From Magallana gigas (Eukaryota): a stretch of 64,000 bases of DNA. The position numbers were made by a program, and so were the translations under genes. Positions 1-64,000 of the stretch are shown here, one piece after another (the first letter of the stretch is position 1; the number at the start of each line of letters is the position of its first letter). The notes under the pieces are model-generated. The model made no database searches. It was not told where the DNA came from and was given only the letters and a program-made list of their open reading frames with translations. Where the stretch lies: assembly GCF_963853765.1 (NCBI RefSeq), contig NC_088860.1:32674001-32738000 (forward strand), given 5' to 3'.

Positions 1-13817: not shown

Positions 13818-16258
13818 TTAGCTCTCCTCTTCATTTTGCCTCTTAAGCCAATTTCCGTACTTAGTTTCGTGGTCTTCATTCGAGTCTTTGTCGATTTCTT
13901 TCATGATGACGTCAGCCAGCTTCCAATTTTGGTCTAAATATTTAAAAAAAAAACAGCCTCATAAAACTCTGTATAAATATTTCACAGTATATAATATAGA
14001 ACAAATAAATGAATTTCAAGGCTAGAGACTCACCATCATATTTGATACATCTACATTTATCTTGCATTTCTGCAGGGGTAGCTTTGGACTGTAAAATGGC
14101 GGTAATCTGGTCCACGAGTTGGTCCCGCTGTTCGTACATTCGCTGTTTTGATAGTCCTGCTATCATCGAGACGTTCATCTGAGACAATGCATTAATCGGC
14201 GTCAACATCTCCCCTGCGAAGTAATAGTCGCACGTCTCACCCTACAACAGATATTTTAGTTTTGTAAATTAAGGAGGTTGGCACCCGAAATAATAGTCAT
14301 CATGTCAATCACCCCAAAACCACGTAGACATTAAGACGGTGGGGGGGGGGGGGGGGTTAAAATGTTCATTTATTTTATTTGTGACCAATGTTACATGCCA
14401 TTTTTTTTTTGGAAATATAGGGCCCCAATCAGAAATGATAATTTTCCTGAAATTTTTGCCAAAATTTGACATAGAAATTGATAATTTTAAGAAATAAATT
14501 AAAATTTATAGTTTGAATTATTATTTAGTTATGATTTTAAGTAAAAGTTTAAAAATTCTTGCTTTACTTGTGGCTTCAAAGGCCAGTACATAATGAACAC
14601 AACAACAGATGCTACAAAGTTTTAGAGTAAATAAATTATAACGCAAATAAATTTTTTTATAGTAATGTCATCTTTCCAAAACTTTGCATACAAATAGACA
14701 TACGTTTGATGAATCATTTAAAAGTAAAACAAGAAGGGGTCACATCTCAAAAATTTGAGATATAAAGCATGAAATAAGCTAAATTTAGGCCAAAATTGGA
14801 GTTTTTTCTTAAAGCAATATGAGCTGCATTTTTCATGTTGAATTTTTTTTAACTAAAATGTTCTTTTCTACTAAAATGACAAAAATATCATGGTTTTTAA
14901 ATTTCTGTTAGCCATATTTTTGTGAAAAACGCCGTTAAGAAGCCTTTCTTGGAGCAAAATTGAATTATTGATTTGCAATAAATTCCTTAGAAGATAAATA
15001 TTTCCTTTGACAAAAATTAATGATTTTTTCAAACCTTATTAATCATAAAAGTTTAAGTTACATGCAGACTTATCATACTAGAAGGTTTTTGCAGCAAAAT
15101 AAAATTCTAAAAAATACAGCTCACATTGTTTTAATTTCTATGAAATATAAGGTAAATATGCAAAAATATATCAATAGAAATATCAAAATATTGTTTAAAT
15201 ATGTTTTAGAACATCATGAATATATCGTTATACACAAACTATCTAGAAGTTTGGTCTGCGCTGAAAATTAGGAAGCTCTAGTTATGAAAATTGTTTGTTT
15301 CCTTTTGAAAACATTACGCCACAAAATATAGTCCCTTATTAAAGTCTGTAAAAATGTAATTTTTTTCAAAACAATTTAATTCAATATAGTTTATCTGGCA
15401 TTGTAAAATTTAAATATACTACTAGAATTATTAATATGTGATGCAGAATTTTCAGAATAGAGGTGACCCAAAATGGCTACCCAAAACCTAAGGAGCGAAC
15501 CTCTTTAAGATAATTCGCATTCACCGAGTATTTTCTCCATGATTATGAAAAAAAAGGATGCGATTGATCTGACAGTTACATAGTACCATATATGATATGT
15601 GGTCTCAAAAATATTTATTAAATACCAAAAGTTGTGAATTTTGCTGCGTGTTAATTCACCAGATTAAATGTTCATTCGATTGCAATAGTTTGCATCAATT
15701 TGATAGAAGCGTTGGTCACTAATATAGGTATTCTTGAAACTCGTATGTGATTTTTACTACATACACGAAAATTGATACCCACGAATATCAACAACACCGC
15801 AGACTTAGTACAATTATAAGACTGTGATATTCTGATAACTAAAAAACAATAAAAACTCCTTAAAATTTTTTTTAATCTTCTAAAAGTTTTCACATTTTCT
15901 GTTTTTTATCAATAATGAAAAAAACAATTAGTAAGTTATTTACCTGTATTCTGTAAAGTTTGCACGAAAACACTTTCTTGGTGGCGTTCATTTGTTTCTC
16001 TATAGGTTTAATTTCCAAAGGGGGTTGTATTCTTTCATCTATCTCATGCAGTAACGGTTTAAAATTACAACTTTCGGGGACCAACTCTAGCAAGTGTTTT
16101 GAAACTTTAAATTCTCTACTTGCTGTGAGTTTCCTAATATCATCCTGTGCCATTCTATGTTGCAGGCGTTCGTTAAAATCTTTAAAAAAATTATAAACAT
16201 TAAGATTCCTGTTTCAAGTTATCATTGTACAAATTAAGGTTTTGCACAGTAAAAACAA

Positions 16259-16340
<82 letters not shown>

Positions 16341-19300
16341 CTTTAATTTTATACATACCTGGCAACACATGCCTTAGATAATTGACATGGAATGCCCAAG
16401 CTAATCCGAACGCTACATTACCTACTGGTACCTGGGATTTCAGAGATATTACATCACCTGGGAATCATTAAAAAAGAAAAACCTCTGAATCAATGCAATG
16501 TTGCTTTTCCCCTCCCCTACTATGACAATGTGATACTGTAACAAGATAAACGTCAAAAGGTTGCTTTCTAGATTATTTACGTCTATTATAAACAGTAAAT
16601 AAATTGTTTACACATAAAACTGGTATTTAAAAAATGAAAATTGTCACATATCACACCACATGTTGCTTTCTATATGTAGATTATTTACATCTATTATAAA
16701 CAGTAAATGAATTGTTTACACATAAAACTTGTATTTAAAAAATGAAAATTGTCACATATCACACCCATTCACATATCACACCACATGACATGTTGCATCA
16801 CAATCACATTAATAGTGAAAGCGACATACCCTTAATGATTTCAAATATCCGTTCTTCAAAGGATGGTTCGTTAACGATATCGATATACGTGACCCATTGA
16901 ATGAAGTTTGGAATATATGAGCTATCAACGTCCTTCAGTAAAATGACGATTTTTAAATGATTTTTCTCTATACACTTATTTAGAAGTGCTGCCAGCCAGA
17001 ATTCGATAAACCTTTTCTTCTTAATGGTGTTATTAGATATCAAGCAACAAACCCATCTCGCTTCTTTCACTCTTTCTTCTACCACATCTGAAATATCAAA
17101 TAATCAAAGTACTGAAACGAAATGACGCCTAAATAATACACTGACATGGCGGAAGCGCCATAGTCAAAGGGTGCTTCAAAAACACACTTAATTTTATTAT
17201 TTATAACACCAACATTATTGAAATTTCAAAACGGAATTAACCTGGTGAGTCGATGGGTGGTCGAGCAATTGAACAACGAATGTTTTTGTCTTCCAAGAAA
17301 CCCCGGATGCTATTGATAGTTTTGTTATCCGGGTTCTTACTGTGAGACATACTCTTGCTTTCATGCGCATCAGAGTCGCTGTAAAGAAAGCAGACATCCT
17401 TGGAATAAGCTGGTCTGTTAGGGTCATAAAGGCCAGGGGGCTTCTCACCCTGAAAATAAAAAAAAAAATGATGAGCAAGATCGCCACCAAGCGTAGCATT
17501 CACGCGCGACATAAATGAATAGGAAATGAAATAGCAAAATGATTTATGTGATCATGAATGAAAAACTGACGATTATCTTTCAATATTATTAGTAGTAGTT
17601 TAATGGCGTATACATTACATACATTGCCATAGCATACAATTTAACAGTACTTTACAATAATTGTGGGTACAGGTGGGAGGCAGGTTATATAAAAAGGTAT
17701 AAAGTGGATGAAAAAATATCAAAAAAGACCAACAAAGCAGTAGTTATATATAAACTTAATTTACGCTTATTATCCACAAGCTTTTGTACACTAAACCAAA
17801 CTTACACACAACTAACATGCAACACATGTACAGTGCCTATGTCCATTTTTACCTTTTGATCCAGTGCTCTTTATAACAATAAATCGCTTTATATTATAAT
17901 ACCCCTTTAACCAAATGTTTTAAGGAACAAAAACCATTTTAATCCCAAGCTCTGGTAACAAAAAACTGTTTTATCCCATCATCTATGCAACCTTTTCTTT
18001 TTACATTTACATGTTTATCATGAGGCCAAAATCAACCTATCAAAGTGGATGCTACGAGTGAATCCCCTCCGTATTAAGTTGTCCAAGAGGATGAATATCA
18101 TTTAATTTTAGGGGACCGGTTCTCGTTTTTGTGGATAGACCAGGAAATGATAATTTGTGAGGTTAATGAATTATTAGCAGGTTATGAAAAAATGTGAGTA
18201 AAATTTATTCATAGTGTACGGAAGACCGTTGACGCCACCTAAAAAATATATTATCTTTTTAGCGACCGCCACAAAGATTAGGTGCCGGTCTCAAGATAAA
18301 ATTGGAGTAATTTTTACTTGTAATTTTTATATGCGCGTGGTGTGAACATTTAAACAATAAAATGCTTTCTTTCGTGATTTATTCGGGATATGAAGGTAGC
18401 GACATTGCAGAAAAAATACATAACCCGTGTTAGCGGGTTATGTAAAAAAAATTCTGCAATGATCGCTATCTTCATAACCCGAATGAATCATCAAAGAACG
18501 CATTTTATTGTTTATATTAACATCTTTCTTTTAGCTTATTTATATGTAACTGATTATCAAAGTTAGTAAAATTCACTAAATTACTGTTAATCTATAAAAG
18601 TACGTTAGCTGAAAGAAACAGCAAAATCGTCTCTTGTAAGACTAAATTTCAGTCCAACATCATCATGATTATTTCATGCAGTCCGTGATCTTTATTAGGT
18701 CGCTATAGATTTTGACCAATCGCTAAACGGGGTGTCAAATTGAATTTCAGTCCTGTCACTTTCATGTCAGTTTCAGGCGCTGTAGATTTCGACCAATCGA
18801 TAAATGGGGCGTGTAGATTTTAGTCTGGCTGTTTCTATAGAGCTATAAATTAACTATAAGTTTCCGTAAGAAATAGAGGAAATAATATTTGGTAGATGTA
18901 AATATAATCATATGGACCCCTGCAGAGATTTATGCTATTGTTGCCAAAAACTTTTGGATTAAAAAATGCACAAGGGCTTAACTCGACAGAGGGTTAAAAT
19001 CATTTATCTTTTATATACATCAATAATATTGCAATATAAAAATGTTTGCCAAAATACGAAACATATTGATACTAGAGGTATGTTGCAAAAAAAATGGTTC
19101 ACTCTGTCACAGATCAAAGATATTTTTGGCCGTTGTTAGAACTACATGTATACTCTTGGTCGAAATAAAGAGATAAATTGAAAATGAAGTTCGGAGAGGT
19201 TTTTTTAAAAATCGATTCTGTTGACATAAGTCTATTGGGTGTTTTTTTCTTACTTAGATGACATATAGACTGAAATATTATCTAATTTTGATGGCAGATC

Positions 19301-22300
19301 TGGAAAGGAATCAAGAATTGTAACGATGAAGAAATTATAAGAATGAGAAATAGGAATAAAGTAGATATCTTTTTTCTATTTATAAAAAAAGGTTTTTGGA
19401 CTGTATTTTTTTTATGAGCAACAGTGCAACTTTGAAGTAATATTGCAGTCCTGAACTAACAATAAACCTATGCGCAAGCTGAAAAGAGGCCGAAATGGCG
19501 GCTGCCAAAACCGTATCAGCTGGCCGCCAAATTATTAAGTAGCGGCTGCCAAAATTATTTATTTTTTCACATGACACAACTGGTTTCCGTAAATAAGAAC
19601 TTTTTTGTTAAAATTTCTAATTACTAAGTATGCCGACGACACACTCAGGTATTCTCTCAGAAATATTCACTTGGATATTTAAAAGAATGAACTGAATATT
19701 TTTTGTAATATTATTAATAAAATTGAAAATGATTTTGATTAGAATAAACGAGAAATTAAAATGTTAAATACACTGGAGCTGTATTTACTAGTACCTTATA
19801 CCTCGTTAAAAAAGACAAAAGAGTATGCATCTAAAAAAAAAGCTACAGAAGCTGATAAACAAAGCTAATAAAACGTGCATTTACTTCACTTTTTCCTAAT
19901 ATTTAGATAACTTAGAGTAAATCTTCTAGTTATTAATTTACATGTGTATAATTTTATATCCATACCTGTTTCCTCTGTGAACATGTCAAATGTAAATATT
20001 TCATTGTAATTGTTTTTAAATTTCTGTGGAGATCTAGAATGTCAGAATAGAAGATCAATATACGGACTTTTCAATTATAATGATGATCAATTCATAATGC
20101 TACGTTCCCACTATCACGATTCGCGGCGCAATTGCAACCGCGGTCTTAAAAAGTATATAGTAATCGTATAGTAATCGCATCAAATCTCACAAGATCATTA
20201 GGTATGTCATGGCAATCGTGTTAATCATAGAACATTAATTTGTCTTACTGTCAAAAAATATATACCATCAACATAATTTTATTTCATTCGTAATAATTCG
20301 TTATCATCGTATCAGATCGCATTGCATCGTTACTAAGCGCAGCCCGTCGCATTTAATCGTGGCCCCCTCCTAATCGTATTAATTAATCTGGATCAATGTT
20401 GGAGTGACAAACACCACGCTGCGCTACGTTTAGTTAAGATGTACCACAATGGTCAGTCGGGCTAAATGGATATATTGTGGGGTCGAATTGTATCAAATCG
20501 TAATCATCTTCCATCTTGATCGTAAAAAAAAATCGCCATCATTATCATACGCCATCGCAACAAAGAACATCGGTTCGTGATGCACGTATCGTAACGTATA
20601 CGAACGTATTTGCACAAACACAAGCGTCCCTAATCGGAGACTCGTTTCGTGTTCAAAACAGATCAAGATCATATCGTGAATTCTCTCTAGACAATCTTAT
20701 CCAAACAAATTTTATTGTATCTAAACGAGCAATACGATCGTTACAGATGACGTCACCTGAAATGTGTCTGTCGTGCCCGCATCGTATTCAAGCTCAACAA
20801 ATCGCACAACGACTTATAGACTCGCATCACCTTTTACCTAACCTCCTTTTTAGAATTATAGAGAATTTGTAAGATAGTTACGATCTATTTGTCAATCAAT
20901 GTGTTCGTAACAGATCGCACGACAGTGGGAACTTAGCATAAACTTAAAAGAATCACCTTGTGTTTTAATATCTTTAGCTTCAAAACTCAGAATGTCTAGA
21001 ATTGATTTTTTTCCTTGATTCATGTAAAGCGTTATTAAACAAAAATTACGAGGAAACGTTTTAAACCAATATTCCGGTAAATTAATTTTGTTGTATATGT
21101 ACATTTCAATTCGCGTACGAATGTGAGATCTTACTAAAGGAAACGTGAACAAATCCTTCACAAAACAAGAGGCCAATAGGCCTTAACGGTCACCTGAGTA
21201 GCATATAACCCATACACAAACTTGTCGAGGAGTCTCATATATGCATTTATTTAGGTTTCATTCTGGAGTAGAAAAATTATAAATTTGTAATGACGACCAC
21301 CTCTCTGCCTAAAATCTTTTAAAAGAACTATGTAACCTAATATTTTGGCGAAAAACTTAAAGATCTGGTCTACAAAATCATGAATTCAGTTTTCCTTTCA
21401 GGTGTGTGGGAGTAAAGAAGATAAGAAGACAAGTACATTATACGCATTAACACATATACATCCATTTTGGCCCTGCCTTAGAGTCACATCCCATACTTCA
21501 GGGAACATTAAAATTTCAGTAGAGGACTTCCTGGTTAACATAATTATGAAGTCAGTTTTTCATACAGATGTGTGAAAATAGAGAGGAAGATTTTTAAACA
21601 TTATATGCCTTAACACTATATTGCCATATCCCCCCCCCCCCTCCATGTCCTGAACCCCTGACCCACGGGGCCATGAATTTCACAATTTAGGTAGAGGAGT
21701 TAGTGGACATCATAACCATGTATTCAATTTTTTTGCCCACTTGTGTGGTAGTAAAGAAGAAGATTTTTTAAGATTTAATACATTTTTACTATATGACCAT
21801 ATTGGCCCAAACCTGGAGCCTGAACCCTAACACAGGGGTCATAAATGTCACAATTTTGGTGGAAGACTTAAGGACATTATAACCAGGCATTTAGTTTTTA
21901 ACAAATATATATGGGAGTAGAGAAGAAGATTTTCTAAGATTTATTACAGCTTACCTATATGGCCATATTGGCCCCACCCTAGAGCCTGAACCCCTGACAC
22001 AGGGGTCATGAATTCCACAATTTTGGTAGAGGGCTTCACGGACATCATAATCATGCATTTAGTTTTTAACAAATATATATGGAAGTAGAAGATTTTCTAA
22101 GATTTAATACATGTTTACTATATGGCCATATTCGCCCCACCCTAGAGCCAGAACCCCTGACCCAGGGGCCATGATTTTCACAATTTTGTTAGAGGGCTTC
22201 ATGTCATGGACATCATAACCATGCAACCAGTTTTTTCTTCACATGTATGGGAGTAAAGAAGAAGATTTTTGAAAATTTTGCCTTTTTGGGCATATGTGGC

Positions 22301-25300
22301 CCCACTTGTGGTGCCCCAGGGGTGTTAGAGCCACGAATTTCACTATTTAGATTCCTCTTACCATAGAGATGCCTCACACCAAAAATGGTAACAATTAGCC
22401 TTGTAGTTTTTAAGAAGAAGTTAAAAATGTAAAATTGTTAACGCACAACGGACGACGCACGACGACGGATGAAAACAGATAGCAACCTAAAAATATAATC
22501 TAACGATTTTTTAAGTAATGAGTCAAACAATCAGTATAATGCTGCTTATCTAACTAGATAAATGTGTCCTCTATGAATTGCTTTTAATATCATTCGAGCA
22601 TCTATGATTTAGAACTTTAGATAACTGTTTTCTGTAAAATGAAACATATATGTACCTTAATAATTGTAGTTTCTTTTTTTTTCTTTTTTTTCAGTCTAAA
22701 CTTATTACTTGATGTATCTACATGTAACTTTTTTAATCTCTATAATGAACATGTTTATACGTCGTAATATTAAAAATCTAAAATTTGCAGTTTGTATCAA
22801 ATATCAACAATAGTGAATTGATCATACCACCGGTTTCAGAAAGGTTTCTTCTATAGCGCTCCGGACCCCTTTGAACAAAACTCTAGACGGAGTACTTTCC
22901 TCATCTTTCCCTTCGTCTAAAATGAAGGAACGATGATACAAATGAACAAACTTCCAAACAGTTGTACGAAAAGAATGTCCAAAATCTCGACTACCAGACA
23001 ATGCCTGTTATACTCATCTTGCTTACCGTCGAACACCAAGACTTTTGCTCTTCCGAAGCATTCCTGATTTCTTGTGTGGTTTAATAGTTCTTCTGTCTTG
23101 TATTTGAACCTTTCCACTTCCGTTCTTCGCTGAAGTGGAGTTAGAAGGTTCAGAACTTCGTCTGTTATCAAGCCGAGAGCACACAGGGCGCTTGGGTACT
23201 CAGCGCAGCAGAAATATTCCTAACGGAAAAGTATCAACCTTTTTATAATTATTAATTTATGGTGGGGGAGGGGGGGGGGGTTAAGCACTACCCACATTTC
23301 CTTTCAGAAAAAAATTAGGAACCTTTTCTTTTTTTATGGAGAATTTGTTCGAGTGGTTTGTTTTTTCTCTATTCTTCTCAGAGGTGTTTCTTGTGCTTTT
23401 ATGTTAGTAGGTCTATTATCAAATTAAAAGTAGATATTTTTTGGCATTGTTCATAAAAAAATCAAAAGGCAAATTACACACTGCCAGTTTGAAACCAATC
23501 TGTATGCAATATATTATCACATTAAAATTTTCTGAATCAATTTATCTTTCTTACCTCATCTTTGCCATTTTCGTTCTTCCCGTTGACCTTGTAAATGGTC
23601 GGTGTGTATTTACGGCCATTCATTTCGATCACAACTCTACCCATATTCTGAACGTTCGGGTCTATATCCGCTATGTCTCTTTGCCCCTTTGCGCTCAGCG
23701 GACAAAGCATGAAAAATACTGTGGACATTTTGCCGAGGTTGTTTTGGAATATATCCGATTTTTGTATATATTGAGCTAGAACTACAAAAAATAATAAATA
23801 AATAAAATCATATTTTGAAAGTACATGTAGTTTAAATTTTTAACATACATGTTATTCATCAAGTTATTTAACAAGAACGTAATTTTTATAGGAAATATAA
23901 AAAATACGAAAAAAAATTAAATTATTTTGTGATAGTATATGTACTTTTTATTTTTAACATAGCCTACATGTAATTCGTCAAGTTATTTAACAAGAACGTT
24001 AATTTTATAGAAAATATAAGAACTACGAGAAAAAAAATTAATCATATTGTGATAGTACAGTCATGGAGTTTTTATTCTTAACATCTTTTGTCAAAGTTAT
24101 TTAAAGAACAACATTTTTATGAAAAGCATAAATTGTCTAGTTATTTTTGTTGGTCTTCAAATTGATATAATTATTTAAATCCACCAAGTATTATTCCCTC
24201 TATTTCTTAGGAAAACTAATAGTTAATTCATAGCTCTATAGAAACAGCCAGACTGAAATCTACACGCTCCGTTTATCGATTGGTCGACATCTACGGCAGC
24301 TGAAACTGACAAGAAAGTGACAGGATTGAATTTGACACGCCCTGTTTATCGATTGGTCGAGACCTACAACTACCTAAGAAAGATCACGGACTGCACGAAC
24401 TAACCATGGTGATGTCAGACTAAAAGTCTCACTGGAGACGATTTGGCTGTTTCTTTTAGCTAACGTACTTATGTACAGTAACAGTAATTTAGTGAATTTT
24501 ACTTACTTTTTACGCTCAATTTATTAATTAGTTAAAATAAAGATGTTAATATAAACAATAAAATGCTCACTTTGGTGATTCATGTGGGTTATGAAGGTAG
24601 CGATCATAGCAGAAAAAAATTTACATAACCCACTAACGCGGGTTATGTATTTTTTCTGCAATGTCGCTACCTTCATATCCCAAATGAATCACCAAAGTGA
24701 ACATTTTATTGTTTAATTAAAACAGAAAGACAAGACAGTTAAAGTATATGACAAATGTACCTGGTAGAATATTCTTTAAATATCCAGCGAAGTGTGACCA
24801 TGCCATTCCCACGGCAAAGTTTCCGGCCGGGAGAAGCTGGTTTAAAGATACCTCTCCTGTATAAAGCACAAATAATTCAACAACTTTATTATTATATAAC
24901 TTACACCGAAAACAAACTCACTTTTGATCTCCGTCTTATCTCGCTTTGTAATATCCCTTTTGTAGAAATAAAAAAATAAGTAGAAGAGATGAAAAGTAGT
25001 GCTGGACCTCATGCAAGTATTCATACATTGGACAACAATAAAGAATTCGGGTTCAAAAGCCGTAAAACTTGGACGAGCTCACTTTTGATCTCATTCTCGC
25101 TTTTTTTTTTAATTGGAATATATGATGGTAAAGAATGATTTGAGATAAAAAAAAAAAAAAAAAAAAAAAAAAACCCACCACCATATTATTATTTTATAAA
25201 TTCGTCTAGGTGTTATTATAGTCAGTAACTGATTTTGCTGGAAATAACTCCTTAGATGGATACATAAAAAATGGAAGAATTATCCGGCAAGGTGTGATAA

Positions 25301-25779
25301 CACGTACGTTTCAAGGTCTTGCAAACCGTCTCCATGCAGCGTTCGTGATAATTGTCGACTAGAACCATTTGCGTGGCTTGTTGAAGGAAGGGAATTTCCG
25401 GCAGCTCTTGGACGGACATTCCATCTATCAGGAGAACCATGAGGGAGAGCCTTCCCGTCTGTAGACACTGTTCCAAAGCTAGATAGGTCTCCAGGGAAAA
25501 GTCAATGTTCTTAGCACTCTCTGATAGAATTAGAAGAGTTTTCTTACTGTTCTTTATAGCCTTTGCAATGTTTTTGTACTGATGTGCCGCCATGGGCGTT
25601 GAGATGGCAGGGCGAATGAATTTTAATTTTAATTGTTCAAAATTGGATAAAATGGTTTTCTCGATTCTATATGCATCCTCTGGCTTGAAAAAGATTGTGA
25701 CGTCACTGTCTTCCATATCCTTCTTCCATTGTGAATCCTCATCACTTGACTCATCACCCGGTGTCGGCGCTTCCGCCAT
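13818..25779 (-). CDS. Tandem TIR-STING-TIR-STING protein, ~733 aa, no transmembrane region. Exons (minus strand): 25779-25308, 24856-24761, 23781-23555, 23219-23027, 22916-22828, 17449-17242, 17087-16830, 16457-16359, 16179-15944, 14241-14034, 13933-13818
   Basis: Exon lengths 472+96+227+193+89+208+258+99+236+208+116 = 2202 nt, giving one open frame; every junction is GT-AG and phase-compatible. STING motifs occur twice: NFAVGMAWSHFAGYLKNILP / FFMLCPLS..DPNV / GRKYTPTIYKV / CAEYPSAL..RRTEVERF..TEELL, and GNVAFGLAWAFHVNYLRHVLP / LLELVPESC / KKVFSCKLYRI / AGEMLTPINAL..GLSKQRMYEQ. These parallel human STING [20 protein letters not shown] / LYILLPLDC / RVYSNSIY / LEYATPLQTL..GFSREDRLEQ. Each STING domain follows a TIR-like alternating strand/helix region. 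Minus-strand AATAAA at 13458-13453. Confidence 0.88.
14273..15504. mobile_element. Putative Kolobok-like non-autonomous element with TTAA target duplication, in TIR-STING intron 9
   Basis: TTAA at 14269-14272 and 15505-15508; short imperfect TIRs GGAGGTTGGCACC vs reverse complement AGAGGTTCGCTCC; very AT-rich interior. Confidence 0.5.
16262..16337. repeat. (CT)n microsatellite about 20 nt from the exon-8 donor of TIR-STING
   Basis: Direct dinucleotide run. Confidence 0.9.
16561..16765. repeat. ~100-bp tandem duplication in TIR-STING intron 7
   Basis: AGATTATTTAC.TCTATTATAAACAGTAAAT.AATTGTTTACACATAAAACT.GTATTTAAAAAATGAAAATTGTCACATATCACACC occurs twice. Confidence 0.85.
16830..17449 (-). other. 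TIR-like domain 2 (exons 6-7)
   Basis: YSKDVCFLYSDSD..IRGFLEDKNIRCSI..VKEARWVCCLISNN..KIVILLKDVDSSYIPNFIQWVTYID matches TIR box1, betaC and the P.FL...tyID end. Confidence 0.82.
18350..18856. mobile_element. ~500-bp hairpin-ended interspersed element, copy A (TIR-STING intron 5)
   Basis: ~80-bp imperfect hairpin centred on ACATAACCCG-TGTTAG-CGGGTTATGT (~18418-18443); the whole element is the reverse complement of 24220-24716. Confidence 0.8.
20098..20938. mobile_element. PIF/Harbinger-type (Tourist-like) MITE, 841 bp
   Basis: TIRs TGCTACGTTCCCACTATC / GACAGTGGGAACTTAGCA; TAA at both flanks (20095-20097, 20939-20941), matching the TWA target duplication of PIF/Harbinger. Confidence 0.75.
21164..22490 (+). 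mobile_element. Helentron/Helitron-N-like element carrying about four ~166-bp Cg170-type satellite monomers
   Basis: 5' AACAAGAGGCC..GGTCACCTGAGT; monomers CTGAACCCCTGACCCAGGGG.CATGAATTTCACAATTTTGGTAGAGG... starting near 21650, 21819, 21986 and 22149; GACGACG/GACGG simple tract at ~22441-22470. Confidence 0.8.
23840..24130. repeat. ~120-bp tandem repeat, about 2.5 copies, TIR-STING intron 2
   Basis: TTTTTAACATA..CATGT.ATTC.TCAAGTTATTTAACAAGAACGT...TTGTGATAGTA repeated. Confidence 0.75.
24220..24716. mobile_element. ~500-bp hairpin-ended interspersed element, copy B (TIR-STING intron 2), inverted relative to copy A
   Basis: TAGTTAATTCATAGCTCTATAGAAACAGCCAGACT... is the reverse complement of ...AGTCTGGCTGTTTCTATAGAGCTATAAATTAACTA; hairpin ACATAACCC-ACTAAC-GCGGGTTATGT near 24623-24649. 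A decayed third hairpin lies at ~26415-26520. Confidence 0.8.
25308..25710 (-). other. TIR-like domain 1 (single exon) of the TIR-STING tandem
   Basis: DSDVTIFFKPED..AIKNSKKTLLILSE..FSLETYLAL..LMVLLIDGMSVQELPEIPFL follows the TIR betaA, betaC-alphaC and betaD-DD-loop pattern. Confidence 0.75.
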
Positions 25780-27112
25780 TTTGAATGGAACTGTTCTATA
25801 TAAATGAAAAAAAAATATAAAATTATCATAGATATATATACTAGTATATTATGGGTTTTTTAAAAAGATGATAAGGATTTAACTTTGTTTAATCTTCTTT
25901 TATGGCTAAGTGTAAAACAAAATCTTAAACATAGTAGTTACGTATTTTCTCTTCTATATAAAATCGGACCAAGCAGCTTTAAGAAATCAAATTGTGTTTA
26001 TACAGCTACTGACACAATTCGTTAAACAAATCGTAGACATATTTATCTATCCCAAATGATTCAAACATTATTCGAATACATTTACCAATAATAAATAAAG
26101 TTTACAGTATCAGATGGAGTAACGTCACATTTTAATGCTTTTAGGGTTATTGATTAGACCTGGATTATTTCATGGTGGACCGAAAGTTTGGGTAAATTGA
26201 GAGTAATTACTGAAATTGCTGTAACTTTCCTTACATGGTAGCATTGGCTGTTCCTTCTATACAACGTACTGATGAAAAATATAATGTACGTTTATATGAA
26301 TCATATATCATCTATGAATAATTGAGGAGAGATTTTTAGCGAGAGATACAATTTTATATTTTTTTTTGGTGGTTCATGCGGGACATGTATGCACATTCAC
26401 ATGTAGCAATCTTTGCAGAAAAAAATTATGTAATCTGCTGTTTAAGCGGGTTTTGTATATTTCGGCAGTGTGAGACTTTCATACTTCCATGAACCGCTAA
26501 AGCATTTATTTGTTTAGATATTTCCTACTTGCATTTCTTTTATCTATCAATATCGGTATTCATTTCAATTATACGAAACGCTTAAAAGCTTCGTTCTAGT
26601 TGCTGCCATTAGGCTGGTAATTAGTTAACGAGGGATTGATATCGACTCTATTCACTGCAGAAATGCATTTCACGTGTTAGACCTATACATGCACATAGAT
26701 CCCGATGGTCGGTAGCTTTGAGAAATGATGCTAAATGATTTTATGCTCAAAAGCGTCCATAAAAATAAATATCCATTACTAAAACCCATTTTATAGCGTC
26801 AATAGACATTTTCATTCCTTACTGAGCAGAACAAAACTTGATTGCAATTGAGCCGCGTACGGTTCTAAAAACGGCCAAAAAAATCTTTGAACTGTGTTTA
26901 GAGAGGTCTAAGGGGTTTTTTTCTTCATTGCAAAAGCTTTGCAATGATTGATTGATAGACAAGAAGCTTTTCCGAGCGTAATATCCGGCTGTGCGACTTA
27001 ATGATAAAAAAAATCTTCGACCGCCAAACGTAAATAGCCATGGAATGTCTACTTCTGCTGACAACTGCAACAGAAGTGAAGGACTTTTGGATGTCACCAA
27101 GTCTGAGATAAA

Positions 27113-33852
<6,740 letters not shown>

Positions 33853-36295
33853 AAAACTTATTATTAAAAAAAAACTGTTCTTTTATACGACAGAGATATT
33901 GTAAACTAATTTGTGTTCCATATTTATGTTCAAATGAAGTATTGTAAAAACATGGTACATATATTTACATATTAAATGTGTGTACATAAAATCCCGGTTT
34001 TAAAGACATGGGGATGTTATATTATCGTCATAACTATGAATTTCATCCTGGTTTTTAAGCATTATATAGACTGTAAAAAAAGATATAAATATGTTGAAAA
34101 AATAATTTTTATTTCATTTACTGAATCGACTTAAGAATTTATATATAGGACATGCTCAACTGCGGGTAATTGAGAATATTATTAAAAAATGTGCATGGGT
34201 TTTCCCTTAAACCAACGAATTTCTTGAATGTCATATTTATAGTTATGACGGATGTACGTTCTTGTGCGATTTAACTAAATCTGTGTATAACAACTGCTTT
34301 TTACAGACCATTAGAAATTTTTAAAAATTTGAATCGTCTAAAGAATGAATGGTGTCCTTTATAAATATACAATAAATATATGGCAAACAAAATATTTCCA
34401 AGAAATACAAAAAAAAAAATTCGAAGAGAAAAACGATGTTTCACGAGTAACCCAAAAATCGGCTATTCTTACAATAAAAAAAATGGAAATTCTAGAAAGG
34501 TCTTACATCTGTCTCCAAAATGTCACAAAACAAAGTAGATATTAACATCAAATGGTTACAGCTTTTATTCCATCAACACATCCACTCAGTGATATATGCT
34601 ATTGATTAAAACATTAAGAAACGCTCAGAACAAATGTTCGCAAATCAGCGCCCAATCATTTGGAAACCCTCGAGGATTACCCATAGTCACTCAGCATCAG
34701 TATGCATAGGATGTCAGAGCCGGCAAACAAGGGGTTTAATAAAATTGTTAATTGTACGTCTTGTGCAATTAGTATTTATTTGCTATTCATGAATAAAACC
34801 GGTCGACAAGTTTTACCAGAAATCGATAAAACAGGGAAGGAGTGGACCAAGTTGAATCAAACTAAGCGCACAGATGATTAAGAGCTGTTGAAAATATTAC
34901 GAATATGTGTTTCCGGTTTGAGAGCGTTTTGGTCCTATTGATTAAGCAATCATTTTACAAGCGTGCTTTGACGTTCCGATAAGTTAATGGCGGCTCCATC
35001 CATCATGTTTATGGAAGCAAATATTGTTCGTGCGCGGTGACAAACAAAAAGTGCTCAAGCATTCCTTCGATATGATCTTCTTGCTTCAACATGGCGGCGG
35101 AAGTTGCTCTCAACTAGCAAATTAGATCCTTTGAAAATCTAGAAATTGGCAGGCAAGATTACTGGAATTAAAACGATACAATTTTCTTCCTTTCAAATTT
35201 CTACAGTCACGATAAGAAAAAGAAACCATTACAGCGTGAAAGCATGAGTAACGAAACTTTTTGATATAATGAAGACGCATCAAGTAAAGCAACTTAACAA
35301 TCAATATGGTTCCTTTACCCATGTTACATGGTACAAATTACGTGTCTTTCGATATAATCCGGATATAATTTCTTTTCCCGTTTTCTCTTTCTTCTGTGTA
35401 TCTTATTTCATATAGCCTTCGATCAAAATAATTATATCTTATCGAATAATTTATACTGTGTTCGTATCTGCAAGTAATCTAACTTAAATAATGACTTATT
35501 TTGTTTCCCGGTAAATTAAAGCTACCCATCTTCCACAAATAAACACATGGTACATGTGCCATCACTGAAATCATCGCTTGCATGTCGAGGCAACATCAAT
35601 ATACTCAATGTAAGCACTAGTAAAAGTAAATGAACATGCGAAGCCTTTGTTTAGGTATAACTATTCTCTGAACATGCAAGCAATCGCAACTTCGTTGGCA
35701 TTTTCGGCAGAGCTCGGATGGTCGGTTTTTTTTTTGGGGGGGGGGGGGTTTGGGGGGGGGGGGGGGTCTTCTGTGTTTTTTATTGTTTTTCGAGGGGGTT
35801 GGGGTTTTTTTTTTTTTTTTTTTTTTGTTTTGTCGTGAGAGACCTGAAAAGCTGCTATTGCTGAAGATGATGTCAAAATACGGTTATACAGTCATTATCA
35901 CAATGTATAAATTTATGTATTGTCACGTTTTAATATACATGTAAAATAAAAAAGTAAAATGTTTGTGAATTTTAAAGCTATATTAAAGCATCTAAGGTCG
36001 CTTTTGTAAGTTTATAGGTTTAAAAAAGAAATGTAAGGTTTATGTTATATACTTTCGCCAATGCAACCTATATCAGTACAGATATCCAGTCAAACATCTA
36101 ACATACCAGTAAATACATGTACACGTAAGCCGATTTTTTAGGCGTATATTACCGGCTATCACAAAGGTTGAAATACTCTAGTACATCACTAATTATGATT
36201 TCATCAAAGTTTTTAAACTTATCATATCTTTTTGACTCACGACTCACTCCAGTCACTATGATAAGATTTATAAGATATAGTTATAAAAATTCTCA

Positions 36296-36298
<3 letters not shown>

Positions 36299-36347
<49 letters not shown>
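36299..36347. repeat. (CT)n microsatellite
   Basis: Direct dinucleotide run. Confidence 0.9.
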
Positions 36348-36350
<3 letters not shown>

Positions 36351-38768
36351 AGATTGTGATGAATGGAACAGAATAGAAAATTTGTCCTTTAATATGGTCA
36401 ATTTAAGGTGAAATTTTTCATTAAAATTATAATTTGTTGGTTAAATAGCTCTTGACTGAAAAGGAAAGGGCGCTAGTTTTACATGTTTATGTTTTACCGG
36501 CTTTTAAATGGATGGTTGAAGAGAAAGGATGAAAAAGATTTTATACTGAAAATTTAATTCAGACATTTAAATGTACATATAAATGTATATAGAATTTGAT
36601 TCTTAAAAATTTCAACAAAAACAAATTTATTGTTTATTCTGTTTCTATGGCAAAAGAAATATTCATCTCGTGACATGTTAGTCTCTTTGTTTTATTCAAT
36701 TTCTTTGATACGTTGGTGACGATTAACGCCAGTTTAGAATTTGATACTTATTCGTGTTGCTATAGAGAGAATTCGATGCAGTTGTTGAACATTTTACGTG
36801 TATGGTTTGCGTTGTGCACCTGGTTAACATATAATTCAAAACTAGACTAAGTACTCCTTCTTTGTTAACCCAGTTGCTCATTACTTAGAAATTTCAACTC
36901 TAAGTGACATTCGATATATAATAGCTTCGATATATTTAAATGTCCCATTTTCTAAACAGAAGTTTCGTAAAATATAACTTGGGGTTGCATGCATATCTAA
37001 TTGGACAATATACTCTTTTTTGGGAGGTTTGAAGAAGAGTTTGTCACAGAGTCAATATTACTTCCACTTCAACACGTCAAGACAAGCGCTGGACACACAC
37101 AAAAAGAATGTAGGTAAAAAAAGACATATCCCAAGTTCTACCCAAGGTTTATGTGCAAATTAATCGGTCATATTCACCCACCATTTTCTTTGTTCGCTCA
37201 AAAACTACACCAGTTTAAAAGGTTGCTCATAGATATATTGGATGCACGCATTCATAGATATTTAAACAGTTCCCATAAGAAAAACCGACCGATAGATTTA
37301 ATAGATCTTATCATTGGAGAGGTATATTGCATATATACACAAAACACATCAAGAAATTGCGAAAAAGATATTGGTTTAAAGCTTTTTATGACACCCCAAG
37401 GAATCTGCTAGTAATGAAGTTTCCGATTTCCATTCCATCTTTGAGTCATGCATTCCGGAAAAAAATATATTTGTCAACTGAAGTTCGGAAAGGATTGAAT
37501 ATTTATAAATAGGGAGGGATACATACACTTTATCATGGCTAAATCACTATTTCGAAATAGAATATTTTATTTCTGAAAATAATCATCTCTGTATTGAAAA
37601 AAAGCTGTATTTATATATTAGGAAACTTCTGGTGCGGAGGCAAAAATTCTTAAAATGAATGTATCTAGTTCCAGATAGATATTTCAGATAGATAACTCTA
37701 TTGAATATTTCGCTGTTTTCTAGTTTAACAAATGGAAATTAGGGTAATAGAGATTACGCTGCCTTCTTTGAACATGTAAGCATTAAGATATCTCACACGT
37801 TGGTAAAAATCGGACCTTGTATTTTAATTGTACAAGCGGCGACCTTAAAGCGAAAACATTTTGGTTCACAGATAAGTATTATTTTAAGAAATTTTGGCCA
37901 CATTAAGAAACATCAGTCACTATGTCAATAGAACCCCCCTCGGAAAGAATGTTTACGAAGTCTATAAATGAATATGTGTGTCCTGACCAAGTCAAACCCA
38001 TTTGGATTCTTAAAAGTCTTTGTAAGTTAGATCAGCCTGTTAAGCCGGTAATCAGCTTTTCTTACAGAATTCGAACCCCTTTTGTCAAATATTTAAAGCA
38101 AATAATGTGCCATTGATAAGATATAAGTAAAGGTCTGAAAGAAACCCGTTAGAATGCATATTCGGTTCTTTTGAAAAGAAACGTACGTGTATTCATTCAT
38201 CTATGAAAAATCGCATTGTGTGTGTGTGCTTATAACAAAAGCAACGAATTTTACGCCCGTGATTTGGTTATGAATTGAATAATCTAATCTTTAAACAATA
38301 TTAAGAGGGGTATTTGAGTGTATAAGCACCAGGTTCCATTTAATATTGGGAGTTTGCATGGAAGAGATTGAATAAATTTACGCTGCGAGAATCTATTGGA
38401 TAAACAGACAACCACGTGTGTATTGGTAGCATTAGACGGTGTACACAACAATACGTGAATAACTCAATGAGCTATCGTTATCGGGAGTGTGCGCGTACAT
38501 ATATTGACTGTGTGTACACATCTACATTTTCAAAAGTTTAAATCACGTAACGAGAGACTATCGCGAACGGAGAACGAGATTCCTGTATTTATCGTGCAGT
38601 GGTAGTCGCTATAGCTGGCGATTTACTTCCTCGGAAAAAATCGGTTTTTCTATCTCTCTCTCTCTCTCTCTCTCGCTATACAACGGACAGAAACACATGT
38701 AATTGATTCAAACGCTGGTTTCACCAATAGAGACCGGGCGTGTATATTAACCGTGTCGAAGGGGGAAA

Positions 38769-39256
38769 ATGTCAGAGGATATCAAAAACATGTCTGAAGA
38801 TCAGGAGCCAGAGAGTTACGACGTATTACTGAGGAATGGCGTGAAACCGAACGATCTCTACAACAACGGGAAACCCACGAAAATGGACTGTCCAAACTTT
38901 AGGTTGGAACTACTACAGAGTGAATATCTAAGACTTAGGAGATATTTGTATGGATTAACAGCGGTTGTAGTGACAGGGATTTTGATACTGATAATTGTGG
39001 TAGCTGTCCTTTTTGGTAAATTAAGTCATGACTTGATTAATCATGAACACAAACCCAAGGTAGGGGAACAGATTTCGGCCATGCTGAAGAACAATGAACT
39101 TTGTGTACCCTGTATGAACATTAGGTCGGGACCAAGTGCGGAAGAGAATGAAATTCTGGACAAATTCGCCAGGAAGTTCGAAGAAAATGTGGAAATGTGT
39201 TGTGTAGAAACTCCATCAGAATTACTGCTGATGTTGGAATTGGTAAGTCAAGTCAA

Positions 39257-39319
<63 letters not shown>

Positions 39320-39442
39320 AGGTAATGTTCAGTTTATAGCATTTTTTATTAAAATCATAGAGTTTCTGTCGAATTTCTAAGGTTCAGTTCATAACATTTT
39401 TGATTAAAATCATAGAATTTCTGTCGAATTTCTGTAACTGAC

Positions 39443-39505
<63 letters not shown>

Positions 39506-39572
39506 AAGGTAATGTTCAGTTTATAACATTTTTGATTAAAATCATAGAGTTTCTGTCGAATTTCTGTAACTG

Positions 39573-39641
<69 letters not shown>

Positions 39642-42600
39642 ATAAGTGCCCTTGAGTTTCTGGTGCACATCCGTTCTGCGACTTCGTTATGTCGCCCTTG
39701 CTGTGTGTGGAATTCTCAGCAGGCGTTCGAAAATCTCTGCAATCCTCTTAGAAACACACACGGGTTAGAAATCTGACATGAAATATGTGTACTTGACATC
39801 AGAGTAAACAAACTCGTGTATATTTCTAAGTTAGAAGTAAAATGTAAATTGCCGTATTTCCCCTTACAGTTTACGCCGTCTCTCTAGCTTTGATACTCAT
39901 AACTTTGAAGTATTTCACAAGTGGGGGCATAAATACTTTAATGTACATGTCATTCCCTTTTTCTTTTCCTGTTTCATTTTTATAGTTGACAGTAACACTA
40001 AATGAAACGGCTTCGGGCAAGCATTTAAACTGTTCGATTCTATTTAAATTTTATGAGCTTTATGATATATCGATATTGATTTCACTGTTTTTCTTAACAT
40101 TAAGTTTGTTTTTTATGAAGTTGATTTCTCCGTTGATAGTTATGCGCCTTGTTTCTTTTTTTTTTTAAATCATCAAAGATACAGTTGCAATGTAGTTGTG
40201 TGCCGTGCTATTTAAATTATTGAATATGAGTCACATTACAGAATAGATATTGTCGTGATTTTAGCGTGGAAATTGATATAGAAATTGAACTCACGAAGTC
40301 CGTGATAGATTTTCACGAGTGTCAACTTATCCCGAGCAGCCCGTGCAGTTGCTGTTTTGGGCGTTGACTTTTTTTTTCCCGTGGACTCCCGGCTTAATGT
40401 ATATGTCAGGGTGCCTCAATATTGTTCTTGTAGGATAATCCTTAGCTGGTCATTGATCGTACGTTGATCGTAAAATTTTAACGAGGTTTTCGCCTTCATA
40501 AAACGGAACTTTCCCCCCTCTTTTATCTTACATCTAAACATACTTAACATTTATAAAGCGACCACTCTTTAATGTTCATTAGAGTTTTGCCTTGTTTTGT
40601 AAATGTCACTAATAGGTTTTTTAAGTTCATGGACCCCTATTTATGAAGCAGTTTGTATAATGAAACTATGGGGAAAAAATCACGAATTAGTCACAAATTG
40701 GGCATGGTAAATATGAAATCCCCTGACATTATTAAAGTGATGGTGGCGAAAAATTGCCAGTCAATATGGAAGGACTTTATTATTTTCACGGGTGTTGACA
40801 GCCAGATTCGTTAGGGGTTTGCCAATTGAGTATAGCTGCCAGATTAATCAATCGCAACCTTTTCATTCTCGGCTTCAGACAATAGGGGAGGATCGAAACA
40901 GGCTGTAATGAGGCGGCCAAGCAGTGATTGTCTATCCAAATACTGTATCTTGTAAATCCATTATATAGTGTTACTACATGTATCAACCGAAAAACAAAAA
41001 CCACACATTGATTCAGCTTAGCAGCAGCACGTGTTAATAATCGAACTGCTTCTATATTACACCAATGAACGTATTGGCGAATTTTTGTTTGAACTGGTCA
41101 ATAGCTTTGAATAAAGAGGGGGGAAAACGGATATTTTAACTGGGAAAATAGAACATGAAAGAGAATATGGAATATTGCAGACATGCACCATCAGTTTTTC
41201 TTGGTTTTCAGATATCATGTGTGTATATTTCGTCAGTAACTGCAGCTTTAAATCTGTATAAAAATCTGCGAGTTTTCATGTGTCTGTATTTATAGCGACA
41301 GACGATTGCTTGCATCTAGACGTATATCTCCAATAAAAACCTTTATTTTTACTTTAAATGCAGGAAAGATTACAACAGTCTTGTCAATAAAACGGACTGA
41401 CATACGATAAAATTGCAACCTGTCTTTCTTTAATGTGGCGAATCAATACTTAAATATCAAAATGTCTACCCAATTCAAACAAACGTTCTCAATTTATATA
41501 ACGGCTTACTTATCTCAAACTACAGCATATGCGTGATTGATATGCAAGTTTTCTGATATAAAACAGACTGAAATTTGCCTCAAATTTTGCTCCCCATCTG
41601 TTTTTCGACGCTTTGATTATGGCGTGTTGAAAAGCGGTTAAAAATGAAGCAATATTTGTTGATTTTAAAACAAACGCAATAACCCAGAAAAAATAGAAAT
41701 TTTTCAAGTTAATATCACATGTTTCCAAAGCAAATTAATAATCTACATTTCCTGCAACCAGACAAGTTTGATAGGATAATGTAATATACATAGCACGTCG
41801 GCCTCTGTTCGTGATTAGCATGTGTTGCCGCATATCTCAAAATATGTTACAGATCACAATATCGCTACATAAAGGAGTTAAAAACAAAGAGATGGTCTAT
41901 CTGCAACATGCACAAACATTTGCATTATAAATAGATTAGATTAACAGGCGAATTAAGAAATTGCCACCAACATCTTTTCACAGTTGGTTTGCAACACTCT
42001 CGTTTCAATGCAGGTATATTATGAAATTCTTTGGTACACAAAACTCTAAATACGGGGCACAACCTTTTGTGTTTGAAATCTTTGGGTGCAGGCTAATGGG
42101 ATAGGAAATTTAAAACTAATAATGACAGGAGGATTGAAAATGTGGGTGTTCAGTTTTGCGATGTCACAGAACTAATTTTAAAAGACTTTTTAAATAGTTT
42201 GACATGTATCTACTTGTACATGACCAGCTACTTATTTAATCCCGTATTTCCGCGATGATCCCATTTTAACCAGTAGTATACATGATTAATATATCACATA
42301 ATGATAATCTATTACACTACATTATGTTAATCCGATGTAAGAATTAATCCAATATACTTTTTGTACTTAAATGAAGAGACATATTCATTTTGATAAAAAG
42401 GAGAAGTGTCACCTTTTAAGTTAAAGATAATATGGATTCATCCAATAATCCGATGGATTATAAGGATTAACATTGACATATTACAAACCGTTTTGTTTAT
42501 TATAAGGGCTTACGCATAAATACGTTATGTCTAACAGTATTATAATGTGCTTTCCTTAATATTCCATTTCAAATACACGGAACTCAAATGACGTGTCTAA

Positions 42601-45600
42601 TACATGTTAAGCCATGAAATCATGTTTATACCGGAAGCTTATTTCTAAACGGAACTCAAATGACGTGTCTAATACATGTTTAGCTATGAAATCATGTTTA
42701 CACCGGAAGCTTATTTCTATACATGTATTTACCAAAAGATATGAATGAAGAAATAACACGGACATTTTCAGACATTTTAAGCAAAGTCTAGATCTAGCTG
42801 CAGAACTGTAACTCTATGGGAAATTCGGGTTGATGGAACGTGAACCATTAACTCGATTTTCCCGTAAAACTAAAGCTCTGCAGCTAAGTCTAGATCTCGC
42901 CTTTTAAAAAAAATAAATATTACATTTGATATAATCTTAAAAAGTTCCATTTTGTTACAAAGCAGTTGGTTTATTCTCCTTAGTATGCATCTACAATGAA
43001 TAGTTCTGCATTTGTCTAAAAATGAATTCAAGTATGAGAAACATCTGCATTGTATGCTAAATCCCAGTTTTATGTATAAAAGTGCATCCCAAAACTCCTA
43101 AATCAAATGACGCATGATAACGTCTTTACGTCATGACGGGAAATGCCGCTTTAAGCGCTGCGTTTAATCGTTCGTTGTGGTTTGATTTCTTTGATTCAGA
43201 CTTAACTCTGATTCCCCTAGTATAACCCTTGCTAACCACCTGGGATTTTCAGACTCGTTAGTTATAAGAACATGTTTATCTGCCGGGCCCATTACTTTGT
43301 CGAAATTGTTTAAATTTCTGTATAGTTTTCAGGCCGTATGTACAATATCAAATCAGTTTCTGACGCGAGTAGAAAACCATGTTTTTCTATCAGATGTTCA
43401 TTCGAGGTTTTTATTCGACTTCTCCTACTGTATTGGACCACTGGGGGCGAACGCGAATCGTCGTTAATTCCTTCTGACAATCGCTCCCCCGTGCCCCGGT
43501 CTCGTTCATAAAAATCTCGGCAGGAAAATGGAATTGGTGGATGTTTTGGGATTATAACCAAAATATTGAATTTTTCAGAGATTTTGTCTTTGGTTTTCAT
43601 GGCGAAATAAGTTACCCTAATGAAATTTTTCTTTGGCGATTTCGTTAAATTGATTCATTTGCCTTAGTATGTAGGATCAGAAAACGAGGTTATAGGATTT
43701 GATTGAAAATATTATCAAACAGAGTTAATTGAATTGTGAACGTTTTATGGTGTCGAGGGCATTGTATCAATTATCGTTCACACGGTTGAAAAAAAAACAC
43801 GCCGTAGTTCATTGGTCATATCTCTAAAGCTTAAAATATCTTCAAAAGTGACCGTTTCTGAATAACAATATTTGCTAGACTGATATACATGTATGTAGTG
43901 CATCATCATTCATTTACAATCTGCAATTGTGCACGTTTTAGATTTTTGCGCCTGTCGTTTATGACATATATCTTATCCTTTCCCTTGTTGTGAATTGCAC
44001 AAAAACCACATCTGGCCACGATTTATTTCATGTAAATGGACCTGTGTGTAGGTCCTATGTATATATAATAATTATATAGACATTATGTACATGTCAGGAA
44101 TATCAGAAAGAATTAATTCATATATTTGTTCATTTGTACCAAGTTCTACGGATATGCTATAATCTTGTTATACAATCATGTCGTTCCTTGATTTTTGTAA
44201 CTACAAGCAATCCTTGACTCTGCATTTTCTTAAATAATGCCCTATAGAATTGTAATATCACGTCATCATTTCAAGAATTATAGGACAAGCTGACGGGAGT
44301 CCAAATATCAAATTCTTTGATGCTTTATTATCTCGAAGGAAGATATAGAATTTCTGAATAACGTTTTAGAAAAGCGTTTAATTATATATTGGCGTACAGT
44401 CAATTTATTTTACTTCACTTTCGTTCAACGGCAACGAAAGAGGGTATAACTAAGAGACAGACAAAATTCGAAAAAAGAGCTTTCGAGGTAAAGAAAAACA
44501 GCAGAAGATAGATTGAGGCTTATGACAAACGGTACGTGCACTTTAGGAACAGGCCCGCTCAAGTCATGCACTGCGCGATTTAACACGCACCCTTTGTGAA
44601 TTTAAAGTTTTTATGCATTGCAAAGCTCTAAAGATTTAAACCTATAAAACAAGTAAATACAGGGTAAATTCATCTATCGATATCTACAGACAGCCATTGA
44701 TCTATAACAACTGGGGAATTTTAAAATTCATGTCGTCTCCTTTTCCTATTTTATTGTGCAAAAATCACTGATGGAATAAAGCGAAAGTAAATCTTCATTT
44801 TAAAAGCCAAGCCAGAACAAATATGAAATCAATGCTGAGTTTAAGAGGTTTTACCAATTTTAAGAACGATAGTTTTTTTTTTTAGTTTATATGCATAAGA
44901 GAATGATGCTTTAGAATCTACACAGTAGAAAATAGAAGCAACAAGTGACTTCTTTCCATCACAGTTTTGTTTTATTATTTGATTTGACAAGTCTTACATA
45001 ACCCTTGTACTATTGGAGAGCTTTTTCCTACTTCTGCTGCAGAATTTTCATCGTCATGTGGTTTTCATTTTCCACCATGGCATCTCTGTCTGTGTGTGTT
45101 TTTGTTTCCTGTTAAGTTTGACATCCATCTTGTCATAATTATCATATACACCCTTACAACCACGTCATAACAATAGGAGGAAAGGGGGGGGGGGGTCTAC
45201 CGTTCGTCGATGGAACGAACCCAAATTAACCCCACTATAGCGAATAATCTCTATTCCACAGATTTTTATGATAGTTTTAATTAATTTCCCCCCAAAAAAG
45301 ATGTTGTCTCTCTTCCCCCTTCTTTCTCTTTCTCTCATCAACAATATTTAATTAAGAGTGTCATGCAAAAGCTAATCTGGAAGATATTATACTCGATAAA
45401 ATTAATTACTAACTTTATTACCCACACAATACTGCTTTCATCATCAATCTTATTACCTATACAAGAAACTAATATCAATATTACCTATACCGTAGGTTTT
45501 TTTTACTTCGATTTTTTTTTCGTAACGGAAACAATTCTTTGATATGGTAGGATTATATTGGAACAACGAATCGGGTGTGACGTAATGGGCTAGAATTACA

Positions 45601-48600
45601 TCTTAAAGTGCATCTCTTCAAATTACCCACCAAATTAATTGCAGTTGCTGTCCCAACACAACCCTGAAGAGGCTTTTGGCCTTTTATATTTAGATAACAG
45701 AAACGTGAAATATGCCGGGTTCCCGTTACAATAAAGTGATTAACCTACTGCAATTGTCGCACCACCCAGGGGATATTCCATACACGGCGGGTATTTGTTC
45801 AGTGTTCGTTCCTAACAGAAAACATATTCACTAACGTTGCCCGGTTAAAGATATTGAAAAAAGAAGTTTATAATTCTATGTACGACAAGTTTAGGATTGT
45901 TATACTTAACGTTGACTTCCCTCCTGCTTAATTTCCCCTCTATGTGTCATGGGACGTAATCTGTGCAACAAGGGGGTAGGCAATGGCGGACAATGCATTG
46001 CCGAGATTTGGCATGACTGTTTTTATCGATTCCATTAAATAGACTTACATTTTCTTCCTAAACCCCTTGAGTGAAACATAAAAGCATTGTATCGATTTTA
46101 GACTTATCTGCAAACGACTTTGGAAATCAGCGTCGACATAGCGTTTAATGATGCGCCGTAGATGGCTGTCGTTAAAAGCTGACGTTTGGCGGCTGACTTC
46201 CGTTCATTAATAGAACAAGACGTCACTAAAAGCCGCAAATGACCGAGAATCTTGTTGAAAATTAGCAAAATAAGATGTCTATTTTTATTACGATATACCA
46301 AAAACTTTTGGCGTTTGAAATTTATGTGTTTTGTACAAAGATTTGATGTGTATATTTATATATATTATCCTCGAAATGCACACATTTATCAGATATGCGA
46401 CCATAACGTTCGCACAACAACCATAAAACATTCTTTCATGACGTAAAGCTGAATTTAGGACATTCATTACTACAGTTCAACATGAACTTAAATCCAGTTT
46501 TTTAGAAATCTAAACTTACTTAAGAACGAAATAACATGTACACAAATTTTGCCTATTTTAGCTGAGTTACTGATGACGTTATTTTTATTTTCAGTTCATA
46601 GAAAAACGATACAGAGAAGAATCAGCTAAAGGTAAGCTTTATACAGACGCCATCACGTCTGACTGAAGAGTTACTTCAAGGGGAGATAACTTCACTCCAT
46701 TACACATTCCTTCCTCGAGTCGATATATCTCAAAGAGTCTTGTCATAATACGACTGCTTGCCACAAGTACAGAGTATAGTGCTTTCAGGGGCTTGATTGT
46801 TTGTTATTGCTTAGCTTTGTCACGCTGCCGTCAGATCAATATTGATACGACACAAAATTAGATACTTCATATTGTTACCCAAACCTCTTGGTTAACTGAG
46901 GCCTTTGATAGGAAAAGCAACCTAAATTAGATTGTGTTTAATTAAGCTTGTGCCGTGTTATGAACGTTGTTACGACAGTTGAAGGATCCGGGGATTTATG
47001 GGTCTTCTTTGAGAAGGCTCCGTTATTTAGCTTTTTGCTCTGTGGAATGTAAAAGCCGTTGACAGCATCAAATGATGCTTGCTGATTTCTCTCACGGAGG
47101 CAACCCAAAACTGCGATTGATTTCCATTAATGCTGTTTAAAACTAGTTTCCTTGATTCATTTACAAAGACATTCATCGATCTAATGTTGTTTGAATTATT
47201 CTAGTAATTTGGGATTCGTGTTTTTTGCTGTTTAATCTTGGGTTGTTTTTTTAATGATTCCTTTTAAGGATCTAGTAATACATGTATGATGTTTTTGCAA
47301 ATACATGTATGCATTGAAAATAAATTGCATACCCTTCTTATAAATTTGTTCTTACTCATATTTTTCTTTAAAATAAAAATTGTAGAATTTTTAAATAGAA
47401 TTTGCCTATAGTTCAAAGAAGGTACTCTGTTGGCATGGTTACAGATACCTTTCCTACACTTCGATATTTCCATAGACAAACAACAAATATTTGGATGATT
47501 TTTGAAATGTAAATGTTTTTATCCCTTTACATTTGAATTGCTGATTTATTTGTCCTAATAATTCTGGGGGATTGGTCTTTAACACCCGCGAGTTGTGGAT
47601 TTAATCATTTGATGATTCTTTCGGTCATCTTGCATGAGTTTGATTTCGATTAGATCTCTTAGAGGAGCAAGAGATAGCCGGTGTGCTATTACAAAATAAA
47701 TATGAAATACCAGCATTTAAGACGAGGCACCAACATCTTAATCAGAAAATAAACATTGGACGAGGCTCTCTAAGTTAAAGTTCTGGTTAGATTACGGCAC
47801 TTAAAAACATGATTCTAAATGGCTGGAATCTGGTACCTTTCTTTGACGCTGGGAAAATGAGTTGATTTATAAGATTTACCAATTACATTACATTTGAAAA
47901 CCCTGGTGTACAGTTATTTTAAATAGGGACGAGAAAAAGTTCGAAATTCCGAATCGATAGATTATTATTTTTCGGTCCGTTGTGCGAAAATTTGAAAGAG
48001 AGCCAACTCACTTTCAGGTTTTTTAAAAAAAAAATGCATAAGATACCTATATATTTTTCAAATGGCTTAACTTGTTAGATTGCCGCTTGGAATGATAAGT
48101 TAAAGAAAAGAGGGAAAGAAATATCCAATAAATAAATGTTTTGACGCGCTTCATTGGTTTTACTTATTGACTTTTGAGTTTTAAATTTGTTATTGTATTT
48201 TTTTCTTCTTCGTGGTTTTGGCCTGTTTAGGGCGATTTTGAAATCCTCCATATATGAAATCTCCACAATGGTGGACTCAAAACGCTTTTGTATAGGACGG
48301 ATGACAATTTAAAATGTAAATAGCGAATATTTATACCTCGTTTTAAAAGCTAAACAGCGCCCGGAAAACCTATAAACTGCCTGCCTCAAAAAGAGACAAG
48401 TATCTAATAAATTCTCTTTCACCCTTTTGTCCCTGTACATGTAAAGTGTTAAATGTTGATCAAACACCGTTATCCAAAACCATGAGTTTGAATATGTGTT
48501 GTCAGGGTTTGAAGTGGACAATAATAGGGGTCGAAAAATTGTAATGTTCACAAAGACTTTCATGGGTCAAGCGGGAATTCAGAATTCTCTCCTCGTGGAA

Positions 48601-51600
48601 GGGGGGGGGGGGGTCGAAGGGATAAATGTGATTGCGCGGGGGTGGGGTGGGGGGGGGGGCAATGTTAGCAATTTTACGAGGGAATTTGATAAGTTTGAAT
48701 ATTCAAGGAGGGTCCCCTTCTAGATTCACGCAGAAATTACGATGATTAAGTATAGAGATTTTTGCCTACCAAAATTTTTGGCATACATTTGTGTACACAT
48801 ATAATGACTTGCCCACTTTTGTATGTCTCTCGGTTCTTAAGGTGTATTTTGATGTTTGCCACATTCTAAAACACCACACAATAGGTCCCAATTCAACAAA
48901 ATTTTGGAAAAGAAGAATATTTTGTACATTTTGGATTATCTTTTCACATGCTTTCAAAACAACGGATTTATACATGTAATTGCATCTTCACTTAGCAATG
49001 ATGAAACTTTGCACAAACCATTCCCCAATATAATAGAACAATTTATTTTTTAAAAAAAATGCCAATCCTGTAAAATGCTAGCGTATAAAGTATATATGAA
49101 ATCTTTTGAACCAAGCAAACTTACGTTCAGTCATTAAATAGCTGCATCGAACAGCTTGAATAGGAAAAACAGGGGCTTGATTGCATTCCATACACATGAT
49201 GTGTAAAAGGGGAGAGCAGAAATTTGAAAAATTAAGTAAAAATAAATTTTGAGAATCTCATTTTTTTTTTAGAATAGAGCAGTTATCGCCAGCCTTGGGG
49301 CTTATATGCAGTTTGTCGTTCTTTGGAGTTATGACCGAGTTTTCTCTGTTTTTATGATTGGCAGAATAGTGCAACTTAATGAGTTTTTGTACTTTCGATG
49401 TTGTTCGTTTATCAAAACATTTCCTATACTTTGTTGCACCCTGGAACTTTTAAGTCGTCAATGCACGAGAATAGGAAACTTGTGGAATATCGACCCACAG
49501 TTATAAGAACGAAGCGTTTCGTCTGTTGTTCCTAAACGACTCTCTAGCTAATCTAAAAGACAGATCTTAGAACCAAGCTTCTGTTTCAACATAATGACCA
49601 TCTGTTTTCCATACAGCACTCGTACACAGAGACAAGACAAAAACAAGCCTGTTGGAGGTGTATTTTACAAACATATACAAGTAGTCATTGTAAATAAGTG
49701 CGATCACATGACACTTTTCTTGAGAGATGTAGATAATTTCTGATGGGTCGCTGAAAATGTCTTCTAAATTCTTAGCATAAAATAAATCTTTGACTTTGAT
49801 TTGATAATTATTGTATTTTTAGTGTAATGTGAAGGCCTAGGGTAAAAGATAACGAACGATGTCTGGTTCTCTGGGAACCGTTGATATATATACAGTGTAC
49901 CCTGCTGCGAGAATTTTTTCTTGGCGGTAGGGGTGGGGTGTAATGATTTCACATTAAGATCTGTAAGTCTATTTTTGTCGTGTCGCCATTAATTTTTCTT
50001 TGAACGATATAAACCGAGGTGTCCAGTGGTTGACGCGAATAGCGGTAAAGAGAACTGATTGCAGCAATGCTTATCAGATAAAAATGTGCACGATCCCCCA
50101 TATATATTTCCTGGTTTCTTCGTCACGTTATGTTCAATGTAGTCACATGATAAGTCAGGTGGATGCGTGGTATCCATTTGACGCATCATCGTACAAACTT
50201 GTTGGAAGCTCTGACAATATTGGAACAGTACTTCTGCTAATTAGCCAAGTCATTGCAAATAAAATCATTTCATCAAACCGTAGCGACAAAGATTAATTTC
50301 GTCTCCGTCTCATTTACGCTATCGCCATGGATACGGTAATTCAGGACCATATGTTCTAATCAATAAAGGTAGTCTCTGAATCTAGAACAACGCTAATTTG
50401 ACGGGGAATGCGGGTACGAAAAATCTTATTTGTTCTACATACATATCTACGAGCGCCTTTCATAAAAACGGGGAAAATATCTCTCTTTGACAATGGCAAA
50501 ATATATCCCTTTGTCTCCTTCTGAATTTTGAAAATCACTCAAAATTAGTGACAACGAATTCCTGTTTTTAAAATGCATAAGTGTTGGTATTTTGGTCCAG
50601 AATTTTTGAGATGTGAACAGTAAAGGATATACATTTGTATTTACACAAAGCAGACGTTAAAGCTACAATCTCTGTGTTTAATGAATCGTAACTGTGCAAA
50701 AACACGATATTTCTGTTCTCTTTCACCCGACATTTGACTTAAAACAGCTTCAGAGAGCAAAAATATCTGGCATTTTGTCTCTCTTTTTTTTGTGGCGGAT
50801 GTTGCGAGTTGATATGGCGTAAAGAGGTTCGCTTTGTAACGTGGTGATTTTATGGAGAGAAAGTGCAGACCCTCACGCTTAGATCTGTGTATTGTGAAAG
50901 CTTTATTTTTTTACATCAATGTCATAAATTCTGAAATTGTTTGACAGACAATAAATCTACGTGGGTTTGACTTTTTTAACAAACACGTCCATCAAAATTC
51001 ATCTATGATACTGTTTCAGTAAAAAAAAAAAAAGTACATTGTAAATAACATCTGCGATACACATGCACATTGCCACTGTAGCATCAAAAAGTCAACGAAG
51101 TGTATTGTCCCATAACGATAGCAAAGTACAGTCGGTAGTAACATATGACATTAAGTTTGTCATTGTTGCTGTTCAGTATATGTCCCACGGACAAACTTTA
51201 ATGACTGATCAGATGAAATGTGCATCAATCGTGGAAAAAAAATAAATGCCAACCAAAATCTCATTCCTTGATTTCGTGTGCTTTTGTACGCTATCTAGCA
51301 ACGCACGTTACCATTGAAAAGTTACAATTGTAATATAATTTAATGTCTTTAGTCATATTCTTACTAAGTAGGTTCCTCTGAAACTTAATTTGGCTTGGGC
51401 ATGGCGATGGTTGATATCGAAGGGGATTTGTCTATCAATTTAGCCACACTGATGGAATTGAAATCAAACCGCTACCGTTAATCGCAGGGTGTTAACTTTA
51501 ATAAAAGATTGCAACAGTGTTCTCCAAGAGGAAAAAAGTCAGAATTTCAATTAAAGTATCATTACGTTCATTTGGCAGATAAATTGCTTCATTCATTCAA

Positions 51601-54600
51601 TACAATAACACGGGGCCCGCTTTGGGCCTGCTACTCTGGGTGTATTTAAGTTGATGAGGATTGATATGAAATCAATGACCAGAGTTAATGCACCGAGCTC
51701 GCAATACACATTCCGTGTACATCTACATACATATCTGTTTCTAAAGACTGCTAATATCTAGAGGCCTATGACTTTAAAAGGTTTTTTTAATTTCAAAAAA
51801 ATAGCCTGCTAAATTAAAACAGCCATAATAAGGACATTGACGCGACCCTGCAGTTGTATACAAACAGTCGCTCACAAAAAACACACCCAGCGTGTGCAGT
51901 CATTCCAAACGGTTTCCTCAATAAGATCTGTATTATATGCTGTCGATATTGAGATATGTGATCAACTGATTGGAATTATATTTTGGATTTACCTTTTCAG
52001 AATTATTTTGGCATCAGATTTAATTGATATCAAGATACACTGGATTAAACAAATATAAATAAAAGAGATACATGTAAATAAAGAGATTAAATTCTGTCGA
52101 TATACATATACGTGTACTCTTTGAACTGTTTAAAAAAAAAAATAAGATTTACATGCTACATGTTTACATGTACACATGTATATGATAGAACCATTTTAAC
52201 AAGACCTTGGACTTTCGGTTGGACGTACATGTAGCTATCTATTTGCGTCAAAACAAGTTAAAAATGACGCAGTTTCAAGCGAAATATGCACTGACTGCGT
52301 AGTCTACGCTCAAAAGCCAGACAAATCTTGTTGATTTCAAAGAGCCATGAGTGAGTGACCTACAATGAGATGGACAGACCTACGTCACATCGCTGTTTGA
52401 CACAACTACCCAAAGTCCAAGCTCTTGTTAAAATGGTTCTAAACTAGAACAAGATATTTTCTCTTTACTTGTACTTTTTGAACTGTTTTTAGAAATATTT
52501 ACATACGTAGATATAAAATGATAATTAAGACAGCAGTCGGACATAGTACTGATTGATCTGTATGTTTTTATGGGTTATTATCAAAATATGCAGCCTTTTG
52601 CGTCAGTGGCAATTTCAAGGGGGAAAAATAATGTTCTGGGGAATATATACAGTACCATTGGATTTTAGAAACTTAAACCTATATTGTTGAACAAATAAAT
52701 TGACAATTTTACTGCTTAAAGTATGAAAAAAATATTATTTGTTATGAGATTTCAGTGAATTTATGTTGTCATTAAATTTTTCCAACGTCTTTAACCTACA
52801 TTATCTTCAATAATATTGATGTTTTATTCCAAAAATCAACGTTCTTTTTCAAAACAACATTCATATATTAATTTCTGCTATGCTCCTTAACAATTTCTCT
52901 TTTAGAAACAATGAATTTGATGAGATATATGCTTGTACAAAAAATTTTTGTCATTGGTGTTACAAGGCAAATTAAATAAAAATATCTTAAAATACACCAA
53001 GTAAATAATATTGTACTACAATTGGAATCCCTCAGATCATAGTGATATCATTCCCTGCTACTAAAAAGATAAATGTATCAGTGATGACATCATTGTAATA
53101 AAAAATATGGCAGAAAATGTTAGTATGCTCCGAAAAATACAATGTAAACTGTGTCAGTGGGATAACGTGCTATTTAAGGTTTGCTATTATGAAAGAACAA
53201 AAAAGTTTTTCACATAAATGATGAATGTTTATCACATTATAACATAGGCTATGTAGCTTTGTGTAGTATCTGTTCTCTTGGGTCATACTGCTTCATTTAC
53301 TATGGATACATCAGTGGTATAACGGTCAGTGGTGTTACCAAAAATTGTTGTTACACCACTGAAAAAACTGTTACACCACATGACATTATTTAATTATTTT
53401 ACTTTTTCTTCCATTTCATTTATATTTTGAGCATTTTGAACAATTGCTATTTATCAATTTTGCAAGTTAGACACTGTCACAATAAAGAAAGCTTGACTAT
53501 TTAATTGCAAATGTGTTTTCATAATCTGGAAAATGAGACCTGTTACACCATTGACATTATTTGAAACACCATTGACATTTTGTATGCTCTAATTATGTTT
53601 TACCCATTTAAATACTTGATTAAAAATAGAAGTAAAAACAGATTCATTCTAATAAAGAAATGAAATAATCCACATTTTATTTTTTATTAAAAAATCAAAT
53701 TTTTTATTGACTTATAGTGTATTATAAGATATGTTATTCCACTGACATTTCTTTTATTTAAGATCAAATTTATCATGTTTTAAATGCAATCAAAAATAGA
53801 GATTAGTTTATTTTACAAAATTTAATACACTTATCTCTTATTTATTATCGCTAGGTCAGTGATGTAACTTTAAGTCAGTGGTAAAACATAACAATCAGTG
53901 GTGTAACATGTACATTTTTCTCCAAATAAAGTTAACTGGCAATGATACATGTATATTTGAAAACACCGTGCATTTATAGTAATGTCTTTTATATGCTCCA
54001 TTAAAAGAAAAATCCAGTTGTGTTCTTTTTATTGCTCAAATTAAAAATTTGTTGAGTAACATCAAGACTTTGTCTCAAATGTTATGTTGGTCACTATGTA
54101 AATGTGTCAAATATTTTCTGTTATCTAATTCTGATAACTTTAAATGAAGTTTGTTGATATAAACTTTATGTCCATCATTTTAAAAGAATTATTTTATTTT
54201 ATTTAAGAATTTTTTCCTATACTATATGCCTGTTACACCACTGACAAAATTTTCACAGTTCATTATATTTTAGTCTAATTATCAACTAAATGGTAGAATC
54301 CAATGTTTGCAAATTTTTAGATGTTATAATTCATTGTTTGTTAAATGTGTTTTTTGCAATCAAAGTAATTTTTTCAGCAATAATTTTCTTATGTTTTACA
54401 TTTTTCAAAAGTCTGCATATTTTGATAATGACCCTTATTTATAGGTAACATCCCAGTGACAGGGGAGCTGGTTTCCGTGGGAACGCATCAGACGGCGGCC
54501 CATCTTCTCGGCTCATTGGAGCACCTGGAGGATAATCATGGTAGATTTCTCCTCTTTTGGTTTTTTAATCAGTTTTATTGGGCTCAATTGGTTATCATTT

Positions 54601-56144
54601 TAAAGGACGAAAATGAACACCTTGGATTATATATTTTAACTCGTAATAACGAGAAATATTAAAATCATGAGACAATGTAATGATCATCTTTATAATGATG
54701 AGAAGAATAGAGTTGTTGTGACAAAATTTTCTTGTAATTGCAAAACAAATTGTTAAATTGCAAAGGACATTGTCGGTATATTCAACCGTATTTATTTCAA
54801 TTTATTCTGAGTATTTTCGAATTTTTAAAGGAGCCACATTTTTGTTAGAATGATATGAGATACAATTTATTTATTTATTTTGTAGGCAACAATCCTTTTC
54901 TTTTTTGTCATATTGTACAAAGAGCTAAATTAATCGTTAGGAATTTTAAAAAAAAAGAAAGATAAAACGCTTAGCAGCATTATTTTTTGAAAAATGTAAG
55001 TTTTGAGAGAAAAAGTCATGAACTGGCATGAATTGAATTGAAAATACTAGTAAGAATGAATTGAAAATTATTGAAAAAAATAATTGAAAATGTGCACAAG
55101 CAGATAAGTTCTCCTTGAACAAGACACATGAGGACGTCATCAATTTTATCTTCCTTTTAAAACGTGATTTTCTTTCTCATCATCCTATACATGGTTACCA
55201 AGTCTAACGATAGAAAAAATACCTTGAATTGAAATTCGTCAAAGGACTGATCGATGAATCCCGTCGTTTTATATGAGGAACAAACTAGATACTTTAAGAT
55301 ATTGTTAATCCTTTTTTTTTCAAAAAGGATGATTTCGATATATTTCATCAAGACTAACCAAACCTCAAAAGGTGCTAAATAAAAACTTCTTTGCATGTTT
55401 TTTTGTTTGACTTCACTAGTGATGCGTTTTTAAAGTTGCTTAAAGGCATCACAATTTGTTCATTTGATTTGATAGTAAGTGTTAACAGTATCATGTTTAT
55501 ATCACCCAGTTTTCTTGTTAACAAGTTACAATTTTATCACATGTAGTTTAAAATTTGAATTATATATAATATTACCGTAATACAAGCCCAACGCTAAAAT
55601 GTAAATTATACATGATATAAATGAAAAAAATATTGACAGGTGAGACAAGTATTTGTACAAAACAAGTAAAGTACATGGAAATAATTATATATTTTCTTTT
55701 CAAACAGAAAAAGGCACCCGTTTTTCAGTCCCACACTGGATTTACGACAGAGACATCGCCTTCATCAGCAACATGAAATACCAGCACGGAAGACTGGTGG
55801 TGCCCTCTGACGGCTACTATTACGTCTACAGCCAGGTGTCGTTCTTAGAACTGTATTCCGGAAGTAGCGGAGGCACACGGGCCGATTCCGTCTCCCACTT
55901 CCTGTGTCGCTATAATATCATCTACCCCAACGGAGGGGAGGAAACTCTGGCACAGAACACGGTCAGCAAATCCTCGAACAATCAGGTGGTGGGGGAGTAC
56001 AGCAGCCACTTGGGGGCGCTGTTCAAGCTACGGAAAGATGACGAGGTGTACGTGAAAGTTTCGGATTTGTCGCTCATGGTTCGTGACGTCAGGAAGAACT
56101 ACTTTGGGATCTTTAGACTGTCAAATATCACACAGAAAGAGTGA
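38769..56144 (+). CDS. TNF ligand superfamily member (TNFSF10/TRAIL-like fold), type II membrane protein, ~347 aa. Exons: 38769-39242, 46595-46631, 54445-54540, 55708-56144
   Basis: Hydrophobic anchor YLYGLTAVVVTGILILIIVVAVLF after the basic RLRR; Cys-containing stalk (ELCVPC..MCCVE); TNF homology domain TAAHLLGS..HW..AFISNMKYQHGRLVVPSDGYYYVYSQVSF..SSHLGALFKLRKDDEVYVKV..NYFGIFRL. Junctions TTG|GTAAGT, TTTTCAG|..G|GTAAGC, TTTATAG|..G|GTAGAT, AAACAG| are phase-compatible (0,1,1). Extra small phase-1 exons in the 7.8-kb intron 2 cannot be excluded. Confidence 0.9.
39260..39637. repeat. Compound repeat: (CT)n tracts alternating with ~60-70-bp duplicated units, start of TNF intron 1
   Basis: GTTCAGTT.ATA.CATTTTT.ATTAAAATCATAGA.TTTCTGTCGAATTTCT occurs three times (near 39328, 39383, 39514), separated by (CT)n runs. 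Confidence 0.85.
42577..42719. repeat. 72-bp direct tandem duplication in TNF intron 1
   Basis: ACGGAACTCAAATGACGTGTCTAATACATGTT.AGC.ATGAAATCATGTTTA.ACCGGAAGCTTATTTCTA starts at 42577 and again at 42649. Confidence 0.9.
42787..42896. repeat. ~110-bp imperfect inverted repeat (mini-MITE or hairpin)
   Basis: TCTAGATCTAGCTGCAGA...GGGAAATTCGGGTT / AACTCGATTTTCCC...TCTGCAGCTAAGTCTAGA. Confidence 0.6.
52188..52439. mobile_element. ~250-bp MITE with ~32-bp TIRs and TA flanks (Tc1/mariner-type target)
   Basis: TA|GAACCATTTTAACAAGACCTTGGACTTTCGGT ... ACCCAAAGTCCAAGCTCTTGTTAAAATGGTTC|TA. Confidence 0.75.
52572..54434. mobile_element. 1.86-kb non-autonomous TIR transposon with GGG..CCC ends and 4-bp TTAT target duplication (Sola2- or Kolobok-like), in TNF intron 2
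   Basis: TTAT|GGGTTATTATCAAAATATGCAGCCTTTTG ... CAAAAGTCTGCATATTTTGATAATGACCC|TTAT; internal motif GTCAGTGGTGT / ACACCACTGAC repeated in both orientations. Confidence 0.78.
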
Positions 56145-56432
56145 GGGATATGGATTCCATATCGGATATTCCTTTGTCATTGATTCATCAAACCGTCACT
56201 TTTTTAATTAAACGTAAAGTGAGTGTCTTTGTAAAAGTTATAGAAAAGCTGAGACAAAATTCCATTTCATCAATTAAACAGATTATTGTTTAAGGAATAA
56301 TTAAGTTCATTACATTATAAGAAAAAATAAAATATGTGCATATGTAATTTCATTTGTAGCAAACATTAGTGGGAGATGGTTTAATATGAGTGCAGTTTAA
56401 AAACATGTATAAGTTACTGTAATGTATTCTAA

Positions 56433-56487
<55 letters not shown>
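56433..56487. repeat. (TG)n(AG)n compound microsatellite in the TNF 3' region
   Basis: Direct dinucleotide runs about 290 nt after the stop codon. Confidence 0.9.
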
Positions 56488-56489
<2 letters not shown>

Positions 56490-56691
56490 TGATAGTGTTT
56501 CATATTCTACTAAGATTTTGGGGATATTTTGTTTGCTATTTGAATTTGAAAGAGAGATCTAGAGTTGCTTACATGTACCATGAACAGCTATAGACAGTGT
56601 GTATTTGTGTACAATATTCAGAGAGAATTTGCTTTAAAACTCATTTTCTTTTTGCTACCAATATGTTCTCGGTGATTATGAGTCAGTTGTG

Positions 56692-56768
56692 TAATCATAA
56701 ATGATTATGATCATGATTATGATTGATTAAGATCATGATTATGATCACGGTTATGATCATTAATCACT
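56692..56768. repeat. Degenerate (ATGATY)n hexamer tract, partly self-complementary
   Basis: ATGATTATGATCATGATTATGATTGATTAAGATCATGATTATGATCACGGTTATGATCATTAATCA. Confidence 0.7.
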
Positions 56769-57891
56769 ACAATATGTTATCTGGTCTTTGGTTCTTAACT
56801 GCCAATTTAATGTGTATTTGCTAACTTGCAACTAATGATAGAATATATTAATCAGTTGTATGATTATTTTTTCCATATATTTCTTTTACTTTAACTGGAA
56901 ACTAACCAACAGAAATTAAGGTATATTTATAAGTAATTGGGTTTTTGTTCCTTAATTTGGATTGATTTTATATGATAAGGTACATGTAATTATCCTCTCT
57001 ATGCTACTGGCGTGTTATTCCGTAGATACTTTGTTTATTATAGTAGAATTTTCTTGGTTTTTTTCTGTTTTGTTCCTGACTTGAAAAGTCAGTTTTTTTC
57101 TGTTTGACTTTTTTCTTTTTCTTTTATAGGATATATATGTATACCTGTATTTTTGTATTGAAACTGACAGTGTCATACAAATAAAACCAATTATGAACGT
57201 GGGTGTCCCGGTGTGTATATTTATAGTCTTTGCCTCATACAAGTAATTGCTATCCTAGCAATATACATGAAGGTCATGATTGCGTTTGAAAACTGGTTAC
57301 AGACGATTGGCTGCTAAACAATGTTATTTCTCTTGTTTTAAAAATTGAATAGGCTGTTATTGTTGGTGAAAGTCATTGACAATAAGATCAAAACTATTTT
57401 TTCCCCTTTGAATTGTGTCACAGAACCAGGCCAACGAGAACTATTTAAAAGTCGGAATTATCTTCAAACATTTTTATTATGAAAAATGATTATGAAACTC
57501 ATTGAAAAAGGAGCTTTGCTGTAACGCCCTCAATTTTTCCTTGTGTAGGTGCGGGGTTTTCAAGGCCCAGTATAAAAGACCTACAATACTTGTGGGAAAT
57601 GTAAGATGTTTTGTATCAATCAGACATCTTTGTGATGGTAACTGCGTACTCGGTTCCTGGTTTGCATCGCAGACTAAATGTCACATTGAACTGGGGAAAA
57701 ATCAAAGGGATTCCGAATTATGTGATAAACCACATTTAATTACAGATGATTGCGGATCAAAAGATGGAGGCTGGTTTTGATTAAGATTCCATTGCGTCTG
57801 CATTTAATGCACCTGTTTAGTGTGTTCTATAATGTATTAATACTGCAGATTTTGTGCTTTTTCCCCTGACATTTCTTGGACAAACAGAGCC

Positions 57892-57905
57892 CCAGTAGGT
57901 GGCAC
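57892..57905 (+). promoter_or_regulatory. Candidate CTCF-binding motif
   Basis: CCAGTAGGTGGCAC matches the core consensus CCASYAGRKGGCRS at every position. Sequence match only. Confidence 0.35.
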
Positions 57906-59266
57906 TATTCTTGTATTGCAGTTTTATCAACAAAAATAAATCTGTATTGCAAATCAAATGTTTTATTGACCCATGAAAGAAGATTACAAAACAGTAAACG
58001 TTAACAAAAACATAACAAAATAAAGCTTTCGTTTTGGCGAAAACGGTAAAGCAACATTACCTTAAAAATAACACATTTGACATGACGTTGTGTACATGCA
58101 GCAAGCCAAAGCATTTAATTTGATAATAAAAAGGGTTAATAGCTTTAAATATGTACAAGGTGCAAAGCGATGCGCTAGCCTTTGTAAAAATGGTCAAGTG
58201 GATATATATGTAATATATATTTTCACTGAAAAGTAAAAAAAAAAAGGATTTCTTTAAAATATTTTTAAAATACTAGACCTGCTAAGATTCTGGAAGAAAA
58301 CTAAAAAAAACAACAACAACCAAACAAACAAATAAACCAAGAATGAAACAGAATAAATGATCATCTCTACAATGAATGCCTCTGTTTGAACAGAACTTCA
58401 AACGCCTGTGTAACCCGGAATCCTAAAACAAGGGATTGATTTCTGCGCATCACGAAGGACTTGGATTTCTACATCTTTTGGACATTTTTCGTCGATATTC
58501 GTTCCGTTTTTATCCGCGACCAATTGTTAGGAACAGATTGTTTTAAGGGCACTCATTCCGACCTGCTGGCTACAACCAGGAAAACGGCAGCGAAAAATAA
58601 CACATTAGTCTTAGTTTCCAGTCACATTTTCTTTTGTCATTACATTATAGGATGGATGAACGTGTCAGCTGAAGTGTAGAACATTTACAACCGTCTGTTG
58701 TAGTTCAAGCTAAACCAGTCGAGATATTTTGATAAAAATTTGACTTCCGTATAGAAATAGTTATTATGCATAGCAAAAGTACATGTTGCTATAACTGCCG
58801 GAGAAGGTACGATTCAAACCAAATCTATAGATTTTGAAAAAGATATAATTTGTCTTCGGAATCCTTATAGTACTTGAGCAGTAGTGACTGTAATGTTTTT
58901 GATTTTCTCTGTTAATTAAAATTCAAGGCATCTGTACGCGATACTATTTTGCGAGTCGGTAAATGAACTTAAACTAAATCTGTGGCTTCTGGTGAAAATG
59001 TGCATGACTTCAGCGTAGAAAGCAATAGTAATGGGGTTTTTTTTGTCAACTCTTCGTTATAATGCATATAGCATCTCTACATGCAACTGTTTTTATTTTT
59101 GCTAGAGGCAGTGATGCATTTCTGTTATGTAACACATACTTACAAGTATATTGAATTATAGAAAAGGGGAACTAGTCATTCCATTAATTCTCTTTCATCT
59201 GTTTGTAAACACATAATACTCAGACAGTGCTTCATAGATCCATCGAGTCCTTTTATAACGACAGAC

Positions 59267-59368
59267 CACTTATTACGACAATCACAAAACATTTCTTCAG
59301 CACTTATTGCGACAACCATCAACCAGTTCTTGGGCACTTATTGCGACAATCATCGACCACTTCTTGGG
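59267..59368. repeat. 34-bp minisatellite, 3 copies
   Basis: CACTTATT(A/G)CGACAA.CA.....CA.TTCTT..G starting at 59267, 59301 and 59335. Confidence 0.85.
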
Positions 59369-62300
59369 AGTCATCAATGTCTCTTCCCTCATTGGAGACA
59401 GACAATATAACATGACATCTTATCAGTTTTCTTTGACGATTCTGTAGAGCTTCCATATTTTGTTAATTAGATTCGTGTGAGCCGGTAAACATTGTACTTG
59501 TACTACGTTCATTTTATGTCCGCGCCTTATTGGTACTCATCAAATGTTGGGTTGTTTTTTTTTTTCTAGTCAATCAATTGTATTACTAGTATTCACCGGG
59601 TGTTTAATCAACAGTATTTCTAGTTACAAATTACACTGAAGATGCTATATATAGTATGTAAAAAACAATCGTAGGTACATGTAGCTGTAATAGCAACAAT
59701 AATTATATCTGAGTGTAGGTACATGTAGATTATGCAAAGTGTCAGATATTCATTAATACTACTGCAGCTTATCAATTCTATTAGGAAGTGTTCGAAAAAC
59801 TAAGAGCACACTTCTTTCTGTGAATAGTTTTCAAAACTCGGTGGTGTAACATCCAGAAGTCCAGAAGAAAATAAAAAAAAAGGGTATATGAGGTTTAAAC
59901 ACAACAACCACGGATTATGACAACTTTCACAAATTTAGCACGAGAAGATGATTTATTTTTCTCACTATATCGAATGACATTGATTTTCCGTCGCATGTTC
60001 TTAGGAATGGCGATCTCTTTTTTTTCCCCCCAAAACACGCCAGGCTAATTTGCTACACACTATCAAGTTACTTGCCCAGTTTTTTTGCAATGTAAATCAA
60101 GACCCTTTTAAAGAAATGGACCAGAAATGATATCTTTTACTAGCGACTAACGGCATCTTATAATTGATTTTCTCACTTGGAGTCGCCGAGATAAAGGCAA
60201 AACCACGATACCAAATTTGAATGGTGGTTTATGGCACTCTAGAAGTCTATGATAATTAAATGAAAGCAAATAAATCTGCGCCATGTTTTTATCACGGACC
60301 AAGGGAATTAGGGTGCAGGTTATTTTCTTTTCCCCAAACCAACTGCAAAACGATGTTATTGTGGGTTTTTTTAATAACTAATTTCATTAGTATTGAACAG
60401 TTTGTCAGTTTTATACATGGACTTGATGTTTATCGGTCGTAGAAATGAGAAATGTGCTATAATTTGTTTATATTTAATATTTGTTATTAGTAAATCAATT
60501 ATCAAAATGCAATCTTACATGTATAAATAAACTAAATTCAAATAGCCATGCCCGCAAGATGCAAGCACTTATAATTAGAGTAGTGCATGGTTATACACTC
60601 TTTGTGACCAATTCTCACGGTATATTCAAAAGTTACAAAGTATCAGAAAGGATCTAGAAAACACCCTCTTTTTATTTCCCTCTTGATAATCGGAAATGTA
60701 TGAAAACGTGCGTCACGACATTTTAATTTTTCAAAAGTAATATTTTTGGTGCACGGGTTTTAATGTTGTATTTATTTTGCCATAAAAACGTCTTTTTTCC
60801 TCGTTTCTATAACGAACTTTGAAGTTCTGATTTTTAGATTTATTATAAGTCTTGACAGAAAAGTCATAAAATTTTAAGTTTTTTATCAACATCTGCCTTA
60901 CGTAATCAATTGATCAGAAGTTTAAAGAAAGATAACTCTGAAATAAAGAGCGTAATTTTACACAAAACAGATGATCAATTTCTTCATAGATCTACAAGAA
61001 CTAGCAGTGATTGAGGTCTCGGAAGATTATTATTCTGGTTAATGAAACTCGTTTCCCTTTGAAATGACATGTTACATGTAGATATATTGCAACAGATCCC
61101 TATCTTTCATCCTGTATGCGCAAGAATCGTTATTATTCCCATAAAAGTAAATGATACATGTACATGTATGTATAAGTTACACGTACAGGAGGAAGTTTTG
61201 ATTATGAAGTAATATTTGACATAACATGCCCAAGGTCTAGAGTTTGGTCAATAAAACAAACCCCCATAGTGACAACTCAAGGTCTGTTGTGAATTAGTTC
61301 CAGACTGACAGCTGTATGAGCTGCTACTGATAAAGCAGTATTATCCGTTCCCCCTCCCCATCTCTCTCGGGTGTGGGTGGGGGGGGGGGGTTAGACTTTT
61401 CAGAAATTTTGACCAGCAAAAAAAAAAATGATTATAATCGTAGGTCTAGCTTTGCAAAATAAAGGGAAAGTGAGAGGGGGCTTAGCCACCTTAGCCCCCC
61501 CCNNNNNNNNNNNNNNNNNNNNNNNNNNNNNNNNNNNNNNNNNNNNNNNNNNNNNNNNNNNNNNNNNNNNNNNNNNNNNNNNNNNNNNNNNNNNNNNNNN
61601 NNNNNNNNNNNNNNNNNNNNNNNNNNNNNNNNNNNNNATTTCACAATGCAGTTACATAAGTTTTTTTTCTAACACATTTTGTCGAAGCGTTTACAAATTC
61701 CAGATATTAATCACATAAAGTAGGTTCTAATTTACCTTCTCCAAAAAGAAGGAGGAACTTATTTATTTCCGTCAGATTTTTAAATCGTGTTTGTTTGAAT
61801 CTTAATGAGCTCTTTGGGAGAACAGCCCAATACATGTATAGTAATTAGTGTAAAATGATTTCTGAAATTATATCCCACATACAATAAATAAACTTTGATA
61901 AAGGCAACGTATGATACAGTCATGATATATGTATGATACATACCTTATCCTTCGAATATAAATGCTGTATATCAGTGCATGAAACTTAACAAATGATTCA
62001 TTTTTTAAGATAATGCATACAAATTTAAATCAAGGAAGGTCTTTTGATCTGAAGATGTCCTCAAAATATGCATAAAATAAACAAGAACATTTTTGTAAAT
62101 ATTAAAAACTAGATTTTTCCGTATTTTTGTATTTTATTTGCCTCTGATAGATCTAGAGCTACTTAAATCTTTAACTGGCTTATAATGCAAAAACAAAACA
62201 AACCAAAATATTTTAGAAGACGTGGCACTGTATAAAAAAAGATGGAGGCATTATTTTATTAGTGCGCATGCCTCTAGAAGAGTTCGATGATGAATTTTTA

Positions 62301-64000
62301 GAATTGTTATACATTCTGTGGAATTAAATTACTAACCGAGCATAAAATCAGATATATCACTTTTCAAAGATTTCAAGTAAGACTAGTACATGAACATGTA
62401 AAGTAAATTTTTTAACAAGATTCAATTTAAAGTGGACAAGGACAAGATCGATAACTCTTGCAATTTTGTTCATGCTCATACAACAGCTGTATTTCCTATC
62501 TCAACCACTGAAGTACGACTTTAATGCACATCTAATGTTTTTCGTAGTCTAGATTAGTACCAGTGATATTGGGAAGGAATATTCCTATGTCCGCACATTC
62601 CCGATAACATAAACATTGCTCCTCATTAAAAACAAAGCATATACAAAATCAGTTTTTGAGATACTTATTGATTTTTCGGAAAGTGAAAATGGCCCCTGGG
62701 TTTTATCCGGATTTGTTCTTTTTTTTTTTTTGAAATCACATTTTGTTTATTAAAACTTCTTTTTGCAGGTCGCCCCCCCCCCCCCCCCTCCATCGTCCTC
62801 TACTATTGTAGAAGGAAAATGACTCTGTCTCTTGATTTAGTTAAATATAGCTTTAATAAAGATGCAGTTTTACTCTTAACGTGTGCTGATTTGGCTTTGA
62901 ATCTTAGGTTTATATACATGTATTCCATAATAGGCGCATTGGTGTTCGTCTTACTGATGCAGTAGAAAGTATCAATAAATATTAGATTGATACATTCAGC
63001 ACCGTTTAAATATCGTTTAGGCAGGGTCTTCAATTGATTATTGCTATTTTGGTGTAAAAAAAAGTCAGAGCTTTTTAAATTGATTTTATATGCATAGGAT
63101 TGCATCAAATATTTTTTAAATTCACTTACATGTACCAATTTTTGACAAAAGAGCAATTAGTTCCGAAATATATACTGTACTACTAGTATTTGGGGTATTT
63201 ATATACAAATACAGCTATATTTTCAAGTCTTGCTGCATTATTTACTCGCTGAGATACATCGAACTTACAATAATTGTTGATTTTTCACACAAAAACAATA
63301 ACACGAAATTTATGCTTTACAATTCGTTCCGATTGTATGAAAGTTTTGATGTTAGATACAGCGAATTTTGTTGATTCTTGAACTATTTATGTGTGAGTTA
63401 TCGTTCTTAGTTCATAAACTAAGTCGTAACTCTTCTCGCACACTGAGTGAATGTAGGTCACCAAGGGAATGGATAAGATCAGTACAATATGTAATGTAAC
63501 TTAATTATAACATTATAAAATATCAAAATCAGTTGATATATACATGTACTCGTACTAAATAAAGAATGTTGATTTTATCACCAACAAAAAGCACGATATC
63601 AAACCCATCAGATCCTTTCTAATATTGTGTGACACGATTTGATGCAAAATGCATTTAAAACACAGACACTTGTATCTATTATAAACCCTATATATAATAA
63701 TAATTATACAATATAGGGTAAACTTATATTGCAGGAACAAGTTCCTGTAATTTTAAGTAGTTGTAAGAACGTTATTTGATTTCGGGAAGTTTTAAAAAAA
63801 ATTGGGAAAATTTGGTATGATTTAGAGTTGGTTTTTTTGTATCTTTTCAAGAAAAGTTAATTTAAGTATGATATTACGGTGTCATCCTCTGTCGTTGGCA
63901 AGATATTCTTTATAGATTTCATGTTCTCTGTAGCGGGCCCTTCATTCTTCTGTACAATTTGATCCAGTCCAAGTTGATTATGAACAAGAAATGCATGGGT

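What the first reader, a model, noticed from the sequence alone, without database searches (positions are those of the whole stretch)
13818..25779. A soluble double TIR-STING receptor (TIR1-STING1-TIR2-STING2) in one spliced reading frame
Seen: 11 phase-compatible exons give a ~733-aa protein with two complete STING ligand-binding domains, each preceded by a TIR domain, with no transmembrane segment and no TBK1/IRF3-recruiting tail. Established: STING binds cyclic dinucleotides as a dimer; TIR-STING fusions are known from bacterial CBASS systems and from oysters, so the architecture class is not new. Inference: with two non-identical STING domains joined by only ~25 residues (AIEETFLKPV-GEKPPGLYDPNRPAYSK) to TIR2, the protein could fold into an intramolecular STING1:STING2 pseudo-heterodimer, or use STING1:STING1 and STING2:STING2 contacts to cross-link chains into a bivalent filament. 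Neither mode is available to single-module STING.
Basis: partly seen in the sequence, partly recalled or inferred. Interest (0 to 1): 0.9.

Follow-up and report, generated by a model that had tools for sequence, protein, structure and literature searches.

The report
Oyster double TIR-STING gene, already annotated
This is a real, expressed Pacific oyster gene for a soluble immune sensor made of two TIR-STING units in one chain; it is already annotated and noted in the literature, and how its two sensor halves pair is still untested.

Summary
They give 733 aa, identical to RefSeq XP_065924351.1 of Magallana (Crassostrea) gigas, earlier LOC105344500.

The critical 22828|17449 junction is real. 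A 3,069-nt transcript contig carries it. RNA contigs from two further studies and one raw read show it too.

Pfam scores the protein at 151 bits for STING_LBD in two stretches and 40.6 bits for TIR_2. I found no transmembrane segment and no pLxIS tail.

The architecture is not new:
- Proteins of about 715-730 aa with the same layout are annotated in oysters, pearl oyster, mussel, scallop and ark shell.
- A 2024 paper already lists an oyster STING class with two STING and two TIR domains.
- N and C modules split cleanly on a tree at 100/100 support, so the internal duplication is ancient.

Both pockets keep the ligand-contact residues. Only TIR1 keeps the NADase-type glutamate.

An intramolecular STING1:STING2 pseudo-dimer is the more likely mode. 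AF2 gives pTM 0.65 despite floppy connectors, and independent AlphaFold DB models share the arrangement. I could not inspect the contact itself, and the complex test gave no verdict.

New details are a 9-nt micro-exon in the linker and four 5'UTR exons.

The parts
33738..33807 (-). 5'UTR exon 1 (outside the finding's coordinates)
   Evidence: Block 1-70 of transcript contig L001, 100% identity
31415..31595 (-). 5'UTR exon 2
   Evidence: L001 block 68-248, 96.7% identity
30909..31005 (-). 5'UTR exon 3
   Evidence: L001 block 246-342
30458..30595 (-). 5'UTR exon 4
   Evidence: L001 block 342-479
25308..25796 (-). Coding exon 1: 17 nt of UTR, ATG at 25779, then the whole of TIR1 (residues about 25-157; E97 codon at 25491-25489)
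   Evidence: TIR_2 weak hit. Aligns to the 6wt6 TIR.
24761..24856 (-). Coding exon 2: start of STING1, helix alpha1 (PAGNFAVGMAWSHFAGYL)
   Evidence: STING_LBD profile positions 1-20, E 1.9e-5. Junctions confirmed.
23555..23781 (-). Coding exon 3: STING1 core and lid
   Evidence: STING_LBD profile positions 23-96
23027..23219 (-). Coding exon 4: STING1 (E272, S275, A276 pocket residues)
   Evidence: The intron 23026-22917 joint is seen in all four runs.
22828..22916 (-). Coding exon 5: last helix of STING1. The donor GTG|GTATGA is followed in frame by a stop at 22824-22822 if left unspliced.
19966..19974 (-). Optional 9-nt micro-exon AGGAAACAG (Arg-Lys-Gln) in the inter-module linker; gives the 736-aa isoform X1
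   Evidence: Flanked by cag|...|gtatgg. KPV-RKQ-GEKPP in P0022 and P0028. Seen as a joint with extra letters in X1 and X13 contigs.
17242..17449 (-). Coding exon 6: rest of the linker (GEKPPGLYDPNRPAYS) and first half of TIR2. There is an in-frame ATG upstream at 17512.
16830..17087 (-). Coding exon 7: second half of TIR2 (W459 at the catalytic-Glu position)
   Evidence: TIR_2 E 1e-4
16359..16457 (-). Coding exon 8: start of STING2, helix alpha1 (PVGNVAFGLAWAFHVNYL)
   Evidence: STING_LBD profile positions 1-20
15944..16179 (-). Coding exon 9: STING2 core and lid
   Evidence: STING_LBD profile positions 24-91
14034..14241 (-). Coding exon 10: STING2 (E637, T640, P641)
   Evidence: STING_LBD profile positions 98-158
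13446..13933 (-). Coding exon 11 (stop TAA at 13820-13818) plus the 3'UTR to at least 13446, where the contig ends. AATAAA or ATTAAA signals lie at 13490, 13477 and 13458.

Best explanation
Shown: this is the annotated Magallana gigas gene LOC105344500. One mRNA encodes a 733-aa protein (736 aa with a 9-nt micro-exon) with no predicted transmembrane segment and the order TIR1-STING1-linker-TIR2-STING2. It arose from a tandem duplication of a TIR-STING unit. The two STING halves share the same four-exon layout and intron phases. The two units are joined by splicing from a donor that sits just before the first unit's in-frame stop. The duplication predates the split of oysters, pearl oysters, mussels, scallops and ark shells, and all four domains have stayed conserved since.

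Inferred: every characterised STING binds its cyclic dinucleotide in a pocket formed between two ligand-binding domains that dimerise constitutively through helix alpha1. The two non-identical domains of one chain therefore most likely pair with each other. That would make a single-chain pseudo-heterodimer with one asymmetric pocket. A cGLR-made cyclic dinucleotide would close the lid and promote side-by-side oligomerisation of these units, as in bacterial TIR-STING filaments. Oligomerisation would cluster the TIR domains for output. TIR1 keeps the NADase-type glutamate, so it could cleave NAD+ or act as a signalling scaffold. TIR2 has Trp or Phe at that position and would act as a non-catalytic partner.
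For: Gene and fusion:
- Exon model.
- Identity to the RefSeq protein.
- Full-length intronless transcript contig with the exact 22828|17449 junction.
- The same joint in RNA contigs from two further studies and in one raw read.

Domains:
- Pfam STING_LBD 151 bits in two stretches, and TIR_2 40.6 bits.
- Both ligand-binding domains of the AF2 model superpose on human and anemone STING at TM 0.78-0.88.
- No transmembrane segment and no pLxIS.

Age and constraint:
- N and C modules of 9 proteins form two groups at 100/100 support.
- TIR1, STING1, TIR2 and STING2 are about equally conserved, while the 13-23-aa linker is not.

Pockets:
- Equivalents of human Y167, R238, E260 and T263 are kept in both domains.
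- Fixed module-specific differences exist: S vs A/G at the S162 position, S-A vs T-P at T263-P264, and invariant Gly182 vs invariant Asn540 at the G166 position.

Rigid single-chain arrangement:
- AF2 pTM is 0.65 for 733 aa although the three connectors have pLDDT under 50.
- AlphaFold DB A0A6J8D1Q6 (532 aa) matches residues 166-709 at TM 0.77.
- R7T7C2 (444 aa) matches residues 168-712 at TM 0.67, more than one ligand-binding domain alone could give.

TIRs: E97 is kept in 13 of 14 sequences. The TIR2 equivalent is W or F in all 12 bivalent proteins of about 715-730 aa. The register agrees with the start of helix alphaC in the model.

Background: filament-driven activation of bacterial TIR-STING, and the solved oyster single-module TIR-STING (PMC9402430).
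Against: - No coordinates, PAE or contacts were available, so the STING1:STING2 interface was never seen. A pTM of 0.65 could also come from STING-TIR packing.
- The AF2 alignment had only 14 sequences.
- Complex prediction gave no verdict, because the partner did not fold.
- The model's TIR-STING geometry does not match the 6wt6/6wt7 protomer (TM 0.51, rmsd 9.4).
- No ligand, stoichiometry or NADase data exist for this class.
- A published tree places the oyster TIR-STING TIR with adaptor-type metazoan TIRs such as TICAM1/2 (PMC10732462), which argues for scaffold rather than enzyme output.
- In this species STING2 has Lys rather than Arg at the R238 position.
Confidence: 0.55

Rival explanations
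1. Inter-chain homotypic pairing. STING1 dimerises with STING1 of another chain, and STING2 with STING2 of a third. Each protein is then bivalent and builds chains or networks with two kinds of symmetric pocket.
For: - Homodimerisation is the only mode seen in solved STINGs (PDB list).
- Both pockets keep a full set of contact residues, so each could work as a symmetric site.
- The connectors are flexible.
Against: - STING dimerisation is ligand-independent in the known cases. A bivalent chain would therefore polymerise constitutively, which is hard to reconcile with a switch.
- AF2 and AlphaFold DB models of relatives place the two ligand-binding domains in one reproducible rigid body within a chain.
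- Invariant module-specific residues on the dimerisation helix, such as Gly182 vs Asn540, fit heterotypic packing.
Confidence: 0.2
2. One module is a regulatory or degenerate partner. Only one STING domain senses ligand and only one TIR signals. The other pair acts as an autoinhibitory or decoy element within the chain.
For: - TIR2 lacks the catalytic-type Glu (W459).
- STING2 carries Ala or Gly at the S162 position, and Lys at the R238 position in Crassostrea.
- TIR1 scores poorly against Pfam.
Against: - All four domains are similarly conserved across the bivalve orders sampled.
- Y167, E260 and T263 equivalents persist in both ligand-binding domains.
- A STING pocket needs two halves in any case, so a silent half is not distinguishable from the pseudo-dimer reading with these data.
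Confidence: 0.2
3. There are two separate tandem genes. The first ends at KPVV-stop (22824-22822) and the second starts at ATG 17512. The fused form is then only a minor read-through or annotation artefact.
For: - An in-frame stop directly follows the exon-5 donor, with an ATTAAA about 90 nt further on.
- An in-frame ATG lies upstream of exon 6.
- Same-strand read depth of 2-4x at 17480-18279, against about 6x on exon 6, and some depth just past the exon-5 donor in X22.
Against: - A full-length fused transcript contig exists.
- The 43-member protein cluster lists several 745-761-aa products on Logan contigs of only 2.5-3.1 kb.
- The junction is found in three studies.
- RefSeq fused models exist in about ten species.
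- A search for 198-630-aa relatives of module 1 found no single-module orthologue.
- Short isoforms may still exist as minor products.
Confidence: 0.03

Closest known systems
Single-module oyster TIR-STING (PDB 6WT6 and 6WT7, 'Metazoan TIR-STING fusion', C. gigas; also the 396-aa CgSTING studied by RNAi)
   Same: - Same species.
- Cytosolic, with a TIR placed N-terminal to a metazoan-type STING ligand-binding domain.
- No transmembrane helices and no C-terminal tail.
- Aligns to residues 72-345 at E 1e-21.
- The fold search ranks it first.
   Different: - It is a separate paralogue, about 20-23% identical in the structural alignment.
- It has one TIR and one STING and forms a symmetric homodimer.
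- The window's gene has two diverged modules in one chain.
- Functional work (2'3'-cGAMP complex, RNAi) concerns the single-module form only.
Annotated bivalve double TIR-STING proteins: C. virginica LOC111136300, Saccostrea LOC134243266 and LOC134248495, two Pinctada imbricata proteins, Mytilus trossulus LOC134712311, Mizuhopecten LOC110447478 and Tegillarca KAJ8310874. This is the 'two STING, two TIR' oyster class of PMC11103948.
   Same: - Colinear over the full length and 713-730 aa long.
- 33-73% identical to the window's protein.
- Same four domains.
- The window's protein is a member of this family.
   Different: Nothing structural differs. All are named 'uncharacterized' or 'hypothetical', and none has been studied experimentally as far as the searchable library shows.
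Bacterial CBASS TIR-STING (for example Sphingobacterium faecium SfSTING)
   Same: TIR fused N-terminally to a STING cyclic-dinucleotide receptor. Ligand-induced filament formation activating the TIR is the likely working model.
   Different: - The bacterial STING domain is the minimal prokaryotic type. P0023 gives no PF20300 hit.
- The bacterial protein has a single module and forms a homodimer.
- It is encoded in an operon with a CD-NTase.
- Published trees indicate that the animal fusion arose independently (PMC10732462).
Vertebrate transmembrane STING (TMEM173)
   Same: Same ligand-binding-domain fold (TM 0.84-0.88, rmsd 2.3-2.6 A). The Y167, R238, E260 and T263 equivalents are kept.
   Different: The oyster protein has no four-helix transmembrane domain and no pLxIS motif in its tail. 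TIR domains take the place of both.

Membership tests
STING ligand-binding domain (Pfam PF15009) | Profile match above the curated cut-off of 27 bits | tested here: met
   P0023 scores 151 bits, E 2.9e-44, in 2 stretches, with the best stretch covering 528-711 over profile positions 1-180 of 182. The exons of both copies hit colinear parts of the profile.
STING ligand-binding domain (Pfam PF15009) | STING ligand-binding-domain fold | tested here: met
   The AF2 model matches human, anemone and coral STING at TM-by-target 0.78-0.88 and rmsd 2.3-3.6 A. Sequence hits of solved STINGs cover both 168-334 and 527-716.
STING ligand-binding domain (Pfam PF15009) | Cyclic-dinucleotide contact residues (human Y167, R238, Y240, E260, T263) | tested here: met
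   STING1 has Y183, R246, Y248, E272 and S275. STING2 has Y541, K616 (Arg in most relatives), F618, E637 and T640. These are conserved across 12-14 sequences. The test is by alignment only.
STING ligand-binding domain (Pfam PF15009) | Dimeric pocket and actual ligand binding | not testable with these tools
   Complex prediction gave no verdict. No coordinates were available from the AF2 model.
TIR domain (Pfam PF13676 / PF01582) | Profile match above the cut-off for each of the two TIRs | tested here: inconclusive
   TIR2 scores 40.6 bits against a cut-off of 28. TIR1 alone scores 17.7 bits, below the cut-off. TIR1 does align to the TIR of 6wt6 and has the alternating strand-helix pattern in the model. 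Four relatives score two TIR_2 stretches.
Metazoan TIR-STING fusion (6WT6 type) | Soluble protein with a TIR directly N-terminal to a metazoan STING ligand-binding domain and no transmembrane domain | tested here: met
   The feature is met twice in one chain. The highest Kyte-Doolittle 19-residue mean is 1.45.
Metazoan TIR-STING fusion (6WT6 type) | One module per chain, forming a symmetric homodimer | tested here: not met
   There are two diverged modules per chain. The N and C modules are separated by about 3 substitutions per site on the tree.
NADase-type TIR (SARM1, plant TIR and bacterial TIR enzymes) | Catalytic glutamate at the start of helix alphaC | tested here: inconclusive
   TIR1 has E97, kept in 13 of 14 sequences. 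TIR2 has W459, which is W or F in the family. The register was checked against the model's helices at 96-107 and 458-469. Enzyme activity was not tested. Published trees place the oyster TIR with adaptor TIRs.
Vertebrate-type STING | N-terminal transmembrane helices and a C-terminal tail with a pLxIS motif | tested here: not met
   One search found no hydrophobic segment and no L.IS motif.
Bacterial CBASS TIR-STING | Prokaryotic STING domain (PF20300), encoded beside a CD-NTase | tested here: not met
   P0023 gives no PF20300 hit. This is a spliced eukaryotic gene with 11-12 coding exons.

The most novel reading that the evidence does not exclude
The bivalve double TIR-STING is a single-chain STING pseudo-heterodimer kept since before the split of oysters, pearl oysters, mussels, scallops and ark shells. 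It would have one asymmetric pocket built from two fixed, non-equivalent halves: Ser/Tyr/Ser-Ala in STING1 against Ala/Phe/Thr-Pro in STING2, with Gly182 packing against Asn540 on the dimer helices. Such a pocket could read an asymmetric 2'3'-linked dinucleotide in one orientation. It would be coupled to an asymmetric TIR pair, one with the catalytic-type Glu and one without. A 3-residue micro-exon and a stop-adjacent donor would tune the linker and possibly the long/short isoform ratio.
Probability: 0.4. Interest if true: 0.65.

Novelty: already known. Interest (0 to 1): 0.45.

Why it matters
All structural and mechanistic knowledge of STING rests on symmetric homodimers. A natural single-chain version with two diverged halves would show how an asymmetric pocket reads asymmetric 2'3'-linked signals. 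It would also fix the stoichiometry of a TIR pair in which only one member looks catalytic.

Oysters carry very large cGLR repertoires and several STING genes (PMC9980059). Knowing which receptor class reads which signal matters for understanding antiviral defence in farmed bivalves.

The gene and its architecture are already in public annotation and in one paper. The value here is therefore a confirmed gene model, isoform details and a sharpened, testable hypothesis, not a discovery.

Tried and rejected
- **Complex prediction, STING1 (158-359) against STING2 (513-715).** No verdict. The score was 0.00 and the partner's own fold had pLDDT about 30 without an alignment. This is not evidence either way. 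The first attempt failed because the machine was busy.
- **Coordinates of the AF2 model.** They are not exposed, so the STING1:STING2 contact could not be read. Only pTM and fold-search numbers were usable.
- **The search for homologous proteins with the family alignment and with module 1 alone.** These returned few or no extra relatives and no single-module outgroup. The module tree is therefore unrooted.
- **Morehouse et al. 2020 (PMC7572726).** The paper is not held. What it shows about oyster TIR-STING was taken second-hand from PMC9402430 and PMC8218723.
- **Pfam on single exons.** It gave only sub-threshold hits. This was resolved once the identical database protein P0023 could be scanned whole.
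- **Pfam STING scan of the whole genome.** It found at least eight other STING loci but not the window's own exons at E <= 0.01. This gene is among the more divergent copies.
- **Two-gene hypothesis.** Rejected as the main product.
- **The 'six extra letters' at the alternative joint.** I first took them for an allelic acceptor. I rejected that in favour of a 9-nt micro-exon found at 19974-19966.
Full report
**What is there.** The window is AT-rich eukaryotic DNA. It has eleven coding exons: 25779-25308, 24856-24761, 23781-23555, 23219-23027, 22916-22828, 17449-17242, 17087-16830, 16457-16359, 16179-15944, 14241-14034 and 13933-13818. Every intron is GT..AG, the phases are compatible, and the product is 733 aa. 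tblastn of this protein against the window finds no further copy.

**Is the fusion real?** Two facts made a two-gene reading possible. The exon-5 donor (GTG|GTATGA) is followed in frame by Val-stop at 22824-22822. An in-frame ATG lies at 17512, upstream of exon 6. Four lines of evidence settle the question in favour of the fusion.
- A homology search with TIR1 against 1.8 billion representatives returned mostly proteins of 713-730 aa.
- One cluster member, P0023 (XP_065924351.1/XP_065924352.1, Magallana gigas), is identical to my joined protein. Older annotations call the gene LOC105344500, and C. angulata has LOC128181004.
- A 3,069-nt Logan transcript contig (L001, SRR18452367) aligns to the window in 15 colinear blocks that use all eleven predicted exons and the exact 22828|17449 junction. 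It adds four 5'UTR exons (33807-33738, 31595-31415, 31005-30909, 30595-30458) and a 3'UTR to at least 13446.
- Laying reads on 17080-23060 showed the joint 17448/22827 (CT..AC on +, which is GT..AG on the gene strand) in a stranded poly(A) raw read of X22 and in an X13 contig. The exon 4/5 joint appeared in all four runs.

**A micro-exon in the linker.** A second joint form carries six extra letters. Isoform X1 (736 aa) reads KPV-RKQ-GEKPP. I found AGGAAACAG at 19974-19966, flanked by cag| and |gtatgg. This is an optional 9-nt micro-exon in the inter-module linker, and it explains the second joint form.

**Possible minor isoforms.** In X22 there is some same-strand depth just past the exon-5 donor and at 17480-18279. 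Minor short isoforms are therefore possible but unproven.

**Domains.**
- Whole-protein Pfam gives STING_LBD at 151 bits (E 2.9e-44, two stretches) and TIR_2 at 40.6 bits.
- Exon by exon, both STING copies hit colinear parts of the profile.
- TIR1 is divergent, at 17.7 bits alone. It aligns to the TIR of the solved oyster TIR-STING 6wt6 (E 1e-21 over residues 72-345) and is recognised as a second TIR stretch in four relatives.
- The AF2 model (14-sequence alignment, mean pLDDT 76) has two complete STING ligand-binding domains. They superpose on human, anemone and coral STING at TM 0.78-0.88.
- There is no hydrophobic segment (maximum 19-residue Kyte-Doolittle mean 1.45) and no L.IS motif.

**Distribution and age.**
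- The same colinear architecture is annotated in C. virginica, two Saccostrea species, Pinctada imbricata, Mytilus trossulus, Mizuhopecten yessoensis and Tegillarca granosa. Saccostrea cucullata and Pinctada each carry two paralogues.
- A 1,422-aa Ylistrum model has four STING stretches.
- When nine proteins are split at the linker, all N modules and all C modules form two groups separated by a branch with 100/100 support, about 3 substitutions per site apart. The internal duplication therefore predates the divergence of these bivalve orders. From my own knowledge, that is several hundred million years.
- The STING halves of the two modules share exon layout and phases: exons 2-5 are 96, 227, 193 and 89 nt, and exons 8-11 are 99, 236, 208 and 116 nt. 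This fits a tandem duplication of a TIR-STING gene followed by splicing across the first unit's stop.
- All four domains are about equally conserved, while the 13-23-residue linker is not.

**What is already known.**
- A 2024 paper on abalone immunity states that the nine oyster STING annotations fall into three classes. [quoted passage not shown]
- The solved oyster TIR-STING (6WT6, 6WT7) and the 396-aa CgSTING studied by RNAi are single-module paralogues.
- Reviews and phylogenies discuss oyster TIR-STING only as a single fusion and place its TIR with metazoan adaptor TIRs (PMC10732462).
- Searches for tandem, double or duplicated STING found nothing further.
- The object is therefore known and annotated, but functionally uncharacterised.

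**How it probably works.** By alignment to human STING, both pockets keep the stacking Tyr (Y183, Y541). They also keep the lid Arg/Lys (R246, K616), the Glu (E272, E637) and the Thr/Ser (S275, T640).
- Some differences between the modules are fixed across the family. These are Ser vs Ala/Gly at the S162 position, Tyr vs Phe at Y240, and Ser-Ala vs Thr-Pro at T263-P264.
- On the dimerisation helix, invariant Gly182 stands against invariant Asn540 at the G166 position.
- TIR1 keeps Glu97 at the start of helix alphaC in 13 of 14 sequences. TIR2 has Trp or Phe there.
- Known STINGs dimerise constitutively, and the pocket exists only between two ligand-binding domains. Two such domains in one chain would therefore most simply pair with each other. 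Homotypic pairing between chains would polymerise the protein without ligand.
- AF2 gives pTM 0.65 for 733 residues although all three connectors have pLDDT under 50. By my rough estimate, this requires about three of the four domains to sit in one confident rigid body.
- Independent AlphaFold DB models of relatives share the arrangement. A0A6J8D1Q6 matches residues 166-709 at TM 0.77 by hit. The 444-aa R7T7C2 matches residues 168-712 at TM 0.67, which is more than a single ligand-binding domain could give.
- An 873-aa protein, R7T8P6, matches residues 25-730. From memory that accession series is Capitella teleta; the tool did not show the organism.

**Limits.** I could not see coordinates, PAE or contacts. 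The complex predictor returned no verdict. The model's TIR-STING geometry differs from the 6wt7 protomer (TM 0.51). Whether the TIRs act as an NADase or as adaptors is open.

**Verdict.** This is a real, correctly read gene that belongs to an already annotated and published architecture class. The mechanistic idea is reasonable, sharpened here, and testable. I rate interest as moderate.

Noticed in passing
window 19966-19974 (-): A 9-nt micro-exon, AGGAAACAG (Arg-Lys-Gln), with AG and GT flanks sits inside the 5.4-kb intron between the two modules. It accounts for the 736-aa isoform X1 and for the joint with extra letters in the X1 and X13 RNA contigs.
   Followed up: yes
window 22822-22827 (-) and 22737 (-): The exon-5 donor is followed in frame by Val-stop. 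An ATTAAA lies about 90 nt further on, and then an A-rich run at 22663-22696. X22 shows a little depth just past the donor. A short TIR1-STING1 isoform is possible, but internal priming on the A-run could give the same picture.
   Followed up: partly
window 17480-18279 (-): In raw poly(A) run X22, same-strand RNA depth of 2-4x lies directly upstream of exon 6, against about 6x on the exon. The middle of the intron is silent. An in-frame ATG sits at 17512. The cause could be a retained intron end or an internal start giving a TIR2-STING2-only product.
   Followed up: no
window 21649-22269, and 18280-19080: The intron holds a 163-bp tandem repeat (3.7 copies, 79% matches) and a second repeated element. 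Both reach depths in the thousands to tens of thousands in RNA contigs, on both strands. They are probably abundant dispersed repeats transcribed elsewhere.
   Followed up: partly
window 17693-21165: X1 and X13 contigs join 17693 to 21165 with six other letters between and no splice signals (AA..AA). This could be a haplotype that lacks about 3.5 kb of the intron, or a repeat-mediated assembly joint.
   Followed up: no
window 55653-56144 (+): An open frame of 163 aa matches the TNF family domain (PF00229, E 2.5e-24, 86 bits). It is a TNF-superfamily ligand exon about 22 kb beyond the first 5'UTR exon of the STING gene, on the other strand.
   Followed up: partly
P0011 (Ylistrum balloti XP_060080375.1, 1,422 aa): This scallop model has four STING_LBD stretches and at least three TIR stretches, so it looks like two double units in one predicted protein. 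It may be a real four-module gene or a merge of tandem genes.
   Followed up: no
G000 contigs C8 (11.81-11.85, 43.87 and 48.15 Mb), C2 (19.35 Mb), C9 (47.73 and 47.90 Mb), C3 (10.36 Mb): At least eight other STING_LBD loci lie in the same genome. The C3 match contains stop codons. The window's own exons fall below the genome-wide threshold, so this gene is one of the more divergent copies.
   Followed up: no

What the first reader, a model, noticed from the sequence alone, without database searches (positions are those of the whole stretch)
14034..24856. The two STING pockets have diverged at complementary ligand-contact positions
Seen, using human STING numbering as a hand-aligned guide: domain 1 has W-S-H-F-A-G-Y (S162 and Y167 kept, Y163 to H), R-K-Y (R238 and Y240 kept) and E-Y-P-S-A (T263 to S, P264 to A). 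Domain 2 has W-A-F-H-V-N-Y (S162 to A, G166 to N), K-V-F (R238 to K, Y240 to F) and E-M-L-T-P (T263 and P264 kept). Established: these residues contact the phosphates and bases of cGAMP, and invertebrate cGAS-like receptors make several different cyclic dinucleotides. Inference: either two ligand specificities in one receptor (AND/OR logic), or one asymmetric composite pocket suited to a mixed-linkage or purine-pyrimidine ligand.
Basis: partly seen in the sequence, partly recalled or inferred. Interest (0 to 1): 0.74.

Follow-up and report, generated by a model that had tools for sequence, protein, structure and literature searches.

The report
Single-chain double STING receptor, asymmetric pocket
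This Pacific-oyster gene encodes one protein with two TIR and two STING domains, and the two STING halves carry different, long-conserved pocket residues, so they most likely pair with each other to form one lopsided pocket for a cyclic dinucleotide rather than two separate pockets.

Summary
The minus strand carries an 11-exon, 733-aa gene (TIR1-STING1-TIR2-STING2), identical to annotated Magallana gigas LOC105344500. Spliced mRNA contigs and raw poly(A) reads show the junction that fuses the two modules.

In this protein alone the contact positions differ no more than the domains do overall (3 of 15 identical against about 23% overall). Comparison gives the signal:
- In 13 domain pairs from oysters, pearl oysters, scallops, mussels and an ark clam, only 5 of 161 columns are fixed in each domain type but different between them.
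- All five lie in the two pocket-lining segments: human 163, 166, 257, 259 and 264.
- STING1-type and STING2-type domains split once (support 100/98).
- All six double loci in this genome pair one of each type, in that order.
- Both domains are under purifying selection (dN/dS 0.09 and 0.14).

A STING pocket is built by two domains, so "two pockets" is the weaker framing. The pairing geometry and the ligand remain untested. The architecture is already noted in the literature; I found this reading of it in none of the papers searched.

The parts
25308..25779 (-). Exon 1: start codon at 25779 and TIR1 (aa 1-157). E97 in the F-S-L-E motif is nearly invariant across the family.
   Evidence: Gene model. 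Pfam TIR_2. The mRNA contig L001 aligns 25796-25307. Conserved columns.
24761..24856 (-). Exon 2: STING1 helix alpha1 (aa 158-189), with W-S-H-F-A-G-Y at 24800-24780 (human 161-167).
   Evidence: Pfam STING_LBD positions 1-21. W, S, H and G are invariant in 14 of 14 STING1-type domains.
23555..23781 (-). Exon 3: STING1 core and shortened lid (aa 190-265), with R-K-Y at 23614-23606 (human 238-240).
23027..23219 (-). Exon 4: STING1 pocket strand and C-terminal helices (aa 266-329), with E-Y-P-S-A at 23201-23187 (human 260-264).
   Evidence: The Pro at human 262 is invariant and the Ala at human 264 is fixed in STING1-type domains.
22828..22916 (-). Exon 5: end of STING1 and the linker (aa 330-359). 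Its donor, GTG|GTATGA, joins module 1 to module 2.
   Evidence: Sequence. Junction 22828 to 17449 seen in the mRNA contigs L001 and L002, in raw poly(A) RNA reads of two runs and in a contig of a third.
17242..17449 (-). Exon 6: linker and first part of TIR2 (aa 360-428).
16830..17087 (-). Exon 7: second part of TIR2 (aa 429-514).
   Evidence: Pfam TIR_2. Intron 17088-17241 confirmed by 13 raw reads.
16359..16457 (-). Exon 8: STING2 helix alpha1 (aa 515-547), with W-A-F-H-V-N-Y at 16398-16378 (human 161-167).
   Evidence: N at human 166 and Y at human 167 are invariant in 14 of 14 STING2-type domains.
15944..16179 (-). Exon 9: STING2 core and full-length lid (aa 548-626), with Q at human 232 and K-V-F at 15976-15968 (human 238-240).
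14034..14241 (-). Exon 10: STING2 pocket strand and helices (aa 627-695), with E-M-L-T-P at 14211-14197 (human 260-264).
   Evidence: The Pro at human 264 is invariant in STING2-type domains.
13818..13933 (-). Exon 11: C-terminal helical tail and stop codon (aa 696-733). It has no TBK1-type pLxIS motif.
   Evidence: The tail was read directly from the translation.
30458..33807 (-). Four upstream non-coding exons of the same transcript (33807-33738, 31595-31415, 31005-30909, 30595-30458).
   Evidence: Alignment of mRNA contig L001 to the window. Orthologues start at the Met at 25779.

Best explanation
The gene encodes a soluble TIR1-STING1-TIR2-STING2 protein in which the two STING domains pair with each other instead of with a copy of themselves. 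One chain is then the equivalent of a STING homodimer: a single-chain pseudo-heterodimer with one ligand pocket whose two halves differ.

- The STING1 half supplies S162, H163, G166, Y167, R238, Y240, E260, S263 and A264, under a short lid.
- The STING2 half supplies A162, F163, N166, Y167, Q232, K238, F240, E260, T263 and P264, under a full-length lid.

Binding of a cyclic dinucleotide in a fixed orientation would then be passed on to the two TIR domains, which also differ from each other.

Shown: the gene model and the fused transcript; the STING fold; the residue mapping; family-wide fixation of the differences at pocket positions; constant co-occurrence of the two domain types; purifying selection on both.

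Inferred: that STING1 and STING2 touch in the canonical STING-dimer geometry, whether within a chain or swapped between chains; that the pocket binds a cyclic dinucleotide; and which one.
For: (1) One protein. The 11-exon model has GT..AG introns throughout and is identical to XP_065924351.1 (P0045). The mRNA contigs of this species and of an 89% orthologue splice at exactly these sites. Raw poly(A) reads span the 22828-17449 junction.

(2) Both are real STING domains. PDB phmmer gives E = 7e-15 and 5e-12. Foldseek gives TM 0.78-0.87 to ligand-bound human, anemone and coral STING.

(3) A STING pocket needs two domains, and alpha1 is the dimer interface (PMC9343627; PMC11173896).

(4) Alpha1 interface residues are the same in both types: P, G, G, A, W, Y, L, L, P. 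The only five columns fixed-but-different are human 163, 166, 257, 259 and 264, all lining the pocket.

(5) The two types separate on one branch (100/98) with mirrored subtrees. A scallop protein of 1422 aa is the whole unit doubled.

(6) Census of this genome. Six loci carry an N166-type domain, and each lies 3' of a W-S-H/G166-type domain. The three other STING loci (one single TIR-STING, identical to 6wt6 in alpha1, and two with a canonical alpha1) have a canonical, symmetric-style alpha1.

(7) dN/dS is 0.09 for STING1 and 0.14 for STING2, against 0.65 for the linker. The STING domains are the best-conserved parts across orthologues.

(8) AlphaFold2 models have pTM 0.64 (full length) and 0.68 (STING1-TIR2-STING2). 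An AlphaFold DB model of a 25%-identical 532-aa relative superposes over STING1-TIR2-STING2 with TM 0.77 normalised by the hit. That value needs all three domains in the same relative position.
Against: - I could not inspect coordinates, so I do not know that the predicted STING1-STING2 arrangement is the canonical dimer. pTM of 0.64-0.68 is also reachable with only two of the domains rigidly placed.
- The one complex prediction gave no verdict.
- Co-occurrence and mirrored trees follow automatically from being in one gene. They exclude fission, not homotypic pairing.
- Each domain alone keeps Y167, R/K238 and E260, so STING1-STING1 or STING2-STING2 pockets are chemically conceivable in this orthologue group.
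- Neither half has an Arg at human 232, so the ligand may not be a canonical STING ligand.
- No binding data exist for any double TIR-STING that I could find.
Confidence: 0.6

Rival explanations
1. Homotypic pairing. Two chains associate in parallel, STING1 with STING1 and STING2 with STING2. This gives two different symmetric pockets that read two different cyclic dinucleotides.
For: All characterised STING domains are homodimers. Each domain type keeps the stacking Tyr167, a basic residue at 238 and E260. Each type has its own conserved pocket signature, as expected for two specificities. Oysters have many cGLRs and at least one unusual product, 2'3'-cUA (PMC9980059).
Against: - The tethered partner domain is present at very high local concentration and shares the conserved alpha1 interface residues.
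- No gene in this genome carries only one of the two types.
- In the sister double loci on C8:11.81 Mb (read there) and C9, the STING1-type domain has Leu in place of Tyr167, so a STING1-STING1 pocket there would have no stacking tyrosine.
- Single-chain AlphaFold models reproduce a fixed intrachain arrangement.
Confidence: 0.2
2. One half is a structural partner only. STING2 (or STING1) no longer contacts ligand and serves as a scaffold or regulator, so the differences reflect relaxed ligand constraint plus interface upkeep rather than complementary recognition.
For: STING2 lacks S162, G166, R232 and Y240. STING1 has a truncated lid and lacks T263 and P264. Crassostrea and Pinctada STING2 carry K, not R, at 238.
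Against: - The substituted residues are fixed rather than drifting: N166 and P264 in 13 of 13 STING2-type domains in the 26-domain tree alignment (14 of 14 in alignment A2), H163 and G166 in 13 of 13 STING1-type domains in the 26-domain tree alignment (14 of 14 in alignment A1).
- dN/dS is low in both.
- Y167 and E260 are kept in both halves of this orthologue group.
Confidence: 0.12
3. Two neighbouring TIR-STING genes wrongly merged, so there is no tandem receptor.
For: The two modules have parallel intron phases (1, 1, 0, 1), as expected of duplicated genes. They are separated by a 5.4-kb intron. An unspliced exon-5 donor would give an in-frame stop.
Against: The junction 22828 to 17449 is in frame (phase 0 to phase 0). 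It is present in mRNA contigs from two species, in raw poly(A) reads of two runs and in a contig of a third, and in annotated 713-739-aa proteins of at least nine bivalve species.
Confidence: 0.02

Closest known systems
Metazoan single TIR-STING of Crassostrea gigas (PDB 6WT6 apo, 6WT7 with 2'3'-cGAMP)
   Same: A soluble N-terminal TIR fused to a STING ligand-binding domain. It is the best PDB sequence match for STING1 (E 7e-15) and ties with 8ydn as best for STING2 (both 5e-12) and the top fold match. It is encoded in this same genome at C8:43.87 Mb.
   Different: That protein has one module and a canonical alpha1 (W-G-Y-Y-Y-G-Y), R232 and R238. This gene has two modules only about 25% identical to each other. 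Each has a non-canonical half-pocket, neither has R232, and one lid is shortened.
Canonical transmembrane STING (human TMEM173; anemone, coral and oyster STINGs)
   Same: The same ligand-binding fold (TM 0.78-0.87). W161, Y167 and E260 are kept in both domains. The GxxxS dimerisation motif is kept in STING1 and is GxxxA in STING2.
   Different: There are no transmembrane helices, because the N-terminus is a TIR domain. The C-terminal tail read has no pLxIS TBK1/IRF3 motif. The two halves of the presumed pocket come from different sequences in one chain, not from a homodimer.
Bacterial TIR-STING (CBASS effector; c-di-GMP-triggered NADase filament)
   Same: TIR plus STING domains in one soluble protein. 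A Glu at the F/W-x-x-L-E position is conserved in TIR1 (E97).
   Different: The animal TIR-STING fusions arose independently of the bacterial ones by domain shuffling (PMC10732462). NADase activity and filament formation are untested for the double proteins. TIR2 does not conserve that Glu across the family (alignment).
Class of oyster 'novel STINGs' with two STING and two TIR domains noted in comparative immunogenomics (PMC11103948)
   Same: This gene is a member of that class. It is annotated as uncharacterized LOC105344500.
   Different: That paper only lists the architecture. In 10 full-text searches (9 answered, one returned an error) and 10 papers read I found no statement that the two domains are distinct, ancient types with fixed pocket differences, or that they might form a single-chain heterodimer.

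Membership tests
STING ligand-binding domain (Pfam PF15009) | Significant sequence match to the family profile or to solved STINGs, for both domains | tested here: met
   Single exons score 14-24 bits each, below the 27-bit cut-off because they are fragments. The 73% orthologue P0002 scores 173 bits with two stretches. phmmer of the whole domains against the PDB gives 7e-15 (STING1) and 5e-12 (STING2), and all 75 hits are STINGs.
STING ligand-binding domain (Pfam PF15009) | STING alpha+beta fold | tested here: met
   The AlphaFold2 model has pLDDT of about 85-93 over both domains. Foldseek gives TM 0.78-0.87 normalised by the target to human, anemone, coral and oyster STING chains.
STING ligand-binding domain (Pfam PF15009) | Base-stacking Tyr167 and Glu260 in the pocket | tested here: met
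   Y183 and E272 in STING1, Y541 and E637 in STING2.
STING ligand-binding domain (Pfam PF15009) | Phosphate-binding arginines R232 and R238 on the lid | tested here: not met
   R238 is present in STING1 (R246) but is Lys in STING2 (K616; Arg in 8 of the 13 STING2-type domains in the table). R232 is absent from both: STING1 has a shortened lid and STING2 has Q610. This lowers confidence in a canonical ligand-binding mode, not in membership of the fold family.
STING ligand-binding domain (Pfam PF15009) | Binds a cyclic dinucleotide at a two-domain interface | not testable with these tools
   This needs ITC, thermal shift, EMSA or a structure. The one complex prediction gave no verdict.
Metazoan TIR-STING fusion (type: 6WT6/6WT7) | TIR domain directly N-terminal to a STING domain, with no transmembrane segment | tested here: met
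   Pfam TIR_2 matches exon 1 and exon 7, each upstream of a STING_LBD match. The same order holds in all orthologues. The secondary structure of the model starts with a TIR-like alternation of strands and helices and has no N-terminal helix bundle.
Metazoan TIR-STING fusion (type: 6WT6/6WT7) | Functions as a symmetric homodimer of one module | tested here: inconclusive
   The protein has two divergent modules per chain. Evolutionary and model evidence favours STING1-STING2 pairing, but no contact map or experiment was available.
Canonical TM-STING signalling adaptor | Four N-terminal transmembrane helices and a C-terminal tail with a pLxIS TBK1/IRF3 motif | tested here: not met
   The N-terminus is a TIR domain. 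The 38-residue tail after STING2, read from the translation, has no LxIS motif.
TIR NADase effector (bacterial TIR-STING, SARM1-like) | Catalytic Glu, and NAD+ cleavage on ligand-driven oligomerisation | tested here: inconclusive
   TIR1 has a nearly invariant Glu (E97) in an F/W-x-x-L-E context. TIR2 has Glu in this species, but that position varies in relatives. Enzyme activity cannot be tested here.

The most novel reading that the evidence does not exclude
The double TIR-STINGs are an ancient family (found here in oysters, pearl oysters, scallops, mussels and an ark clam, possibly also in annelids) of single-chain heterodimeric STING receptors. Their fixed asymmetric pocket binds an asymmetric cyclic dinucleotide, for example the oyster cGLR1 product 2'3'-cUA, in one orientation only. 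That orientation is coupled to two non-equivalent TIR domains, only one of which keeps a conserved catalytic-type Glu. This would be the first natural STING with a built-in heterodimeric pocket and a candidate receptor for the orphan oyster signal.
Probability: 0.25. Interest if true: 0.8.

Novelty: new variant of a known kind. Interest (0 to 1): 0.62.

Why it matters
Every characterised STING is a symmetric homodimer that has to accommodate ligands which are often asymmetric. A natural STING whose two pocket halves are encoded separately and have been kept different across oysters, pearl oysters, scallops, mussels and an ark clam would show how specificity and ligand orientation can be set one half at a time.

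It would also give a concrete receptor candidate for the expanded cGLR signals of bivalves. Oyster cGLR1 makes 2'3'-cUA, and the paper reporting it (PMC9980059, passages read) analyses only coral STINGs as receptors.

Finally, it offers a template for engineering single-chain STING sensors. The hypothesis can be tested directly with half-site mutants and binding stoichiometry.

Tried and rejected
- Complex prediction on STING1 plus STING2. ESMFold2 ignored my alignments and did not fold either chain (pLDDT 30-42); the score was 0.00. This is no verdict and is not used as evidence either way.
- Single exons against the PDB were too short to be informative. I repeated the search with whole domains taken from the mRNA-derived protein.
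- The search for homologous proteins with the STING2 region of P0018 returned only double proteins, so I had no single-STING outgroup as a protein id. I read the alpha1 exons of the other STING loci from the genome instead.
- pTM as a test of STING1-STING2 packing. Values of 0.64 and 0.68 are compatible with packing but could arise with only two rigid domains, so I treat them as weak. The TM 0.77 match to an independent AlphaFold DB model is the stronger form of this argument.
- I considered and rejected two readings: mis-merged neighbouring genes and a decaying second domain.
- I did not compute dN/dS against C. virginica or Saccostrea. No spliced coding sequence was at hand, and dS would be near saturation.
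- Literature searches for tandem or double TIR-STING, heterodimer or asymmetric pocket found only the architectural mention in PMC11103948.
Full report
**What is there**

Stop-to-stop translation of the minus strand, inspection of the splice sites and assembly give an 11-exon gene, all introns GT..AG. The start is at 25779 and the stop at 13818-13820. It encodes 733 aa in the order:
- TIR1 (aa 1-157);
- STING1 (aa 158 to about 345);
- a linker;
- TIR2 (aa 360-514);
- STING2 (aa 515 to about 700);
- a helical tail.

Pfam finds TIR_2 and STING_LBD on the expected exons. The model is identical to P0045, which is XP_065924351.1 of Magallana (Crassostrea) gigas, gene LOC105344500, annotated "uncharacterized".

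**It is one transcript**

- A 3069-nt RNA-assembly contig of this species (L001) and a 2433-nt contig of an 89%-identical orthologue (L002) align to the window at exactly my eleven exons. That includes the exon 5 to exon 6 join that fuses the two modules across a 5.4-kb intron.
- Raw poly(A) RNA reads from two 2026 runs, plus a contig from an independent 2021 run, show the same joint (17448/9 to 22827/8, CT..AC on the plus strand). They also show the 154-nt TIR2 intron.
- RNA runs from several studies hold about half the words of a stretch that is about half exon.

The reading "two neighbouring genes" is therefore excluded for the main product.

**The observation**

All six motifs are in frame at the coordinates listed under parts.

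HMMER alignment of STING2 to human STING (7mhc) confirms the numbering: W161, A162, F163, H164, V165, N166, Y167, Q232, K238, V239, F240, E260, T263, P264.

STING1 aligned to the oyster single TIR-STING 6wt6 and to coral STINGs gives S162, H163, F164, A165, G166, Y167, R238, K239, Y240, E260, S263, A264. Its lid is about 6 residues shorter and has no R232 equivalent.

That residues 162-167, 238-242 and 260-267 line the human pocket, and that each base stacks on one of the two Tyr167 copies, is in PMC11173896.

**Is it more than chance?**

Not within this one protein. The modules are only about 25% identical, and the 15 quoted positions are identical at 3, which is the same rate.

The signal comes from comparison. 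Searches returned double TIR-STINGs of 693-739 aa from:
- a second Crassostrea species, C. virginica and C. angulata;
- Saccostrea (two paralogues) and Pinctada (two);
- Mizuhopecten, Mytilus (two) and Tegillarca.

They also returned a 1422-aa Ylistrum protein with four STING domains.

In an alignment of 13 STING1-type and 13 STING2-type domains, only 5 of 161 alignable columns are fixed within each type but different between them:

| Human position | STING1 type | STING2 type |
|---|---|---|
| 163 | H | F |
| 166 | G | N |
| 257 | C | F |
| 259 | A | G |
| 264 | A | P |

All five lie in the two pocket-lining segments.

The alpha1 residues that form the dimer interface are the same in both types. 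The K at 238 in STING2 is a Crassostrea/Pinctada variation: most relatives keep Arg.

**History**

A maximum-likelihood tree splits the two types on one branch (100/98) with mirrored subtrees. The Ylistrum protein is the whole two-domain unit duplicated.

In this genome (564 Mb), exact-signature scans and six-frame searches find six double loci:
- C8:32.69 Mb (this gene);
- C3:10.35 Mb;
- C8:11.81 and 11.85 Mb;
- C9:47.72 and 47.89 Mb.

Each of the six has an N166-type domain about 6-8 kb 3' of a STING1-type domain on the same strand. The upstream domain's W-S-H/G166 alpha1 was read at five of the six loci. At C8:11.85 Mb only its pocket strand (A-E-Y-P-A-V) was recovered.

The three other loci, one single TIR-STING identical to 6wt6 in alpha1 and two with a canonical alpha1, carry canonical alpha1 helices: W-G-Y-Y-Y-G-Y and W-S-F-Y-F-G-Y.

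I saw no orphan of either type. At C8:11.81 Mb and both C9 loci, the STING1-type domain has even lost Tyr167, which is Leu there.

**Selection**

Against the 89% orthologue (dS about 0.34), the Nei-Gojobori estimates are:

| Region | dN/dS |
|---|---|
| TIR1 | 0.14 |
| STING1 | 0.09 |
| Linker | 0.65 |
| TIR2 | 0.17 |
| STING2 | 0.14 |

The STING domains are the best-conserved parts out to scallop and mussel. Neither domain is decaying.

**Mechanism**

It is established that STING ligand-binding domains are constitutive dimers, that alpha1 is the interface, and that the ligand sits between the two domains (PMC9343627). One domain is therefore half a pocket, and "two pockets" would require homotypic pairing between chains.

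I favour heterotypic pairing, a single-chain pseudo-heterodimer with one asymmetric pocket, for four reasons:
- the partner is tethered to the same chain and shares the conserved interface;
- the two types are never separated;
- the fixed differences are on the pocket floor and wall;
- the AlphaFold2 models are consistent with a fixed arrangement.

On the last point, the models have pTM 0.64 and 0.68. The full-length model superposes on an independent AlphaFold DB model of a 25%-identical, 532-aa relative over STING1-TIR2-STING2 with TM 0.77 normalised by the hit. It also superposes on a 513-aa relative over TIR1-STING1-TIR2 with TM 0.78.

I could not see coordinates, so the canonical dimer geometry is inferred, not shown. 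The complex prediction gave no verdict.

G166E in human STING is thought to mimic a ligand phosphate and engage R238. The invariant Asn at that site in STING2 is thus well placed to touch the ligand or the lid. This is inference.

**Ligand**

The ligand is unknown. Oyster cGLR1 makes 2'3'-cUA on sensing dsDNA (PMC9980059), which makes an asymmetric pocket attractive. But symmetric STINGs also bind asymmetric ligands (human STING with 2'3'-cGAMP; coral Sp-STING1 with 2'3'-cUA, 8gjz). Asymmetry of the receptor is therefore not required, and the link is conjecture. The absence of R232 from both halves warns that the binding mode may differ from the canonical one.

**Novelty**

The architecture is known at the annotation level: oyster "novel STINGs" with two STING and two TIR domains are listed in PMC11103948, and single oyster TIR-STING has been solved (6WT6/7).

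I found no description of two ancient domain types, of the concentration of fixed differences in the pocket, or of a single-chain heterodimer model, in 10 full-text searches (9 answered, one returned an error) and 10 papers read. This is a new variant of a known kind. Its value lies in being directly testable by stoichiometry and half-site mutants.

Noticed in passing
window 30458-33807 (minus strand): The mRNA contig L001 carries four extra 5' exons upstream of the coding exon 1. They add an in-frame 25-aa extension in some assembled proteins (758 aa), but orthologues start at the Met at 25779, so they are probably 5' UTR.
   Followed up: partly
window 17449-17452 / 22828: A second form of the module-fusing junction occurs: joint 17452 to 22828 with 6 extra letters, seen in one contig and one raw read. 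It would add 9 nt, or 3 aa, which matches the annotated 736-aa isoform X1.
   Followed up: partly
window 22825-22830: The exon-5 donor reads GTG|GTATGA, so an unspliced transcript would stop two codons later and give a TIR1-STING1-only protein. Depth just 3' of the donor was 0-1 against about 3 on the exon in the reads sampled, which is too thin to quantify retention.
   Followed up: partly
window 21000-22600 (intron 5): A block of interspersed or tandem repeats has very high RNA and contig depth, many 'goes back' and 'skips' joints and loose ends. The reads evidently come from many copies elsewhere in the genome, not from this gene.
   Followed up: no
window 16237-16340 (intron 8): A (GA)n/(CT)n microsatellite lies immediately 3' of the STING2 alpha1 exon. 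It creates spurious E-R-E-R open frames and chance Pfam hits.
   Followed up: no
window 25489-25491 (TIR1 E97) and TIR2 aa ~437: TIR1 keeps a nearly invariant Glu in an F/W-x-x-L-E context across the family. The matching TIR2 position is Glu here but varies in relatives. The two TIR domains are therefore non-equivalent too, in parallel with the STING asymmetry.
   Followed up: partly
G000 C8:11.81 and 11.85 Mb; C9:47.72 and 47.89 Mb; C3:10.35 Mb: There are five further double TIR-STING loci in this genome, two of them as tandem pairs of genes. At C8:11.81 Mb and both C9 loci the STING1-type domain has Leu for Tyr167. At all four C8/C9 loci the STING2-type domain has Gln or Leu for Glu260. Some open frames there contain stops, so some copies may be pseudogenes.
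   Followed up: partly
AlphaFold DB hits R7T8P6 (873 aa) and R7T7C2 (444 aa): An 873-aa TIR-domain protein (accession R7T8P6; from memory a Capitella teleta, annelid, entry - the tool does not name the organism) aligns over residues 12-730 of the model (TM 0.60 by query, 18% identity). Double TIR-STINGs may therefore predate bivalves. I could not fetch the sequence to check for the two domain types.
   Followed up: no
window 25252-25779: Many public assemblies call a 175-aa product that is exon 1 read through its donor into intron 1 (cluster of P0001, 49 members). These are probably genomic or unspliced contigs, not a real short protein.
   Followed up: no

What the first reader, a model, noticed from the sequence alone, without database searches (positions are those of the whole stretch)
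25489..25491. Only TIR1 keeps a glutamate at the TIR-NADase catalytic position
Seen: TIR1 helix alphaC reads NIDFSLETYLALEQC, with E97 (GAG, 25491-25489) in the E-x-x-x-A position of the WCxxELxxA motif of NAD+-cleaving TIRs (SARM1, plant and bacterial TIRs). TIR2 reads KRFIEFWLAALLNKC; by hand alignment the equivalent position is F or W, with the nearest Glu one or two residues out of register. Established: the structurally studied oyster TIR-STING module was, as I recall, interpreted as non-catalytic. Inference: the protein may pair an enzymatic TIR with a scaffold TIR, which would preserve the bacterial-style cyclic dinucleotide to NAD+ cleavage output in an animal.
Basis: partly seen in the sequence, partly recalled or inferred. 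Interest (0 to 1): 0.78.

Follow-up and report, generated by a model that had tools for sequence, protein, structure and literature searches.

The report
Oyster double TIR-STING: asymmetric catalytic glutamate
In a Pacific-oyster immune receptor made of two TIR-STING modules in one chain, only the first TIR domain keeps the glutamate that NAD-cleaving TIR enzymes need and the second has a tryptophan there; this split is real and ancient, but the glutamate alone does not show that the protein is an enzyme.

Summary
GAG at 25491-25489 (minus strand) encodes E97 of an 11-exon, 733-aa TIR1-STING1-TIR2-STING2 protein. That protein is identical to Magallana (Crassostrea) gigas XP_065924351.1 (LOC105344500).

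E97 is the second residue of predicted helix alphaC. In profile alignments it pairs with the Glu of WSKFEM in the solved oyster TIR-STING (6WT6) and of WCxYEL in TLR1/2/6/15.

In TIR2 the equivalent residue is W459. Five lines agree on this: hhalign, hmmsearch against 6WT6 and TRAM, the family MSA, the AlphaFold helix register, and a published structural call (GLU / PHE) for the mussel ortholog. E457 lies two residues out of register and is not conserved.

The split is old. TIR1 has Glu in every pteriomorph lineage sampled except a scallop (Gln). TIR2 has W or F in all two-module proteins.

- The Glu is the default state of animal TIRs.
- It is necessary but not sufficient: TLR2 has it and tested inactive, and 12 of 61 Glu-bearing animal TIRs were active.
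- The NAD+-depletion idea has already been raised for oyster TIR-STING.
- The premise that 6WT6 was read as non-catalytic could not be verified, and two citing papers contradict it.

TIR2 is almost certainly non-catalytic. I put TIR1 catalysis at about 30%.

The parts
25489..25491 (-). GAG codon of E97, the alphaC Glu of TIR1 at the TIR catalytic position
   Evidence: Translation. It pairs with the Glu of 6WT6 KFEM and of TLR WCxYEL. It is the second residue of predicted alphaC, 96-107. It is Glu in 15 of 17 family members.
25471..25473 (-). GAA/GAG codon of E103 (LALEQ), an invariant acidic residue six positions after E97
   Evidence: It is an invariant column in alignments A1 and A3. It pairs with Asp in 6WT6. 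Its role is unknown.
25308..25779 (-). Exon 1: start codon and the whole of TIR1 (residues 1-157)
   Evidence: ORF and GT donor. Pfam TIR_2 scores only 17.7 bits, below the cut-off of 28. The family profile hits 6WT6 at 3e-13.
22828..24856 (-). Exons 2-5 (24856-24761, 23781-23555, 23219-23027, 22916-22828): STING1 ligand-binding domain (residues 158-359)
   Evidence: Splice model. Pfam STING_LBD scores 76.3 bits.
16830..17449 (-). Exons 6-7 (17449-17242, 17087-16830): TIR2 (residues 360-514)
   Evidence: Splice model. Pfam TIR_2 scores 30.2 bits, above the cut-off. The family profile hits 6WT6 at 1e-5 and TRAM at 1e-4.
16996..16998 (-). TGG codon of W459, the TIR2 residue equivalent to the catalytic Glu
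   Evidence: Translation. hhalign, hmmsearch and the AlphaFold helix register all place it there. The column is W or F in all two-module lineages. The published call for the mussel ortholog is PHE.
17002..17004 (-). GAA codon of E457, the nearby TIR2 Glu two residues out of register
   Evidence: Translation. It lies just before the predicted alphaC. The column is variable: E, Q, P, G, N, S.
13818..16457 (-). Exons 8-11 (16457-16359, 16179-15944, 14241-14034, 13933-13818): STING2 ligand-binding domain and the C-terminal helix, ending at stop TAA 13820-13818
   Evidence: Splice model. Pfam STING_LBD scores 82.6 bits.

Best explanation
The codon belongs to Magallana gigas LOC105344500, a soluble TIR1-STING1-TIR2-STING2 receptor produced by an ancient tandem duplication of a TIR-STING module.

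Shown:
- TIR1 retains the ancestral alphaC glutamate (E97).
- After the duplication, TIR2 replaced it with a bulky aromatic residue (W459), and has kept W or F ever since.

Inferred:
- TIR2 is a non-catalytic, pseudo-enzyme-like or adaptor-like TIR. Its nearest solved relatives are 6WT6, TRAM and MAL. It is kept for a structural or partner-binding role.
- TIR1 is catalysis-competent at this one necessary position only.
- The most likely working model is that cyclic-dinucleotide binding to the STING domains drives assembly, which brings the TIR domains together.
- The main output is most probably TIR-TIR scaffold signalling of the TLR/adaptor kind.
- NAD+ processing by TIR1 remains a live minority possibility, at about 30%.

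The informative evolutionary event is therefore the loss in TIR2, not the retention in TIR1.
For: Identity and architecture:
- The gene model and its identity to the annotated protein.
- Both STING domains are confident, and TIR2 passes the Pfam cut-off.

E97 aligns with W459:
- hhalign.
- hmmsearch against 6WT6 and TRAM.
- AlphaFold alphaC register, 96-107 versus 458-469.
- Published structural call of GLU / PHE for mussel ortholog A0A8B6DNE6.

Age and conservation:
- The TIR1 and TIR2 clades split with 100/100 support, and the W/F-bearing TIR2s form a 100/100 clade on a long branch.
- Column 97 is Glu in oysters, pearl oysters, ark clam, mussels and Ylistrum. Column 459 is W or F in all two-module proteins.
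- The second M. gigas paralog, on contig C3, shows the same E/W split.
- TIR2 has invariant motifs of its own (RW, WVTYI), so it is under constraint.

The Glu is not diagnostic:
- TIR1's closest solved relatives after 6WT6 are TLR15/2, TLR6, TLR1, TLR2 and TLR10, which share the Glu.
- TLR2, IL-1R9 and IL-1R10 have it and were inactive.
- 12 of 61 Glu-bearing animal TIRs were active.
- Most non-TLR animal TIRs carry it.
- D93 replaces the motif Trp at -4. The BB-loop PG is lost in the oyster TIR1 (AISTPMAAHQ, against PEEHFTPG in relatives), and that stretch has pLDDT below 50.
- The scallop ortholog has Gln.
Against: - E97 is among the roughly ten most conserved TIR1 positions across hundreds of millions of years, while TIR2 lost its Glu. 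That pattern fits selection on catalysis in TIR1.
- For the paralogous solved oyster TIR-STING, the Glu is reported to lie in a NADase-type pocket. NAD+ depletion has been suggested for that protein.
- Bacterial TIR-STING is a bona fide cyclic-dinucleotide-gated NADase.
- Recent work finds cADPR synthesis even in TLR4 TIRs. 'Scaffold only' may therefore be a false dichotomy.
- No coordinates were available to check the orientation of E97.
- The alphaC regions have modest pLDDT, about 58-70.
Confidence: 0.55

Rival explanations
1. TIR1 is a cyclic-dinucleotide-activated NAD+ hydrolase or cADPR cyclase. TIR2 is its non-catalytic scaffold partner. The protein therefore keeps a bacterial-style STING to NAD+ output in an animal.
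For: - The Glu is conserved in TIR1 and lost in TIR2.
- E97 aligns with the Glu of 6WT6, which Manik et al. describe as sitting in a NADase-type pocket.
[quoted passage not shown]
- Animal TIR catalysis is more common than was thought.
Against: - The base rate is about 20%: 12 of 61 Glu-bearing animal TIRs.
- The nearest relative TLR2 is inactive although it has the Glu.
- NADase TIRs are only distant profile hits, at E about 0.005-0.03.
- The Trp at -4 is lost and the BB loop is degenerate in the oyster TIR1.
- The scallop ortholog has a natural E-to-Q change.
- TIR1 scores below the Pfam TIR cut-off.
- The metazoan TIR of TIR-STING groups with TICAM1/2-type adaptor TIRs, not with bacterial TIRs.
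Confidence: 0.3
2. Neither TIR signals or catalyses. On this reading the two-module protein is mainly a high-avidity cyclic-dinucleotide binder. It would act as a buffer, a decoy, or a regulator of the single-module and transmembrane STINGs, and the TIR domains would serve only as structural spacers or in autoinhibition.
For: - Oysters encode many STING paralogs.
- The oyster TIR1 is a divergent TIR, below the Pfam cut-off and with a degenerate BB loop.
- The two STING domains are the best-conserved and most confidently folded parts.
Against: - Both TIRs are under clear purifying selection and carry their own invariant motifs (FSLE..LALE in TIR1; RW and IPxFIxWVTYI in TIR2) across four bivalve orders.
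- A mere spacer would not be expected to conserve surface and helix-alphaC residues this well.
Confidence: 0.1
3. The alignment is wrong, and E457 of TIR2 is the functional equivalent of the catalytic Glu. In that case both TIRs would carry it and there would be no asymmetry.
For: - An ungapped alignment anchored on strand betaC (LILS / CLIS) pairs E97 with E457.
- E457-x-x-x-A461 also fits the E-x-x-x-A pattern (sequence).
Against: - hhalign, hmmsearch against 6WT6 and TRAM, the family MSA through the Ylistrum TIR2 FQMETISILEE and the AlphaFold helix register all give W459.
- Column 457 is not conserved: E, Q, P, G, N, S.
- The published structural call for the mussel ortholog is PHE.
Confidence: 0.04

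Closest known systems
Crassostrea gigas single-module TIR-STING (PDB 6WT6 / 6WT7, Morehouse et al. 2020)
   Same: It comes from the same species and has the same soluble TIR + STING ligand-binding module. It is the best solved match by sequence profile for both TIR1 (3e-13) and TIR2 (1e-5), and by Foldseek (E 1e-15). Its Glu in WSKFEM aligns with E97, and it has an Asp at the E103 position.
   Different: It has one module per chain and forms a symmetric homodimer. It is only 20-23% identical. Here two modules are fused in one chain and only the first TIR has the Glu. In TIR1 the motif Trp at -4 is replaced by D93.
Two-module TIR-STING orthologs of other bivalves, e.g. Mytilus galloprovincialis 'stimulator of interferon protein 2' (AJQ21543.1 / A0A0C5PW42, A0A8B6DNE6), Saccostrea, Pinctada, Tegillarca, Mizuhopecten
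   Same: They share the TIR-STING-TIR-STING architecture and are about 713-739 aa long. They are 33-89% identical (global identities). They show the same Glu (TIR1) against W/F (TIR2) split. For the mussel protein the split is recorded as GLU / PHE in Hurieva et al. 2026, Table S3. The architecture has also been noted for oyster in PMC11103948.
   Different: The scallop Mizuhopecten has Gln in TIR1. Ylistrum has a four-module 1,422-aa protein whose TIR2-type domains carry E or K. None of these proteins has been characterised biochemically in the literature I could search.
Bacterial TIR-STING (Sphingobacterium faecium SfSTING, PDB 7UN8)
   Same: It has the same domain logic, TIR effector plus STING sensor, and a catalytic Glu (E84) in alphaC. 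Its active site is completed by a residue from the partner TIR. That offers a precedent for a composite site in a TIR pair.
   Different: Its TIR belongs to the CAP12/Pycsar clade and has a CC-loop hairpin. The metazoan fusion arose independently, and its TIR groups with animal adaptor TIRs. Neither TIR profile gave a significant hit to it.
TLR1/2/6/10/15 TIR domains (e.g. 1FYV, 1FYW, 4OM7, 2J67, 7YLF)
   Same: They are the closest solved relatives of TIR1 after 6WT6 (E 4e-12 to 8e-8). They have a Glu in WCxYEL at the E97 column.
   Different: They belong to membrane receptors. TLR2 TIR has no detectable NADase or cADPR activity despite the Glu, which faces out of the pocket.
TRAM/TICAM2 and MAL/TIRAP adaptor TIRs (9DLG, 2M1W, 4LQD)
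   Same: They are the closest solved relatives of TIR2 after 6WT6 (E 1e-4 to 0.1). They lack the Glu: TRAM has Gln in WCNFQF, which aligns with W459.
   Different: They are stand-alone adaptors that form signalling filaments. TIR2 is embedded between two STING domains and has an aromatic residue instead of Gln.

Membership tests
NAD+-cleaving (catalytic) TIR domains (SARM1 / plant TNL / bacterial Thoeris and TIR-STING type) | TIR (flavodoxin-like) fold | tested here: met
   The TIR1 profile hits 6WT6 at 3e-13 and TLR TIRs at about 1e-12. The AlphaFold models show beta-alpha TIR topology. VIA gives Z 10.7 to the RPS4 TIR. TIR2 passes Pfam TIR_2 at 30.2 bits. TIR1 scores only 17.7 bits, below the cut-off.
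NAD+-cleaving (catalytic) TIR domains (SARM1 / plant TNL / bacterial Thoeris and TIR-STING type) | Glutamate at the alphaC catalytic position, in TIR1 | tested here: met
   E97 pairs with the Glu of 6WT6 and of TLR WCxYEL. It is the second residue of alphaC. The mussel ortholog's TIR_1 is called GLU by structural alignment.
NAD+-cleaving (catalytic) TIR domains (SARM1 / plant TNL / bacterial Thoeris and TIR-STING type) | Glutamate at the alphaC catalytic position, in TIR2 | tested here: not met
   The equivalent residue is W459. The column is W or F in all two-module lineages. The mussel ortholog's TIR_2 is called PHE.
NAD+-cleaving (catalytic) TIR domains (SARM1 / plant TNL / bacterial Thoeris and TIR-STING type) | Glu side chain pointing into a pocket formed by betaA, the AA and BB loops, alphaB and alphaC | not testable with these tools
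   Model coordinates are not exposed. pLDDT of TIR1 alphaC is about 58, and the BB-loop residues 62-64 are below 50. The pocket location is reported for paralog 6WT6. The Glu is reported to face outwards in TLR2.
NAD+-cleaving (catalytic) TIR domains (SARM1 / plant TNL / bacterial Thoeris and TIR-STING type) | Rest of the W-C-x-x-E-L-x-x-A motif (aromatic Trp four residues before the Glu) and a canonical BB loop | tested here: not met
   TIR1 reads N-I-D-F-S-L-E-T-Y-L-A. Position -4 is D93, F94 sits at -3, and A101 is kept. The BB loop reads RPAISTPMAAHQ and lacks the PG found in relatives (PEEHFTPG). That these features matter for catalysis is my recollection of SARM1 and plant TIR work, not something tested here.
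NAD+-cleaving (catalytic) TIR domains (SARM1 / plant TNL / bacterial Thoeris and TIR-STING type) | Measured NAD+ consumption or cADPR-isomer production that depends on the Glu | not testable with these tools
No TIR of this family appears among the 154 tested by Hurieva et al.: a search of their tables for FSLET and KFEMLMAV found nothing.
Metazoan soluble TIR-STING receptors (6WT6 type) | N-terminal TIR fused directly to a STING ligand-binding domain, with no transmembrane helices | tested here: met
   Pfam STING_LBD scores 76.3 and 82.6 bits, each preceded by a TIR. Foldseek's top hits are 6WT7 and 6WT6 at E 1e-15. The predicted secondary structure shows no long hydrophobic helix before either STING domain.
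Metazoan soluble TIR-STING receptors (6WT6 type) | Binding of a cyclic dinucleotide such as 2'3'-cGAMP | not testable with these tools
   Only fold similarity to ligand-bound STING structures was obtained, with TM up to 0.88 normalised to the target.

The most novel reading that the evidence does not exclude
The two STING domains of one chain pair intramolecularly into a pseudo-heterodimeric cyclic-dinucleotide pocket. This would place Glu-bearing TIR1 against Glu-less TIR2. One polypeptide would then form a single asymmetric receptor with one composite NAD+-processing active site. TIR2 would be a dedicated 'activator' half, analogous to the partner TIR that completes the SfSTING site. The protein would be an animal cyclic-dinucleotide-gated NADase or cADPR synthase built as an obligate catalytic / pseudo-catalytic TIR pair.
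Probability: 0.12. Interest if true: 0.8.

Novelty: new variant of a known kind. Interest (0 to 1): 0.42.

Why it matters
Whether animal TIR-STING proteins kept the bacterial 'sense a cyclic dinucleotide, then burn NAD+' output is still an open question. The alternative is that they switched to adaptor-type signalling. The literature I could read calls the role of the oyster TIR 'unclear' or only 'suggested'.

The two-module proteins offer a natural internal control. Two homologous TIRs sit in one chain: one with the essential Glu and one that has carried W or F in its place across at least four bivalve orders. That makes for a clean experiment (wild type, E97A, W459E, single modules). It would also be a possible example of a catalytic / pseudo-catalytic TIR pair.

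The limits are these:
- The gene and its architecture are already annotated.
- The GLU / PHE call for the mussel ortholog already sits in a published supplementary table.
- The NAD+ idea has been voiced before for oyster TIR-STING.
- A Glu at this position is common in animal TIRs and is often catalytically silent.

Tried and rejected
Structure and complex prediction:
- Complex prediction of module 1 (residues 1-359) against module 2 (360-733) gave no verdict. ipSAE was 0.00, the partner pLDDT was 44, and the alignment was not used. This is no evidence either way on intramolecular pairing.
- Single-sequence AlphaFold2 of TIR1 gave pLDDT 60.6. It is usable only for topology.
- The VIA search with that model gave RPS4 TIR at Z 10.7, followed by generic flavodoxin-like folds. 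It does not discriminate between TIR classes.
- Foldseek of the full-length model is dominated by STING hits.
- No tool exposes coordinates, so the pocket orientation of E97 could not be measured.

Homolog searches:
- Two further homologous-protein searches, one with the A3 profile and one with TIR1-STING1, returned only 6 and 3 proteins. Sampling therefore rests on 17 TIR1 and 11 TIR2 sequences plus cluster members.

Literature:
- Morehouse et al. 2020 could not be opened by DOI, PMC id or PubMed id. Whether NADase activity of 6WT6 was measured remains unverified.
- Four literature searches found no explicit assay result.

Alternatives considered and rejected:
- The betaC-anchored ungapped alignment pairs E97 with E457. 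I considered it and rejected it; see the rival explanation.
- tblastn found no second copy of the gene in the window.
Full report
**What is at the coordinates**

The window is AT-rich eukaryotic DNA (33.7% GC). On the minus strand an ORF starts at ATG 25779 and reads ...NIDFSLETYLALEQC.... Glu is its 97th residue, encoded by GAG at 25491-25489.

I rebuilt the gene from GT-AG junctions as 11 exons: 25779-25308, 24856-24761, 23781-23555, 23219-23027, 22916-22828, 17449-17242, 17087-16830, 16457-16359, 16179-15944, 14241-14034 and 13933-13818. Together they give a 733-aa protein.

The domain order is TIR1 (1-157), STING1 (158-359), TIR2 (360-514) and STING2 (515-733). Pfam STING_LBD scores 76 and 83 bits. 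TIR_2 scores 30.2 bits for TIR2, but only 17.7 bits for TIR1, which is below the cut-off.

The model is not merely plausible:
- It is residue-for-residue identical to XP_065924351.1 of Magallana (Crassostrea) gigas, gene LOC105344500.
- It is 731/733 identical to the product of a 3,069-nt Logan contig, which can only be a spliced transcript of this 12-kb gene.
- Only one copy lies in the window.

**Is E97 at the catalytic position?**

Yes, as far as sequence and predicted secondary structure can tell.
- A single-sequence phmmer search already pairs E97 with the Glu of ...SEWSKFEMLMA... in the solved C. gigas TIR-STING, 6WT6.
- A profile of 17 family TIR1 sequences (alignment A1) hits 6WT6 at 3e-13, then TLR15/2, TLR6 and TLR1 at 4e-12 to 1e-11, TLR2 at about 1e-9 and TLR10 at 8e-8. 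In each printed ungapped alignment (6WT6, TLR15/2, TLR6, TLR1) the E97 column lies on the Glu of WSKFEM or WCxYEL.
- In the AlphaFold2 model of the full protein (11-row MSA, mean pLDDT 76), alphaC of TIR1 spans 96-107, so E97 is its second residue.

There is one caveat. Of the WCxxELxxA motif only the E and A101 survive. Position -4 is D93, and F94 sits at -3.

**What does TIR2 have there?**

The sequence alone is ambiguous. TIR2 has two more residues than TIR1 between strands betaC and betaD. Anchoring on betaC pairs E97 with E457. Anchoring on betaD pairs it with W459.

Five lines of evidence settle on W459:
1. hhalign of the TIR1 and TIR2 family profiles (probability 98%) places the two extra residues in the CC loop and pairs E97 with W. 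Column confidences there are 8-9.
2. hmmsearch of the TIR2 profile pairs the conserved Trp with the Glu of KFEM in 6WT6, and with the Gln of WCNFQF in TRAM.
3. The TIR2-type domain of a four-module scallop protein (Ylistrum, P0011) still reads FQMETISILEE, like TIR1. Its Glu falls in the W column of the family alignment.
4. The AlphaFold model gives TIR2 alphaC as 458-469. That is the same 12-residue length as in TIR1, with W459 as its second residue and E457 just before the helix.
5. Independently, Hurieva et al. 2026 (bioRxiv 10.64898/2026.04.20.719644, Table S3) list Mytilus galloprovincialis A0A8B6DNE6 as TIR_1 GLU and TIR_2 PHE, from structural alignments. That protein is a cluster member, P0052, of the mussel ortholog. 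Phe is exactly what column 459 holds in mussels.

**How old and how conserved is the split?**

- A maximum-likelihood tree of 22 TIR domains separates all TIR1s from all TIR2s with 100/100 support. The duplication therefore predates the divergence of oysters, pearl oysters, ark clams, mussels and scallops.
- Column 97 is Glu everywhere except Mizuhopecten (Gln) and one 151-aa fragment (Ala).
- Column 459 is Trp in Ostreidae (both paralog groups), Pinctada (both) and Tegillarca. It is Phe in Mytilus and Mizuhopecten. Only the Ylistrum four-module protein has E or K there.
- Column 457 is E, Q, P, G, N or S.
- The second two-module gene of M. gigas, on contig C3, repeats the pattern: FSLETFLALEK in TIR1 and CMPLWMANLL in TIR2.
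- TIR2 is not decaying. It keeps invariant motifs of its own, RW before betaC and IPxFIxWVTYI.

**Does the Glu make TIR1 an enzyme?**

This is where the interpretation outruns the evidence.
- The Glu is necessary for every known NAD+-processing TIR, but it is also the default state. Hurieva et al. report that, outside the TLR and interleukin-receptor clades, most animal TIRs carry it.
- Only 12 of the 61 Glu-bearing animal TIRs they overexpressed showed activity.
- TLR2, IL-1R9 and IL-1R10 have the Glu but were inactive in vitro, and in their crystal structures the side chain faces out of the pocket. TLR2 was negative again in Hurieva's own screen.
- TLR2-family TIRs are TIR1's nearest solved relatives after 6WT6. 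SARM1/tir-1, RUN1, Roq1, AbTIR and Cat1 reach only E about 0.005-0.03.
- Culbertson and Levin place the TIR of oyster TIR-STING with animal adaptor TIRs (TICAM1/2). They argue for an independent metazoan fusion and call its role unclear.
- Within this oyster protein, the BB loop has lost the PG that relatives keep, and it is predicted with low confidence.
- The scallop ortholog has a natural Glu-to-Gln change.

On the other side:
- E97 is among the ten or so best-conserved TIR1 positions.
- Manik et al. describe the Glu of the solved oyster TIR-STING as sitting in a NADase-type pocket, and list that protein among TIRs with NADase activity.
- In bacterial SfSTING the active site around E84 is completed by D110 of the partner TIR. 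A pair with one Glu-bearing and one Glu-less TIR is therefore mechanistically conceivable.

I put NAD+ processing by TIR1 at about 30%.

I could not open Morehouse et al. 2020. The citing papers that I could read point the other way or call the role unclear. 6WT6 itself has the Glu. So the present protein is not special for 'keeping' it. The idea of a cyclic-dinucleotide to NAD+ output in oysters is already in the literature, as a suggestion.

**Best reading**

TIR2 is a conserved, non-catalytic TIR of the pseudo-enzyme or adaptor kind. Its nearest solved relatives are 6WT6, TRAM and MAL. TIR1 retains one necessary catalytic feature.

The most likely mechanism is inferred, not shown. Ligand-driven assembly of the STING domains brings the TIRs together. 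The main output would be adaptor-type TIR signalling, with NAD+ processing as a minority alternative.

An attractive but untested refinement is that STING1 and STING2 pair within one chain, which would set TIR1 against TIR2 as an obligate asymmetric pair. My one complex prediction gave no verdict.

**Novelty**

- The gene is annotated, as 'uncharacterized protein'.
- The two-TIR / two-STING architecture has been noted for oyster, and exists as 'stimulator of interferon protein 2' in Mytilus.
- The GLU / PHE calls for the mussel ortholog sit in a supplementary table.
- What I did not find discussed anywhere is the conserved catalytic-residue asymmetry itself.

It is a tidy and testable feature of a known but uncharacterised variant of TIR-STING. 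It is moderately interesting, not surprising.

Noticed in passing
window 25471-25473 (-), residue E103: A second acidic residue six positions after E97 (LALEQ/K) is invariant in 17 of 17 TIR1 sequences. It is better conserved than E97 itself, and it aligns with Asp in 6WT6 but not with anything conserved in TLRs. It may be a TIR-STING-specific functional residue.
   Followed up: partly
window 22822-22833 (-), end of exon 5: The donor that joins STING1 to TIR2 reads GTG|GTATGA. An unspliced read-through would add one Val and then stop (...LKPVV*), which would give a TIR1-STING1 short form. None of the 60 retrieved proteins ends that way.
   Followed up: partly
window about 25780-25800 (-), and upstream: Logan transcript products (P0017 and others, 745-764 aa) carry about 25 extra N-terminal residues: [20 protein letters not shown] fused to TVPFK-MAEAP. 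This implies a 5' exon spliced to an acceptor just upstream of the ATG, with an in-frame upstream start.
   Followed up: no
window 25252-25307 (-), intron 1: Many Logan contigs (P0001 with 49 members, P0021 with 6) encode a 206-aa product that reads from exon 1 into intron 1. These are unspliced RNA or genomic contigs.
   Followed up: no
G000:C3:10352853-10360394 (loci L002, L004): A second two-module TIR-STING gene of the same genome, of the Saccostrea P0007 / Pinctada P0012 type, shows the same split. TIR1 reads FSLETFLALEK and TIR2 reads CMPLWMANLL.
   Followed up: partly
G000:C8:11815613-11849757 (loci L005, L006): Two neighbouring TIR exons of TIR2 type (CYWTIVILT...IPDAIRFVTYV), next to STING-like exons, carry Glu (AFTFEIISLLES) in one copy and Gln (TLQLQLISLLES) in the other at the catalytic column. 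So TIR2-type domains that still have the Glu exist in this genome.
   Followed up: no
Hurieva et al. 2026, Table S2, Lingula unguis A0A1S3J141: A brachiopod protein is listed with one TIR (10-138, GLU 82) and two STING domains (148-339 and 511-695). The two-module architecture may therefore predate bivalves. The 340-510 stretch could be an unrecognised TIR2.
   Followed up: no
window 27113-31031 (+): Exons of a cytosolic sulfotransferase gene lie just upstream of the STING gene on the other strand. Pfam Sulfotransfer_1 scores 27.5 and 28.8 bits on two exon ORFs.
   Followed up: partly
window about 16240-16345 (-), intron after exon 8: There is a long (GA)n / (AG)n microsatellite, which translates as ERERER..., immediately after the donor of the first STING2 exon.
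   Followed up: no
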